Below are positions 1 through 64,000 of a stretch of DNA of 64,000 nt, in pieces. Made by a program: the position numbers and the translations under genes. The DNA is from Bryobacterales bacterium (GTDB lineage Bacteria; Acidobacteriota; Terriglobia; Bryobacterales; UBA6623), in assembly GCA_963422375.2 (NCBI GenBank), contig OY729428.2, forward strand, positions 1,792,001 through 1,856,000. The letters run 5' to 3'. Each line of letters opens with the position of its first letter. The stretch's first letter is position 1. Under the pieces are notes generated by a model that saw nothing but the letters and a program-made list of their open reading frames with translations, had not been told where the DNA came from and did not search any database.

Positions 1-1
1 G

Positions 2-1171
2 CGGGCGCGCTGGCTGACCGAGCGGCACGAAAAGCTGTACCGCCTCAAGGGCACCTACGGCAATCTGAAGGACTTGGAGACCGTCGCCGAGGAGCTTCAT
101 GCGGGCATCATGGCCATGAAGCCCGAGTACGAGGCGCTCGAGCGGGAACTTGCCGCCCACGAAGTTCCCATGACCCCGGCGGTCGTCGACTGGGGCGTGT
201 GGGTGGACGGCTCGACGCCGACAGTCACGCGGATGGATTTGCGTCCGGGCCAGCCGCGCGACCTGCCGGTCTTCGTCCGCGGCAATGTCGCCAATCCAGG
301 CAGGATCGTGCGGCGGCGCTTTCTGAGCGTGTTTGAGGCGAGGCATCCCCCGCCGTTCGAGCGCGGCTCGGGACGCTTGGACCTAGCGAACAAGATCGTC
401 GGGGAGGCCGGCCCCCTCGCCGCGCGCGTGTGGGTGAACCGGGTCTGGGGATGGCACTTCGGCAGGCACCTCGTCCGGACGCCTTCGGATTTCGGGACGC
501 AGGGCCAGAAGCCCACGCATCCCGCATTGCTCGAGGATCTGGCGGCTCGATTCGTGGGCAGCGGCTGGTCGCTGAAGTGGCTCCACCGCGAGATCATGCT
601 GTCCGCGACATACCGGCAAGCCAGCCGTTACGTCGAGGTGTTGCAAGCGGAAGACCCTACGAACCGGTGGATGTGGCGAACGAATCCCCGGAGGCTCGAT
701 GTCGAAGCTTGGCGTGACTCGATCCTCATGGCGTCCGGCGAGCTCGATACTGCCATGGGCGGTCCGTCGGAGGATATCGACGGCAGCTCGTCGGCTCGCC
801 GGTCGGTGTATTCGCGAATCAGCCGGGCGCGCCTGCACCCCGTGTTGCAGCTGTACGACTTCCCGCTTGCGACGCAGCACAGTCCGGCCCGGCAGGTCAC
901 CACGACGCCGTTGCAGCAGCTCTTCGTGCTCAACAGCAGTTGGATGCAGGCTCGCGGGCGCAGTCTGGCCGATAGCGTGGCCGCTGTCCGGGGCCGCGCC
1001 GAGCGCGTCGAGGCCTTGTACCGACAGGCGCTCGCCCGCGATCCGACCGAGCGAGAGACCGATCTGGCTCTGGAGTACTTGGAGGCCCGGCGGCAAGAGC
1101 TCGGTCGCGAGCCTTGGGAGGAGTACGCTCACAGCATCCTCGGGACGACCGAGATCAGCTTCCTGAATTAG
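2..1171 (+). CDS. DUF1553 (PSD1)-domain protein, planctomycete cytochrome-c-associated family; 5' partial
   Basis: Frame is open from the window start. Motifs GSGRLDLA, ARVWVNRVWGWHFG, DFGTQGQKPTHPALL, WSLKWLHREIMLSATYRQ, RRLDVEAWRDSIL and TTPLQQLFVLNS are typical of DUF1553. Confidence 0.85.
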   Translation, partial: RARWLTERHEKLYRLKGTYGNLKDLETVAEELHAGIMAMKPEYEALERELAAHEVPMTPAVVDWGVWVDGSTPTVTRMDLRPGQPRDLPVFVRGNVANPGRIVRRRFLSVFEARHPPPFERGSGRLDLANKIVGEAGPLAARVWVNRVWGWHFGRHLVRTPSDFGTQGQKPTHPALLEDLAARFVGSGWSLKWLHREIMLSATYRQASRYVEVLQAEDPTNRWMWRTNPRRLDVEAWRDSILMASGELDTAMGGPSEDIDGSSSARRSVYSRISRARLHPVLQLYDFPLATQHSPARQVTTTPLQQLFVLNSSWMQARGRSLADSVAAVRGRAERVEALYRQALARDPTERETDLALEYLEARRQELGREPWEEYAHSILGTTEISFLN

Positions 1172-1849
1172 GCGTGAGGCTCGCTACTGACGCCGGTCGC
1201 CAGCTGAGGCGAACGCGACGGCCCGCCGACCGTCAATCGGAGCAGCGCAACGAGGCGCATCTCGCAGCTGCCCTCTTGGTCGCTCTCCCTGCAGATTCGG
1301 CATGCGTGCGGCCGGGCAGCCCGAGGTCCTCCCCGATTCCTTCCGGCCGGACAGTCGTGCGCTGCCATTTCCTGCCCGTGTCGCAGCTCCGGGCTGAGCG
1401 AGGCGCTTGCACTGGCGGCAGGTTCGCCCCGAACCGGGCGGAGCGACCGACCGTGCAGCGGGGAGTCGAGCGCAGCGTCTGGGACGAGTGCAGGTTGTTC
1501 GGCACGCTCGGATCCGAGCGGTATGCGCCGGGGAACCGGCGTCCCTAACGCGATCAAGCCCAGTCCGCCAGCGTCCGCCGGATCGTGGCCCGGATGTCGC
1601 GGATCCCTCGCCAGGCCAGCTGCGACCGCAGCGGCTGAGCAGCCCCTCGGCACGAGCCAGATTCGTGAATGATGCAGGCTTGAAGTGGCAGGAATGCGCG
1701 TTTGCTCGCCTCCCGACTCTCCTGAGGCGGATCTGGCCGAGCGGCTCATCAGAACTCGCTAGCCGACAACGGCTCCGTGCGGGCTGGCATCCCGTCCGCG
1801 GGCCCAGCGACCATGCACGGGAGCCGCCACCGAGCCTTGGCCTCGCGCT

Positions 1850-2869
1850 CTACTCGGCACCGACGAGAGGCTCGCCCCATCGTGACTGGCGGTACGTTAG
1901 GTGCTGGATGCCGGGCTCGCTGCCGAAGTCTGACGGCATCCCCTCCAACGCCGCGTCAATCCAAGCCGCATCGAACTGCTCCCACGCCGCCTCTTCTGGA
2001 GCGTCGGTGTGGCTGACGGGCAAGGACATCGTCCAGCGCGGGCAATCGAGGTGGGCGAAGATCGCAAGCACGGTCTCGGGCGGCACGACATCGTCCATTC
2101 GACCGTAGCCGGCGATCACCGGGCACTGGACGAAGGGCGCGAAGTTCATCGAATCGAAGTAGCTGAGGGTGCGCATTACCCGGTCCCGCTCCGACGGGAG
2201 GGCCTCGATGTATCGCCGCGTCTCGACCGCGCTTCCTCTCTTGACGAGCCGGTGCCGGCCCTCGTGCCAGCCGAAGGTCGGGACCCCGGCCGCTACGAGA
2301 CCCGCCGACTGGGTCACGGCCTCGGTCATCAGCGCCAGCGCTCCCGAGAAACTGTAGCCGTGGAACACGAGATCTCTCGTCCTGCCACCGAACAGCTGGG
2401 TGCCCGCCTCGACGGCCCGCGCGTAGTCGCAGACCGCCCCTCTCAGCACGGACGTTCTCGGGGATCCGATGCCGGTCACCATGTAGCCCCATGGCGAGCG
2501 GTTCTGCACAGAATCGAACGATTCGCCGAATCCCCTGACGTCGAAGCCCAGGATGTTGAGCCCGCTGAGACCCCAGAGCCATTGAACAGCGGACCGTCCG
2601 CCGTAGCCGTGCGCGTGAATGACGAGCGGGCGAGGGCGGTCGTCATTCCACCCGAGCGCGTACCCGCGCAGCCTCGCGCCTGCGAGGGAAGTGAAGCGCA
2701 GGCGGGCGGCCCTGAGTTCCTTGTACGGCTGGCGCGCGAAGTCCGCCACCTCAAGGGCGATTTCGGTCGCTTGCAGCTCGGCCAATGTCTCCGCCCAGAA
2801 CTCGCTGAAGTCCGGCGGCGTCGTCAGGGCTGGGGTGCCGCCCGGAGTCGGGTCAGCCCGCGAATTCAT
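1850..2869 (-). CDS. Acetylxylan esterase / cephalosporin-C deacetylase-like alpha/beta hydrolase (CE7/AXE1)
   Basis: N-terminal PPDFSEFWAETLAEL, HGYGG, FDVRGFGES, nucleophile elbow GYSFSG, LSYFDSMNFA and DDVVPP. Confidence 0.8.
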   Translation of the reverse strand: MNSRADPTPGGTPALTTPPDFSEFWAETLAELQATEIALEVADFARQPYKELRAARLRFTSLAGARLRGYALGWNDDRPRPLVIHAHGYGGRSAVQWLWGLSGLNILGFDVRGFGESFDSVQNRSPWGYMVTGIGSPRTSVLRGAVCDYARAVEAGTQLFGGRTRDLVFHGYSFSGALALMTEAVTQSAGLVAAGVPTFGWHEGRHRLVKRGSAVETRRYIEALPSERDRVMRTLSYFDSMNFAPFVQCPVIAGYGRMDDVVPPETVLAIFAHLDCPRWTMSLPVSHTDAPEEAAWEQFDAAWIDAALEGMPSDFGSEPGIQHLTYRQSRWGEPLVGAE

Positions 2870-3002
2870 GCGCCTAGGGGTCCATCCGGCTGCTCCGCTA
2901 GGGAGCGCGCGGATCCATGTGGAATGCTAGCATCTTGGAGCGCTGGCGGCGCGAGCCTCGCTCTCTGCCCGCCGGTCCTCCCGCCGGTCAGAGTGAGGCG
3001 CT

Positions 3003-4487
3003 GTGCAGACTCCGCTTGACCTGCTGCGAGAGTCGGGATTCTTCGAGGGCTTCGCCGACGCCGACCTTGTCGCCCTCGCCAGCGATGCCGTGCGGCTGAG
3101 CTTTGGCAAGGGCGATCGCGTCGTACAGGAGGGCCGACCTTCCAATCGCTTGTTCATTCTAGTCTCGGGCACCTTGGAGCTCTCCTTCTCAGACGCCCAG
3201 GCAACCGGCGAGATGGATCCGCAGGTGGCCGAGGGCCCGAGCAGCATCGTGATTCATTCGATCAACGAACCGGGAGCATTGATTGGATGGTCCTCGATGG
3301 TCGAGCCGTTCGTGTGCCGGGCCACCGCCACCGCGCTCGAGACGACGCGCATGATCGCGCTCGGCAGGGATGCCGTCGATGCGTACTGCCAGAGCCATCC
3401 GGAGTTCGGGCTCCGGTTCGTCAAGCGCATCCTCTGGGCGCTCGGCGAGCGGATCGGGCGCAGCAGGGCGCAGCTGGCCGCGCGAGGCCATTCTCGCGAG
3501 GCCGAGAGAGTTCGCATGTTGCTGGCCGAGCGCGGCGAGCGGCTGGGGGTGAAGTCGCCGCTCTACAAGGTGCCGGTGTATCTCGAGGACCGTCTGACGG
3601 CGGCCGATGCGTACGACACGCTCGACGAGGTGGCGCTCTCCGCCGATGAGCTGGAGAGGGGGCTCGCGGTCGAGTGCCGGCGGCTGATCGCCGACTTCGA
3701 GCGGGAGGCGCGCGTGTTTCGACAGCTGCAGCGCATCTACGACTCGGTGGCCCAGGCGCCGGACTGCGCGGCGCCGGAGGATGTCCGGCGAATTTGCTGC
3801 CGCGGCTTCCAGAAGCTGTACGCCCTCACGGACTACCGCGTGGCAGGCTGGGAGAACCTGCCGTCCGAGAGCGGCTTCATCGTGCTGATGAACCACCTCT
3901 CGAACCACCCCGAGAACACTCTGCCTAATCGGTTCCAGCTCACGCTCGACACGCATTTCGTCAGCGCGATGATCCTTTTCGAGCGCTACGGCGAGCCGCC
4001 CGTGCGGGTGGTGCGGCAAGCCGCGCCGGACGAGGCCGGCCACCGGCGCTACTTTGATCGGTTCGGCTACATCACAGTGACGGCCGGGCCCGCTCCCGGC
4101 CCGCCCGGCGAAGCGCGGAGCCGCTTGGCCGCGATTCGCCGCCAGTTCCTCGAGCAGGCCCGGAGCGAGCTCGCGGCAGGCAGCAACTTGGTGATCTGTC
4201 CCGAGGGAGGCTCCACCGTGACGGAGTCGTCGCCGATGGCGTTCCGGGCGGGAGGCTTCCGCATCGCGAGGAGCGCCCGGCCGGAACCGCTGCTGCTGCC
4301 GATCGCCGTGGCCAACTTCGACAAGCAGATCGGCCGTACGCGCTTGGCGGCCAAGATCTACCCACCCATTCGGCTCTCGGACTCGGTCCCCCCCGAAGAT
4401 TCCGACAAGGACTTCTACTCATTTATCAACGGGCTCCGCGAGCGCTACCGAGGGTTCGTGCGCGAGGCGCGCCAGCTGGCCGCCTAG
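3003..4487 (+). CDS. Cyclic-nucleotide-binding domain fused to a PlsC-like acyltransferase domain
   Basis: N-terminus has FFEGF, GDRVVQEG, LFILVSG, GALIGWSS and ATATALE (cNMP/Crp fold). C-terminus has GWENLP, NH, ICPEG, FRAGGF and LLPIAV (acyltransferase blocks). Confidence 0.7.
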   Translation: MQTPLDLLRESGFFEGFADADLVALASDAVRLSFGKGDRVVQEGRPSNRLFILVSGTLELSFSDAQATGEMDPQVAEGPSSIVIHSINEPGALIGWSSMVEPFVCRATATALETTRMIALGRDAVDAYCQSHPEFGLRFVKRILWALGERIGRSRAQLAARGHSREAERVRMLLAERGERLGVKSPLYKVPVYLEDRLTAADAYDTLDEVALSADELERGLAVECRRLIADFEREARVFRQLQRIYDSVAQAPDCAAPEDVRRICCRGFQKLYALTDYRVAGWENLPSESGFIVLMNHLSNHPENTLPNRFQLTLDTHFVSAMILFERYGEPPVRVVRQAAPDEAGHRRYFDRFGYITVTAGPAPGPPGEARSRLAAIRRQFLEQARSELAAGSNLVICPEGGSTVTESSPMAFRAGGFRIARSARPEPLLLPIAVANFDKQIGRTRLAAKIYPPIRLSDSVPPEDSDKDFYSFINGLRERYRGFVREARQLAA

Positions 4488-4605
4488 ATCCGGCGCGCGG
4501 TGCGCCGGCGGCTCGGCACCGACGGATGGCAGCGGTCGGGTCGAGGGCGCCCTGCGGGCCGCTCGGCTCGGCAACGGCGAGCCCCCGCGCCGAACTGCGC
4601 CCCGG

Positions 4606-5067
4606 TCATTCGAATACGATGCGGTCCTTCCTCGCCTTGATCTTCGCGGTGTCGATGCCCGGCACCGCGAGCAGATCCTCGAGCGACTGGAAAGGGCCGC
4701 GCTCTTGCCGGAAGCGCAGTACCGCCGCCGCTTCCGAGCGCCTGAGGGACAGGCGGCTCTCCAGGTGGATGGCTCGGGCCCGGTTGACGTTGACCGGAGG
4801 GGCCTCCTCCGCGGGGAAGTGCCTAGCTAGGTAATCGACCAGCGTCAGCAGCTCGATGTCCGTAGCCTTCACGCCCAGGCCGACCATCTTGGTCAGCGTC
4901 GCGGCCCAGCCGTTCCTGTCCTGGCGCAGCGAGATCGATTGGCCGATGTCGTGGCACCCCTGGCAGAGTCTCTCGGCCTCCGGCTTGCCCGGTCCTTCGG
5001 GGAGGCTCGACCCCGGCAGCTGACTTGCGGCGGCCAGCAGGAGCGCGATCGTCAGGGAGGTGCGCAT
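4606..5067 (-). CDS. Exported monoheme cytochrome c fused to a ComEA-like helix-hairpin-helix domain
   Basis: Signal peptide, CQGCH heme motif with W..TLTKM, then VNVNRA, AAAVLRFRQERGPFQSLEDLLAVPGID (HhH). Confidence 0.8.
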   Translation of the reverse strand: MRTSLTIALLLAAASQLPGSSLPEGPGKPEAERLCQGCHDIGQSISLRQDRNGWAATLTKMVGLGVKATDIELLTLVDYLARHFPAEEAPPVNVNRARAIHLESRLSLRRSEAAAVLRFRQERGPFQSLEDLLAVPGIDTAKIKARKDRIVFE

Positions 5068-6570
5068 CTAGCGCTCCATCGGGAAGCCGAACGCGTAGAC
5101 GGCGCTGTCGGATGTGGTCAGGTACACCTGCCCGGGTCCTGCGGACAGCACGTTGCCCCGCGCCGTGGACTTGATCGAATCGCCGCTGTCCCACAGCGCC
5201 CGGCCGGTCGTGCCGTCGAGCGCGTAGAGCCTGGCCGCTCCGGAGGAAGGCCCTCCGTCGAGCGCGAACACGACTCCGTTGACGATGATCGGGGGCAGGG
5301 GCGCATCCATTCGGGGGGACTCCCAGCCCTTCGCCACTCGCTTGGCGTCGCCGCTCCCATCGACCCTCCACGCCGTCACGCCCTCGGCCGCCGGAACGAG
5401 CACCCAATGCGTGCCGCTAGGATCCCGCCATGCGGCCAAGGCCGTGTCCTCGGGCTGGCCCGTCGCGCCCGCGGAGGCGGTGGCGAGCTGCGCAAGCGTC
5501 GCGCCCTCGTAAATTCGGAGCGAGCCGTCCCTCGCGACCGCCGCCACGCAATCGCTGCCTCCGTGGTCGAACACGACCGGCGACGACAGAAAGCCGACGG
5601 CCTCGCTCCTGGCTCGGAGAGCCAGCGTCCGGCCGTCCAGCGCCACCAAGGCGCCGTCGCTGGTCGTCGCGTAAACCGTGCCGTCCGGGCCGAACGCGAC
5701 GCCCGCCGACCCGACAACGGATCCGCCGTCCGACTTCCACGAGATGACCGTGCCCGACTCGAGGTCGAGGGCCCAGACCGCGTCGGGAGCGCCGTTGCAC
5801 GAGTTGCTGGACGCCACGTAGGCCGTGCCGTCCACGACGATCAGGCCGCGGGCGTTGACGTTGGCCTGCAGGAACCGCACCGGTGGGACACGGTCCCGGC
5901 CATTGGAAACGTACAGCGAGTGGAGCATGCCGTCAGCGGACAGCGCGTAGACGAGCATCACGCCGCGCAGCGCTCTCCGCGCGGGCGGCCGCGTCCGGGC
6001 CGACGCCGGCCGTTGTTGCGGACGTTGGGTCGACGCGGGGATCTCGGCGAGCGTCACGGCTCCTTCTTTGGGCCTCCCGACGCCGCTCTTCGCGGGGGAG
6101 CGCCGCCCGCGGGCTCCGAAGCCCAGCGAGGACGGCATCGCCGCGGCCGTGGGGCGAGTCAGGTTGGCTGTCATTCCCCCGGGGCATTCCGGAGTGCTCG
6201 CGCGCGGCCCGGGCAGGAAGTGCCGCTCCCATTCCATGCGGGCGAGGTCGGTATCCATGACGTACACCCCGCCCGAACTCCCGCCCACGAACGCCAGCGA
6301 ACGGAAGCCTCGGTGGCTGATGAGGAAGTCCAGCAGCGCCGGCGCGGTGAGCGCGTTCCCGCTGCGCGCCTCGTTGGGCAGATCGATCTTCCAGAGGAAC
6401 CTAAATTCGGGGGCGCGCACCGTCGACGGCGAGGTCTTGGCGTCGGACCGCACCCACGAGGACCGCTGGGCGTCGGATCCCACCGAAGTCCAGTCGTCGG
6501 AGCGGGCTCCGGGCGCGGCCAGCGCGAGCACGGCGAACAGGGAAGCGAGAAAGGCCTTCGAATCGAGCAT
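5068..6570 (-). CDS. Exported PQQ-binding-like beta-propeller repeat protein
   Basis: Signal peptide, DW..G.DAQRSSW, repeats such as VWALDLESG and LYALDGTTGRALWDSG, C-terminal VYAFG. Confidence 0.75.
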   Translation of the reverse strand: MLDSKAFLASLFAVLALAAPGARSDDWTSVGSDAQRSSWVRSDAKTSPSTVRAPEFRFLWKIDLPNEARSGNALTAPALLDFLISHRGFRSLAFVGGSSGGVYVMDTDLARMEWERHFLPGPRASTPECPGGMTANLTRPTAAAMPSSLGFGARGRRSPAKSGVGRPKEGAVTLAEIPASTQRPQQRPASARTRPPARRALRGVMLVYALSADGMLHSLYVSNGRDRVPPVRFLQANVNARGLIVVDGTAYVASSNSCNGAPDAVWALDLESGTVISWKSDGGSVVGSAGVAFGPDGTVYATTSDGALVALDGRTLALRARSEAVGFLSSPVVFDHGGSDCVAAVARDGSLRIYEGATLAQLATASAGATGQPEDTALAAWRDPSGTHWVLVPAAEGVTAWRVDGSGDAKRVAKGWESPRMDAPLPPIIVNGVVFALDGGPSSGAARLYALDGTTGRALWDSGDSIKSTARGNVLSAGPGQVYLTTSDSAVYAFGFPMER

Positions 6571-6656
6571 GGCAAGCGTATCGCGAAAGGCGGAATGCCC
6601 GGCAGACGATCAATCATATCGTTGCGGACTAGAATGGTTCAACAGGTTTGGCCTCC

Positions 6657-8207
<1,551 letters not shown>

Positions 8208-8330
8208 GGTCCGGCAGGGCCAGTGACCGGCTGTCCCGAAGCGGTGGCCGGCAGCGCGCCCGCCATGGGCTGCTTCGACCGAAGTCATTGGGAACTGCGT
8301 GGCGGCGAGGAGGTGAGCTCGGAATCTTCG

Positions 8331-9863
8331 GGAAATTATATATCTGAGTGCCGACAACGCCATGGTCCGACTAGAACTGCTGTGAGCAGGGAGGTGGGTG
8401 TCGAGCTGGGGTCATGCGAGTGCGGCCGCGGCGGGCACAGAGGGGTGGGGTGTGGGATCGTATCTGAATCGAGCCTGCCAGCGGATTGGACGAGGAAGGG
8501 ACTAGAGAGGCCGCCTCGCATGCCCCGGTGGAACCCGGTTGGCGGTGGCAGGGCACGCCTTGCAAGCCGCTTGCAGGCCCTGCGAGGGCCGATGACAGCG
8601 GATCCCCGGCGCTCGACGGCCTGCATGGACGGTCCGGGCCGGACCGGGGTCGCGCCGGGGCATTCCGCATCCGGTGCGCCCCTCGCACCGAGCGTGAAGC
8701 GCACCGAGCGTGAAGCGCGCGCCCGCAGCGGGCTGCCGCGCTCAGCGCGGCGGGCGCCGCTCAGGCCGCGACCGCGGCCTTGCCGGTCAGCTGCCGGTAG
8801 GTCAGCGTCCGGCCGACCAAGCCCCGCGCCATGCGCCGCATCCGTTCCGCCGTGTCGCAGTCGCGGTTGTTGCACCGTCCCGCGAACTCCGTGAGGTAGC
8901 GGCCGAGATGACGGACGCTCATCCGGTGATAGGTTCCGTACAGGCCGCGCTTGAACAGGGACCGGAACGATTCGATGCCGTTCGTATGCGCTGCCCCGCG
9001 CACGTACTCGCCGCCGGAGCGCCGGAGTGCCTGACGGCTTCGTGCGGGAACTCCGCCATGCCGGCGTAGGCCGCCGCCTCGTCGGAGCGGACCTGCGCCC
9101 CCGGCGCGACGCGGGCGCGCGCGAAGCCCTGCAGGTCGCCCTCGGCGGTGCCCGGCAGCGGCCGCGCGGCCGCTGCGTTCGTGGCGCGGTCGCGCGCCCC
9201 CGCCACCGGGGTCTTGCCGACGGGCCCGCGCCCGGCGCGGGCCTTCTTCCTCTCGTGCTTGTTGCGTCCCTTGCCGCCGACGTAGGTCTCGTCCACTTCC
9301 ACCGGGCCGGCGAACAGGCCCCGATCCCGCTCCCGGCACGCGCGGATGCGGTGCGCGAGGTGCCGGGCCGACTTCCGGCTGATGCCTAGGTCGCGGTGCA
9401 GCTTCATGCTCGAGACGCCCTTGATGCCGGTGGTCAGCAGGAACAGGGCGACGGCCCGGGTGCGGTAGCCGAGCTCGGTGTCGGCCGTCACGCTGCCGGT
9501 GCGCACGGAAAAGCGCTTGCCGCAGCCGCGGCAACGGTACGGCATCGAAGGGTGGGCCGCGCCGGACTGCACGCTGGAGCCGCGGCAGCGGGGGCACGCG
9601 GGACCGTCCGGCCAGCGCATGGAGGCGAACCACTTTTCCGCGGATTCGTCATCGCGGAACATGGCGATCACTTCAATCAGAGTGATGCCTTTACGAAACC
9701 ACTTCCCGGGACCTTTCTGCTTCATATACGATCTCATATCTTGAAACTATTCTACCAAGAAACACTACCGAATGTCAACGGAACTCCGGAAGAAATAGGA
9801 AAATATCTAGTGGCATGATAATTTGTCGGCTTGGTTCCCTCGGCACTCAGATATATAATTCCC
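8331..9863 (-). mobile_element. IS1595-family insertion sequence (degenerate)
   Basis: 24-bp terminal IRs at 8331-8354 and 9840-9863 (1 mismatch). Flanked by 8-bp direct repeats AATCTTCG (8323-8330) and AATCTTTG (9864-9871). Confidence 0.9.
8761..9737 (-). pseudogene. IS1595-family transposase, frameshifted
   Basis: Zn ribbon CPRC...YRCRGC, VEVDETYVGG, HTNGIESF and RYLTEF. An 8-bp duplication at 9012-9027 splits the gene over two frames. Confidence 0.88.
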
Positions 9864-10327
9864 AATCTTTGACGGTGCCCTCGATGCCCGCGGTTCTGCG
9901 ATTCGGGCGGGGATGCGGCGCAACGGTGCAGTCGAGCAGCGCGGGGTTCCGCTCGGGGACTCTTTCCAAGCGGCTTCCCTTGTCCAGCACGTAGCCGCCC
10001 GCTCTCCGTCGATCCTGATCAGGTCGGCCCGAGCTCGCTTCGAGCGGCCCTCGCCCCTTCCGAGAATCCGGGGACAACCCGCCACTCTCCTCAGCATGCG
10101 GACCAGTGCTGCCTCCCATTGGCTGGCCAACCTCGGCGAGTTTTCATGTGGCGGCTCTGGAGGCGTGCCATTCGCTCCATTCCACGAATGCAACGATACA
10201 AACCGCCCATTCAACTCCGAAGTGCGACACGCGCCGAGCCACAAGATGGCAGGGAGGGGAGAGGGGGGCAGCGAGCGGTGGTGTCGCGGCAGTAGGCTGG
10301 TAGGTGCTGGAAGGAGCAGGGAGGCGG

Positions 10328-11290
10328 ATGCGGAAGAGCTACACGCACGTGACGCAGGAGGAGCGCTGCCGGATCGAGACGCTGCGGGCGGCGGGCTGGG
10401 GAGCGGGCAGGATCGCCGGGCAGCCGGGCCGCAACCGGGCCACGATCTACCGGGAAGTGAGCCGCAACGGCCGACCGGCGGAGGGCGAGCGCGCGGCGAG
10501 CTACAGCTTGGGGAGCGCGCGGGAGCGCGCGGAGCGGCGGCGGCGCGCGGCGTCGTGCCGGCCGCGCCAGCTGACGTCGGCGCTGCGGACGCGGATCGAG
10601 GACTGCCTGCGGCAGGACTGGAGCCCGGAGCAGGAGCCCGGAGCAGGTCGCGGCGCGGCTGAAGCGGGAAGGGGCGCTGGAGATCAGCCCTGAACGGATC
10701 TACCAGCTGGTGCGCGCGGAGCGGCGGCAGGGGGGCCGGCTGTACCGGCACCTGAGGCAGGGCGGCCGCAAGCGCGTGCGGCGGGTCGGCCGGACGGCGG
10801 GCCGCGGCCTGATCCCGGGGCGCGCGGACATCGCGGAGCGCCCGGCGGAGGCGCGAGCGCTGGTGACGCTGGTGGACCGGTTCTCTCAGTACCTGCTAGT
10901 GCAGCCGGTTAGCCGGCGCACGGCGCAGCTGGTCGGGGCGGCGATGACGGCCATGCTCGCAGGGAGCGGGGCCGTGACGCACACGCTCACGGCCGACAAC
11001 GGCAAGGAGTTCGCGGCAAGGAGTTCGCGGGGCACCGGGAGGTGGTGCAGCGGCTGGGGGCGGGCTTCTACTGCGCGCGGCCCTGCCACTCCTGGGAGCG
11101 CGGGCTGAACGAGCCTGCCAACGGGCTGCCGCGGCAGTACTTCCCGCAGGGGACGGACCTGCGGCGAGTGGACCCGGCCCGGGTGCGGGAGGCGCGGGAC
11201 CGCCTGAACCGGCGTCCGCGGAAGGTGCCGGGCGGGCGCACGCCGGAGGAAGTCTTCCCGGCGGAGCGGGAGCGGGTGCCGCGGGGCTGA
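10328..11290 (+). pseudogene. IS30-family transposase with frameshifts and an internal deletion
   Basis: HTH segment GRNRATIYREVSRN, WSPEQ, TLTADNGKEFA, SWERGLNE and LNRRPRK, spread over three ORFs. The expected GHWEGD-type block appears missing between ERPAEA and LVTLVDR. Confidence 0.88.
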
Positions 11291-11358
11291 GGCAGGGCTG
11301 GCAGCCCGCCGCCCCGGACAGGGGCGCGGGGGAGCTGCGCCCGGACAGGCGCGGACTC

Positions 11359-11413
11359 GACCCTCCGGGCCTTGCTGCGGTCGCTCCGCTCCCTGCGCAA
11401 GGCCCGGAGGGTC
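11359..11413 (+). other. 17-bp-stem inverted repeat (hairpin) in the IS30 3' non-coding region
   Basis: GACCCTCCGGGCCTTGC (11359-11375) pairs perfectly with GCAAGGCCCGGAGGGTC (11397-11413). Confidence 0.7.
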
Positions 11414-12080
11414 CCCGTTCCGGAAACGGGGCACGCCTGCCCGCCTGCCCGGGACGCGGCCCCCCGCTGCGGCCCGGCAGCGGCTTGTCCGGCGCCGCTG
11501 GATCTGCTACTGTGGTCCTAGTATCCCAGCCCACCGCCCCTTACCCGCGTGTCGCACTTCGGAGTTGAATGGGCGAACATTATCGCTAGGCAACATAGCT
11601 GGGAGCAAGAGGGCCTTCAGGGAGGTCTGCGTTATTTCTTCCCAGAACAACCGCGAATTCTCACTCTGGCCAAGGGATTCTTCTGCCCGTTCTGGTCACG
11701 GGTCTGATCAATTAATAGAAGTAGTCCCCGGGAATTGACGAGTACAATCTCATTCCTGAGACGACGCGAAACATCGTAGTTCCGCTCGCGGTCCCCACCT
11801 GCAGCGCTCGCTGCGACGACCTCGCCGACGGGGATCTGCTCCAAGCGGGCATGGAACTACGGGGCACTGGGATCTCGACTCGGCAGCGGCGTAAGGCCCG
11901 TGCCGGCGGAGTGGCACGGTCTGGGCCAAGGGCGGACGGCCGGCGAGCCGTGCGCCGCACCGGCGGAAGCGCCCGGCCGAACCGGAGATCCGGGCCGGGA
12001 CTGGTCGAGAGTGCCCGCGCGAGTGAATGCCCCGGCTCCGGCCGTGTCGCGGGATCGCGATTCGCAGTAGGGTGTAAGGC

Positions 12081-13934
12081 ATGGTCAAATTCGTGGCGGG
12101 GTGGGCCGGAGCCACCCGGCTCCAGTCCTCGACTGCAGGGGCCGTCGCGCGCCGACTCCCTGCGATCGCCTTGCGACACCGTCTGCTCGGATACGGGCGC
12201 TGCGCACGGCTCGCTTGGTTCCTTGTGGCCGCGGCAGTCTCCGTGTCCGCCCGGCCGGAGATTGTCCTCGGGGATCCCGTGTCGCCGCCCGCGTGGGCCC
12301 TTGCCGAACGCCTGCTACTCGATTCGGCTTCCGCCGGGGTCAGGGAGTTCTACGAGCGCTTCGTCGACCGGCGGGGGTATCTGAAGTGCGTCGAACGCTG
12401 GGGCGGAAACGACGGGGCGGACGACGCTATGGAGAATTTCGGCGGTTGGACGCTGCTGTACGCGCTGGGCGGCAGCCCTGACGCGCTGGAACTGTACCGG
12501 AGGGCTTGGGAAGGGCATCTCCGGCAGTACACGCAGGCGCGCGCTCCCGGCATTGAGATGGCGCGGGACGGCATGTACTGGCGTGAATTCGTCACGTCCT
12601 TCGACTGGGAGCATACCGGCGAGGCCCTCGCGGCGTTTCACATGTACGGTTTGGCAAGGCCGGACGATCCCGCCTATGCAGCTCGCGTGAAGCGATTCGC
12701 GGACTTCTACACCGGCGCGGATCCCGACGCCGACAACTACGACTCGGAACTGAGGATCGTCAAGAGCCTGCACAACGGCAGCCGGGGGGCCAAGCTCTCG
12801 CCTGCGAGCGAGATGGACTGGGGAGGCCTGCCCGTCGCGGACGCCCCCGAGCGGCTCACGCGCTACGCGACGGCGTCCAACATCCGCGGGGACCATCCCC
12901 TCAACCTAGCCGCCACCGCGCTCGGCTTTAATGCCTACGCCCTGACCGGCGACCGCCGCTTCAGGGACTGGGCTGTCGAGTACGCCGGTGCGTGGCGCCT
13001 GCGCGTCATGCGCAACCACGGCAACATCCCCACGAATATCGGCTTGGACGGCGCGATCGGCGGCGAATGGGGCGGCAAGTGGTACGGCGGCGTCTTCGGC
13101 TGGAACTTCTGGCCAGAGTCGAGCGGTCGCAACTACTTCATTCGCGGTCCGCGGATTGCGTTCGGCATCGGCGCTCTGCTCACGGGCGATACCGGCTTTC
13201 TCGAGCCTCTGCGACGGCAGGTCGCCAACCTTTACGCGGCGAGGAAGGTCGTCGACGGCCGGGTCCTGCTTCCGAGAAAGCACGGCGACGATGGCTTCTA
13301 CGGCTACGCGGATGGCCAGCACTTGGACGTGCAGCGCGACGTCTACTTGTTCACTCTGGATCGCAGCCTGCTCGACGGCCTTGCCGGTGACCCGTGGATT
13401 CGATTCCTGGACGGCAGCAACCCGGACTATCCGCTGCGGGCGCTGGGCGGCGATATCTCCTCGGTCCGGTCGCGCCTTGCAAGAATGCGAGCCGACGACT
13501 CCGTTGATTACGAGAGGTCGTCGGATTACACGCAGCGCTTCAATCCAGCGGCAACCGACTCATTGGTCGAGCTCGCGCTGGGCGCGAACCCGCCGGGGCG
13601 GTCCGGCAACATTCTCCACGCCCGCCTGTTCTACTTCGATCCGGCGGGTGATCGTCCGGGGCTGCCGGACCGCGTTGCCGCCTTGGTGGACCGGATCGAC
13701 TCCTCAGGCGTCCGTGTCCGGCTGGTGAATCTCGACTCGACGCGGGCTCGGCGGGTTGTCCTCCAAGCCGGAGCATACGGCGAGCACTCCTTCGACCTTG
13801 TCCGTTCCGGCGGCGCTGAGATTCAAATTGACGGCAGCCGCATGGAGGTCCTCTTGGGGCCAGGGGCGGGTGGCTCTCTGGACATAGGCATGGATCTCTT
13901 CGCCAACCAGCCCTCGTTTCGGCGAGTGCCGTGA
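12081..13934 (+). CDS. Exported hypothetical protein, possibly an alpha/alpha-toroid carbohydrate-active-like enzyme; true start probably near TTG 12171
   Basis: Long ORF with genome-like codon usage, signal-like LAWFLVAAAVSVSA, acidic/aromatic motifs RWGGNDGADDAMENF, FDWEHTGE and GKWYGG. Confidence 0.6.
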   Translation: MVKFVAGWAGATRLQSSTAGAVARRLPAIALRHRLLGYGRCARLAWFLVAAAVSVSARPEIVLGDPVSPPAWALAERLLLDSASAGVREFYERFVDRRGYLKCVERWGGNDGADDAMENFGGWTLLYALGGSPDALELYRRAWEGHLRQYTQARAPGIEMARDGMYWREFVTSFDWEHTGEALAAFHMYGLARPDDPAYAARVKRFADFYTGADPDADNYDSELRIVKSLHNGSRGAKLSPASEMDWGGLPVADAPERLTRYATASNIRGDHPLNLAATALGFNAYALTGDRRFRDWAVEYAGAWRLRVMRNHGNIPTNIGLDGAIGGEWGGKWYGGVFGWNFWPESSGRNYFIRGPRIAFGIGALLTGDTGFLEPLRRQVANLYAARKVVDGRVLLPRKHGDDGFYGYADGQHLDVQRDVYLFTLDRSLLDGLAGDPWIRFLDGSNPDYPLRALGGDISSVRSRLARMRADDSVDYERSSDYTQRFNPAATDSLVELALGANPPGRSGNILHARLFYFDPAGDRPGLPDRVAALVDRIDSSGVRVRLVNLDSTRARRVVLQAGAYGEHSFDLVRSGGAEIQIDGSRMEVLLGPGAGGSLDIGMDLFANQPSFRRVP

Positions 13935-14062
13935 ATTGGGGCCGGGCCGGGGCTGCTTCGGACCTGCGTGCGCCGCAGCGCTGCCGCACGCCTGCGCTAC
14001 CCGCGCCCGACCCGCGACTCGGTCAGCTGCTGACGCCGACGCGACCGTGTGCCCGGCCGCCC

Positions 14063-15250
14063 TTACGGCTCGCTGCCGGAGGCGATGAAGTCGCGGTGCC
14101 GCTCGACAGCCTCGAGAATCGCAGCGACCGTCTGGGGCTCGCGGTCGGCAACGTCCCAGCGCTCGCCCGCATCCGTGCTGAGGTCGAACAGGAGGGGATG
14201 ATCATGCTTCCGGTTATTGGCGTATCCGCGCCACCCGATCTGCCTCTCGGTGCCCAGGGACTCCCACGACTCGAAGTCCAGCTTGTGACTCCCGACGCGG
14301 GCGGCCCAGAGGTTGCCCGGCTGGCCGTAGTAGAACCATTCAGTCCGGGCGCTCGGCTCTCCGCTCAAGAGCGTCGGCGAGAGGTCGAGCGAGTCAAGCC
14401 CGGAGGTCTCCGGCAGCGGTGCGCCCGCAATCGACGAGACGGTGGCCAGCAGGGCGACGTTGACGTCGATCCCGTCGATGACCGCCGGGCGGACGCGGCC
14501 AGGCCACCAGAAGATCGCGGGGACGCGGAAGCCGCCCTCCCACGACGTGATCTTGCCGTCCCTGAGGTGGCCGGACGATCCGCCGAGATCGGTCCGTTGT
14601 CGCTGCTGAACCAAACCACGGTGTCCCCCGCGACGCCCAAATCCTCCAGGGCCCTGGTGATTGCTCCCACGGACCAGTCGAGTTCCTCGATCACGTCGCC
14701 GTACATGCCGGCGCTGCTGCGGTCCTCGAATTCCGGCGAGCGGAAAAGGGGCACGTGCGGCATGCTGTTTGCAGGGAACAGGAAGAACGGCGAGTCGCCT
14801 TGCTCGCGGATCCACCGGACCGATTCCTCGGTGTAGCGCTTGGTTAGCGTCGGCTGGTGGGCGGGAGTTTCGATCGCCGCGCGCTGGCGGTAGAGGGTGA
14901 TCGGGAAGTCCGCGCTGGTCGAGTTCCGGATGTTCTCATAGGTCCGCTCGAAGCCTTCCCGTAGCGGAGCGTCGTTGCTGCCGACCAGTCCGAAGAAGTA
15001 GTCGAAGCCTTGGTCGTTGGGATGCGCTCCCCGGTAGTCGAACCGGGCGCTGAGGCTCCACTTGCCCACGTACGCCGTGGAGTAGCCGGGCCCTTGAGCG
15101 TTTCGGCGAGCGTGACTTCGCTGTCGGGCACGTCGGCCCACCTGTTCCTGCCGTCGCCGTGAATGCGGATCGGCATCCGCCCTGTCAGCAGCGCCACGCG
15201 GCTCGGGTTGCACAACGGCGCCGAGGCGTAGAACGAGGTCCCCCGCTGCC
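14063..15250 (-). pseudogene. Arylsulfatase-family pseudogene, 5'-truncated and frameshifted
   Basis: SFYASAPLCNPSRVALLTGR, GFDYFFG, YGDVIEELDWSVG, SSDNGP, GKITSWEGGFRVP and LFDLSTDAGER lie in different frames. The N-terminus is replaced by IS1380 sequence. Confidence 0.85.
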
Positions 15251-15254
15251 CCGC

Positions 15255-16338
15255 CGGGGTCCGTGCCCGGGGTGCCGCCGGGCGCGCGCCGGGCCTCGAC
15301 GGCCGCCCGCAACGGGGCCGCGCGCCGCTCCGGCACCGCGTTCTTCTGCAGGCACGCCACGCACTCCAGGCCCTCGCGCTCGCCATAGGCCGGCAGCTCG
15401 TCCCCTTGGAGGCCCGCGTCCAGGCGCAGGCGCAGCGTCGTCCGCGGGAAGAATTCCCGCAGCAGCGGCAGCAAGCGCTCCAGCAGCGGCAGCAAGCCCT
15501 CCGCGGCCGTGCCCGAGCGCAGCAGCGCCGCCGCGAGATGCCGCTCGCGCTCGTCGTCGAAGCGCACCGCGCCCGCCAGCGACAAGTAGCAATGCGTGTC
15601 GTAGAAGCCGTTGCACAGCGCCAGCTGCCGGCCCCCGTGCGTCGGCTCGCAGGCCGGGTCGAAGTCCGGCTCGACGATGCTGGTCTCGGGGCGCCGCTCG
15701 TGCCGGCGCCGCACGACGCAGCGGGCCGGCACCGCGGACAGCGCGCTCGGCGCGTCCGCGGTGACGGCGTTCTCGAAGCGCGACAGGGTGGGCCGGGACG
15801 GCAGGTCGCGACCCTGCCAGGGGTCGCGCCCGAGCGGCAGCTTGAACACGGGGTCGCCGCCGAGGCGCCCGGCGTCGTGGCAGTCCTCCTAGCCGCGGGC
15901 GAGGCCGTGGACGCGCTGGCGGAGCCTGTCGGCGAGGGAGTGGAGCACCTTGGAGACCTTGGAGGGCTGGCGCCGGTCGCGCAGGCAGCCGGCGAACGCC
16001 GCGGTGAGGCCGGGAGCGCGGTCGGCGGCCTCGACCGGGACAGCGCCGCCGTCGGAGCTGCTGCGCTCGTGATCGAAGCGGACGGCGACGGGGCGACGGC
16101 GCGGATTGCGGAACGGAACGCCTTGGGAGCCTGCGGATGCGACCATGCATTCATTATAACCTACCGGATGAAAACAATTTCAGCGTATAAACTTGGATCT
16201 CAATCGGACCGGGCCGGGGCTGCCGCCGGGGATCGCAGGGCACTCCTAGGAGTGAGGATCACGCTGGACCGTGGGCCCTCACGGCCCGGGCGGAGGGACC
16301 GGACTATGGCCCTCCGGGCTACTCATGAATTATCCGGG
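15255..16338 (-). mobile_element. Truncated IS1380-family element with transposase pseudogene (about 15270-16146)
   Basis: SSDGGA, RQRVHGLARG*EDCHDA (in-frame TAG at 15889), PTLSRFEN, HGGRQLALCNGFYDTHCY and LRLDAG. Terminus CCCGGATAATTCATGA on the minus strand starts at 16338. The other end is absent, so the 15255 boundary is approximate. Confidence 0.82.
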
Positions 16339-16520
16339 CTAGGGCGAGGGCCAGGCATGCTGCTCCGGCTCGCTGCAACGGCCGACCCGCGAGGAAGCGG
16401 AGGGCAAGCGCGATTGCCGCGTGGATTGCGTGGGAATGCTGCATGGGTTCGCCGCCGGGCCGGGACGGCTCTCGCAACAGTATGGCCGGAGCCGGCCGCC
16501 CCCTTTCCCCGAGGGCGGGC

Positions 16521-17972
16521 CTACGGGGTGAGCACCGCGGGTCGCGGGGAATCCACCCTGCCCGGAGGCCGCTGGCCGCTGCCTCGCGCCTCGCCGTCTC
16601 CGAGCACCGCCCGAGCCCGCTCCGCAACCGTCATCAGGTGCTCGACCACCTCGGGCCGGCTGCTGGCTAGGTCGCTCTCGCTGCCGGGGTCATCCGCCAG
16701 GTTGAACAGCAGGGGTCGGCCAAGGTCTCCGTCCGGGAAATGGGGATGGCGCGTGCCGGGCCGCTGCAGCGGCAGGAACAGCTTCCACGGCCCTGAGCGG
16801 ACCGCGTGGAGGGTGTCCTCGTGGTAGTAGTAGAGATCCCGGCGCGGGGAGCGGGCCCGGCCCCGGCCGATCAGCGCGTCGGTCACGTCAAGCCCGTCAA
16901 TTTCGCGGCCCTCCGGAACCTGCGTGCCGGACAGCGCGGCGAACGTCGGCAGCATGTCGATCAGGCTGATGAGCTCGTCGCTCTCCGTGCCAGCCAGGAT
17001 GGTGCCCGGCCACCACGCGATCGCGGGAACGCGAAAAGCCCCCTCCGCGGTGGTATAGCCGCGCCCGTGCAGCGGACGGTTGCTGCCTCGCGCTCGGCTG
17101 GCCGGATCCGCCGCCAGCGGGGCGCCGTTGTCGGAGGTCCAAAGCACCAGCGTGCCGCGGTCGAGACCGGTCTCTTCCAGCTTGCCGAGGATCTGGCCGG
17201 TCGACCAGTCGAGTTCCTCCACGGCGTCGCCCCACGCCCCGTTGCGGCTATTCCCGCGAAAGCCGTCGCTGGCGAACGGGACTCGCTCGCTGCCCGGCAT
17301 CGCGTGCGACAGGAACAGGAAGAACGGGCGGTCCCGGTTCGTCTCTATATATCCGAGCGCGCGCTCCGTGTAGCGCTTGGTAAGGAGGTTCCGGTCCGCG
17401 GGAGCCTCGACGACGCGCTCGCCCTCCATCAGGGGCAGCGGCGGCCATCGGTCGCTTTCGAAGCGCTCGGAGGCCCGCCCGCGCCGCTGCGTCATGTCGT
17501 CGCTGTAGGGAATCCCGAAGTACGAATCGAAGCCGTGCCTGGTCGGCAGGAAGGCCGGCTGGTCTCCTAGGTGCCACTTGCCGATCATCGCGGTCGCGTA
17601 CCCGCGCGCCCGGAGCAGCTCCGCGACCGTGGTCTCGCCGGCGTCGAGCCCGTAGGGCGAGACCGGCCGCAGCACGTGACCGTCCCGCGGCGTCCTGTGC
17701 AGCCCGACGCGCTGCGCGTAGCAGCCCGTCATGAAGCTCGCCCTCGACGGCGTGCAGACGCCTGCACTCGCGTAGAAGTGGGTCAGGCGGCGGCCCTCGC
17801 GGGCCATGCGCTCGAGGTGCGGCGTGCGGTGGAGGGTGGACCCGAACGGCTCCGTGTCCCCGTAGCCCAGGTTGTCGCACAGCAGCACGACGATATTGGG
17901 CGGCCGCTCCGGATCCGCGGAGCACCCGGCCAACGCGAGCGCGGACAGAGCGCGGGCGAGAGCGCTGGTCAC
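16521..17972 (-). CDS. Sulfatase (arylsulfatase A-like), probable lipoprotein
   Basis: GTG at 17972 overlaps the upstream stop. LALAGC lipobox, PNIVVLLCDNLGYGD, CTPSRASFMTG, GKWHLG and SDNG. Confidence 0.9.
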   Translation of the reverse strand: MTSALARALSALALAGCSADPERPPNIVVLLCDNLGYGDTEPFGSTLHRTPHLERMAREGRRLTHFYASAGVCTPSRASFMTGCYAQRVGLHRTPRDGHVLRPVSPYGLDAGETTVAELLRARGYATAMIGKWHLGDQPAFLPTRHGFDSYFGIPYSDDMTQRRGRASERFESDRWPPLPLMEGERVVEAPADRNLLTKRYTERALGYIETNRDRPFFLFLSHAMPGSERVPFASDGFRGNSRNGAWGDAVEELDWSTGQILGKLEETGLDRGTLVLWTSDNGAPLAADPASRARGSNRPLHGRGYTTAEGAFRVPAIAWWPGTILAGTESDELISLIDMLPTFAALSGTQVPEGREIDGLDVTDALIGRGRARSPRRDLYYYHEDTLHAVRSGPWKLFLPLQRPGTRHPHFPDGDLGRPLLFNLADDPGSESDLASSRPEVVEHLMTVAERARAVLGDGEARGSGQRPPGRVDSPRPAVLTP

Positions 17973-19411
17973 GCGAACATGTCCGAGATAACCGACCCGC
18001 CGAAGTCGGTGAGCTTCTCGTGGCGGCCGTTGTGCAGGTACCACAGCCGGTCCTGGTCGAGACCCAGGGCATGCAGGATCGTGGCGTGGAAGTCGCGCAT
18101 GGCGAACGGCCTGTCGACCGCCCGCAACCCGAACTCGTCGGTTCCGCCGATGGCCTGGCCTCCGCGGACCCCGCCGCCGGCGAACCACATGGTGAAGCCG
18201 TGGGGGTTGTGGTCCCGGCCGTTGCCGCTCTCCGAGGTCGGCAGGCGGCCGAACTCGGCTCCCCAGATCACGAGCGTCCTGCCGAGCAGGCCGCGCTGCT
18301 TGAGGTCGTCGAGCAGTGCCGCCACCGGCTGGTCGCTGTGGCCGGCCATCTTCTCGTGATTCGCCTTGAGATGCTTGTGCGCGTCCCACTGCATGCTGAG
18401 CGGTCCGCCGCCAGAGTAAATCTGGATGAACCGGACGCCTCGCTCGACCAGCCTGCGAGCGAGCAGCAGCCGCGTGCCGAATTCCCGCGTGCGCTCCTGA
18501 TCCAGCCCGTACGCCCGCTTGGTTGCCAGCGCCTCCTGCGACAGGTCGACCGCTTCGGGCGCGTGCGACTGCATGCGGAAGGCCAGCTCGTAGGCCGCGA
18601 CGCGGGCCTGCATTTCGCTGTCGAAGTCCCCGGCGTCGGCCTCGTTCATCGATTGGAGCAGATCCAGCATCGCTCGCTGGCGCTCGACGGTCATCCCCTC
18701 GGGCGGCTTGAGGTGGAGAATCGGGTGCGGCCCCGGCCGCAGCAGCGTGCCTTGGAAGACCGACGGCAGGAAGCCCTGGCTCCAGCAGGACGTGCCCCCT
18801 TCCGGCGTGCCCTCCGGCTGGGGCATCACCACGTAGGCCGGCAGGTTCTCGGTGACCGATCCGAGACCGTAGGTGACCCACGAGCCGATGCTGGGATGCG
18901 TCGCGAACAAGCGGCCGTTATGCACTTCGTACATCGCCGGGGCATGCACCACGCTATTCGTGGTGAACGACCGCACGAAGCAGATGTCGTCGACGTGCCG
19001 GGCGACGTTGGGAAACAGCTCGGACACGGGCATCCCGCTCTCTCCGTGACGCTGGAATTCCCACGGGCAGGGGAGGATCGGGTTGCTGCCGTCCGTGAAC
19101 TGACCGCCCACCGTGCCGAAGCTCTCCGGCATCGCCTCGCCGGCGCGCTCGCCGAGCAGGGGCTTGGGGTCGAACGTGTCCATCGAGCTCGGCGCGCCGA
19201 CGTTGAAGATGAAGATGACCGCCTCGGCGCTGGCCTCGAAGTGCGGCTCCTTGCGTCGCAGGGGATTCTGCGCCTGATCCGCGGAGCAAGTTCCGGAGAG
19301 GAGGTGCTGCAGGGCGATCGCGCCGAAGCCGTTGGCGGCGCCGAAGAGAAGGTCCCGTCGGGAGAGGGCGCGGGGGATGCCGCCAGGGTTAGGGCCGGTA
19401 CACGAATTCAT
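17969..19411 (-). CDS. DUF1501 family protein with Tat signal
   Basis: SRRDLL, VIFIFNVGAPSSMDTFDPKP, ARRLVERGVRF, WDAH, EFGRLP and GRDHNPHGF. Confidence 0.9.
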   Translation of the reverse strand: MNSCTGPNPGGIPRALSRRDLLFGAANGFGAIALQHLLSGTCSADQAQNPLRRKEPHFEASAEAVIFIFNVGAPSSMDTFDPKPLLGERAGEAMPESFGTVGGQFTDGSNPILPCPWEFQRHGESGMPVSELFPNVARHVDDICFVRSFTTNSVVHAPAMYEVHNGRLFATHPSIGSWVTYGLGSVTENLPAYVVMPQPEGTPEGGTSCWSQGFLPSVFQGTLLRPGPHPILHLKPPEGMTVERQRAMLDLLQSMNEADAGDFDSEMQARVAAYELAFRMQSHAPEAVDLSQEALATKRAYGLDQERTREFGTRLLLARRLVERGVRFIQIYSGGGPLSMQWDAHKHLKANHEKMAGHSDQPVAALLDDLKQRGLLGRTLVIWGAEFGRLPTSESGNGRDHNPHGFTMWFAGGGVRGGQAIGGTDEFGLRAVDRPFAMRDFHATILHALGLDQDRLWYLHNGRHEKLTDFGGSVISDMFA

Positions 19412-21548
19412 TGCGGTTCAGCAGGGCGAGGGAGAAGTCGCGGAGCCCTTCGGGCCGCGACGCGAGGAACGCACTCGCCAGCCGCTCCTCCTCCGCCGTG
19501 GGCCGCCGCGCGAGCGTCAGCTCGTACGCCCGGGGCACTAGGCAGGCCGCGCCGCTGCTGGCGCAGTCGCGGCGCAGTCGCCGGGCGAGGGTCCGGGACT
19601 GGTCCTGCATGAGGTCGCTGTTGAGCAGGCTCAGCGACTGCAGGGCGTGCGTAGAGGTCTGCCGTACCGAGCAAGAGGTCATCGTGTCGGGCTGGTCGAA
19701 GTTGGCGAGGAAGGGCAGCCGCACGGTGCGCTTGTTCAGCAGGTACAGGCTGCGCCGGTCGTGCTGCGCCAGGTCGGGAGTCACGGGCCAGAGGTTGTCC
19801 GGCTCCGCCTCGGTGAAGATCAGGTCGTAGACCTCCTGCTCGATCGGGATCCGGACCGGCCTGCCGCCGACGGAGCGGTTGAGCCGTCCCGACGCCGCGA
19901 GGGCGCTGTCCCGGATCGCCTCGCCGGAGAGGCGGCGGCGGTGGGCTCGCCAGTACCGGGAGTTATCGGGGTCCGCCGCGGCCTTGGCTGGGTCGACCGC
20001 CGCGGACTGGCGGTAGGCGCTCGAGAGAGCGATGGCTCGGTCCATGGCCTTGACGCTCCATCCCTCGCGGACGAACCGCGCCCCCAGCTCGTCGAGCAGG
20101 GCCGGGTGCGTCGGAAGACCGCCCAGCAGGCCGAAGTTGTTCGGGTCGGACACGAGCCCGCGTCCCATGCGGTACTCCCAGATGCGGTTGGCCATGACGC
20201 GGGCGGTAAGAGGGTGCCTATCATCGGTCAGCCACATCGCCAGAGCCGCTCGCCGACCCGAAGGTCCGTCAGGCACGTCAACGCCGAGCGAGCCCAGGAC
20301 CGCTGGGAACCCGGGCGTGACGGGATCGCCCTTGCGGCGGTAGTCGCCTCCGCCCAGGATGAACGTCCCGGGCGCCTCGTCCATGTTCTCTACCGCGAAC
20401 GCGGCCCGCGGCGGCGGGGGCTTGCGCAGCTCCAGCTCGTGCATCCGCTGGCGGAGGGCCGCCCGGCGGTCCCTGACAGCGGGGGGCATGAGCGGTACGA
20501 TCTCGTACCAGACCGGCTTGACCTGCGAGTCGGCCTCCTTGGCGAGCCGGGCCTGCTCCTCGTCCCGGCGGTCTTCGGAGACCTCCAAAGCCTTCGCATG
20601 CCGCGGCTCCAAGGCGGCGCGCTTGCGGGCCCGGACCCGCTCGTTGAAGGGGGCTTCGATGGCCTTCAGCCGGTCCTGGATGGGCTTGAGCAGGGCCTCG
20701 TGCTCCTTGACCGACGCTTCGTACGCTTCGGTCTCGTCCACGGTCGCGATCGGGACGTCCTTGAGTTCGGTCGCGCCGAAGAACGCCTCCAGCCGGTAGT
20801 AGTCCTCCTGCGTGATCGGGTCGAACTTGTGGTCGTGGCAGCGGGCGCACTGCACGGTCAGTCCGAGCATCGCCTGTCCCACGCCCAGCGCCATCTCCGT
20901 GACGACCTCTTGGCGCGCCTCTGCCTTGTCCTGGTTCCCGGACGTGACGTGGCGTGGGCCCGCCCCGTGGAAGCCCGTGGCTAGCAGCGCGGACTCGTCG
21001 CCCGGGTAGAGCTCGTCGCCCGCCACCTGCTCCCGCACGAAACGGTTGAACGGCTTGTCCTCGTTGAAGGATCGCACCACGTAGTCGCGATACCGCCAGC
21101 CGTGCTCCCGATAGCCGTCGCGCTCGAAGCCGTCGGTGTCGGCGAAGCGGACCACGTCGAGCCACTTCTGCGCCCAGCGCTCGCCGTAGTGCGGGGAGGC
21201 GAGCAGGGAGTCGACCAGCCGCTCGTAGGCGAGCGACGACGGGTCCTCTAGGAAGGCGGCGGCCTGGGCCGGAGCGGGCGGCAGGCCGGTCAGGTCCAGG
21301 CACACGCGGCGGAGCAGGCGCTCCGGCGCCGCTTCGGGCGACGGGCCGAGTCCGCCGGACTGCAGGCCCGCCCAGACGAGGGCGTCCAATGCCGTCCGCG
21401 CCCAAGGCGAGCCCGCCGTCGGCGCCGGTGCCCGCGCGGGCGGCCGGAAGGCCCAGTACTCGCGGACGCCCTCCGGGATGTCGGCGCCCGTCGCGACCGG
21501 CAGGCAGGCAGTGCCCGTCGCCGCAAGGACCACGAACGCCGCCCGCAT
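19389..21548 (-). CDS. DUF1549/DUF1553 (PSCyt2/PSD1) domain protein
   Basis: YWAFRPP, DLTGLPP, SPHYGERWAQKWLDVVRFADT, CARCHDHKFDPI, HPLTARVMANRIW and ALQSLSLLNS. Confidence 0.9.
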   Translation of the reverse strand: MRAAFVVLAATGTACLPVATGADIPEGVREYWAFRPPARAPAPTAGSPWARTALDALVWAGLQSGGLGPSPEAAPERLLRRVCLDLTGLPPAPAQAAAFLEDPSSLAYERLVDSLLASPHYGERWAQKWLDVVRFADTDGFERDGYREHGWRYRDYVVRSFNEDKPFNRFVREQVAGDELYPGDESALLATGFHGAGPRHVTSGNQDKAEARQEVVTEMALGVGQAMLGLTVQCARCHDHKFDPITQEDYYRLEAFFGATELKDVPIATVDETEAYEASVKEHEALLKPIQDRLKAIEAPFNERVRARKRAALEPRHAKALEVSEDRRDEEQARLAKEADSQVKPVWYEIVPLMPPAVRDRRAALRQRMHELELRKPPPPRAAFAVENMDEAPGTFILGGGDYRRKGDPVTPGFPAVLGSLGVDVPDGPSGRRAALAMWLTDDRHPLTARVMANRIWEYRMGRGLVSDPNNFGLLGGLPTHPALLDELGARFVREGWSVKAMDRAIALSSAYRQSAAVDPAKAAADPDNSRYWRAHRRRLSGEAIRDSALAASGRLNRSVGGRPVRIPIEQEVYDLIFTEAEPDNLWPVTPDLAQHDRRSLYLLNKRTVRLPFLANFDQPDTMTSCSVRQTSTHALQSLSLLNSDLMQDQSRTLARRLRRDCASSGAACLVPRAYELTLARRPTAEEERLASAFLASRPEGLRDFSLALLNRNEFVYRP

Positions 21549-21707
21549 CGGCCTCACGCCCACATTATAGTCGCGGCGTTCCTGGAGCGGGCGGCATCCG
21601 TACGGCCCGTGCGCCCGTTGCGGGACGCAATCGCGCCCGAAGTGCTAGCTTGAAAGTTCCTGATCCGCTCTAGGTCGCTTCCAGCCGACCGCGATGGGAA
21701 GCGAACA

Positions 21708-24011
21708 ATGACCGGCGGCACGTCAGGGGCGAAGGTTCCGGCCTACGCCCGCGCGGTTGTCGCGATCCCGGTTGCGCTGTTTGCCTGGTTCTGCACGATG
21801 GTCCCGCAAGTCGCGGGCGGGGCGTCCCTCTATTGGGAGGTCCGGTGGCTGCCCCAGCAGGGTATCGCTCTAGGATTCCACGTCGACGGCCTCGCGCTGC
21901 TCTTCGCGCTCCTGATCACGGGCATCGGCAGCTTCATCCTGCTCTACGCGAGCGAGTACATGCGAGGGCAGGCGCATGTGGGCCGCTTCACGGCATTCCT
22001 TGTCTCGTTCATGCTCGCGATGCTCGGCCTCGTGCTGTCCGACAATCTAGTCGGCCTGTTCGTCTTCTGGGAGCTGACCGCGGTCACCTCGTTCCTGCTG
22101 ATCGGTTACTCGCACGAGGAGGCGACGGCGCGCCGCGCGGCCCTGCAGGGGCTGCTCGTGACTGGCGCGGGCGCGCTGGCTATGCTGGCGGGCTTCGTCC
22201 TCTTGGGCGAGGCGGCGGGGACCTACAGCCTGCGCGAGATGCTGGCCGGCGCGGGCTTGGCCGATCACCCCAGCTACGCCGCGATCCTGGCGCTGGTGCT
22301 GGCCGGGGCGTTCACGAAGTCGGCGCAGTTCCCGTTCCATTTCTGGCTGCCGAACGCGATGGCGGCGCCGACCCCCGTGTCCGCCTACCTCCACTCGGCA
22401 ACCATGGTGAAGGCCGGCGTGTTCCTCTTGGCGCGGGTCAGCCCCATTCTCGGCGGGACCGCGGAGTGGGCCGCGGTCCTGACGGGTGTCGGGGCCTTCA
22501 CGGCGGTCTACTCGGCGGCCGTGGCGCTGACGCGAACCGACCTCAAGCAGGTCTTGGCCTATTCGACGGTCATGGCCCTCGGCACCTGCGTGATGTTCAT
22601 CGGGCTTCCGCCCGGCGACGGCTTCGCGCCGGGGGCGCTCGCGGCGGTCACTGCGGTCTTTGTTCACGCGCTCTACAAGGCGGCGCTGTTCATGGCGGCC
22701 GGCACGATCGACCGCGCGACGGGCACGCGCGACCTGCGCGCGCTCGGCGGCCTGGGGAGGGCGATGCCCCTGACGTTCGCGGCGTCCGCCTTGGCGTCCC
22801 TCTCGATGGCCGGCGCGCCGCCGTTCCTAGGCTTCCTCGGCAAGGAGATGCTGTACTCGACCGCGCTCGACTCGCCGGCGGGGCTCTGGGCCGTGGCGGC
22901 CGTGTTTCTCGCCAGCGCTATGATCGTCACGGTCGCCCTGCTGGTGGGCGCGTTCCCTTTCGCCGGGCGGCGCGAGACGGCCCGGCGCGAGCCGCGCGAG
23001 GGACGCTGGCCGCTGTGGGTCGGCTCACTGACGTTGGGCGCTTGCGCGTTGATCGGCGGCCTGTGGGCACCCGCTGCCTTCGACTCCCTGCTGCTGCCGG
23101 CGGCCTCCGCGGTCGCGGGCCGGGGCTTGGAATTCCATCCCCACCTCTGGCCCGGCATGAAGCCCGAGGTCCTGCTGTCCGCCGCGACTCTCGCCGTCGG
23201 GGTGATCGTGTACTGGCGGCGCGCAGCGCTGCTCGCGGGCCTGGGACGGGCGCTCGCGCTGATTCCCGTCACCGGGGACCGATCGTACGACGCCTCCATG
23301 GCAGGCATCGCCCGCCTTGCGGCGTGGCACACGCGCTGGGTCCAGTGCGGCACCCACCGCCGCTACATCCTCGTCGTGTTCGGCACGCTCGGCGTCGGCC
23401 TCGCCGCGGCGATCGCCGTAAAGGGGGTGGCCTCGTGGCCGACGGGCCTGCCCGGCGCCAGCGCGGTCGAGTGGACGCTGGCGGCCATGATCGCGGCGTC
23501 GGCGCTCGTCACGATCCGGGCGCGCTCGCGCCTGCTGGCGATTTGCGCTCTCGGCGTCGTCGGGACGGGCGCGGCCCTCGTGTTCGCCCTGTACGGCGCA
23601 CCGGATGTCGCCCTGACGCAGCTGATGGTCGAGACGCTGGTCGTGGTGATCGTCGCCATGGTGCTGCTCAAGCTGCCCGATTTCCGGGGCGAGGTGCGTC
23701 AGACTTGGACCGGGCGCTGGCGCGACGGCATCGTCGCCGTCACGGTAGGGCTTGCGATCACGCTCGTGCTGCTGGCCGTGCTGGCGGAGCCGAAGAGCCG
23801 GGACCTGACGGCGTACTTCGAGCGGACGGCCCTGCCCGAGGGCTTCGGGCGGAACGTCGTCAACGTGATTCTCGTCGACTTCCGCGGGCTCGACACGCTC
23901 GGCGAGATCACCGTCCTGGCGGTGGCGTCGATGGCGGGCTTCGCCCTGATCCGCTGGCGCGCGATCCGCCCGGCACGACGGGCCGCGGCGCGGGCGGAGG
24001 GCCGGCCGTGA
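21708..24011 (+). CDS. mrpA: Mrp Na+/H+ antiporter subunit A
   Basis: [56 protein letters not shown] and [18 protein letters not shown]. Confidence 0.95.
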
Positions 24012-24412
24012 ACACGCTGGTGCTCCGCGAGACGACGCGAATTCTCGTCGCGCTGATTCTGGTGTTCTCCGTGTTCATGCTGATGCGGGGCCACAACGAG
24101 CCGGGCGGCGGGTTCGTCGGCGGCCTGATCGCGTCGATCGCTTTCTCGCTGCATGCGTTCGTGGCCGGATCGGCGGCGCTGCGGAAGGTGCTGCGAGCCG
24201 ATCCCAGCCGGATCGGGGCTGTCGGCCTGGGCCTGGCGATCGCCTCGGGCTTCGTGGCGGCCGCCGGCGGGGACTCGCCGTTCCTAACCTCCTCCTGGGT
24301 GACCGTCAGCGGCATCAAGGTCGGCTCGCCTCTGCTGTTCGACGTCGGCGTCTACCTCGTCGTCGTCGGCGCGGTGCTAACGTTCGTCCTCGGCATCAAG
24401 GAAGAGAAGTGA
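24008..24412 (+). CDS. mrpB: Mrp Na+/H+ antiporter subunit B
   Basis: GTG overlaps the mrpA stop; [14 protein letters not shown] and FDVGVYLVV. Confidence 0.92.
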
Positions 24413-24453
24413 GCGCCTGACTCGCGACCGGCGAGCGTGCGGAGGCATTCGCG

Positions 24454-24840
24454 ATGCAGCAACTTGTGGCCGTGCTGGTGGGCGTGTTGATGGCGTCGAG
24501 CGTCTACCTGATGCTGAGCCGCAACCTGGTGCGGTTCGTGCTGGGGCTGGCCTTGATCTCCCATGCGGCCAACCTCTTGATCTTCGTCAGCGGCGGCATC
24601 ACCATCGCGATGCCCTCGCTCGTGCCGGAGGGCGCGAGCCGACCGGCCCCGGGCGGATCGGACGCGGTGGCCCAGGCCCTCATCCTCACGGCCATTGTGA
24701 TCTCGTTCAGCGTGCTCACGTTCGCGCTGGTGCTGGCCTATCGCGCCTACCAGCGGCTGGAGACGGTCGACACCGACGCGATGCGCGCGGCCGAGCCGCG
24801 GCGGCCCCCGCCGTCAGGCGGGGCGGGGGATCTTCCGTGA
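24454..24840 (+). CDS. mrpC: Mrp Na+/H+ antiporter subunit C
   Basis: YLMLSRNLVR, SHAANL and QALILTAIVISF. Confidence 0.92.
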   Translation: MQQLVAVLVGVLMASSVYLMLSRNLVRFVLGLALISHAANLLIFVSGGITIAMPSLVPEGASRPAPGGSDAVAQALILTAIVISFSVLTFALVLAYRAYQRLETVDTDAMRAAEPRRPPPSGGAGDLP

Positions 24841-26384
24841 GCTGGCTCCTATTCGGCCCGATCGTGCTGCCTCTGATCGCCGCGGTCGTCACCGGGAGCG
24901 CCGGCGGCGACCCGCGCCGCCAGCGCGCCATGAGCTTGTGTTCCGTCCTCGGCTTGCTCGGCCTCGCGGCCGCCCTGCTGACGACGGTCTGGCGGGAGGG
25001 CGTCTTCTCGGCGCAGGCCGGCGGCTGGCCGGCCCCGTTCGGGATCACCTTGGTGGCGGACCACCTCAGCGCCGCGATGGTGGCGGTCACGGCCGTGGTC
25101 GGCGTCGCGGCGGTGGTGTACTCCTTCGAGGATGTAGGCTCCGCCGTCCTGTCGCGGTCCTTCCATCCGCTGCTGCACGCGCTGCTGGCCGGCGTGTGCG
25201 GGGCGTTTCTGGCCGGGGATCTGTTCAATCTATACGTCTGGTTCGAGGTGATGCTGATCTCCTCGATCGGCCTGCTGGTGGTCGGCGGCACTAGGGCACA
25301 GCTCGACGGCGCGGTGCGCTACGCGGCGCTCAGCCTGATCGCGACCACGCTGCTGCTCACCGGTATCGGCCTGCTCTACGGCTTGGTCGGCACTCTCAAC
25401 ATGGCCGACTTGCACCTGCGCGTGCCGGAGCTGGCCAACCAGGGGCTGGTCACGGTGATCGCCTTGATCTTCATCGTGGCGTTCGGCCTCAAGTCCGCCG
25501 TCTTCCCGCTCTTCTTCTGGCTGCCCGCCAGCTACCACACCCCGAAGGTCACGGTCTCGGCGGTCTTCTCGGGGCTGCTCACCAAGGTCGGCGTGTACGC
25601 CCTCATGCGGCTCTTCACCCTCGTGTTCGTCGGCGACGCGGGCTTCACCCACCAGATCCTGCTCTGGGTCGCCGGCTTCACCATGGTGACGGGCGTGCTG
25701 GGCGCAGCCTCGCACGAGCACCTGCGGCGCATCCTCTCCTTCCACATCGTGAGCCAGATCGGGTACATGATCCTCGGGCTGGCCCTGCTGACCCCGCTGG
25801 GGCTGCTCGGCGGCATCTTCTACGTGATCCACCACATCGTGGTGAAGGCGAACCTTTTTTTCGTCGCCGGAGCCGTGCGGCGCTTGGGCGGGGCGTCCGA
25901 TCTGAGCAGGCTGGGGGGCCTCTACCGGGACAAGCCGCTCTTGGCCGCCCTGTTCTTCGTGCCGGCGTTCTCGCTGGCAGGCTTCCCCCCGCTGTCGGGC
26001 TTTTGGGCGAAGTTCCTGCTCGTCCGCGCTTCCATCGAGGCCGGCCAGTACGCGATCGCGGCGACGGCCCTCGGGGTAGGACTGCTCACGGCTTATTCGA
26101 TGACCAAGATCTGGCTCAATGCCTTCTGGAAGCCCCTTCCGGGCCACCTCGTGCCGCCCGCGCCGCTGCCACCGGCTAGACGCCGACTCCTGCTGGGCCC
26201 TGTCGCGGGCCTGGCGGCGATCACCCTGGCGATCGGCCTCTACGTGCGGCCGTTCTACGAGCTCGCCGAGCGCGCCGCCTCGGAGCTGCTGGACCCGAGC
26301 GCGTACGTGGAGGCCGTGCTGGGAGAGGCCGGCGGTCCGGTCGGGTCGGCGGGGCGCTCCGCCGGGAACGGAGCGGCGCGGTGA
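24837..26384 (+). CDS. mrpD: Mrp Na+/H+ antiporter subunit D
   Basis: GDLFNLYVWFEVML, FPLFFWLPASY, LTKVGVY and GFPPLSGFWAK. Confidence 0.93.
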   Translation: MSWLLFGPIVLPLIAAVVTGSAGGDPRRQRAMSLCSVLGLLGLAAALLTTVWREGVFSAQAGGWPAPFGITLVADHLSAAMVAVTAVVGVAAVVYSFEDVGSAVLSRSFHPLLHALLAGVCGAFLAGDLFNLYVWFEVMLISSIGLLVVGGTRAQLDGAVRYAALSLIATTLLLTGIGLLYGLVGTLNMADLHLRVPELANQGLVTVIALIFIVAFGLKSAVFPLFFWLPASYHTPKVTVSAVFSGLLTKVGVYALMRLFTLVFVGDAGFTHQILLWVAGFTMVTGVLGAASHEHLRRILSFHIVSQIGYMILGLALLTPLGLLGGIFYVIHHIVVKANLFFVAGAVRRLGGASDLSRLGGLYRDKPLLAALFFVPAFSLAGFPPLSGFWAKFLLVRASIEAGQYAIAATALGVGLLTAYSMTKIWLNAFWKPLPGHLVPPAPLPPARRRLLLGPVAGLAAITLAIGLYVRPFYELAERAASELLDPSAYVEAVLGEAGGPVGSAGRSAGNGAAR

Positions 26385-26857
26385 CGGGCCTGTTCCGCTT
26401 CAACCTGCTGCTCGCGGTGGGCTGGTGCGCCCTCTGGGGCGGCTTCACGTCCGCCAACTTCGTGGCTGGGTTCCTGATCGGCTTCGGGGCGCTGAGCGTC
26501 GCCAGCCCGATGTTCGGCAGGACCGGTTACTTCGGAAGCGTGGTTCGCATGGCGAACCTCGGGTTCTACTTTCTCTGGGAACTTGCCATCTCGAGCATTC
26601 AGGTGGCTTGGGAAGTGCTTACGCCGGTGCATCGGTCGCGGCCGGCGATCCTCGCGGTGCCCCTCGACATCGACGATCCGGCGCAGATCACGGTGTTGGC
26701 GAACCTGATCTCCCTGACGCCGGGGTCGCTGAGCCTGGACGTGAGCCCGGACGAGCGAACCCTATATGTGCATGTTATGTTCGTCGACGATCCGGACCGG
26801 GCGCGGCAGAAGATCAAGTCCGGATTCGAGCGCCGCGTGCGGGAGGCGATGCAGTGA
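26381..26857 (+). CDS. mrpE: Mrp Na+/H+ antiporter subunit E
   Basis: ANLISLTPGSL and LYVH motifs; operon position. Confidence 0.92.
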   Translation: MTGLFRFNLLLAVGWCALWGGFTSANFVAGFLIGFGALSVASPMFGRTGYFGSVVRMANLGFYFLWELAISSIQVAWEVLTPVHRSRPAILAVPLDIDDPAQITVLANLISLTPGSLSLDVSPDERTLYVHVMFVDDPDRARQKIKSGFERRVREAMQ

Positions 26858-27186
26858 TCGGCCTGGCTCAGCACTCGGCGGTCGTGGCATGGGCCACCGG
26901 CGTGACGGCGGGCCTGACCCTGCTGGGGATGGTGCTGGCCTTCGTGCGCCTGGTCAAGGGGCCGTCCTTGCCGGACCGCGTGGTGTCGGCCGACCTGATC
27001 ACGACGCTCTCGGTAGCGCTCGCGGGCCTGTTCGCGGTGGCTAGTCGCCGGCGGGAGTTCGTTGACGTCGCGGTCGCGCTGGCCCTCGTGGCGTTCCTGG
27101 CGACGGTCGCATTCGCCTGGTATGCGGACCGGCGCACCCCCCAGATCGGCCCGGAGAGCGGGCCGCCCGGAGGAGGGGGGAGCTGA
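26854..27186 (+). CDS. mrpF: Mrp Na+/H+ antiporter subunit F
   Basis: GTG overlaps the mrpE stop; RLVKGPSLPDRVVSAD and FLATVAFA. Confidence 0.9.
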   Translation: MIGLAQHSAVVAWATGVTAGLTLLGMVLAFVRLVKGPSLPDRVVSADLITTLSVALAGLFAVASRRREFVDVAVALALVAFLATVAFAWYADRRTPQIGPESGPPGGGGS

Positions 27187-27188
27187 TC

Positions 27189-27551
27189 ATGCCGCCCGAA
27201 TCGACGCTGGCCGACTGGGTCGTCGCCGCCGTGCTCGTGACGGGCGGGTTCTTCCTGTTCGTCGCGAGCCTGGGTATCCTGCGCATGCCGGACGTGATCA
27301 TTCGCATGCACGCATCGACGAAGGCGGGCACGCTCGGCGCGGGGCTGGTCTTCATCGCCGTGGCCCTGCACCTCGGGGACATCGTGACGGTCTGGCTGTC
27401 GATCCTGACCGTGGTGTTCCTGCTGGTGACCGCGCCGGTCGCCGCCCACGCGATCGCGAGGGCGGCCTACCGCATGAGAATCCCGCTCTGGAAGAACACT
27501 CACCTAGACGAGTGGAAGGGGCAGGCCGCGCCCAGGAGGAAATCTCCCTAG
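27189..27551 (+). CDS. mrpG: Mrp Na+/H+ antiporter subunit G
   Basis: GILRMPD..RMHASTKAGTLG and TAPVAAH. Confidence 0.92.
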   Translation: MPPESTLADWVVAAVLVTGGFFLFVASLGILRMPDVIIRMHASTKAGTLGAGLVFIAVALHLGDIVTVWLSILTVVFLLVTAPVAAHAIARAAYRMRIPLWKNTHLDEWKGQAAPRRKSP

Positions 27552-27677
27552 ATCCCCCGGACTTGGGACGATCGGCCACTCTTCGCCGGGATCACCCCGG
27601 TCGACCTGGCGAGCCACGGGTGCCTGCGAGCCGCAAGCGCAGCAGGTCGAGGGGCGCTCGGCTCCGCCGCGTCGACG

Positions 27678-28994
27678 CTAGTCGGGGAGGTCCGCTTGCC
27701 CGGGCTCGGGGAGCCAGAAGCTGGCGGCCAGGCCGATCGCGTAGGTCGCCGTGCCAACGATGCCGGCGGCGGACGCCAGCTGCAGGAACTGGTCGGCGCC
27801 CGGAGCGTAGTTCGCGATCGTGGTCGTCACCATCGCCGCGAACGTCCCGAGCATCCGCCCGCCGATGTTTGCGGCGAAGGCCTCGCCCGTGCCGCGCAGG
27901 CGGGTCGGGTAGACGCGAGGCAGGTAGTTCCCCCAGAAGCTGAATTGCGCTACGGTGACGAGGCCGGCTAGGAAGATCCCGACGCGCAGCATTTCTAGGT
28001 TGCTGGTAGCGGCGTAGAAGAATACGAACGGGAAAACCACGATGCCGCAAAGCTGAAACGCTCGTAGCATGTTCCGGCGGGACGCGACCACCACTACCAG
28101 CACGGCGAGCAGGAGTCGGCCCGCCACGCCTCCGACCTCCTGCACAGCCTGGACGCCGGCAATCACCCCCTCCTGAGCGGGGCGGTCGAGGTCGGGCACT
28201 AGGCCGGGCACGATTCGCGGCACGTGCTGGATGGCTCCGAAGGCGGCCCCGTAGCTGCAGGCCACGATGACAGTCGTGACGACAGTGGTGCGGAACAGCC
28301 GCGGCTGGAACAGCTCCAGGACGCTCGGGCGCTGGAGCAGCCCCTTCTTCTTCTTCTCCGCCCAGAGCGGGGATTCCGGCAGGAATGGCCGAATGACCAT
28401 GAGCGGGATCGCTGGGATGAGCCCGGAAATCAGGGTGTAGCGCCATGCTTCGTGCCCGCCGTAGATTTCCGGCAGCCGCTCGCCGTGCGTGTTGGCCAGG
28501 TAGTAGGCGCCCGTCACCATCAGGCCTCCGACCGAGCTGAAGGCCTGGGTCCAGCCCAGGACGGCTTCGCGCCTCTTGGCCTCGGGGAAGAGTTCGGCGA
28601 GCCAAGCGATCGCCGCCACGAATTCCACCGCGACTCCGATGAAGGTGGTGCAGCGGAAGAACAGCAGCGCCCACAGATTGGTCGCGAAGCCCGCGGCGCA
28701 GGCCGAGAAGCCGTACAGCAGGATGCTCCAGACGAGCACCGACCGTCGGCCGAGCCGGTCGGTCAGCCAGCCGCCCAATAGTCCGAACACGCCGCCGAAC
28801 ACGGCCGGTACGAAGAACAGCAGGCCCACCCACTGGTTGAACTCGGGCGTGCCGGGGCGCACGTCCGCCAGCTCCAGCAGCGCCGGCCGCACGATCAGCG
28901 GCAGCATGAGCAGCTCGTAAATGTCGAACGCGAAGCCGAGAGCCGCGACGAAGCAGATGAGCCACTGCTTGTCGGTGGGTTTCGGATGCGCCAT
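27678..28994 (-). CDS. MFS transporter
   Basis: Motif A GWLTDRLGRR, AELFP, YPTRLRGTG and about 12 hydrophobic segments. Confidence 0.9.
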   Translation of the reverse strand: MAHPKPTDKQWLICFVAALGFAFDIYELLMLPLIVRPALLELADVRPGTPEFNQWVGLLFFVPAVFGGVFGLLGGWLTDRLGRRSVLVWSILLYGFSACAAGFATNLWALLFFRCTTFIGVAVEFVAAIAWLAELFPEAKRREAVLGWTQAFSSVGGLMVTGAYYLANTHGERLPEIYGGHEAWRYTLISGLIPAIPLMVIRPFLPESPLWAEKKKKGLLQRPSVLELFQPRLFRTTVVTTVIVACSYGAAFGAIQHVPRIVPGLVPDLDRPAQEGVIAGVQAVQEVGGVAGRLLLAVLVVVVASRRNMLRAFQLCGIVVFPFVFFYAATSNLEMLRVGIFLAGLVTVAQFSFWGNYLPRVYPTRLRGTGEAFAANIGGRMLGTFAAMVTTTIANYAPGADQFLQLASAAGIVGTATYAIGLAASFWLPEPGQADLPD

Positions 28995-29044
28995 GGAATG
29001 CTCTAGACTCTACCGGATTGTGCCCGACGGATGACCCGGTTGCC

Positions 29045-29503
29045 TTACAGCACCAGTTCGCTTGCCTTCATGCCCCCGCAGCCGCCTTCCTTGAAGGGGC
29101 GCGGGCAGCCGCCCGTGTAGCAGGAATCCCCGCTGAAGCCGCGCGGGTTGATGAACTCGATCCACTCCCGCACCTTGGAACGCACCTGCTCGGCCGTCGC
29201 GTCCTGCTTGGCGATCATATACTGGCTCAGGCCCCAAACCGTACGGGAGATGTTGCAGGGGCAGCAGCAGGTGTAGGCGCTGTTGTCAGAGCAGCAGGGC
29301 GCGGGGATCGCTCCCAGGGCCGCCTTCTTGACGCGCTCCTGCGGCGGGGTTAGCCGGATCTCGGCGTGCCAGCGCATGAACTCGCGCGACTGCGCTTCCA
29401 CGTCGCGGAACTCGATCTCGGCCGCTTGCAGGCGCGGCTTCCGGATCAGCGCGAGCGGGCCCGCCGCGGCTAGGAACAGCAATTGCCTTCTCGCGAGCAG
29501 CAT
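29045..29503 (-). CDS. Small cysteine-rich hypothetical protein with possible Tat signal
   Basis: ATG at 29503, RRQLLFLAAAG, 9 Cys (PCCSDNSAYTCCCPCN and SCYTGGC..GGCGG). Confidence 0.65.
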   Translation of the reverse strand: MLLARRQLLFLAAAGPLALIRKPRLQAAEIEFRDVEAQSREFMRWHAEIRLTPPQERVKKAALGAIPAPCCSDNSAYTCCCPCNISRTVWGLSQYMIAKQDATAEQVRSKVREWIEFINPRGFSGDSCYTGGCPRPFKEGGCGGMKASELVL

Positions 29504-29589
29504 CCCCCCAGAATAGCTCAGTGCCTCTCTGGTGCGGCGGGCATCTGGTCGGGAGCGTTCTTCCGGCCCGGCGCGACCGGCGGGCGGTT

Positions 29590-30231
29590 CTAGTCCAGCC
29601 GCCGGATTCTCACGTTCCTGAAGCTCACGGTGCTGTTGTGGTCCTGAAGGGCGATGCGCCCGCTGCGAGCCTGGCTGAGGCCCGTGCCTTTCTTGGCGGC
29701 TGCGGCGCGTCGGCGGAAGTCGTCGCTCGCAAAGTCGAACTCGACCACCAATCGGCCGTTGAGCCAGTGCCGGGCGACGGATCCTCGAACAAGAATCCGC
29801 AAATCGTTCCATTCGCCCGGCGGCCTGGCCGCGCCCGCGTCGGGAGCGTAGCGCCCGTACGCCGCCCCGGCTCGGCGCTTCGGATCCCGCTGCGATGCCG
29901 TTCGGGCGTTGTCGGCGATCTGGCACTCGACGGCGGAGCCGGCGGGGTTGCCGTCCCCGGCGTAGCGGTAGAACACGCCGCTGTTGCCTAGCGGCTCGAC
30001 CGCCCACTGGAGGCGCAGGTCTAAGTCCCCGAACTCGCGGTCGGAGACGAGCATTCCGGGCCGCCCGCTGACGGCGAGGACGGAGCCGGAGACTGTCCAA
30101 GAACCGGTGCCGCCCTCCCGTCGCGCGACGGACCAGCCATTCAGAGTGGTGCCGTCGAAGAGAGGCTTGAAGCCCGGCTCGGCCGCCTGCGCGCCGGCCG
30201 CGAGCACGATTGCGAGGGCAGCCTGCTTCAT
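29590..30231 (-). CDS. DUF1080 / 3-keto-disaccharide hydrolase family protein
   Basis: GFKPLFDGTTLNGW, NSGVFY, ECQIAD, GEWN and GRIALQDH..VSFRNVRIR. Confidence 0.88.
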   Translation of the reverse strand: MKQAALAIVLAAGAQAAEPGFKPLFDGTTLNGWSVARREGGTGSWTVSGSVLAVSGRPGMLVSDREFGDLDLRLQWAVEPLGNSGVFYRYAGDGNPAGSAVECQIADNARTASQRDPKRRAGAAYGRYAPDAGAARPPGEWNDLRILVRGSVARHWLNGRLVVEFDFASDDFRRRAAAAKKGTGLSQARSGRIALQDHNSTVSFRNVRIRRLD

Positions 30232-31709
30232 AGCTCGCGCACCTGCTCCGTTTCAAGGTCGAAGGCCATGGCCTTGTTCCGGCGGTGGGCTTCCACGCCT
30301 AGGCTGACCGCGACCTGCGAGCGGTACCCGAGCTCGCCGTCCAGCGGAGCCGGCTTGCGCGTGCGGATGGCCTCTAGGAAGTAGTGCCGGAACGACTCGG
30401 TCCGGAGTGCCTCGATGCGCAGCGTCGGCTTCACGGCCAGGGTCTCGGCGCGTTGCTCGAACAGCGCCTGCAGATAGGCGTCGCGCGCATCGCCCGGAAC
30501 GGCGACTCCGGGGCGCGAGCGTGCGTCGCTCTCATACCGCTCGCGCCAGCGCGGCTCGGCCAGAAGCATCGCGACCATTTGTCGCTTGCGGCGCTCGCTC
30601 ATGCCATGGATGTTCGTCGGCCGGACAGGGAGCCTCTCCTCGGCCCACGTGCCCATCGCGTCCAGGCCGGATGCGGCGACCCGCTCCCTGAAGCCGTCGA
30701 TGAATGGCTCCTCGGGAACCAGGCGCAGGGATCTCGGCCGCAGGTGGTTGCCCTCGAAGTGAATGTTGGCCTCGTGCCCGCGCACGATGATCGGCAGCTC
30801 GACGCTGTTTCGCAGCGAACCCCCGCACACGACGGTGTGCCTGGACGGGAAGTCGAGCGAGATGACGAGGACGTCCGGAACCTCCATGACTGCGTCGGGC
30901 GTGCCGTATAGCCCGCCGGCCGAAACGGCGCGGACCGGGAACTCCCTGCCGAGCACGTGGATGAGGGGCGTCACGTGGTGGTAGTAGAGGTCTGTCGCGA
31001 TGCCGCCCGAGTAGTCGCGGTAGCGCCGCCAGCGGAAGAATCTCTCCCGCGAGAACGGTCGCTTCGGGGCGCTCCCCAGGAACGCGTCCCAGTCCAGGTT
31101 GGCGGGGCTGGCCGTCCGGTCAATCACGTAGTGGAACGGAGGGTTGCGGGTGTTCCGGCTCCGGCTGGTCTGGCTCCAGAGAATCTTCCCCAGCAGGCCC
31201 GCCGCGACGGCCCGGCGGGCCGGCTCCCAGATGCCGTGCGCGATGTGCTCGCTGTCTACGGCGAGGATGCGGTTGGTTTCCTTGGCGACGCGGACCATCT
31301 CCCTGGCTTGGGCCACGGTCAGGCTCATGGGCTTCTCGACATCCACGTCCTTGCCGGCCTGCATAGCGTCAATCGCCATCGGCGCATGCCAGTGGTCCGG
31401 GGTGCAGATGATTACCGCGTCCACGTCCGCGTCGGCGAGAAGGTCCCGGTAGCGCCTGTAGCCCTTGGCCCCGGTCTGGGACACGCCGGCGTCCAGACGG
31501 GGGGCGTAAATGTCGCAGACTGCGGAGACCCGGGAGTCGGCCCGCTCCGTGTACTCCCCGATGTGCCCCTTCGAGATGTTGCCTAGGCCGATGATGCCGA
31601 TGCCCGCGACGTCGTTCGCGCCGAGTATCCTGCTGTACGACACGGCCGTCGCTGCGAGCGCGGCTCCGGCGCCGAGCCTGCGACGTGTCAGCCCGTCCAT
31701 GCCCGGCAT
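30228..31709 (-). CDS. Gfo/Idh/MocA-family oxidoreductase with Tat-like N-terminus
   Basis: TRRRL, SRILGAND, IGIIGLG, TPDHWH, GKDVDVEKPMS, LDWDAFLGSAP and WRRYRDYSGG. Confidence 0.88.
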   Translation of the reverse strand: MPGMDGLTRRRLGAGAALAATAVSYSRILGANDVAGIGIIGLGNISKGHIGEYTERADSRVSAVCDIYAPRLDAGVSQTGAKGYRRYRDLLADADVDAVIICTPDHWHAPMAIDAMQAGKDVDVEKPMSLTVAQAREMVRVAKETNRILAVDSEHIAHGIWEPARRAVAAGLLGKILWSQTSRSRNTRNPPFHYVIDRTASPANLDWDAFLGSAPKRPFSRERFFRWRRYRDYSGGIATDLYYHHVTPLIHVLGREFPVRAVSAGGLYGTPDAVMEVPDVLVISLDFPSRHTVVCGGSLRNSVELPIIVRGHEANIHFEGNHLRPRSLRLVPEEPFIDGFRERVAASGLDAMGTWAEERLPVRPTNIHGMSERRKRQMVAMLLAEPRWRERYESDARSRPGVAVPGDARDAYLQALFEQRAETLAVKPTLRIEALRTESFRHYFLEAIRTRKPAPLDGELGYRSQVAVSLGVEAHRRNKAMAFDLETEQVREL

Positions 31710-32034
31710 TTTACAGCAGGAGTCGCTGCGCCGCGGGCCCGATTCCGGTTAGGGATGCGCCTCTCGGTCACTCCGCAGCCGCTGCGCCGACGAGCGGCAG
31801 CCCCCACGGCAGGCCCGCTCCCCGGCCTGCGATGGCTTGGTCGCCTTTCATTCCGGTGAATGCGTGCTCAACCCGCCCGGGTTGCCCTTGCCGCGCCCGG
31901 CCCGCTACGAGTTGCGGGTCGGTTCCGGCCTGCGACTTGGCGTTGCGGTCCGAATGGTACCGTCCGCCGGAGTGGCAAGGGTCTCCAGCCCGCCCGGCCA
32001 TCGGCCAGACGGATGCTGCGAACGCAGCGCGGTG

Positions 32035-33885
32035 TCAGCGCCCCGTTGTCCCCGTCGGCCCCGCATGGCGGGCGAGGAACTCCACCAGCACGCGCGTGCT
32101 CTCGTCGCCCTCAATGCCTAGGTAGATGTCGAGCGGGCCGTGCCGTCGCCCCTTCGCCTCGTGGACTACCGCGTCAACGCCGGCCGCCTCCAGTCGGGCT
32201 CTCATTGGCATCGCTTGCTCGTGCAAGGCGGACCGTCCGTCCGACACGAACATCAGGAGGGGAGGGATGTCCTTTCCCTTCTCGACGTGATGCCAGGGGG
32301 ATACCGGCATCCAGGCAGCGGGATCGCTCCCGAAAGCGTTGCGATGGGTCTGAGTCGCGTTCTTCATGAGCAGCGGCACATTCAACATCGCTGTATCGAT
32401 CGCGACGACCCCGCTGAGATCGGACAGGGACGCTCCTGCCGCGCTCATGAATTTCTCGTTCGTGCCGACGACGGCCACCAGGTGCGCCCCGGCCGAGTGC
32501 CCCAACAGCACGATCATCGAGCCGTCGCCGCCGTACTTGGCGGCGTGCCGTTTCAACCAGGACGCCGCGTTCGCCACGTCCTGCGCCATCTCTTCCAAGC
32601 TCGCTGCGGGTCGGAACCGGTAGTTCATCGAAGCGAGGAGATAGCCTCGCGGAACCAGTCCGGTCGCCTTGAACAGGGCCCTGCGCTTGTCCCCTCGGAC
32701 CCAGCCCCCGCCGTGAACGTAAAGTACGGCCGGGGCTTCGCGCAGCCCTTCCCGCATGTAGATGTCCAAGCTCTGTCGCGCCTTATCGACGCCGTGGATC
32801 GCACCGTACGGGACGTCGGCGATCCGGACGATGCCGCGCTCCTTGCGCAACTCCTCGGAATCGCGAAGGGCCCGCCGTTCGTTCAGCGCTCCGTTCTGGA
32901 TGTCGTAGGCCCGGAGGGTCGAATTCGGCCAGTACCCGAACGGCTCGAATCCTTGCGCGCGATGCCTTGCCGCCATGCGCTCGCGGTATCGCTCGACCGC
33001 CGGCTCCGCAGGGGTCGGCTGTGCCAGGTAGCGGGCAAGGAAGCCGAAGCGGTCGCGCGAGCGCTCCATGACCGTGCTTCCGACGTGATCCGCCCATCGG
33101 ACCAGGCGGTATTCGTGCCGCAGGCGGTGGCGCCATAGCAGTCGGTGCAGGAAGTCCACGCCTTCCGCGAAGCCGAGGCCGTCCTCGTCCCCGACCTCGA
33201 TGTAGATGGCCGAGTCCGCCAGGCGAGACGGTCTGCTCTCGATGATCGAGGCGGGGTTCTCGCGGTTGAACCGCTCGTGGTCGAATGGCTCACCGAAGAG
33301 GCTGGCGATGGACTCCGGACTTCGTATCTTGTTGCGGTCCGGGACTTGGCCCCACGTCAGGCCGGGCCAGGCGCCTGGTTCCATGGCCGCCAGGGCTCCG
33401 AACGTCTCGGGGTACTTCAGGCCCAGGCGCAGGCTGCCGAATCCGCCCATCGAGGTGCCGGTCACCATCGTCTTCTTGCGGTCCGAGCTGACGCGATACG
33501 TCTTTCTGAGGTGTGGCAGGAGCTCGCTCATGATGAACGTCTCCCAGCGCTCCTTACCGTCGTAGCTGTCCATGTAGATCGAGCCGGTCGCGACGGACGG
33601 TGCCGCGATGACCATCGGAGGAAGGGTCTTCGATGCCCACATCTCGCTGATCTGCGGCTGGAATCTCGCGAGCTGCTCGCGGTCGCCTCCCGCGCCGTGG
33701 AGCAGGAGCAGCAACGGCAGGGGCTCGCTGTCGGAACGGTAGGCGGCCGGGAGCAGGACCGCGTACTCGACCGCTCCCGCGGTCACCAGTTGCGTCGGGA
33801 GCGACTCGCGGCGGATTTCAGAGCCAGTGGCGGGTCCCACCGCTGGCGACAGCAACAGGAGTCCGGCTGCAAGCACAGCGCGCAT
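32035..33885 (-). CDS. Exported protein with two tandem alpha/beta-hydrolase (esterase) domains
   Basis: Signal peptide from ATG 33885. Domain 1 has LLHGAGG and GTSMGG; domain 2 has LDIY, VHGGGW and GHSAG. Confidence 0.8.
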   Translation of the reverse strand: MRAVLAAGLLLLSPAVGPATGSEIRRESLPTQLVTAGAVEYAVLLPAAYRSDSEPLPLLLLLHGAGGDREQLARFQPQISEMWASKTLPPMVIAAPSVATGSIYMDSYDGKERWETFIMSELLPHLRKTYRVSSDRKKTMVTGTSMGGFGSLRLGLKYPETFGALAAMEPGAWPGLTWGQVPDRNKIRSPESIASLFGEPFDHERFNRENPASIIESRPSRLADSAIYIEVGDEDGLGFAEGVDFLHRLLWRHRLRHEYRLVRWADHVGSTVMERSRDRFGFLARYLAQPTPAEPAVERYRERMAARHRAQGFEPFGYWPNSTLRAYDIQNGALNERRALRDSEELRKERGIVRIADVPYGAIHGVDKARQSLDIYMREGLREAPAVLYVHGGGWVRGDKRRALFKATGLVPRGYLLASMNYRFRPAASLEEMAQDVANAASWLKRHAAKYGGDGSMIVLLGHSAGAHLVAVVGTNEKFMSAAGASLSDLSGVVAIDTAMLNVPLLMKNATQTHRNAFGSDPAAWMPVSPWHHVEKGKDIPPLLMFVSDGRSALHEQAMPMRARLEAAGVDAVVHEAKGRRHGPLDIYLGIEGDESTRVLVEFLARHAGPTGTTGR

Positions 33886-34056
33886 CGGTTTCGTTCCCTC
33901 CTTCGCGGGGTTTCTGGGGCGAGTATCGCACTGGACGCAAGCCGCTTCGGGACCAGGCAGGCAGGCTGCGAGCGTCACTGGCGCCGTCCTTCGGGATCCC
34001 GCATGGCTGCGCGTGCCAATTCCCAGTATTCTCGTTGAATCGGAGGTAACGGAGAA

Positions 34057-34815
34057 ATGCACGGTGAATCGTCTCGCGTAGCGGCGGTCACAGGGGCCGG
34101 CAGCGGCGTTGGGCGCCAGACCGCACTGGCTCTGCTGGAAGACGGATACTCCGTAGTCCTGCTGGGACGTCGCGGAGCCTATCTCGAAGAAACGGTCGCG
34201 ATTTCCCGGGCCCGGAACCGCGTCCTGGCGATTCCCTGCGACGTGACGGACGAGCGTGCCGTGCAGGCTGCGTTCGAGAGGATTGCGGGCCGATTCGGGC
34301 GACTCGACGTGCTGTTCAACAACGCGGGCGGCAACGTGCCGCCGGTAGCGCTGGAAGATCTGACGCTCGAGCAGTGGCAGGGCGTGGTCGATGTGAACCT
34401 GACGGGGATGTTCCTCTGCACTCGGGAAGCTCTGCGGGTCATGAAGCGCCAGCGTCCGCTGGGAGGCCGGATCATCAACAACGGCTCGGTCTCGGCTCAG
34501 ACCCCCCGGCCGTTATCGGCCGCGTACACCGCGACCAAGCATGCCGTCACCGGCCTGACCAAGTCCGTCGCGTTGGACGGTCGCGCCTACGGCGTGGCCT
34601 GCGGGCAGATCGACATCGGCAACGCCGCGACCGCGATGACCGCGCGGATGGCGAGCGGAGTGCTCCAGGCAGACCTGTCGGTGGCTCCCGAACCCACCAT
34701 GGACGCCGACCACGTGGCCCGAGCCGTGCTCTACATGGCGAACCTGCCCCTGGACGCGAACGTTCTCTCGATGACCGTGATGGCGACGACTATGCCGCTC
34801 GTCGGGCGAGGCTGA
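34057..34815 (+). CDS. Short-chain dehydrogenase/reductase (SDR)
   Basis: [12 protein letters not shown] and YTATK. Confidence 0.92.
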
Positions 34816-34925
34816 GCGGTCGGGCACGGCAGGGAAGCCTGCCCGCTCCGGCCCCTCGCTTCGTTGTCGCGACACGCGTCCTGCGAACGGTCGCACCTCG
34901 GCCGGCGCTGTGCGAGAATCGCGCC

Positions 34926-36386
34926 TTGAAACCAGCTCTCCCTGCCAGCCTGCTCGCGGCCTGCTTGCTGCAAGCCGCCGCGGACTTCGAGGATCCCAAA
35001 CCGCCGAATTCGGCTCCGGCTGCGGCGAGGGCGCCCGCGGAACCTCGTCCGCATTCCGACGTCACCTACCACCGCGCGCCGCGACCCTTGGCCGAATCCG
35101 CGGTCAGCGAGGACTGGCCCGCGTTTCTGGGGTCCCGGGGCGAGCCCGTTTCCCGAGAGACCGGCTTGCTTGGGATGTTCGGGCCCGGCGGGCCGCGGCT
35201 CGTCTGGGAGCTGGCCAAGGGCACGGGATATAGCTCGCCGTCGATCAAGGGCGAGTACTTGGTATACCTGCACCGGTCGGGCTCGGAAGTGGTGGTCGAG
35301 TGCCTGCATCCGGAGACAGGAGAGTCGTACTGGACCTTCCGCTACCCGACGGACTTTGAAGACCGCTACGGCTACAGCAACGGCCCACGGGCCAGCCCAG
35401 TCATCGACGGCGACCATGTCTATACCTACGGCGCGCAAGGAAGGCTGCACTGCCTGCTGTTGAGGACCGGGCAACTCGTGTGGCGCCGGGACATCGCAGA
35501 AGAGTTCGCCGTGCCGCAGGACTTCTTCGGGACCGCAACCACGCCCCTCATCGACGGGGATAGCCTGATTCTGAACGTAGGCGCGCCGGGCGGACCCGAG
35601 GTCGCGGCCTTCGACAAGCTCAGCGGGCGTATGCTATGGGGCGTGGGCGACCGTTGGGGCGCTAGCTACGCGACGCCTGTACTGGCCGAGATCCACGGCC
35701 AGCGGCGGGTTTTCGTTTTGGCCGGCGGGGAAAGCAACCCCCCTGCGGGCGGTCTGATCGCCGTAGACCCGGCGAAGGGCAGCCTGTCATTCCGGTTTCC
35801 TTGGCGCAGCCGCAGCTACGAATCGGTGAACGCGTCCTGCCCGGTGGTCGTCGGCAACAGGGTTCTGGTGTCCGCCACCTATCGCACCGGCGCGGCATTC
35901 TTGGCGATCGAGCCGGACGGCAGCTTTCGGAAGCTGTGGCAGAACCCGGATTTCGACCTGCACTGGACCACGGCGGTGCATGATGACGGATACTTCTATG
36001 CTTTTTCCGGCCGCAACGAGCCGGACGCGAAGCTCGCCTGCGTGCGGGCCTCGGACGGCGAGACCGTGTGGAGCCAGGCTCTCGAATGGCAGGAGACGGT
36101 CCGGCTGCAAGGCGAAACGCGAACGATCTACGGGAGTCCGTATCGAGGCAACCTATTGAAGGTGGATGGGAGGTTCTTGGCGCTGGGCGAGCACGGGCAC
36201 CTGCTGTGGCTGGACCTGTCCCCTGCGGGACCGAAGGTCCTTGAACGGGCGCGGCTCTTTCTCGCACGCGAGACTTGGAGTCCACCGGTAGTGAGGCGCG
36301 GATTGCTCTACGTGAGCCAGAATTCCCGGTCCATCGACCCACCATCGGGACCGCGCCTCCTCTGTTACGATCTGAGGGGAGGGTAG
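34926..36386 (+). CDS. PQQ-binding-like (BamB-type) beta-propeller protein
   Basis: Probable TTG start at 34926, DWPAFLG, GYSSP, GPRASP, SYATP, WSPPV and LLCYDLR. Confidence 0.78.
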   Translation: MKPALPASLLAACLLQAAADFEDPKPPNSAPAAARAPAEPRPHSDVTYHRAPRPLAESAVSEDWPAFLGSRGEPVSRETGLLGMFGPGGPRLVWELAKGTGYSSPSIKGEYLVYLHRSGSEVVVECLHPETGESYWTFRYPTDFEDRYGYSNGPRASPVIDGDHVYTYGAQGRLHCLLLRTGQLVWRRDIAEEFAVPQDFFGTATTPLIDGDSLILNVGAPGGPEVAAFDKLSGRMLWGVGDRWGASYATPVLAEIHGQRRVFVLAGGESNPPAGGLIAVDPAKGSLSFRFPWRSRSYESVNASCPVVVGNRVLVSATYRTGAAFLAIEPDGSFRKLWQNPDFDLHWTTAVHDDGYFYAFSGRNEPDAKLACVRASDGETVWSQALEWQETVRLQGETRTIYGSPYRGNLLKVDGRFLALGEHGHLLWLDLSPAGPKVLERARLFLARETWSPPVVRRGLLYVSQNSRSIDPPSGPRLLCYDLRGG

Positions 36387-36938
36387 GATCCAGAACGCTC
36401 GGGTTCGGCTCGCTGTCCCGCCAAGGGCATGCTAGAGCAGTTTCAGGCGAGAGTCGAATTCACGAATGCTGGATTCAGTACGACTCGCATTTCGGCCGGG
36501 TCGATGTAGAGAAATGTAAGCGCGATATTGAGAATTCCCTCAGGGTGATTCTCGAGAATGCGGCACTCTTGTCCGATGCAGTGGTACTACTGAATGCATT
36601 CTCGACTAGCCTAGGACCAATGCCAATGCTCGAGACAATAGAAGGTTACGGCGCACAGGAAGTCCTTCTTCCACTCGTCACGGCGCTTGGGTCGAACTTG
36701 GATTGAATCCGCAGGCTGCACTGGAGGCAAGAGAAGTCGCTGGCGACATCCGGGATGATCTGGCTGCGCTGCGAGCGAAACCAGCCTCCGACCCGCGGTG
36801 TCCCTCGCAAGTACAGCGTGTGTCGGCGAACACGCGCGAGAGTCCTCCGGGCTCGCCATGGGCGGTCACCGATTCGAGTCGGACCGAGTCCGCCGGTGAT
36901 TCACTGCGCGAGACGGATTTGCTCTCCGAGCCGTGATC

Positions 36939-39257
36939 TCATTCGTTCTCCGGCAGGACCTTCAATAGCACGGCCGTGCGGTCCACGAAGACGCGCCGCA
37001 GGCCCCACCGGCTCGGGTCACTGGCGATCGCCAGGGCTTGCGGATAGTAGGGATCGCTCGGGTGCAAGTTGAGCGCCACGTACGCGATGCGGGCTTCGCG
37101 CAGCCTTGCGGCGGCGGAGGCGGCTCCGCTGACTGCGCTGGCGGGCCGATGAACGGGTCCCGCGTGGACTGCCTCTAGCCGGATCCATTCTCCGTGGGAC
37201 TGCAGGCCGTCGATGTCAAGGGCTGATTGGGAGCGAGCCGAGGCGCGTGGGTGGACCAGCTCCATGCCGTCCGTCACGAGGGGCGTGCCGAACTGAACTT
37301 GGAGAAACATGCCGGGAGCGGGAGGCTCTCTGGAGTTCCACGTGGTGAAGACATCGCCGTCGAACGGCCGCAGCGCGTGCCAGGGATGCGGGAATGAGGA
37401 CGCTACGGCCTCGCCGGGCAGTTGGAGCGGCTCCCCGCTACGCAGCAGCCGGAGCTCCGACACGGACCATACGCGAGCCCTCTGGGCTCGAACCTGACGG
37501 ATTCGCAGCCCGAGCAGGGGCTGCGGCTTCCACGAGGCCTGCAGCAGGTAGTCGGGCCTGGTGGCGGGATCGAGCGGGGCCAGGAGCGCGTCTGCCAGGT
37601 CCTGGTTCTCGAGTCCTTGGTAGGAGACTAGCAGCTCCGCTCGAAAATACGCCTCGGGCAGGTTGAACAGGCTCAGAACGCGTGTCTCCGGGCCGCCCAG
37701 CTGGTTCAGTCTGTCCGCAAGCAGGTAGAACTCGACGTTGCGGGCTAGGTGCCACATCTGCGGCTCGATTCGCAGCGCCGCCCTCCAAGGGAACCCGTTC
37801 ACGCTCCAGAGCCCGGAGTAGTACCAAAACGAACGGTGCGCCGGCCAGGACGTCACGCACTGAAAGGCCAGCACCGTGGTGGCCGCGGCGAGGGCTTGGC
37901 GCCGGGGCAAGGATTCCAGTGCCAGCCCGAGCGCGAGCGCCCCGAACATCACGCTCGGTATCAGGAACCGGGCGCCGGCGTTCAGGAACCAGGGCAGGGC
38001 GCATGTCAGCGACGCGGCCAGAAGGGCCCTTCCGAAGGGCCGCCGCCAAGCCAGAAGGGCGAACGGCGCGAGGGCGAGCGTCCACCCCAGCGATCCCGAG
38101 TAGCGCTCGCCCAGCACCAACTCGAACGGGGCTGACAGAAGCTGCTCCCAGCGGTCGAAAGGCCCCCCTTGGTAGGACTTCATCGCGAAGGCGTAGGCCG
38201 CTTCCCATTCGACGCTGATGTAGGGGTTCCTGAACCAATCGTTGAAGAAAGGCGCAAGCGGATTCCCCGTCAGCAGGGCGCTCTTGAGCAACCAAGGCAG
38301 GCCCATGACGGCGGCCGTCGCCCCGCACAGCGCCAGCGCCTTGGCCGCTGGCTTCCACTCCCGGTGTCTCGCTAGCAGGGAGCCTGCCGCCGCGATCGCA
38401 GCCGCGCCGGAGACGACGCCCGTGTACTTGACAGAGAAGCAGAAGCCGATCAGCAGTCCCAGCAAGATGAGCCAGCCGTTCTCCCTGTCGCTCCACCAGA
38501 TCGCTAGCAGATAAAAGGTGAGCAGCAAGGAAAACGCTAGGGCGCAGTCGTTGTACGCGGACGTCGCATCCGGAATCACGACCGGGCAAGTGAACACGAC
38601 CACCCCAGCGAACGCCCCCGCGAGCGCGCAGCCGAACCTGCGAGCGAGGCATAGCACTCCCCCGACTGTCGCGGCGAGGAACGAGAAATGCACGATCTTG
38701 GCGGCGGACTCCCTGCCAATCGCGTACGCGAGCAGGTACAGCATCTCGGCCCCTTGGGAGATGTGCGCGTAGACGCTGGTCGTGATCGGCACGAACCCGT
38801 GCGCTCGGTAGTACCTCTGGACGAGTCCGAGGTGATAGCCCAGGGCGTCCGAGCGCGTCTCCGGGGCCAGCGTGTGGACTAGGTACAGCGCTCCGTAGGC
38901 CGCGACGGGCACTAGGACCAGACACCATTCCGCACGGCCGCCGCCGGCGCTTGCCCTGTAGGGCGATGGCCTCCGCCCCCATTGCAGCCAGCACCCGGCG
39001 ACCGCAGCGGCGAGCAGGAGCACCGTCGCGTCGTAGACCCACCCGAGGGCGCACAGCGCGAAGACGGCGGCGCTCAGCACGGCCGCGCCGATTCCGTAGG
39101 ACAGGATCCAGGTTTCGGCTCGGGTCAGCTTCCCGTGCGTGAAGGGCAGGCGGGCGAGAGCCGTGCGTCCAAGCAGCACGGCCCCGAGGACCGCGAGGAG
39201 CCCGCCGCCGAGCACCCCGGCTAGATCGTCGAGCGCTTCGGGGATCGATGCGTCCAT
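36939..39257 (-). CDS. Polytopic GT-C-fold (ArnT/PMT-like) glycosyltransferase with a C-terminal discoidin-like domain
   Basis: Many TM segments, DALGYHL, SVKYTG, PWLLKSALLTGNPLAPF, ARFLIP; C-terminal FDGDVFTTWNS. Confidence 0.65.
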   Translation of the reverse strand: MDASIPEALDDLAGVLGGGLLAVLGAVLLGRTALARLPFTHGKLTRAETWILSYGIGAAVLSAAVFALCALGWVYDATVLLLAAAVAGCWLQWGRRPSPYRASAGGGRAEWCLVLVPVAAYGALYLVHTLAPETRSDALGYHLGLVQRYYRAHGFVPITTSVYAHISQGAEMLYLLAYAIGRESAAKIVHFSFLAATVGGVLCLARRFGCALAGAFAGVVVFTCPVVIPDATSAYNDCALAFSLLLTFYLLAIWWSDRENGWLILLGLLIGFCFSVKYTGVVSGAAAIAAAGSLLARHREWKPAAKALALCGATAAVMGLPWLLKSALLTGNPLAPFFNDWFRNPYISVEWEAAYAFAMKSYQGGPFDRWEQLLSAPFELVLGERYSGSLGWTLALAPFALLAWRRPFGRALLAASLTCALPWFLNAGARFLIPSVMFGALALGLALESLPRRQALAAATTVLAFQCVTSWPAHRSFWYYSGLWSVNGFPWRAALRIEPQMWHLARNVEFYLLADRLNQLGGPETRVLSLFNLPEAYFRAELLVSYQGLENQDLADALLAPLDPATRPDYLLQASWKPQPLLGLRIRQVRAQRARVWSVSELRLLRSGEPLQLPGEAVASSFPHPWHALRPFDGDVFTTWNSREPPAPGMFLQVQFGTPLVTDGMELVHPRASARSQSALDIDGLQSHGEWIRLEAVHAGPVHRPASAVSGAASAAARLREARIAYVALNLHPSDPYYPQALAIASDPSRWGLRRVFVDRTAVLLKVLPENE

Positions 39258-39279
39258 CCTCGAGCCGGGCCTCGTCCCG

Positions 39280-40050
39280 TCAGGCCCTCCGCAGCGGCTT
39301 CACGAAGTACTTCGCGATGCACCAGAGCGCCCACCACCCGTCGCGCGGGCGGATTTTCTTGCCTTCCGCGTAGGTGCGGCCGTGATACGAGATGCCGACC
39401 TCGTAGACGCGCGCGCCTGCCTTGGCGACCTTGGCCGTCACTTCCGGCTCGAAGCCGAAGCGGTCCTCCTCAAGGATGATCGACTGCAGCAGGTCGCGAC
39501 GGAAGACCTTGTAGCACGACTCCATGTCGGTGAGGTTGAGGTCCGTGGCAAAGTTTGACAGCAAGGTCAGGAAGCGGTTGCCGAGGTAGTGCCTGAAGTA
39601 CAGCACGCGGTGCTCGCTGGCGGTTAGAAAGCGCGAGCCGTACACGACGTCGGCCTTGCCTTCGAGCAGGGGGTTCAGCAGCCTCGGATAGTCCGTCGGG
39701 TCGTACTCCAGGTCGGCGTCCTGCACGATGACGAAGTCCCCGGTCGCATGGGCGAAGCCCGCCCGAAGGGCGCGCCCCTTGCCTAGGTTGCGGGGCTGGC
39801 CGTACACCCTCACGTTGTCGTACTCGCCCTGCAGTTCCATGGCGACATGCAACGAGCCGTCAGTCGAGGCATCGTCGATGATCAGGACTTCCTTGTCGAT
39901 TTCGACGGCTTGCACGCGCCGAACAATCTCGCGCAGCGTGCCTCCCTCGTTGTACACGGGGATCACGACAGAGAGTCTCGCCGGCACGTCAGAACGCTCT
40001 CGGACCGCGGCCCGGCGGCCCTCCGGCGCCGCCAGTGGACCAGTAGCCAA
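39280..40050 (-). CDS. GT2 polyprenol-phosphate glycosyltransferase (DPM1-like); start uncertain
   Basis: LSVVIPVYNE, DDASTDG, NLGKG, QDADLEYDP, VYGSRF, TDMESCYK and FGFEPE. Confidence 0.9.
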   Translation of the reverse strand: MATGPLAAPEGRRAAVRERSDVPARLSVVIPVYNEGGTLREIVRRVQAVEIDKEVLIIDDASTDGSLHVAMELQGEYDNVRVYGQPRNLGKGRALRAGFAHATGDFVIVQDADLEYDPTDYPRLLNPLLEGKADVVYGSRFLTASEHRVLYFRHYLGNRFLTLLSNFATDLNLTDMESCYKVFRRDLLQSIILEEDRFGFEPEVTAKVAKAGARVYEVGISYHGRTYAEGKKIRPRDGWWALWCIAKYFVKPLRRA

Positions 40051-40161
40051 GTATGCTACGGCTGGCCGAGCGGTACCCGAGGCGAGGCTGGCCGGCGCGG
40101 TTCCGGGTCGAGCCGCCGGTCTTCGACGGTGCGCCCGGCTGGCGTCCTATACTCGGAGGCA

Positions 40162-41694
40162 TTGCAGGATACCCGACAGCCCGTTCGCGCGCAGCCCGGA
40201 ACGGTCTACCTCGTGGGTGCGGGGCCCGGCGACCCCGACCTCCTCACGCTGCGCGCCCGGGAGTTGCTGCGAGCGGCCGACCTGATCCTCTTCGACAATC
40301 TCACGTCGGCCGAGGTCCTGTCGTTCGGTCGTCCGGACGCGGATCGGCGTTACGTAGGCAAGAAGCGGGCCGAGCAGGCCTGCACCCAAGACGAGATCAA
40401 CGGCGTGATGGTTGCCGCGGCCTTGGACGGCAAAGCGGTAGTGCGTCTCAAGGGCGGCGACCCGTACGTTTTCGGACGTGGCGGCGAGGAGGCCCAGGCG
40501 CTGGCCCGGGCCGGAGTCCAGTTTGAGGTCGTTCCCGGCGTCACGTCGGCCTTGGGTGCCGCGGCCTACGCGGGCATGCCGCTAACCCACCGGGACTTCA
40601 CCCAAGCCGTGACTTTCGTGACCGGGCACGACGTGGACTGCATCGACTGGCGCTTGCTCGCGGCCGGCCACACACTCGTTGTGTTCATGGGGCTGGTGTC
40701 GATCGCCGAGATCGCCCGGCGGCTGACCGGCGCGGGTCTCGCCCCGTCCACGCCGGCTGCGGCCCTGCGCTGGGTCACGCGAGGCGACCAGAGAGTGGTG
40801 TCCGGCACGCTGGAGGCCCTTCCCGACGCCGTGCGGCGAGAGGGACTGAAGCCGCCCGCGTTGGTCGTGATCGGAGAGATCGTCATGCTGCGCGAGGAGA
40901 TCGACTGGTTCGACAGGCTCCCGCTTCGTGGCCAGTCGGTCGCTGTGACGCGCGCTTCCGCGCAGTCGGCGGAATTCTGCGGCGAGCTGCGTCGCTTGGG
41001 CGCCCATGTCATCTCGGTTCCCACGATCGAATTCGAGCCGCCTTCCGACTGGGGGCCGGCAGACCGGGCACTTCGCGACCTGCCTGGCTACGACTGGTTG
41101 GTGTTCACCAGCGTCAACGGCGTCGACCGGTTCCTCGCCCGTCTGGACGCAGCGTCGCGCGACTTGCGCGACTTGCCGCGCGGCATATGCGCGATCGGTC
41201 CGGCCACTGCGCAGCGCCTGCGCTCGCTTCGACTCCGTGCCAACGTGGTGCCGGAGGAGTTCGTCGCCGAGTCTCTGGTAGCGGAGTTCGAGTCGCGGGG
41301 AGTGCGCGGCAGTAGGGTCCTGATTCCTCGGGCGGAGGAAGCGCGCGACGTGCTTCCTGTCCGGCTTGCCGGGATGGGTGCCCGGGTCGATGTGGTACCG
41401 GTGTACCGTACGGTGCTGCCGCGAGACTCGATGGGTGCCGCCGCCGCCGCTTGGGGCGCCCCCCGTCCGCCCGATTGGGTGACTGCGACGAGTTCATCGA
41501 CCCTGCGGAACCTCGCGAAGCTGGTGCCGGTCGAGAGGCTCCGGAAATCTAAGCTCGCTTCGATCGGGCCGGTCACGTCTGCCACGGCGCGTGACTTGGG
41601 CCTGTCTGTAGCGGCCGAGGCTTCCTTCTACACCACGGACGGACTGATTCAAGCGTTGGTCCTGGCAAGCTCCGCCGGGGCCGTTCCCCCTTAG
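40162..41694 (+). CDS. cobA: Uroporphyrinogen-III C-methyltransferase / uroporphyrinogen-III synthase fusion (CobA/HemD)
   Basis: TTG after GGAGG. VYLVGAGPGDPDLLT, RLKGGDPYVFGRGGEE and VPGVTS, followed by HemD motifs VTRA, FTSVNGV, TSSST and SIGPVT. Confidence 0.92.
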   Translation: MQDTRQPVRAQPGTVYLVGAGPGDPDLLTLRARELLRAADLILFDNLTSAEVLSFGRPDADRRYVGKKRAEQACTQDEINGVMVAAALDGKAVVRLKGGDPYVFGRGGEEAQALARAGVQFEVVPGVTSALGAAAYAGMPLTHRDFTQAVTFVTGHDVDCIDWRLLAAGHTLVVFMGLVSIAEIARRLTGAGLAPSTPAAALRWVTRGDQRVVSGTLEALPDAVRREGLKPPALVVIGEIVMLREEIDWFDRLPLRGQSVAVTRASAQSAEFCGELRRLGAHVISVPTIEFEPPSDWGPADRALRDLPGYDWLVFTSVNGVDRFLARLDAASRDLRDLPRGICAIGPATAQRLRSLRLRANVVPEEFVAESLVAEFESRGVRGSRVLIPRAEEARDVLPVRLAGMGARVDVVPVYRTVLPRDSMGAAAAAWGAPRPPDWVTATSSSTLRNLAKLVPVERLRKSKLASIGPVTSATARDLGLSVAAEASFYTTDGLIQALVLASSAGAVPP

Positions 41695-41719
41695 GGGCGA
41701 TAATGGTTGGGGAGAGAGC

Positions 41720-42208
41720 ATGCGTTACCTCCAAGCGGGTGAGCAGCAGCTGGTCGCGCTAGATCCCGATAACGGCACGCTGCAGCAGCTCGTGCAGCAG
41801 GCCGGGTACTCCTGCACCATCGCGGTCGAGCGCAGAAGAGTCAGCCTCGAAGTGACGGCCAAGGAACTGAACGGCTCGTTGCTGCTGTTCGACGCGAGCG
41901 ACCCGGCCAACGTCGGCTGGTTCTCGCGCTGCCAGTTCTACGTCGATTCGGTGTCGGGAGTCGTTCTGCAGACGCCGCTGGTTCTGGCCAACTGCTACGA
42001 CGGGAACGAGCTGGCGCGCGATCGGCTGCGCGTTTCCATGGCGACGGAGCTGCCGGCGGGCTTTCGCCTGCCCGGACGGCGCGGGCTGACCGAGCAGGTG
42101 GTCTACGCGCTGATGTACAACCTGCTGACCGCCCTCCGGGAAACCGGCGTGGCGCTCTGCGGCCCGGCGGGCCTCCGTCCGCTCGCGGGAAGCGGGCGCG
42201 GGCGTTAA
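41720..42208 (+). CDS. Hypothetical protein
   Basis: Purine-rich RBS, genome-like codon usage, follows cobA/hemD; no motif recognised. Confidence 0.65.
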   Translation: MRYLQAGEQQLVALDPDNGTLQQLVQQAGYSCTIAVERRRVSLEVTAKELNGSLLLFDASDPANVGWFSRCQFYVDSVSGVVLQTPLVLANCYDGNELARDRLRVSMATELPAGFRLPGRRGLTEQVVYALMYNLLTALRETGVALCGPAGLRPLAGSGRGR

Positions 42209-42221
42209 TTCGGCAGCGGGC

Positions 42222-43664
42222 CTACCAGACCCACCACCTGTCCAGCTGGGCTTCGAGTCCCTTGCGCACGCCGGCGTGCTCGGCGGATTCGGCAAGGTTC
42301 TGGCGTTCGCGCGGGCGGCTGTCCGCGAGCCTGTACAGCTCTGGCGGCTCCGTCTCGTTCAGAATCAGCTTCCACTCCCGCGTCCGCACCATCTTGGTGC
42401 GGTGCATGGGGCGCATCGAAGGCGACAGCACCTGCGTGTGGCGCGGTCTGGCGTCGGGGTCGTCGGGAGCCAGAACCGGCGGCAGCACGTCGGGCGCGAG
42501 ATCCCCGTACGCCGCCGAGGTGAACAGTTCTTCGCGTCCCGGGTCGCCGCTCAGCAAGGTTCCGGCCAATGACGCGCCCGAGGCCTCGGGCGGGCGCTTC
42601 GCGCCCGTAAGCTCGGCCAGGGTGGGGAACAGGTCCGCCGAGGCCGCGAGCGCGTCGGTGCGGGTGCCCGGTGAGATCCGGCCGGGAGCCCACCAGATCA
42701 TAGGCACCTGCAGCAGCGAGTCATAGAGGAACATGCCCTTGCGGACCATGCCGTAGTCGCCCATGAAGTCGCCGTGGTCCGCCGTGAGAACCACGAAAGT
42801 GTTCTCGGCAAGGCCGTGGTCCTCGAGCGCCCGCAGCAGTCGCCCGACGGGGCGGTCGACACCCCACTCGACTTGCGCGTAGTAGTAGCGCATGGTCTCC
42901 CCCATGTCCTCGCGGTCGAGTTCTCCGAAGCCCATCGCGCGGTGGTACCGCTCGAGCCGCGCGCAGAGCGCCGCCGGATCGACGCGCTCGGGGAGGACCA
43001 TGTCCCCGGAGTTGTACCTGGCCGCGTAGCGCGAAGGGGCCATGTAGGGCGGATGCGGATCGAAGTAGCTGACATGGAGAAAGAACGGGTCCCCCCCGGC
43101 TCCGGCGAGGAAATTGATCGCCGACTCGGTGTTGATGTGCGGATAGCAGTCCTCTTCGGGCCAGTAGACCGACGAGTGCCAGTGCGGCGGGACGTACCCG
43201 TTGTAGCGCCGGAACGGCTCGCGGTCTCGGATGTCGGCGTAGTCGCACTCGTTCACGGCCTCCGGGGCGTAGGTGTGGTTCTTGCCCACCCACCCGGTGC
43301 GGTAGCCGCGCCGCGCGAAATGATCCAGCATCGAGCCCTGCCATGCCAGCTTGTCGCCGTCTCGGTTCGTCAGGGACCCGTGCTCGTGCGGGTGCTGGCC
43401 TGCGAAGCATGACTTTCGGCTCGGCACGCAGACCGGGCCGCTCGAGAACCCGTTGCGGAAGAGCAGGCCCTCTCTCGCCATGCGGTCGAGGCTCGGCGTG
43501 CGGACATTGGGATGGCCGACCGCGCCGATGCAATCGCCACGCATCTGGTCGACCGTCACGAACAGCACGTTGGGCGGTGCGTCGGCTGCCCGGCCGGCGT
43601 GGAAGGCGGTCGCGCCAGCGGCTAGGAGGGCGGATTTAGTGAAGTCGCGCCGAGAGCAAGGCAT
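42222..43664 (-). CDS. Sulfatase (choline-sulfatase-like), Tat-exported
   Basis: SRRDF, PNVLFVTVDQMR, CVPSR, DPHPPY, TADHGD and KGMFLYD. Confidence 0.9.
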   Translation of the reverse strand: MPCSRRDFTKSALLAAGATAFHAGRAADAPPNVLFVTVDQMRGDCIGAVGHPNVRTPSLDRMAREGLLFRNGFSSGPVCVPSRKSCFAGQHPHEHGSLTNRDGDKLAWQGSMLDHFARRGYRTGWVGKNHTYAPEAVNECDYADIRDREPFRRYNGYVPPHWHSSVYWPEEDCYPHINTESAINFLAGAGGDPFFLHVSYFDPHPPYMAPSRYAARYNSGDMVLPERVDPAALCARLERYHRAMGFGELDREDMGETMRYYYAQVEWGVDRPVGRLLRALEDHGLAENTFVVLTADHGDFMGDYGMVRKGMFLYDSLLQVPMIWWAPGRISPGTRTDALAASADLFPTLAELTGAKRPPEASGASLAGTLLSGDPGREELFTSAAYGDLAPDVLPPVLAPDDPDARPRHTQVLSPSMRPMHRTKMVRTREWKLILNETEPPELYRLADSRPRERQNLAESAEHAGVRKGLEAQLDRWWVW

Positions 43665-44387
43665 CGCAGTGTCAGTATGACAAACGCAGGGTTGGTCGGC
43701 TCGCGCCTCCGATGCCTGATCGTCCCGACGAGAGCGCAGCCGCTGACCGCACGCTCGGAAGTTCCCTCCATCCGACCCGGGACCTCCCCTCGCGTCCTGA
43801 CCGAGGCCCCGGCCGGCGAATCTATGCCAACGCACTCCAATCTCCGCCCAGCACATGTGCCGAAGCGACATCCGCGCGCGGTCGCCTGGTGCTGCTCGGC
43901 ACAGCGGCTCGTCAAGCAGCAAGACGGGGTGCGCACAGTACTGCCACTATCTCGGCCGGGCATTGCTCGGGCTGATGCTCGACCATTCCGAGGAAGGATA
44001 CTTCAGAGTAATGTCATGATATACGTTCCGAGTCTTGGTAGAATAATCATACGAAGCTGGATGCTATCCTCACTCTAGCCTTATTTGTGATCAACATAGA
44101 TTCACTATATGCAGTGTTGAAATGATTAGATATAGGTCCATATATACCAGAGCGATATCTACGGTATGGCGTGTGTCTATTCCCCTGAGAACCGTCAATT
44201 CGTGGAAGTCGAGGAGACCTGAAGCTTCACGTTCATAGACCACGCCTGTGCGGCAAGCCGGCACCCGATGAGGTCCGACCGGAGGCCGTGCTACGATGGT
44301 GTCTCGCATTGAGAACGGCACCGTACTCCCCGCTGGTCCATACCGTCGCGGGAGGTCGGTCACGTTCCTGCCTCGCTGTGCCTAGCA

Positions 44388-45596
44388 ATGCTCGTCAGGT
44401 GCTTGGTGGTTTCGATTCTCGCGGGGTCGGCGCTGGGATCCCCGAGCGATCCGGTGGCCGCGCTTGACCGGCGCCTGGCCGCCGGGGAGGTCCGGCTCTC
44501 GTTCGATCCCCGGTGGGGATACCTTCCGGCAGTCTTGTCGGCGCTCGACGTTCCGGTCTCGTCCCAGGTGCTGGTGTTCTCGAAGACTAGCGCGCAATTC
44601 CGGCTGATCAACCCGGGGAACCCCCGGGCGATCTATTTCAACGACGAGACGTATGTGGGATGGGTCCCCGGAGGCCCCTTTCTCGAGATCTCGACGGCCG
44701 TGGCGGGCGGCACGGCGGCCTTCTACTCGCTGCCTCAGCGTCGAGCGGAGCGTCCGAGGCTCGTGGCAGATGACGGTGCCTGCCTGCAGTGCCACGAGAG
44801 CCCGCGGACGCTCGGCGTTCCCGGGCATCTCACGCGCTCGGTCTTTCCCGGTGAGGACGGCCTGCCGCATTTCGCGCACGGGACCGTAAACGTAGACCAC
44901 GCCACGCCGATTACGCGGCGCTGGGGCGGTTGGTTCGTGACCGGGAACGTGCCGATGCCTCACCGGGGCAATTCCTTCGGTCCGGAGCGGAGCCATGGCG
45001 AGTGGGCCGCCGGCCGGCTCGAGCGGCCGCCGGCCTCCCTCTTCGACCCGCGCAGGTACTTGGTGCCGCACAGCGACGTGGTGGCACACTTGGTGCTGGC
45101 CCACCAGACTCGCGTGCATAACTCGCTCGCAAGGGCCGGTGCCGAGGCGCGCAACGCGCTCGCATACCAACAAGAGATGGAGCGGCTATTCGGCCGCCCG
45201 TCCGAATCCCTGCTCGCCTCGGTCAGGAGGCGCATCGAGAGGCCCGCCGAGCAGCTCGTGCGGGACCTCCTTCTTGTCGGAGAGGCCCCGCTGGATGGGC
45301 CGGTGGAAGGGGACTCGGTGTTCGCCGAGGAATTCCAGCGCAGCCGTTCGGTCGAGGGAGCGGACGACCCGCTGCGCGAACTCCACTTGGGCACTAGGCT
45401 GTTCCGGCGTCGCTGCAGCTTCCTGATTCGCTCCGCTTCCTACGCCCGGCTGCCGCGGCGCGTGCGCGTCTACGTCCAGCGACGCCTCGCCGAGATTCTT
45501 GAGGGCCGGAACGCCGCCGGCGACTTCGCGCACCTTGGGCCGGAAGACCGCGAAGCGATCAGGCGCCTGCTCGGCGGGCGGCTCGCCCTCCGCTAG
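44388..45596 (+). CDS. Exported hypothetical protein with a single c-type heme motif
   Basis: Signal peptide, SQVLVFSKTS, PRAIYFND, CLQCH, RWGGWFVTG and SDVVAHLVLAHQ. Confidence 0.7.
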   Translation: MLVRCLVVSILAGSALGSPSDPVAALDRRLAAGEVRLSFDPRWGYLPAVLSALDVPVSSQVLVFSKTSAQFRLINPGNPRAIYFNDETYVGWVPGGPFLEISTAVAGGTAAFYSLPQRRAERPRLVADDGACLQCHESPRTLGVPGHLTRSVFPGEDGLPHFAHGTVNVDHATPITRRWGGWFVTGNVPMPHRGNSFGPERSHGEWAAGRLERPPASLFDPRRYLVPHSDVVAHLVLAHQTRVHNSLARAGAEARNALAYQQEMERLFGRPSESLLASVRRRIERPAEQLVRDLLLVGEAPLDGPVEGDSVFAEEFQRSRSVEGADDPLRELHLGTRLFRRRCSFLIRSASYARLPRRVRVYVQRRLAEILEGRNAAGDFAHLGPEDREAIRRLLGGRLALR

Positions 45597-45677
45597 TCTC
45601 CGGCTACATCGCGCCACCGAACCCGATCCGCGCTGAGCTACTCCATAATTGAAGGTGCAGGGCAGACGCCAAGCGGC

Positions 45678-48600
45678 ATGGTGAGCGCAAAGATTATGCA
45701 GTCCGGAAGGGAGCGAACTCGACTCCTGAGCGAGGCGCTGGACGAGCGCATTCTCGTCTTGGACGGCGCGATGGGCACGGCCTTGCAGGACGCCGGCCTT
45801 ACTGCCGCGGACTTCGGCGGGCCTGCGCTGGAAGGCTGCAACGAGAACGTCGTGCTCACCCGGCCGGACGTGGTGCGGGGAATCCACGAAGGCTATTGCG
45901 CTGCCGGCGCCGACATCATCGAGACCAACACGTTCGGGGCGATTGACATCGTTCTCTCCGAGTACGGCCTCCGGGACAGCGTCGAGCGAATCAACTCCGA
46001 GGCCGGCCGCCTCGCTCGGGAGGCCGCCGCCGCGTATTCCAGGCCGGGCCGGCCGATCTTCGTCGCAGGGGCCATGGGCCCGTCGACCAAGTCCATCTCC
46101 GTTACCGGCGGCGTCACCTACAAGGAGCTCGTCGCCTCGTACCGCCAGCAGGCTCTCGCGCTAGCCGAGCATGCCGACCTGCTGATTCTGGAGACCTGCC
46201 AAGACACGCGCAACGTCAAGGCGGCCCTGATCGGAATCGAGCGCGCGCTGCGGGAGTTCGGCTCGAGGCTGCCGGTGATCGTTTCGGGGACGGTCGAGCC
46301 GATGGGGACGATGCTGGCGGGCCAGTCCGCCGAGGCCTTGGTCGTGTCCCTGGAGCACGCCGACCTCTTGGCGATCGGCCTGAACTGCGCGACGGGCCCG
46401 GAGTTCATGGCCGACCACTTGCGCACGATCCACGAGACGGCCGCGCCGCTCGTCTCCTGCTATCCCAACGCGGGCCTGCCGGACGAAGACGGCCGGTACG
46501 GCGAGTCCCCGGATTCGCTGGCTTCCGCCTTGGAGCGCTTCGCTCGCAACGGTTGGCTCAATATCGCGGGTGGATGCTGCGGGACGACTCCGGACCACAT
46601 CCGCGCCATTGCCCAGATGGCGGAGGCTCACGCGCCGCGCGGGCACTCGCCCGCGCGGCGCTCTGTGTTCAGCGGCATCGAGGTCGTCGAGGCCTCCGAC
46701 GACAACCGCCCCCTGTTGGTGGGCGAACGCACGAACGTAGTCGGCTCGCGCCGCTTCAAGCGTCTCATCTCCCGGCAAGAGTACGAGAAGGCGGCCGAGG
46801 TCGGTCGCGCCCAGGTGAAGGGGGGCGCCCAGGTTCTGGATGTCAATCTCGAGAACCCGGATCGCGACGAGCTGTCCGATATCGACGCGTTCTACGCGCA
46901 GCTGATCCGCAAGGTGAAGGTCCCGATCATGATTGACTCGACCGACCCGGCGGCAGTCGAGCGGGCTCTGACCTATTGCCAGGGCAAGGCGATCGTCAAC
47001 TCGATCAATTTCGAAGACGGCGAGGCGCGCATCAATCGCGTCGCGCCGCTCGTGCGACGCTACGGCACCGCGGTCATCGTGGGCGCGATCGACGAAGATC
47101 CCCGCCAGGCACAGGCCGTGACGAGGGAGCGCAAGCTGGCAATAGCCGAGCGGGCGCACGCCCTGCTGACAGGTAAGTGGGGCATTGCGGAGCACGACAT
47201 TGTCTTCGACCCTCTCGTGTTTCCGTGCGGCACGGGCGATGCCGGCTACATCGGCAGCGCTGTCGAGACCATCGAGTCCCTGCGCCTGATCAAACAGAGG
47301 ATGCCGCGCGCGAAGACCGTGCTCGGCATCAGCAACGTGAGCTTCGGACTGCAGCCGGCAGCCCGCGAGGCCGTCAACGCGGTCTTCCTCTACCACGCCA
47401 CCAAGGCCGGTCTGGACCTTGCCATCGTCAACACCGAGAAGCTGCGGCGCTTCGCATCGATGTCCCCCGAGGAGCGCACACTCGCCGAGGCGCTGCTGTA
47501 CAACTCCCCCTTGGCCGGCACGGATGCTCCGGTGGACTACCGGAAGCAGACTCCGGAGCAGCGGGTCCTGATCAACCAGCGCCATATCGCGCAGGTCACC
47601 GAGCATTTCCGGGGAGCGGTCGCCCGAACCGGGCCTGAGACGGCTGACTTGCCCGTCGACGAGCGCCTCGCCCGCTACATCGTCGAGGGCACAAAGGAGG
47701 GGCTGCTCGCGGACCTCGACGAAAAGCTGGAGGCCGGCCAGCGTCCTCTTGCCATAGTGAACGGCCCTCTGATGGACGGCATGAAGGAGGTCGGCCGCCT
47801 CTTCAACCGCAACGAACTCATCGTGGCGGAGGTCTTGCAGTCGGCCGAGTCGATGAAGGCGGCGGTCGACTATCTCGAGCCCCACATGGGCAAGCTGGAG
47901 GGCGTGAACAAGGGCAAGGTGATCCTTGCCACTGTCAAGGGCGATGTCCACGACATCGGCAAGAACCTAGTGGACATCATCCTGTCCAACAACGGCTACG
48001 AGGTCCTCAACCTCGGCATCAAGGTGCCCCCGGAGGATCTGGTCGGCGCCAGCCGCGAGCACAGCCCCGACGCGATCGGCCTCTCGGGCCTGTTAGTCAA
48101 GAGCGCGCAGCAGATGGTCGTCACGGCCCAGGATCTTAGGGCCGCGGGCGTCAGCGTGCCACTGCTCGTTGGCGGGGCCGCCCTGAGCGCCGGCTTCACC
48201 CGGAAGCGCATCGCGCCCGCTTACGGCGAGCTCACTTGCTACGCGAAGGACGCGATGAGCGGGCTGGCGCTGCTGGACCGCGTCATGGACCCGGATGCCC
48301 GCCCCTCACTGCGACGGGAGTATGCGCCACTGGCCGACACGCCCGGCGGCCCGGATCCCGCCAGGGAAAAAGGGGCGGCGGCGCGCAGCACCCGCGCGAG
48401 GGCCGACGTGCCCCCGTTGCAGCCCCCGTACAGCGTCCGGCGGGTGGCCGAAATCCCCCATCTCAACGATCTCTGGCGGTACATCAACCCAGCCATGCTC
48501 TACTCCCGCCACATGGGATTCCGCGGCAACTTCAGGAGGGCCGTAGCCCGGCGCGACGAGAAGGCGCTCGCGCTGAAGGATGGGATGGAACAGATGATGG

Positions 48601-49202
48601 CCGAGGCGCAGGCCTTCATGAAGGTGCGGGCCGTGTGGAGATTCGTCGACGCCGAGGGGCGCGGCAATGTCGTCCGGCTGTACGAGCCTAGGGGCGGGGC
48701 ATTCCTGCACGCATTCACTTTCCCCCGCCAGCGCCGGGCCGACGGGCTGAGCCTGTCTGACTACATCGTCTCGCCGAACGGTCATCGCGACTCGCTCGCG
48801 CTGATGTGCGTCACGGCGGGGGAGGGTATCCGCGAGCGGTCGGAAGCGTACCGCGTCGCCGGGCAGTACCTGAAGTCGCACGCCGTGCAGGCTCTGGCGA
48901 TCGAGACGGCCGAGGCCTGCGCGGAGTGGCTGCACCGGCGCATCCGCGAGGACTGGGGATTCGCGGATCCTGTTGGGTTGACGATGGCCGACCGGCTGAA
49001 GTCGAAGTATCGCGGCCGACGATACAGCTTCGGGTACGCCGCCTGCCCGAACCTGGACGATCAGCTCGGGCTGTTCCAACTGCTGCGGCCAGAGGACATC
49101 GGCGTTACGCTGACGGACGGGTCGATGATGGATCCCGAGGCCAGCGTCAGCGCGCTCGTCTTCCAGCACCCGGACTGCATCTACTTCGACGTGAATTCCT
49201 AG
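45678..49202 (+). CDS. metH: Cobalamin-dependent methionine synthase
   Basis: LDGAMGT, GLNCATG, GGCCGT, VGERTN, GDVHDIGKN (B12-binding) and RYSFGYAACP. Confidence 0.97.
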   Translation: MVSAKIMQSGRERTRLLSEALDERILVLDGAMGTALQDAGLTAADFGGPALEGCNENVVLTRPDVVRGIHEGYCAAGADIIETNTFGAIDIVLSEYGLRDSVERINSEAGRLAREAAAAYSRPGRPIFVAGAMGPSTKSISVTGGVTYKELVASYRQQALALAEHADLLILETCQDTRNVKAALIGIERALREFGSRLPVIVSGTVEPMGTMLAGQSAEALVVSLEHADLLAIGLNCATGPEFMADHLRTIHETAAPLVSCYPNAGLPDEDGRYGESPDSLASALERFARNGWLNIAGGCCGTTPDHIRAIAQMAEAHAPRGHSPARRSVFSGIEVVEASDDNRPLLVGERTNVVGSRRFKRLISRQEYEKAAEVGRAQVKGGAQVLDVNLENPDRDELSDIDAFYAQLIRKVKVPIMIDSTDPAAVERALTYCQGKAIVNSINFEDGEARINRVAPLVRRYGTAVIVGAIDEDPRQAQAVTRERKLAIAERAHALLTGKWGIAEHDIVFDPLVFPCGTGDAGYIGSAVETIESLRLIKQRMPRAKTVLGISNVSFGLQPAAREAVNAVFLYHATKAGLDLAIVNTEKLRRFASMSPEERTLAEALLYNSPLAGTDAPVDYRKQTPEQRVLINQRHIAQVTEHFRGAVARTGPETADLPVDERLARYIVEGTKEGLLADLDEKLEAGQRPLAIVNGPLMDGMKEVGRLFNRNELIVAEVLQSAESMKAAVDYLEPHMGKLEGVNKGKVILATVKGDVHDIGKNLVDIILSNNGYEVLNLGIKVPPEDLVGASREHSPDAIGLSGLLVKSAQQMVVTAQDLRAAGVSVPLLVGGAALSAGFTRKRIAPAYGELTCYAKDAMSGLALLDRVMDPDARPSLRREYAPLADTPGGPDPAREKGAAARSTRARADVPPLQPPYSVRRVAEIPHLNDLWRYINPAMLYSRHMGFRGNFRRAVARRDEKALALKDGMEQMMAEAQAFMKVRAVWRFVDAEGRGNVVRLYEPRGGAFLHAFTFPRQRRADGLSLSDYIVSPNGHRDSLALMCVTAGEGIRERSEAYRVAGQYLKSHAVQALAIETAEACAEWLHRRIREDWGFADPVGLTMADRLKSKYRGRRYSFGYAACPNLDDQLGLFQLLRPEDIGVTLTDGSMMDPEASVSALVFQHPDCIYFDVNS

Positions 49203-50052
49203 CGAGGGCACGCCTCGGACTGAAGAGGCTGCACTCCGGACGCTGGCCCGGTCTGCGAGGTGAAGTCGCGCGAGCCTCCCGCTGGCTGCGATGGGCCTGT
49301 CATGGCGGGCCGGCGTATCCATCGCCGTCGCCCGCTCCGGGACGGCCGTGGTCCGCGGGGGAAATTTCACACGCTTCGTGATTGGTCAAGTGGCGTGCCG
49401 CGAATGAGGAGAGCGGTCCGACATTGCCTCGCGCCGCAATCTCGGTCTCTACGAGCCGACGAATGGGTGTCTTTGTCTTCAGCAAGGGACACTTGGATGA
49501 TGCTTCCGATGCGGTCGCCTTGACACTACTCTCATCAGGTCATAGCCCATCCTACGGTCGAGATATGCGGAATCAGAAGTGTATGGAACACCTTTCTGAA
49601 ACTGCGGCCTCTTATCGAAATTATCCGAAGTATTCTAGAACAATTTGGGTGGCATACCATTCGGCATAGGCTGTATATATCTAGATGGAGTCTACTAGTT
49701 TGTCCCAGATTGTTTCACGAAGCAAGTCCCTCGGAGGCATCGTGCTCGTTGTTCTGGATGGTGCTCCGATGAATTGTACGGAGTGGCCTGAGCAGCTTAG
49801 TTACCAACCAAGCAAGGAAGAATGGAGCAAGGGGCTAACGAACATTCGACTCGCGATGCAACGTGCGATCCAAGCACGTCTTGGCATAGGCGACAAGACA
49901 AGCGACTGTTTCGGCCGAATTCGCGGAATTACCGAGGAGACACTGATTTCCCTTGATGCACGCCAGCCCGTATCTCTCCTTGCAATGTTTGGCGGCTGTG
50001 CGAGAGACGATCCTGCGAGAGTTCCGTTCCAGTCGCAGGTTCGGCGAGCCGG

Positions 50053-51219
50053 CTATGCCGGAGGGGGGCTCCAGATCGTCGCGCCGATGTAACGCTCCGG
50101 TCCCGACGCCTCGTCGGTGAAGTAGTAGACCGCCACGACCTTGCCGTCTGGGCGCTGCACTGCCCGCACGTAGCCGATGTCTCGGCTGGCACCGTCGTCC
50201 CGGAGCGTGATTTGGTCGCTCCACGTCCTCCCGCCGTCAGCGCTAAGGGTGGCACGGATGCTGTACGGTTCGGCCCTGTAGCCGTAGATGAGGCAGATCC
50301 GCCCGTCCAGCAGCTTGATCATCGCGGGCGGGTTGCCTACGCCCGTGTCAGGTACAGCTTCGTTCAGGTAGTCCCACGAGGCACCGTTGTCGGTCGAGAG
50401 GTACGTCCCGATCCAGCGCTTGGTTTCGTCGCGCATGCGCACAGTGACGAGAATATCCGTCTCGGAAAGGCGGACCGATGCCGGCATGATGGAGAACGCC
50501 TCCGGCTCCGGGCCAATCCAGGAGACACGAGTCCACGTCTTGCCTCCGTCGATTGTGCGCACGCACAGCGGGCGCCCTTCTCTGCCATTCGACTTGGCCG
50601 CAGTGATGAAGAGCGTGCAAAGGTCCTTTCCGTCGACGATGTAATCGGTGCGAGGGGCGATTCCGGGGGAATCGAAGTTCGGCAGCCGGAAGGGGCCATC
50701 CCAGGAACGGCCCCGGTCGTAGGAGTAGAAGACGCGGCCGGTTCCTGCGTGGATGCTGTTCGTCCGAATCGTGAGGGCTAGATCGGGGTGGCTGAAGTCG
50801 ATGCCGCCCTCGCTGTCGCGCAGCGGGGGAATCGTCACGCCCGGGCGCGTTACGCCGTGCAGATAGCCGCCCTCGGTAATGAGGTAGCCGTTGGCTCCCG
50901 GATCCTCGAGGGTCCAGCTGTCGCCGCCGTCCAAGCTCCTGGCCAGCATCGGAATTTCCGGCTTCTCCCGGTCGATGTGATGGCTCAGGCCCTGATCCTT
51001 GTAGTAGCCCATCCCGAAGCCGACGAGAATCTCGTCCCCCCAGCTCCAGATCCCGTGATTGGCGGGCCAGCCGCCGAACATGCCCTTCTCGAAGTAGACC
51101 TTGACGTGCCGAGGTTCCTCCGGTGCCGCAGGCGTCCCCGCGTCCGGGTCTCCGGGGCCAGAGCAACCGGCAGCGGCGATCAGGACGAGGCCTGTGGCGA
51201 AAGTGACGATTCGAGACAT
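50053..51219 (-). CDS. BNR/Asp-box sialidase-like lipoprotein
   Basis: Lipobox AAAGC; Asp boxes SLDGGDSW, SYDRGRSW, TIDGGKTW, STDNGASW and SADGGRTW. Confidence 0.85.
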   Translation of the reverse strand: MSRIVTFATGLVLIAAAGCSGPGDPDAGTPAAPEEPRHVKVYFEKGMFGGWPANHGIWSWGDEILVGFGMGYYKDQGLSHHIDREKPEIPMLARSLDGGDSWTLEDPGANGYLITEGGYLHGVTRPGVTIPPLRDSEGGIDFSHPDLALTIRTNSIHAGTGRVFYSYDRGRSWDGPFRLPNFDSPGIAPRTDYIVDGKDLCTLFITAAKSNGREGRPLCVRTIDGGKTWTRVSWIGPEPEAFSIMPASVRLSETDILVTVRMRDETKRWIGTYLSTDNGASWDYLNEAVPDTGVGNPPAMIKLLDGRICLIYGYRAEPYSIRATLSADGGRTWSDQITLRDDGASRDIGYVRAVQRPDGKVVAVYYFTDEASGPERYIGATIWSPPPA

Positions 51220-52616
51220 AGGGTTCTCCATGATTCCGGGACGCGCGCGGTCGTCGACCGGCGGACGGCCGCGAGCCGCGCATCCGAGACGGGTCGTACG
51301 CAAGAAGCATAGCGCACATGCTTCAGCGAGCGGGACGAGCGGCACGCGGGGAGTCCTGCTCGCCAGTCGCTCGGATTGACGCGCACCGTCGCTTGGATGT
51401 GCGGTGCGGCGGGACAGGGACGCCCGGCACGCCGCGAGGGAACGTACACCCTACGAACCGTCGCGGGCCGGGCTGACGCGGTGACCGACGAGGCTCGCCA
51501 CTAGCTGTCGAGCGGGCCGAGCCGCTCCCGCGGAGCCGCAGCAACGAGCCGGCTCCTTGACGCTGGAATTCGACGGTTTCGTTGCGAGGCAAATAGAACC
51601 TGGCCAACCGCGACGGTCTTGGCGGTGTGGCGAATTCGCTATTGCCCACTCCTGCCGGTTCTGATCTTGCAATAGAGGCTTGGGATTGCTGAAAACACAT
51701 TGAGTCAACTAGCGCATTGGCTTCGGATAGTCTCGGACCTAGTAAACCAGTGTACCGCCTGTTGGATGTAACAGCTGGTATACGTGACTTGAGGATATGG
51801 GATCCGAGGAGATATCGTATGCTCTACGGAATTCATTGTCGACTATTTGGATGCATTGGAGCAATCCGGAGAGCCGGTATCGCGGCGTGTGGAAACATCA
51901 GTGATATCGGACTTGAAGGTGTGATTTCGAGACGTGAGGCAGTTGCGCATCAGCACCGTCACTCATTTCAAGTCTCGGCAGGGAATGCATGATATCCAAA
52001 TGTTTATCCGAGGCGACCTCGCAGGCACCGATTGGCCGCCAGGCGTGTGGGAATTCCGCATCCACGAAGGCCCTTTTGAGGAGCTTCACTCCTTCCGGTC
52101 TGCCAGTAGCCTCTCTCGAGGTTGCGACGGGGACCTGTAGACGTCTGGTTCCGCTCAGAGACGGGACTCCTAGCGTCGAGGGCCTGAAGCCGCAAAGGCG
52201 CCCGCAATCGACCAAGCAGGTCCCGGAAATGGCTTCGGGCCGGTCGGCCAGTAACGGCCCCTGCGCATCTAGCCGGGAGAATGACGGCGGGCCGTTCGGC
52301 CTCCCGGCCGCCGGGCAAGCCCAACTGGAGGGTCCGCGCTAGGCCCGGCAGGGAAGATGGGTCAACGCGGACGCAAGCGCCGAGCGCCTCGCCGTGGCGA
52401 ATGGGATCACGGGAGCAGAGCCATTCGCGCGCCGCTCCGACCAGCTCGGCGAGATGCAGAACCTCGCCAAACGGATGAACGACCAGCACGAGTACCGTAC
52501 CTACTGTGTCGGGTGCTCCCCAGAGGCGCCGGGAGTCCGCATCGTGTCGAGGGCCCGTGACGAAAGGGCCTGAATTCAAGGCAACGAGCTCCTAATGCGA
52601 CTGTTACAATCCGACC

Positions 52617-55600
52617 ATGCGGAACCGTCTGGCCCTGTCACTGCTGCTCGCTGCAGGCGTTTCGTTCCCTCAGACCAAGCTGCTCAGGTTCCCCGATATC
52701 CAAGGCGACAGAGTCGCTTTCGCGTACGCCGGCGACCTTTGGACCGTGCCGGCGCTGGGCGGCCGCGCGGTTCGCCTGACGGCTCATTCAGGACTGGAAC
52801 TGTTCCCGAAGTTCTCGCCGGACGGAGCGTGGATCGCGTTCACCGGTCAGTACGACGGGGACGAGCAAGTCTACGTCATCCCGTCCGTTGGCGGCGAGCC
52901 CCGGCAGCTGACGTTCTATCCCGCAAGAGGGCCGCTCGCGCCACGCTGGGGCTACGACCACCAAGTGTACGGCTGGACGCCCGACGGCACCGCCGTCCTG
53001 TTCCGCTCGTCCCGCGCCTACTGGGGAGCGAAGGACGGCAGGCTCTACACCGTGCCGCTCGAAGGCGGTCTCCCGACGCCTCTCGAGATGCCTGTTGCGG
53101 GTGCCGGAGCGATTTCCCCGGACGGCAGCTTCGTGGCATACTCGCCCCTGTTCCGGGACTTCCGTACTTGGAAGCGGTACCAAGGCGGGTGGGCGCAGGA
53201 TCTCTACCTGTTCGATCGCGGCAACTCTACCACGCAGCGCATCACCGACCACGTCAGGACGGACCGCGACCCGATGTGGGTCGGCGGGGAGGTGCATTTC
53301 GCCTCGGACCGGGACGGAATCCTCAATCTCTACCGTTACGACCAAGAGTCGAATCAGCCCAGGCAGCTGACCCACGAGAAGACCTGGGACGTGCGGTGGC
53401 CTTCGACAGACTCCGACCATCGCATCGTGTACGAGCTGAACGGGGAGCTCAGCATACTCGACACCAGGACTGGCCGGTCGCGGGCGCTCCGTATCGAAGT
53501 GCCCAGCGACGGCGGGTCGCGGCGCCCGCGGAGAGTCTCGGCGGCGTCGAGCGTCGAGAGCTACGGCCTCAGCCCAAAGGGCCGTCGAGCGGTATTCAGC
53601 GCACGAGGCGACGTATTCACGGTGCCCGCGGAGAAGGGCCCGACCCGGAACCTGACGCGATCGTCGGACTCGCATGACCGCCTCCCGAGCTGGTCCCCCG
53701 ACGGCCGGTGGATTGCATTCGTCTCGGACAAGTCCGGCGAGGAGCAGCTGTACCGAGTCGAGCAGCGAGGAGGCAAGCCCGAGCAGCTCACCGAAGGGGT
53801 GCGCGGTCGTCTCTACAGGCTCGAGTGGTCGCCGGATTCGAAGAGGATTGCGTTCTCGGACAAGGAAGGCAAGGTCTACGTTCTCGATGTCGAGAGCAGG
53901 GACGTCACCGAGATCGCAGACGAGCCTCGCGGGAGAATTACCGACTACAGGTGGTCACCGCAAGGCGGATATCTGGCGTTCACCGTCAGCGTGTCCGCCG
54001 TGAGGAACTCGATCTTTATCTGGGACGCGTCCGACGGGCAGCTGCACCAAGTGGGCGGCGATTTCTTCGACGAGCACACGCCGGCTTGGGGCAGGAACGG
54101 GGACTATCTCTACTATCTCAGCGACCGCGAGTTTTCGCCGCTGATCTCTTCGACGGAATGGAACTTCGCGACAGACAGGCAGACCGGGGTCTTCGCGCTC
54201 GCGCTGCGACGGGACGTTTCCCATCCCTTCCCGCCCGAGAGCGACGAGGCCGAAGTGAAGGCAGGGGAGCCGTCCGACGGCGACGACGATGCCGACGAGG
54301 ACGGCCACGGCGACAGCGAAGACTCGGATGGGGAAGACGGCGAGCACGCGGACAAGCAGGAGTCCTCCATGGAGCCTGTTCGGATCGACTTCGACGGCTT
54401 GGCCGGCCGCGTGGCACCGGTTCCCGTCCCGGCAGACAACTATCCCATCTCGGGATTGCGGGCCCTTGACGGCTCGCTGCTCCTCGTGCGCGACGAGCCG
54501 TTCTACTACGGGCGCGACTCGGGCGGCGAAGCCGAGATCAAGATCTTCGACCTGAAGGAGCGCGAATTCAAGACCGTGACGCAGGGGCGGCGCTTCGCCT
54601 TGTCTCGCGACGGCAAGAAGCTCTTGGTGCGGCAGAAGGGCTCGTACAAGCTGTACGATGCCAAGGCCGCTGCCAAGGATCCCAAGACGGTCTCGACGGC
54701 CGGGCTGCAGGTCGACCTTGTTCCAGCGCAGGAATGGAAAACGATCTTCGAGGAAGTTTGGAGGCGCTACCGCGACTTCTTCTACGTCCGAAACATGCAC
54801 GGCTATGACTGGGAGGCGATCCGGGAGCGGTACCGCCCGTGGCTCGAGCATGTCCGGCACCGCTCCGACCTCAACTACGTCATCGGAGAAATGATCGCTG
54901 AACTCAACGTCGGCCACGCCTACATCTCGGGCGGCGACTACACCGCTCCTCCCAGGCCCAACGTCGCTCTGATGGGCGCCGATCTCGAACTCGACGCCGC
55001 CAGCGGCCGCTACCGCATCGCGAGGATCCTGGATGGCCAGAACGAGGAAAGCGAGTACCGGTCCCCCCTGACGGAAATCGGCGTGGATGCGCGAGCCGGG
55101 GACTATGTGCTGGCGATCGACGGGGAGGACTTGGCAGCCGGAGACAACCCATACAGGATGTTGCGGCACAAGTCGTCGCGGCCCGTCGAGCTGCTCCTGA
55201 ACGGCAGCCCGGAGCCCGACGGAGCGCGCACCGTCGAGTACAGCCCGGTCACCGACGAGTCGAATCTCCGCTATCTCGGGTGGGTCGAGGGAAATCGGCG
55301 GGCTGTTAGCGAGGCGACAGACGGCAGGGTGGGGTACCTCCATGTCCCCGACATGAGTTCTCGTGGCATCAGCGAGTTCATCAAGTGGTACTACCCGCAG
55401 CTGCGCAAGGAGGGCCTGGTGGTGGATGTCCGCGGGAACGGCGGCGGAAACGTGTCGCAAATGCTGATCGAGCGGCTAAGCCGCCAGCTGCTCGGCACGC
55501 GCTACTCGCGGACCAACGGGGATTTCCGCACCTACCCGAACGAAGTCTTCCTCGGGCATCTAGTCTGCTTGGTGAGCGAGAACTCCGCTTCCGACGGGGA

Positions 55601-55931
55601 CATCTTCGCCGCTCGCTTCAAGCGGGCCGGTCTCGGTCCGCTGATCGGCAAGCGGTCGTGGGGAGGCGTGATTGGCATCACGTCGCACGGACCGCTGATG
55701 GACGGAGGAGACGTGCGAGTGCCCGAATTCGCGACGAACGATGTGGACGGGGCGTGGATCATCGAGGGCTACGGTGTCGAGCCCGATATCGTGATCGAGA
55801 ACGACGCTGCGGCGGTACTGGCCGGACGCGACCCACAACTCGAGCGGGCTGTCGCGGAGGTCCTGCGCATGATTCGCGAGGATCCCAAGCCGCGGCCGTC
55901 GCGTCCGGCGGATCCGGTTCGGACGCAGTAG
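52617..55931 (+). CDS. Tricorn protease homolog (S41 peptidase with PD40 propellers and PDZ)
   Basis: LLRFPDI, repeats FSPDG/WSPDG, ELNVGHAY, GYLHVPDM, DVRGNGGG, SASDGD and EGYGVEPD. Confidence 0.93.
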   Translation: MRNRLALSLLLAAGVSFPQTKLLRFPDIQGDRVAFAYAGDLWTVPALGGRAVRLTAHSGLELFPKFSPDGAWIAFTGQYDGDEQVYVIPSVGGEPRQLTFYPARGPLAPRWGYDHQVYGWTPDGTAVLFRSSRAYWGAKDGRLYTVPLEGGLPTPLEMPVAGAGAISPDGSFVAYSPLFRDFRTWKRYQGGWAQDLYLFDRGNSTTQRITDHVRTDRDPMWVGGEVHFASDRDGILNLYRYDQESNQPRQLTHEKTWDVRWPSTDSDHRIVYELNGELSILDTRTGRSRALRIEVPSDGGSRRPRRVSAASSVESYGLSPKGRRAVFSARGDVFTVPAEKGPTRNLTRSSDSHDRLPSWSPDGRWIAFVSDKSGEEQLYRVEQRGGKPEQLTEGVRGRLYRLEWSPDSKRIAFSDKEGKVYVLDVESRDVTEIADEPRGRITDYRWSPQGGYLAFTVSVSAVRNSIFIWDASDGQLHQVGGDFFDEHTPAWGRNGDYLYYLSDREFSPLISSTEWNFATDRQTGVFALALRRDVSHPFPPESDEAEVKAGEPSDGDDDADEDGHGDSEDSDGEDGEHADKQESSMEPVRIDFDGLAGRVAPVPVPADNYPISGLRALDGSLLLVRDEPFYYGRDSGGEAEIKIFDLKEREFKTVTQGRRFALSRDGKKLLVRQKGSYKLYDAKAAAKDPKTVSTAGLQVDLVPAQEWKTIFEEVWRRYRDFFYVRNMHGYDWEAIRERYRPWLEHVRHRSDLNYVIGEMIAELNVGHAYISGGDYTAPPRPNVALMGADLELDAASGRYRIARILDGQNEESEYRSPLTEIGVDARAGDYVLAIDGEDLAAGDNPYRMLRHKSSRPVELLLNGSPEPDGARTVEYSPVTDESNLRYLGWVEGNRRAVSEATDGRVGYLHVPDMSSRGISEFIKWYYPQLRKEGLVVDVRGNGGGNVSQMLIERLSRQLLGTRYSRTNGDFRTYPNEVFLGHLVCLVSENSASDGDIFAARFKRAGLGPLIGKRSWGGVIGITSHGPLMDGGDVRVPEFATNDVDGAWIIEGYGVEPDIVIENDAAAVLAGRDPQLERAVAEVLRMIREDPKPRPSRPADPVRTQ

Positions 55932-56524
55932 GGCTTCAATGGGATTGACGATAGCTGCCCGGCGGGATGGCGGCGGGGCCGGGAGCGGCACGGGCCGCTT
56001 CGGATAGGGATGGCAGTGATAGGACTTCTGCAACCGCCTCCGACAACGTCGTCATGGTCGGCGACAGATCGCGATGTCGCGCGCCCTGCCCGGCTGGGGC
56101 TGTTGCGGCGATTCGGTACGGTCACTCGGGCGGCAAGGCTCCCGTCGGCGCGAGCGACCGCCATCAGGGATGCCCCGCCCGGGGGCGTAGCCGGTGCCTG
56201 GGCTCCCGGCCCGTGAGGTCGAGGCTCCAATGCGAGCCGACGACTGATCGGCGATAGCAAGTCCTTGCCTAGGCGGTACGCGCGCTCACGTTGCTCGAGT
56301 GCAATGGGGAATCCTCGCATATCGCTAAGAATCAAGATCATTCGCCGTTCATGGCTGCATCTCTCGCTCAGGCTTCGGCCGAAGAGATAGCAGCGGCACT
56401 TCGGCTAGACTTGCCCGAACGCAGTTTTCTCCCGCTTGATGTAGTCCAGATTGAAGACGATTCTAGCCCTGACATCGGCAGGAGGGTTGACACCGTTAAT
56501 CGCACAAGTCTGTCTAGGAACCCT

Positions 56525-57037
56525 CTAGTACACAGGCGTTCCGTAGGGGACGGGTGTTTCGACACGCCGGATATCGCCAACCCGGGCAATCTTCCAGTCG
56601 CCCGCCTGCCTTCGGAGATAGACCTCTTGGACTTCGTTCCGGTCGGCGTAGACGTACTCGACGCGGACCTCCGCTTCGTGGCCCGTTTGCTTCGGAGCGT
56701 TCATGGCGATGCCCTTGATGTCGCGATTGCGCTGCTTCAGGAACTCTGAGAAGCGCTCCGCGCCCATCTCCTCCAGGCTCTGTCGCAGCGTCCGCTCCAT
56801 CTGGCCCATGTAGCAGGCGAGATAGTCGTCGACGACGCCGTCTCGAGCCGCGTCGAGCATGGCGTAGATTACGTCCCGGGGCTCTGCCTTCCGGGATGAT
56901 CCCAAGCCCAAGAACCCGCCATCGTTGTCGGAGCCGCGCCGCAGGGCATCGAATCCGCCCTGGTTCCAAGCGATCAGCGCGAGTGCCGCCGCGATGAGCC
57001 CGATCGTGACGGACTGGGCCTTGGCGTCCTTGCTCAT
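56525..57037 (-). CDS. Membrane-anchored hypothetical protein, last gene of the ATPase-SPFH operon
   Basis: ATGA overlap with the hflK-like stop; one N-terminal TM segment; C-terminal ..AGDWKI.. pattern suggestive of an NTF2-like fold. Confidence 0.7.
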   Translation of the reverse strand: MSKDAKAQSVTIGLIAAALALIAWNQGGFDALRRGSDNDGGFLGLGSSRKAEPRDVIYAMLDAARDGVVDDYLACYMGQMERTLRQSLEEMGAERFSEFLKQRNRDIKGIAMNAPKQTGHEAEVRVEYVYADRNEVQEVYLRRQAGDWKIARVGDIRRVETPVPYGTPVY

Positions 57038-58026
57038 GGAACGGCTGACCGGCCTGAGGCTCCCCGGCGGATCAGCGTGAGGTCGAGGTTGCCGCTCTCG
57101 TCCACGATCGTCTTGCGCAGGCGCGGCAGGACTTCCTCCATTGTCTCGAGGAAAAGGCGGCTTCGGGTGACCTCCGGGTTCCGCCGGTACTCGGAGGCGA
57201 GCCGCTCGAATCGCGCCGACTCGCCCTGCGCCTGCTGGATCTTGCTGACGCGATAGCCCTGCGAGGAAGAGAGCATCTGCTGGGCCTCGCCCCGGGCGCG
57301 CGGCAGGATGTCATTCGCGTAGCCTTCCGCCTCGTTGACAATGCGGGCGGAGTCTGCCCGAGCCGACGCTACGTCGCGAAACGCGTCCGCTGCTTCCGCG
57401 GGCGGCGTGACGGAGCGGATATTCACGGTTGACAGCGCGACCCCAAGGCCAAGGCGATCGACAAGCTCCTGAGCCCTGCGCCGGACCTCTTCCTGAATCG
57501 CGATCTTCTCGGTCGTCAGGACGTCATCGACCGAGCGCGTGGCGACTTGCCGTCCTAGAGCCGCCTCGACTGCATTCGCTACGGCTCGCTCCACGTCTCT
57601 GGAGCGGAACAGGTACTGCGCGGGATTGGCCACGCTGTACTGAGCGACAGCCCGCACGTTCAGGATGTTCTGGTCGCCCGTGAGGAACTGCGAGAGGACG
57701 GGATCCGCTGGAATGGCGTTTGCCTCGTCCGCGACCTCGCCTCCGATGAATGCTCGCTTGAGCTCGCGCACCTTGAGCTTGTAGACCCGCCCCACCGGCC
57801 ACGGGAAGTGCCATCCCACGCCAGGCGTGACCTCGTTGTCCGCCAGAGCTCCGAAAGTCGTGAGCACCGCCTGCTCCTCGGTCGGGACGACGTAGATGCC
57901 GGTCGCCAGCCAGATTGCGGCAAGGCCGGCTGCGACTTGGCGGCGCTTGCCGTCGCGAGCCCGGTTGGCCGCGGGCGCGCGGGCCGGCCTCTCCGAGGCT
58001 TGCTCCGGATGCGCGACATCGTGCAT
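57034..58026 (-). CDS. hflK: HflK-like SPFH protein
   Basis: TM segment then GIYVVPTEEQAVLTTFG, PGVGWHFPWP, FLTGDQN, AFRDVASAR, NEAEGYANDILPRARG and RLFLETMEEVL. Confidence 0.88.
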   Translation of the reverse strand: MHDVAHPEQASERPARAPAANRARDGKRRQVAAGLAAIWLATGIYVVPTEEQAVLTTFGALADNEVTPGVGWHFPWPVGRVYKLKVRELKRAFIGGEVADEANAIPADPVLSQFLTGDQNILNVRAVAQYSVANPAQYLFRSRDVERAVANAVEAALGRQVATRSVDDVLTTEKIAIQEEVRRRAQELVDRLGLGVALSTVNIRSVTPPAEAADAFRDVASARADSARIVNEAEGYANDILPRARGEAQQMLSSSQGYRVSKIQQAQGESARFERLASEYRRNPEVTRSRLFLETMEEVLPRLRKTIVDESGNLDLTLIRRGASGRSAVP

Positions 58027-58034
58027 GTTCTTGG

Positions 58035-59039
58035 TTACTGCCCCCGCGTCATGAGTCGCAGGAGTTCCGAATCCGCGCTGAGGATAACGGTCGTGTCCTC
58101 GTCCAAGGCCTTGCGGTAGGCCTCCAGCGTGCGCGTCAGTTTGTAGAAGGACTGATTCTTGGAATAGGCCGCTCCGTAGATCCGGGCCGCTTCGGCGTCT
58201 CCCTCGCCCTTTGTCGTCTCGGCCTCCTTGTACGCCTTGGCGAGAATCTCCTCGCGCCTGCGGTCCGCCTCAGCGCGAATGCGTAGCGCTTGCTCCTCTC
58301 CCTCGGCGCGGTACTGGCGCGCGATGCGCTCTCGCTCCGCCCGCATCCGGGCGTAGACGCTCTGCTTGTTCTGTTCCGGCAGGTTGAGCCGCTTCAGCCG
58401 CACGTCCACTACGCGAATGCCGTAGTCCTCCAAGGCTTCCGTGCCGCTCTCCTCGGCGAGCTTGTCGAGCACCTTCTCGGTCTTCGCGATCTCGGGGGAG
58501 ATCGACACGATCTCCTCTAGGTCCAGCCGTGCGATTGTCGCCGCCAAGCGCGACCAGACCAGGTCGTGAAGCCTCATCTCCGCCGCCCGCTCGTTGACCA
58601 CTGTCTTCACGAACGTCTCGGGGTCGGCGATCTGCCATAGCGCGTAGCTGTCGATGCTCAGGTTCTTCTTGTCCTTGGTCAGGAATTCCGAGCGGGGCGG
58701 GTTGTAGACCCGCAGCCGACGGTCGTAGAACCGGACTTGCTGGAGCCACGGGACCTTGACTCTCAGCCCCGCCTCGGTGACGGTGCGAATCGGCTTGCCG
58801 AACCGCGTCACGAAAGCGAACTCGCTCTCGCGCACGGTGAACAGTGTTGACCATGCCAGCAAGAGGCCGAGGAGCCCTAGGAGCCAGGTTCGGTGACGGT
58901 GCAGCGCTGCCCGCCAGTCGAAAGGCTGGCCGGGCGGGGGGGCGTGGCCGTGAGGACGGTGTCCCTCGTGGGCTTCGGAGGGATGGTCGCGTCCATGCGA
59001 ATGTGCGCGGCGACCGTGAGTGTGTTTGTGGTCGTGCAT
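58035..59039 (-). CDS. hflC: HflC-like SPFH protein with His-rich N-terminus
   Basis: VTRFGKP, FLTKDKKNLSIDSY, GIRVVDVRLKRLNLP, YARMRAERERIA and FYKLTRTLEAY. Confidence 0.9.
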   Translation of the reverse strand: MHDHKHTHGRRAHSHGRDHPSEAHEGHRPHGHAPPPGQPFDWRAALHRHRTWLLGLLGLLLAWSTLFTVRESEFAFVTRFGKPIRTVTEAGLRVKVPWLQQVRFYDRRLRVYNPPRSEFLTKDKKNLSIDSYALWQIADPETFVKTVVNERAAEMRLHDLVWSRLAATIARLDLEEIVSISPEIAKTEKVLDKLAEESGTEALEDYGIRVVDVRLKRLNLPEQNKQSVYARMRAERERIARQYRAEGEEQALRIRAEADRRREEILAKAYKEAETTKGEGDAEAARIYGAAYSKNQSFYKLTRTLEAYRKALDEDTTVILSADSELLRLMTRGQ

Positions 59040-59042
59040 GGC

Positions 59043-62000
59043 TTACTCGCCGACCTCGGGTATCTCGAACGGGGGCGGGGGCTGCTGCATCTGGCTCCCT
59101 TGCGGGGCCACCAGGACGCCGTCGTCGACCGTCCAGAGCGTGCGGCGCCCGCCCTGCGAGTCGATCACAAGCTTCTTCCGACCCGGCAGGATCTCCTCCA
59201 TGGTTTCTAGGTAGAGCCGCGTGGAGGTCGATTGCGGGGCGGCGCGGTACGCCGTCTCCAACTGGTTGAACCGCGCCGCGTCGCCGCCCGCCCGGTCGGA
59301 CCGGCTCGCCTTGTAGCCGCGAGCCGTCTGCACCAATGCCGCGCCCTGCCCCCGGGCCAGAGCGACCCGCTCGTTCGAGTAGGCCTCCGCTTCGTTGATC
59401 ATTCGATTCTTCTCCTCGAGCGCGCCGGCGACTTCCCGGAACGCGTCGACGACCTCGACCGATGGATGCATGTCCTGAATGTTGACGTGCAGGACGTTGA
59501 CTCCGCTGTGGTAGTCGGCTAGGAGCTGGTTCAGCTCGTCGGCCGCGCGCCGTTCCGCCCCGCGTCGCCCCGCGGTCAGCAGGGTGTCGAGGGAGACGGA
59601 ATTGACTACCGACCGCAGCGCCGCTTCGGAGGCAGCCCGGATTACCGTCTCCGGATCGACTTGCTGGAACAGGTAGTCATCCGGGCGCTCTATGTCGTAA
59701 TGCACCACCGCGGTCATCTCGATCATGTTCTGGTCGCCCGTCAGCATCAGGGTCTCCTCGTCCCTGAGCTGGATGCGTCCGTCCCGGTGCTGCAGGTTCC
59801 ATTCGTACGATGGAGGCTCGGTGAAGGTGCTGGTCGGCGACGTGCGGAATCCGATCTCGATAACGCGCACCTGTTTCGCTCTGACCTTCGTCACGCGGTC
59901 GACCGGCCACGGAGCCTTGAGGTGCAGGCCCGGCTCGCGATGCGGAAGCACCTTGCGTCCGAATCGCTCGATCACGCCCACTTCCTCGGTGCGCACAGTG
60001 AACGCGGAAGTTGACGCCCACGCCACGAGCAAAGCTGCCCCGGCGGGCTTGGCGAGCCTCCGGCGATTCTCGACGAGCCAGGCAAAGCCGCCGGCTGGAT
60101 CGATGCGGCTCAGGAAACCGACGACGGATTCCCACACGCGCCCGATACCCACAGCGCCCCAGAAGCGCTTCCAGCGGGTCACTTGCCCGGCGGGCCGCTC
60201 GATCCGCAGCAAGCGCACCGAGTTGAGCATCACGAAGATCGACGAGATCTGATGCACCCCCGCGGCGAGGGCGGGGCCCATCCAGCCCTTGCCCGCCACG
60301 TAGACGGCGACCACGTTCACGACGCCTGCGAACAGGATGATGTTCTGCCAGACGGTTGTCACCGCCTGGCGGGACACGCCAAAAAGCCTAGGCAGCTTGC
60401 CGATCTGCGTGTTCAGGTCGACCACATCGGCGGCCTCGGCCGCGATGTCCGCTCCGGACCCAGAAATCGCGACGCCCACGTCGGCTGCGGCCAGGGCTGG
60501 CGCGTCGTTCACCCCGTCCCCGATCATGGCGACCTTGCGGCCCTGGACCTGCAGTTGCTTGATGCGGTCGAGCTTCTGCTCGGGCAGCAGCTCGGCCTCG
60601 ACGTGGGTGATGCCGACGACCCGAGCCATCGCGTCCGCTGCCTTGCGCCGGTCCCCGGTCAGCAGGATGACGTTCGGGATGCCGAGATCCTCGATTTCGT
60701 GGATCGCACCGTGCGCGCCCGCCTTGGGGGTGTCGCGAAGGAGGATGGCTCCGGCAAACTGTTGGCCGTGCGCGACGAGCACCGGCGTTGCGCCCGCCCG
60801 GTCCGCCGCATCCAAGTAGTCCTTCAGGTTCTCGATGCCGTTCTCGGCAAGGAACGCCTCGTTGCCCGCGCGAATGACGCGACCTTCGTGGATGCATTGG
60901 GCGCCGCGCCCGGGGACGATCTTGGCGTCCTGCGACACCCCGGGGGGGATACCGCGCTCGTCGGCGCTGCGGACGATCACCTTGGCCAGCGGATGATCGG
61001 AGCCCGCTTCCGCCGTGGCGCCGAGAGACAGGACCCGCTCCGCGCTGTGGCCCTCTGCGGCCAGGACCTCGACAATCTCGAACTCGCCAGTAGTCAGCGT
61101 CCCGGTCTTGTCGAACACCACCGTGTCGATTTCGGCGGCCTTTTGCACCACCTGGCCGCCGCGAGCCAGAAGGCCCCGGCGGGCAAGGCCGCCGATGGCC
61201 GCGACCATGGCGGCCGGTGTGGCTAGGATCAGGGCGCACGGGCACGCCACGATCAGCACCGCGACGGCCCGGCGGACGCGCTCGGACGTCTCCACGTCGC
61301 TCGCTAGGAAGTAGACGGCCCCGGCAGTCAGCAGGATCGCGGGCAGGAAGTAGCGCGCGTAGCGATCGGCTACACGAACCACGGGGGCGGTGCGGTGGTC
61401 GCGAGCCTCCTCAACTAGATGGATGAGCCGCGCCAATGTCGAGTCGTCGCCTGCGTGCGTGACGCGGACGTGCAAGAGACCATGGCCATTGACGGTGCCG
61501 GAAAAGACCTCGTCACCGGCGGTCTTGTCGCGCGGGACCGATTCGCCCGTGATCGGGCTCTCGTCGATAGACGACTCGCCTCGCTCGACCACGCCGTCAG
61601 CGGCGATCCGCTCCCCGGCGCGCACGGCGATGAGGTCCCCCGGAACCAGATCCTCGACGTGTACCTCGACTTCCGTGCCGTCCCGCAGGACGCGCGCATG
61701 GTGCGGGAGCTGCTCGACGAACCGGTGGATCGCACGTTCCGTGCGCCCGGCTGCCCAAGCTTCTAGGCCCTCGCCTAGCAGCATGATGAACATCGCTTCG
61801 GCCGCGGCTAGGTACTCGCCGATGGCGAGAGCCGCTCCGGCGGCGATGACGATGGCGAGATCGGCCGAGATCCTCCGCTCGAGCAGCTCGGAAATGGCGC
61901 GGTAAAAGGTCTTGTAGCCTGCTAGAACGGCTAGGAAGATCGCCGTGTCGAAGCCGGCGACGGAATCGAAAATCCCTAATACGTTGAGGAGCAGGAGGGC

Positions 62001-62084
62001 GCCGACGACGGCAGTGAACCCTACGTACTTGATCTGCTCCCGCCGGTCGCGATTGATCGCGTGGTCTTCGGAGACAACATGCAC
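59043..62084 (-). CDS. P1B-type heavy-metal-translocating ATPase fused to a C-terminal HflK-like SPFH domain; start uncertain (GTG 62084 proposed)
   Basis: TGES, IVACPCAL, DKTGT, HP, TGD and GDGVND, continuing in frame into a TM segment, EVGVIERFG, PGLHLKAPWP, MLTGDQN, NEAEAYSN and RLYLETMEEIL. Confidence 0.9.
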   Translation of the reverse strand: MHVVSEDHAINRDRREQIKYVGFTAVVGALLLLNVLGIFDSVAGFDTAIFLAVLAGYKTFYRAISELLERRISADLAIVIAAGAALAIGEYLAAAEAMFIMLLGEGLEAWAAGRTERAIHRFVEQLPHHARVLRDGTEVEVHVEDLVPGDLIAVRAGERIAADGVVERGESSIDESPITGESVPRDKTAGDEVFSGTVNGHGLLHVRVTHAGDDSTLARLIHLVEEARDHRTAPVVRVADRYARYFLPAILLTAGAVYFLASDVETSERVRRAVAVLIVACPCALILATPAAMVAAIGGLARRGLLARGGQVVQKAAEIDTVVFDKTGTLTTGEFEIVEVLAAEGHSAERVLSLGATAEAGSDHPLAKVIVRSADERGIPPGVSQDAKIVPGRGAQCIHEGRVIRAGNEAFLAENGIENLKDYLDAADRAGATPVLVAHGQQFAGAILLRDTPKAGAHGAIHEIEDLGIPNVILLTGDRRKAADAMARVVGITHVEAELLPEQKLDRIKQLQVQGRKVAMIGDGVNDAPALAAADVGVAISGSGADIAAEAADVVDLNTQIGKLPRLFGVSRQAVTTVWQNIILFAGVVNVVAVYVAGKGWMGPALAAGVHQISSIFVMLNSVRLLRIERPAGQVTRWKRFWGAVGIGRVWESVVGFLSRIDPAGGFAWLVENRRRLAKPAGAALLVAWASTSAFTVRTEEVGVIERFGRKVLPHREPGLHLKAPWPVDRVTKVRAKQVRVIEIGFRTSPTSTFTEPPSYEWNLQHRDGRIQLRDEETLMLTGDQNMIEMTAVVHYDIERPDDYLFQQVDPETVIRAASEAALRSVVNSVSLDTLLTAGRRGAERRAADELNQLLADYHSGVNVLHVNIQDMHPSVEVVDAFREVAGALEEKNRMINEAEAYSNERVALARGQGAALVQTARGYKASRSDRAGGDAARFNQLETAYRAAPQSTSTRLYLETMEEILPGRKKLVIDSQGGRRTLWTVDDGVLVAPQGSQMQQPPPPFEIPEVGE

Positions 62085-62119
62085 AAGTAGACAAAGATAC
62101 CAAACGCCCGCCGGGCGTT

Positions 62120-62343
62120 CAGTCGACGAATCGCCACGGGAAGTGGCCGCAGTCGGCGTTTCGCCACGCCAGTCGACGAATCGCCACGGGAAGTGGCCGC
62201 AGTCGGCGTTTCGCCACGCCAGTCGACGAATCGCCACGGGAAGTGGCCGCAGTCGGCGTTTCGCCACGCCAGTCGACGAATCGCCACGGGAAGTGGCCGC
62301 AGTCGGCGTTTCGCCACGCCAGTCGACGAATCGCCACGGGAAG
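62120..62343. repeat. Perfect 50-bp tandem repeat, about 4.5 copies
   Basis: Unit CAGTCGACGAATCGCCACGGGAAGTGGCCGCAGTCGGCGTTTCGCCACGC starts at 62120, 62170, 62220 and 62270, with a partial copy at 62320-62343. Confidence 0.97.
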
Positions 62344-62561
62344 GGGCGGCGTCGAATTCGGCTAAGCTGGAATTTCGTTGGCGGCGCATCAGATTCGGTA
62401 TGGTCGCGATTCGACTCGGATCCAATGTCGGCCAGGACCGGCAGGCAAGCCATTCATTGCATTCACACTGCTAGGGCCCGGCCCCGCTCTGCCGCAGGTC
62501 GCCGAATCTCCAGTACCGTTCACGATGACGAGGCCATCCGCGCCCATCGTGAAAGTCTCGC

Positions 62562-64000
62562 ATGCACGGCAGGCATGAACGTCCCATAGGGCAAGCTTGG
62601 CTCAGGAGTCGGCTCGGCCTCTCTGTCCCGCTTCCTCAGACGGAATGCTATCTGGTTGCCGGCTCTCGACGAACCGAGACTGCCGGGGCGCGCACCAAGG
62701 AGTTCTATCCGCGACGGTATGGCTCGGACGATTCGGTCGTATCGCACATCAAGTTCGCATTTCGCCACGAGCCGCTGGATCTTGGTGTCTTAGCGGCTGC
62801 ATTCAAGGCATTGGATGCGGCCGAGCTTGAGGCTTGGGTGAGGGAAGAACCGTTTGGCAAGTTCAGCAGGCGCGCATGGTTTCTCTACGAGACGTTTTCC
62901 GGGATGACTCTCGATCTAGAGAACGCGCACGTCGGTGACTATGCCGATGCCTTGGACCGACGGAAACAGTTTGTCGGACCCGCCCGAAGATCCCCTCGGC
63001 ACCGGGTTGTGGACAATCTCTTGGGAGTTGCCGGTATGTGCCCCACGGTCAGGCGCACGGAGCGGCTGTCACATGCGATGAACTCGCGGGTTGACAGAGC
63101 CGCCCGGGCACTCGTCGAAGGCGTCTCTCCCGCGGTTCTCGCCAGAGCTGTCAACTTTCTGTATACCGAGGAGACTCTCTCATCTTTCGCGCTCGAGGGT
63201 GAGACTCCAAGCGCATCGCGCAGCCAGCGATTCGTCGCGGCACTCAGGGCCGCGCCCGCATTCGACCCCGCGGACAAGGCCGCGCTGACTGACCTGCAGG
63301 GAATGATCGTTGACCCCCGCTACCGGGCCGATGGCTGGCGCGACGTTCAGAACTTCGTGGGGACGACTCGTGCCGGATTCCGCGACCGCGTGGATTTCGT
63401 CTGCCCACGGCCCGCGGACGTAGCTGGCCTCATGGAGGCTTGGATGACCCTGACACGGCGCGTTGTGGACAGCGATGTCGATCCGGTCGTGGCGGCGGCT
63501 GTGGCGGCTTTCGCGTTCGTCCTGATACACCCGTTCGAGGACGGGAACGGCCGCATCCACCGATTCCTCGTCCACCACGTCTTGGCGAAGCGGAAGTTCA
63601 GCCCTCCAGGAGTCATCTTTCCCGTCTCGGCGGCGATTCTGCGCGACAGGCAAGGCTACAGCGCGGTGCTCGAATCGTTCTCTCAGGCGATCCTTCCTTT
63701 CGTCCGCTGGTACATGACACCCGAAAGGGCGGTAGTTGTCGAGAACGATACCGCCGATCTCTACCGCTATTACGACGCTACGGCATTCGCTGAGTTCTTG
63801 TATGACAAGGTTGGAGAGACAGTCAGCAAGGACTTGGAGGAGGAGATTGGTTTCATCGACGTCTTCGACCGGGCGTTCGAGTCGGCTCGCGAGATCGTTG
63901 ACATGCCGGACCGCAAGGCTTCCCTGTTCGTCCGGATTTGCATGCAGAACGGCGGGACGCTCGGTAGGAGCAAGCGGAGCAAGTTTTCCGAACTGGATGA
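62562..64000 (+). CDS. Fic-domain protein (3' partial; absent from the ORF track because it has no stop in the window)
   Basis: Hand translation from ATG 62562 gives RRAWFLYE, RHRVVDNLLG and SSFALEGE, with canonical HPFEDGNGRIHR at 63528 in the same frame. Confidence 0.9.
   Translation, partial: MHGRHERPIGQAWLRSRLGLSVPLPQTECYLVAGSRRTETAGARTKEFYPRRYGSDDSVVSHIKFAFRHEPLDLGVLAAAFKALDAAELEAWVREEPFGKFSRRAWFLYETFSGMTLDLENAHVGDYADALDRRKQFVGPARRSPRHRVVDNLLGVAGMCPTVRRTERLSHAMNSRVDRAARALVEGVSPAVLARAVNFLYTEETLSSFALEGETPSASRSQRFVAALRAAPAFDPADKAALTDLQGMIVDPRYRADGWRDVQNFVGTTRAGFRDRVDFVCPRPADVAGLMEAWMTLTRRVVDSDVDPVVAAAVAAFAFVLIHPFEDGNGRIHRFLVHHVLAKRKFSPPGVIFPVSAAILRDRQGYSAVLESFSQAILPFVRWYMTPERAVVVENDTADLYRYYDATAFAEFLYDKVGETVSKDLEEEIGFIDVFDRAFESAREIVDMPDRKASLFVRICMQNGGTLGRSKRSKFSELD

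Follow-up and report, generated by a model that had tools for sequence, protein, structure and literature searches.

We propose that an operon of four genes encodes a dedicated periplasmic cage of the HflK/HflC (SPFH) type, with a transition-metal pump built in as tenant in place of FtsH, a reading that we rate at somewhat better than even. The operon lies on the minus strand of the window (the whole stretch analysed, 64,000 nucleotides), in the order P1B-ATPase::HflK fusion, hflC, free hflK and orf170:

59043..62084, minus strand: P1B-ATPase::HflK fusion, single 1013-aa open frame with a GTG start
58035..59039, minus strand: hflC, 334 aa, 3-bp gap after the fusion (TIGR01932 223, cut-off 134)
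57034..58026, minus strand: free hflK, 330 aa, 8-bp gap after hflC (TIGR01933 228.5)
56525..57037, minus strand: orf170, 170 aa, ATGA overlap with the free hflK
62094..62102, minus strand: TGnTATCTT, a putative extended -10 element lying 9 nt ahead of the GTG, found by eye in same-genus upstream sequences

The fusion stands as first described. An intact P1B ATPase continues in frame into HflK, with the motifs in place and both profile models passed (TIGR01525, 563 bits against a cut-off of 346; the HflK model TIGR01933, 218.5 against 159.4); the gaps and the overlap of the three following genes are also as claimed. Pfam finds E1-E2_ATPase, Hydrolase and Band_7 domains, and the AF2 model (pLDDT 82.6, pTM 0.64) has P1B pumps as its top Foldseek matches. 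Damaged versions do occur among relatives, as would be expected if the fusion were an artefact of sequencing or assembly, or if the pump were a dead remnant: the frame is split in two genomes (over two frames in G023; with the fusion in a 596-aa frame in G317), and a second copy in G007 is truncated. We looked for a stop or frameshift at the pump/HflK junction, and found instead that contigs from two studies cross it without a difference. One contig of run X3 covers 56300-62149 and one of run X5, a separate study, covers 57106-61277, each with 0 differences; run X3 possibly comes from the source study itself, and run X6 contributed short pieces only. Homologous fusions were found as well: clustering at 50% identity leaves 61 full-length representatives, and the catalytic motifs are present in 59-60 of them. 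The artefact or remnant reading is thus already refuted, and we give it practically no credence.

The fusion operon is the sole hflK/hflC locus of the source genome (G000), in which a separate canonical hflKC locus was looked for and is absent. The genome has one ftsH, on a different contig (C1:566210), in agreement with the earlier note's statement that none lies in the window. A consensus scan gave no sigma-70 promoter upstream of the fusion, and a comparison by eye of sequences upstream of the fusions, made with Zur control in mind, gave no conserved operator; judging from the putative -10 element close to the GTG, the transcript is probably leaderless. The product of orf170 has an N-terminal membrane helix and an NTF2-like domain (AF2 pLDDT 87.4) with the alpha+beta cone fold (best match VIA, Z 11.6, rmsd 2.8, 100 residues; many further NTF2-like matches at Z 9-11), and it matches NF051431 weakly (E 1.4e-4, below cut-off). 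HflC carries an 11-His N-terminal tail; as a substitute for the metal-binding domain that the pump lacks, this tail was rejected as not general, being present in just 11 of 45 homologues.

The pump part, which has no N-terminal metal-binding domain, contains the following features:

60207..62045, minus strand: P1B-ATPase part, aa 14-626, with 8 predicted membrane helices (MA, MB, M1-M6)
61236..61244, minus strand: M4 CPC metal site C281-P282-C283; C281 and C283 invariant in a 79-sequence alignment
61098..61112, minus strand: DKTGT phosphorylation motif (325-329), present in 60/61 full-length representatives
60252..60317, minus strand: candidate metal ligands, M5 N590 to M6 H611, N-X20-H-[QE], spacing from the alignment

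The pump has the marks of the P1B type (DKTGT, TGE, GDGxND, the M4 Cys-Pro motif and a TIGR01525 score above cut-off), and its motifs lie at TGES (179-182), CPC (281-283), DKTGT (325-329), HP (364-365) and GDGVND (522-527). Among the 61 full-length representatives, 60 have C[PS]C in M4 and 60 have the M5 Asn, and M6 reads HQ in 43, HE in 16, HL in 1 and NQ in 1. We compared these positions with the published subclass signatures. According to PMC4285229, P1B-1 pumps (CopA, Cu+) carry Tyr-Asn in M5 together with Met/Ser in M6, and P1B-2 pumps (ZntA/CadA) carry Lys in M5 together with Asp in M6. The pump has VVN and HQISS and falls outside the YN/MxxSS group in the tree; at the P1B-2 positions it has N590 and H611. 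P1B-4 is marked by SPC in M4 (PMC13460109), where the pump has CPC; in M6, its His is similar to the HEG motif found in the SPC pumps of the tree comparison. The P1B-6/CtpC-like signature is N-X18-H-N-X-(S/T) across M5-M6 (PMC13460109), against N-X20-H-Q-I-S here, with Q/E where P1B-6 has N. HN-type pumps also show X20 in the same alignment, so that X18 versus X20 is possibly a counting difference; the tree contains no reference P1B-6 pump. A likeness to the M6 residues of CtpC was looked for in print and not found. TIGR01511 (416 against 397) and TIGR01512 are passed too, and these two models do not discriminate. The transported ion would probably be a divalent one (Zn/Mn/Fe/Co-like), and less likely Cu(I). 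The earlier note assumed metal export. Export has no better support than uptake: the ZntA and CopA signatures are absent, and at Pseudomonas hmtA, the closest locus that has been studied, Zur binds and expression is induced when zinc is short. Uptake from the chamber and export into it appear about equally probable.

Behind the pump lie the parts that would connect it to a cage:

60066..60206, minus strand: cytoplasmic helical linker, aa 627-673, helices in the model
59046..60065, minus strand: fused HflK with membrane anchor (674-691), SPFH domain and coiled coil (Pfam, TIGR, AF2)
59787..59801, minus strand: W762-x-x-x-H766 motif in an SPFH insertion loop, from the alignment

The distance from M6 to the SPFH domain is 69-79 aa in 50/59 representatives. 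HflK/HflC (SPFH3) membership is borne out by the N-terminal anchor, SPFH domain and coiled coil, with TIGR01933 and TIGR01932 above cut-off, and the sole matches of the fused HflK in a PDB sequence search were to E. coli HflK (E 4e-41). It shares 34% identity with the free HflK, which lacks WxxxH. The WxxxH loop adjoins the E. coli FtsH-contact position and is the lowest-confidence internal part of the model (pLDDT 53-55). We found the motif in 113/113 close fusions, in 71/76 distant pump fusions and in most fused HflKs of the wider cassette described below (4/4 pump-type, 4/5 CDF-type, 10/10 membrane-domain-type), and in none of 30 free and 10 pair HflKs. It was likewise found in none of 11 SO_0444-type fused HflKs; this absence, with that from 5/76 distant pump fusions, speaks against the reading proposed here. 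In E. coli HflK the FtsH-contact residues are R141, E142 and R185 (PMC13220708); 'Arg191', which PMC12048511 names as the contact, corresponds to Ala in the E. coli HflK sequence used here and was set aside. The fused HflK has R740 for R141, V741 for E142 and R816 for R185, and the free HflK has K, R and A, a comparison that carries little weight given that R141 is kept in just 2/10 two-gene HflKs. Because R740 and R816 are kept and the operon holds the genome's only HflK/C, FtsH binding is possible, an observation that runs against a dedicated cage.

The P1B fusion belongs to a broader class of cassettes, cargo::HflK–hflC–hflK. As cargo these have a P1B pump, a CDF protein (5 loci), an SO_0444/ArsP_1 permease (17 loci, of which 14 were recognised by Pfam and 3 through BLAST alone; NF033936 above cut-off in 4/4 scanned) or, in 10 loci, an unnamed membrane domain, in which case a free P1B pump follows directly downstream. 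The identified cargo consists of metal transporters only, from three unrelated families at the same position. Five genomes (G013, G016, G018, G022, G386) hold both a pump and an SO_0444 cassette, with hflC and hflK in each. Assignment of the operon to the two-gene hflK-hflC lineage was rejected: it is a three-gene cassette, and in the HflC tree nine two-gene-pair HflCs, including that of E. coli, form a 100/98 clade with all 30 cassette HflCs outside it. In the HflK FastTree, the pair HflKs form a 0.92 clade free of cassette HflKs. Fused pumps and free pumps of the hmtA-like type form separate clades by FastTree and were not recovered as sisters. The earlier note had allowed that homologous fusions might exist, and they do; it missed the wider cassette class and a partly studied unfused analogue. 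Our literature search found no description of a cargo::HflK cassette or of a caged metal pump.

The fusion keeps its partners: hflC and hflK follow it in 46/46 metagenome loci with enough flank, and orf170 in 44/46. At locus L188, which has the fusion, neither hflC nor hflK occurs within 4 kb behind it. No ftsH was present at any locus retrieved, and no linkage to hflX or hfq was seen. Neighbours beyond the four genes are not generally conserved; a 960-aa protein with a weak DUF3604 match recurs near 24/75 loci. A genome-contig scan with generic ATPase patterns, which is no census, listed 80 loci, one of them a fusion (L102, Planctomycetales); a plasmid search with the pump alone as query returned generic P1B matches (<=39% identity), and viral contigs yielded no relative of the free HflK. 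Of the order's 121 genomes, 55 have HflC, and the identical 55 have the linker-HflK part of the fusion, counts to be read with the relatedness of these genomes and the choice of cassette loci for having two hflK matches in mind.

FtsH occurs in 120/121 of the same genomes. These distributions bear on a quite improbable reading, that of an ordinary FtsH-regulating HflK/C cage in which the pump is a passenger from a fixed fusion. The source genome's sole hflK/C locus and the passing of the NCBI HflK and HflC models would fit such a cage, but 66/121 genomes have no HflC match, 65 of these with FtsH, four genomes (G124, G181, G129, G081) retain a separate two-gene hflK-hflC pair beside the cassette, and neither the placement of cassette HflCs outside the pair clade nor the restriction of identified cargo to metal transporters is expected of it. 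Still less probable is that the pump supplies zinc to FtsH or other zinc enzymes in the same cage, so that one station would combine proteolysis with metal supply. In its favour, FtsH is a zinc protease, a link has been hinted for PA2437-39 (PMC11761036), and the P. aeruginosa operon is Zur-bound (PMC8531726). However, the FtsH zinc site is cytoplasmic (PMC13220708), and a periplasmic chamber is therefore unneeded for zinc supply; moreover, the fusion/HflC distribution does not track FtsH.

A third alternative, unlikely but of real weight, is a private quality-control or scaffold cage. Like the PacL scaffolds of mycobacterial P1B pumps, it would stabilise and cluster the transporter, or would deliver it to FtsH for turnover that depends on metal, and would not handle metal itself. 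The retained R141 and R185 equivalents, the SO_0444 type that works without WxxxH, the need of CtpC/CtpG for PacL for stability and clustering (PMC13460109), and the promotion of membrane-protein degradation by FtsH that HflK/C can exert (PMC12048511) all speak for it. It leaves unexplained a Trp-His motif kept over three cargo types and at least three phyla and absent from free and pair HflKs, and it sits poorly with the lack of linked ftsH at every retrieved locus.

We favor the cage dedicated to a metal pump because three unrelated metal-transporter families are fused at one position, and because of synteny, co-distribution with the pump and not FtsH, and the separate HflC lineage. Comparative support for the cage suggested in the earlier note is thus strong, and its assembly is what we infer. 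HflC would alternate with HflK as in E. coli, with the pump-bearing HflK in some K positions and the free HflK in the rest. The chain would be cytoplasmic after M6 and reach the anchor helix of HflK by way of a length-constrained linker, so that the pump would be fixed beside the cage wall. The WxxxH loop, placed where E. coli HflK faces FtsH, would lie inside the cage near the pump's periplasmic mouth and may be a metal relay site in the enclosed chamber; orf170 may be an accessory periplasmic subunit. More tentatively, and with the odds against it, a distinct ancient HflK/C branch may form modular periplasmic metal chambers, in which unrelated transporters are plugged into one HflK position, the Trp-His loop captures metal at the outer mouth, and the P1B version enables import by a pump whose family normally exports. 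If true, this would explain the reported importer HmtA.

Roles of SPFH cages beyond FtsH regulation are an open question, and the fusions described here name a tenant. In this and other bacteria, different and unrelated metal transporters are attached to one set of cage components, which suggests a caged machine for metal transport of a kind not described so far. As a defined particle it would be open to cryo-EM and, at W762 and H766, to point mutation.

In E. coli, 24 alternating HflK/HflC subunits surround 1-4 FtsH hexamers (PMC12048511). Our operon shares with this system the HflK and HflC models and the anchor-SPFH-coiled-coil layout, but it differs in having two different HflKs, one of them pump-fused, in a three-gene cassette, and in its WxxxH insertion loop, its HflC outside the two-gene clade and the absence of ftsH linkage.

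The P. aeruginosa locus PA2439-PA2434 (PaFlo5-7 + HmtA) likewise has three SPFH genes beside a P1B ATPase. The K-C-K order is the same, but our pump is fused in front, not free behind, and the pumps of like-ordered loci belong to the other clade; because fused and hmtA-like free pumps are separate clades, the Pseudomonas data transfer by analogy only. Zur shifts the PA2439 promoter (PMC8531726), PA2439-PA2435 are induced 5.6-14-fold in a znuA mutant (PMC4542158), and hmtA mRNA is not repressed by zinc. HmtA is reported, second-hand through papers citing the original of 2009, as a Zn/Cu importer, an unsettled claim on which our findings possibly bear. Deletion of the three SPFH genes gave only mild phenotypes in the reported assays (PMC13086221); we predict that these orphan genes should show a phenotype under zinc/copper limitation. 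We found no proposal in the literature of a cage around the pump at this locus, and PMC13086221 does not contain the word 'ATPase'. By published gene order, the Zur-bound hmtA locus matches our membrane-domain cassette type. Plasmid loci L092-L094, which have the Pseudomonas hmtA order, contain CPC, the M6 His and WxxxH, and by likeness to them the long Pseudomonas HflK would carry the unnamed membrane domain.

In mycobacterial effluxosomes (CtpC/G/V + PacL), too, P1B pumps cluster in microdomains and depend on a membrane scaffold encoded with them, and CtpC combines CPC with an M5-M6 N...H motif (PMC13460109). PacL, in contrast, does not belong to the SPFH proteins: it is a small DUF1490 protein that has a single helix and a cytoplasmic domain. 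Effluxosomes involve neither fusion nor periplasmic cage. Finally, in stomatin-type microdomains (PMC13724742), an SPFH cup closes off a patch of membrane and is found in association with solute carriers; these microdomains are eukaryotic, lie on the cytosolic side and have many non-covalent clients, whereas the periplasmic cage proposed here would have one client, covalently attached.

The fusion heads a set of four minus-strand genes:

62084-59043, minus strand: P1B-ATPase::HflK frame, 1013 aa
59039-58035, minus strand: hflC, 3 bp after the fusion
58026-57034, minus strand: free hflK, 8 bp after hflC
57037-56525, minus strand: orf170, a 170-aa gene whose start overlaps hflK as ATGA

This arrangement, with its 3- and 8-bp gaps and ATGA overlap, is just as the earlier note described it. 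Against the heavy-metal P1B model the fusion scores 563 bits (cut-off 346) and against the HflK model 218.5 (cut-off 159.4), so it passes both. Contigs from two runs, each of a different study, span the junction, claimed to be in frame, without stop or frameshift and with 0 differing letters; one further run gave short pieces. We conclude that the P1B-ATPase::HflK fusion is real. Among the six Band_7 matches in the source genome (96% complete), the three that are HflK/C-like are those of the operon, and the search for a separate hflKC locus, which the earlier note had called for, found none. The single ftsH lies on another contig.

Inspection by eye of upstream sequences revealed a putative TGnTATCTT element 9 nt 5' of the fusion start, which suggests a leaderless, perhaps constitutive, transcript; no operator was evident in these sequences. 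Just upstream of this putative promoter, at 62120-62354, a 50-bp GC-rich unit is repeated in 4.7 near-perfect copies, and the run contigs end there. The unit has no other occurrence in the source genome, and none was seen in the 170 upstream bases of 11 same-genus loci. The operon is flanked by a divergent Fic/DOC-family gene (PF02661; 62562-63998, plus strand, cut by the window end) and a convergent Tricorn-like S41 protease gene (52617-55931, plus strand), the latter not a conserved neighbour.

A domain-architecture search with the HflK part as query (proteins of 557-1773 aa) returned 781 matches, and all 120 of the matches listed carried both Hydrolase and Band_7 domains. Homologous fusions are already in databases, as had been anticipated, under single-domain names. 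Close homologues bear the source names Acidobacteria, Bryobacterales and Bryobacteraceae, which makes Bryobacterales the probable order of the host. Of ten fusion clusters looked up, three carried taxon names, namely Planctomycetota, Thermoanaerobaculia and Elusimicrobiota. At 50% identity, 61 of the best 150 representatives were full-length fusions, retaining DKTGT (60/61), TGE (59/61) and C[PS]C (60/61). Of 24 same-genus genomes, 22 contained a whole fusion, G023 had it as two frames and G021 gave no match; G019 carries two whole copies (C1:294052 and C4:58482) and G007 a truncated second copy (C1:957546). The fusion occurs in 75 metagenome loci, and hflC and hflK followed it in all 46 with 2.7 kb of downstream flank, orf170 in 44. 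Judged from these sequences, the fusion is an old family.

We found that HflC of the order tracks the pump, not FtsH. Within 121 genomes of the order, HflC occurred in 55, the linker-HflK part of the fusion in the same 55, and FtsH in 120; this was one draw of related, non-independent genomes, in which absence means no match in the genomes searched. Across the phylum, an HflK match was found in 75 of 151 genomes (a count that includes the unpublished G185 and G088, which support none of the other claims). Four genomes (G124, G181, G129, G081) have a two-gene hflK-hflC pair plus a three-gene cassette.

Loci were fetched starting from paired hflK matches about 2 kb apart, and comprised all 7 from the phylum search other than the window's own, 21 forming a subset of candidates, 7 from the order and 10 picked plasmid regions. 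Four cargos were found in these with the gene order long HflK, HflC, free HflK:

P1B pump: L178, L179, L191, L194, L215, L216
SO_0444/ArsP_1 permease: 17 loci
CDF: 5 loci, an Aquibium plasmid among them
unnamed membrane domain, followed directly by a free P1B pump gene: 10 loci, some of them on plasmids of Burkholderia, Klebsiella and Rhizobium

L188 contains the fusion, with hflC and free hflK not in view. Plain two-gene pairs occupied 6 of the 10 plasmid regions. Pump and SO_0444 cassettes occur together in five genomes of the window's family. In the SO_0444 cassettes L210-L214, the free HflK measures about 440-460 aa, including more than 100 aa of C-terminal extension. The long HflK of hmtA-type loci (L092:3868-5763, L198:4394-6214 and others like them) has an N-terminal membrane domain of about seven hydrophobic segments that matched no Pfam family; this domain could be either a docking module for the pump or a transporter not yet known. 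At L204, a membrane-domain-type cassette is immediately preceded by a free ArsP_1-family permease gene (1219-2766), so that two transporter types share one cassette.

In an IQ-TREE analysis of 39 HflCs, the 9 pair proteins formed a 100/98 clade with all 30 cassette proteins outside it; as the tree is unrooted, cassette HflCs need not be a single clade. In a FastTree analysis of 70 HflKs, support was 0.92 for the group of pair proteins and 0.865 for a group of 27 of the 30 fused HflKs, a pattern consistent with, and lending modest support to, cargo having been swapped on an old fused-HflK lineage. In the pump tree (24 fused, 10 hmtA-like and 108 other rows), fused and hmtA-like pumps formed separate clades; one fused protein, P0158, fell outside the main fused-pump clade. 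A mobile two-gene lineage (Vibrio, Phaeobacter, G124, G181, G129) is its own 100/100 clade and includes a Vibrio plasmid hflK-hflC-nhaA (L089:5845-9214), hinting at another transporter-linked cage type.

The AF2 model of the fusion (79 sequences, pLDDT 82.6, pTM 0.64), whose closest fold matches are P1B pumps, comprises eight helices in the pump part, then cytoplasmic helices (637-672), the membrane anchor (674-691), the SPFH domain and a long coiled coil. Because the chain in standard P1B topology exits M6 into the cytoplasm, the anchor would take the SPFH domain to the periplasmic side, as in HflK. In 50 of 59 representatives, 69-79 aa separate M6 from the SPFH domain. In orf170, a predicted membrane helix precedes an NTF2-like domain (predicted structure and fold match); its neighbours in the atlas are Acidobacteriota clusters without names.

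The membrane site of the pump reads CPC / N590 / H611-[QE]. It lacks both the Lys/Asp of ZntA and the Tyr-Asn/Met of CopA, signatures given in PMC4285229. The P1B-6/CtpC motif, N-X18-H-N-X-S/T (PMC13460109), is nearest but not an exact match. Database labels such as 'Cu+-exporting ATPase' for homologues are unsupported by these residues, the more so since the source genome encodes a CopA-type pump separately.

Fused HflKs have a longer insertion, which directly follows the site aligned with E. coli R141/E142. Together with R185, those E. coli residues matter for FtsH binding (PMC13220708), and PMC12624060 places the FtsH site inside the HflK/C cage. This loop carries a WxxxH motif (W762 to H766) in 113/113 close and 71/76 distant pump fusions, 4/5 CDF and 10/10 membrane-domain fusions, and in none of 11 SO_0444 fusions, 30 free HflKs or 10 pair HflKs; these counts are descriptive, as the motif was first noticed in the alignment that was counted. 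The loop might act as a metal relay, its position being unproven given low model confidence (53-55). At two of the three FtsH-contact positions the fused HflK still has arginine, and the operon's HflK/C proteins are the only ones found in the genome, so the predicted cage may take FtsH too.

The direction of transport can be argued both ways. For uptake, the P. aeruginosa locus PA2439-PA2434, in which hmtA accompanies three SPFH genes, is induced both by loss of znuA (PMC4542158) and when zinc is depleted (PMC11761036), and Zur binds its promoter (PMC8531726); HmtA is reported to be a Zn/Cu importer, with confirmation said to be needed (PMC10393844, PMC8456098). In addition, genes for a DtxR-family repressor and a TonB receptor precede one CDF cassette, and a ZIP gene precedes two of the SO_0444 type. 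For export, on the other hand, each of the three cargo families with a name is annotated chiefly as an exporter, the Aquibium locus lies with a ZntA-like pump, PCuAC and SCO, CtpC is described as a zinc exporter (PMC13460109), and zinc did not repress hmtA mRNA (PMC8531726).

In the literature searched, as far as its accessible text goes, the fusion and cassette class are undescribed; supplementary domain tables and subscription P1B-classification papers may mention such fusions. The survey PMC2636767 mentions neither ATPase, metal nor transporter. The main text of PMC13086221 contains neither 'copper' nor 'ATPase', and reports that deletion of paFlo5-7 reduced biofilm by about 20% with some attenuation in larvae, and no more. 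Our link to the P. aeruginosa hmtA locus is through published gene order. We propose that P1B-ATPase::HflK belongs to a variant HflK/C cage whose putative new role can be tested.
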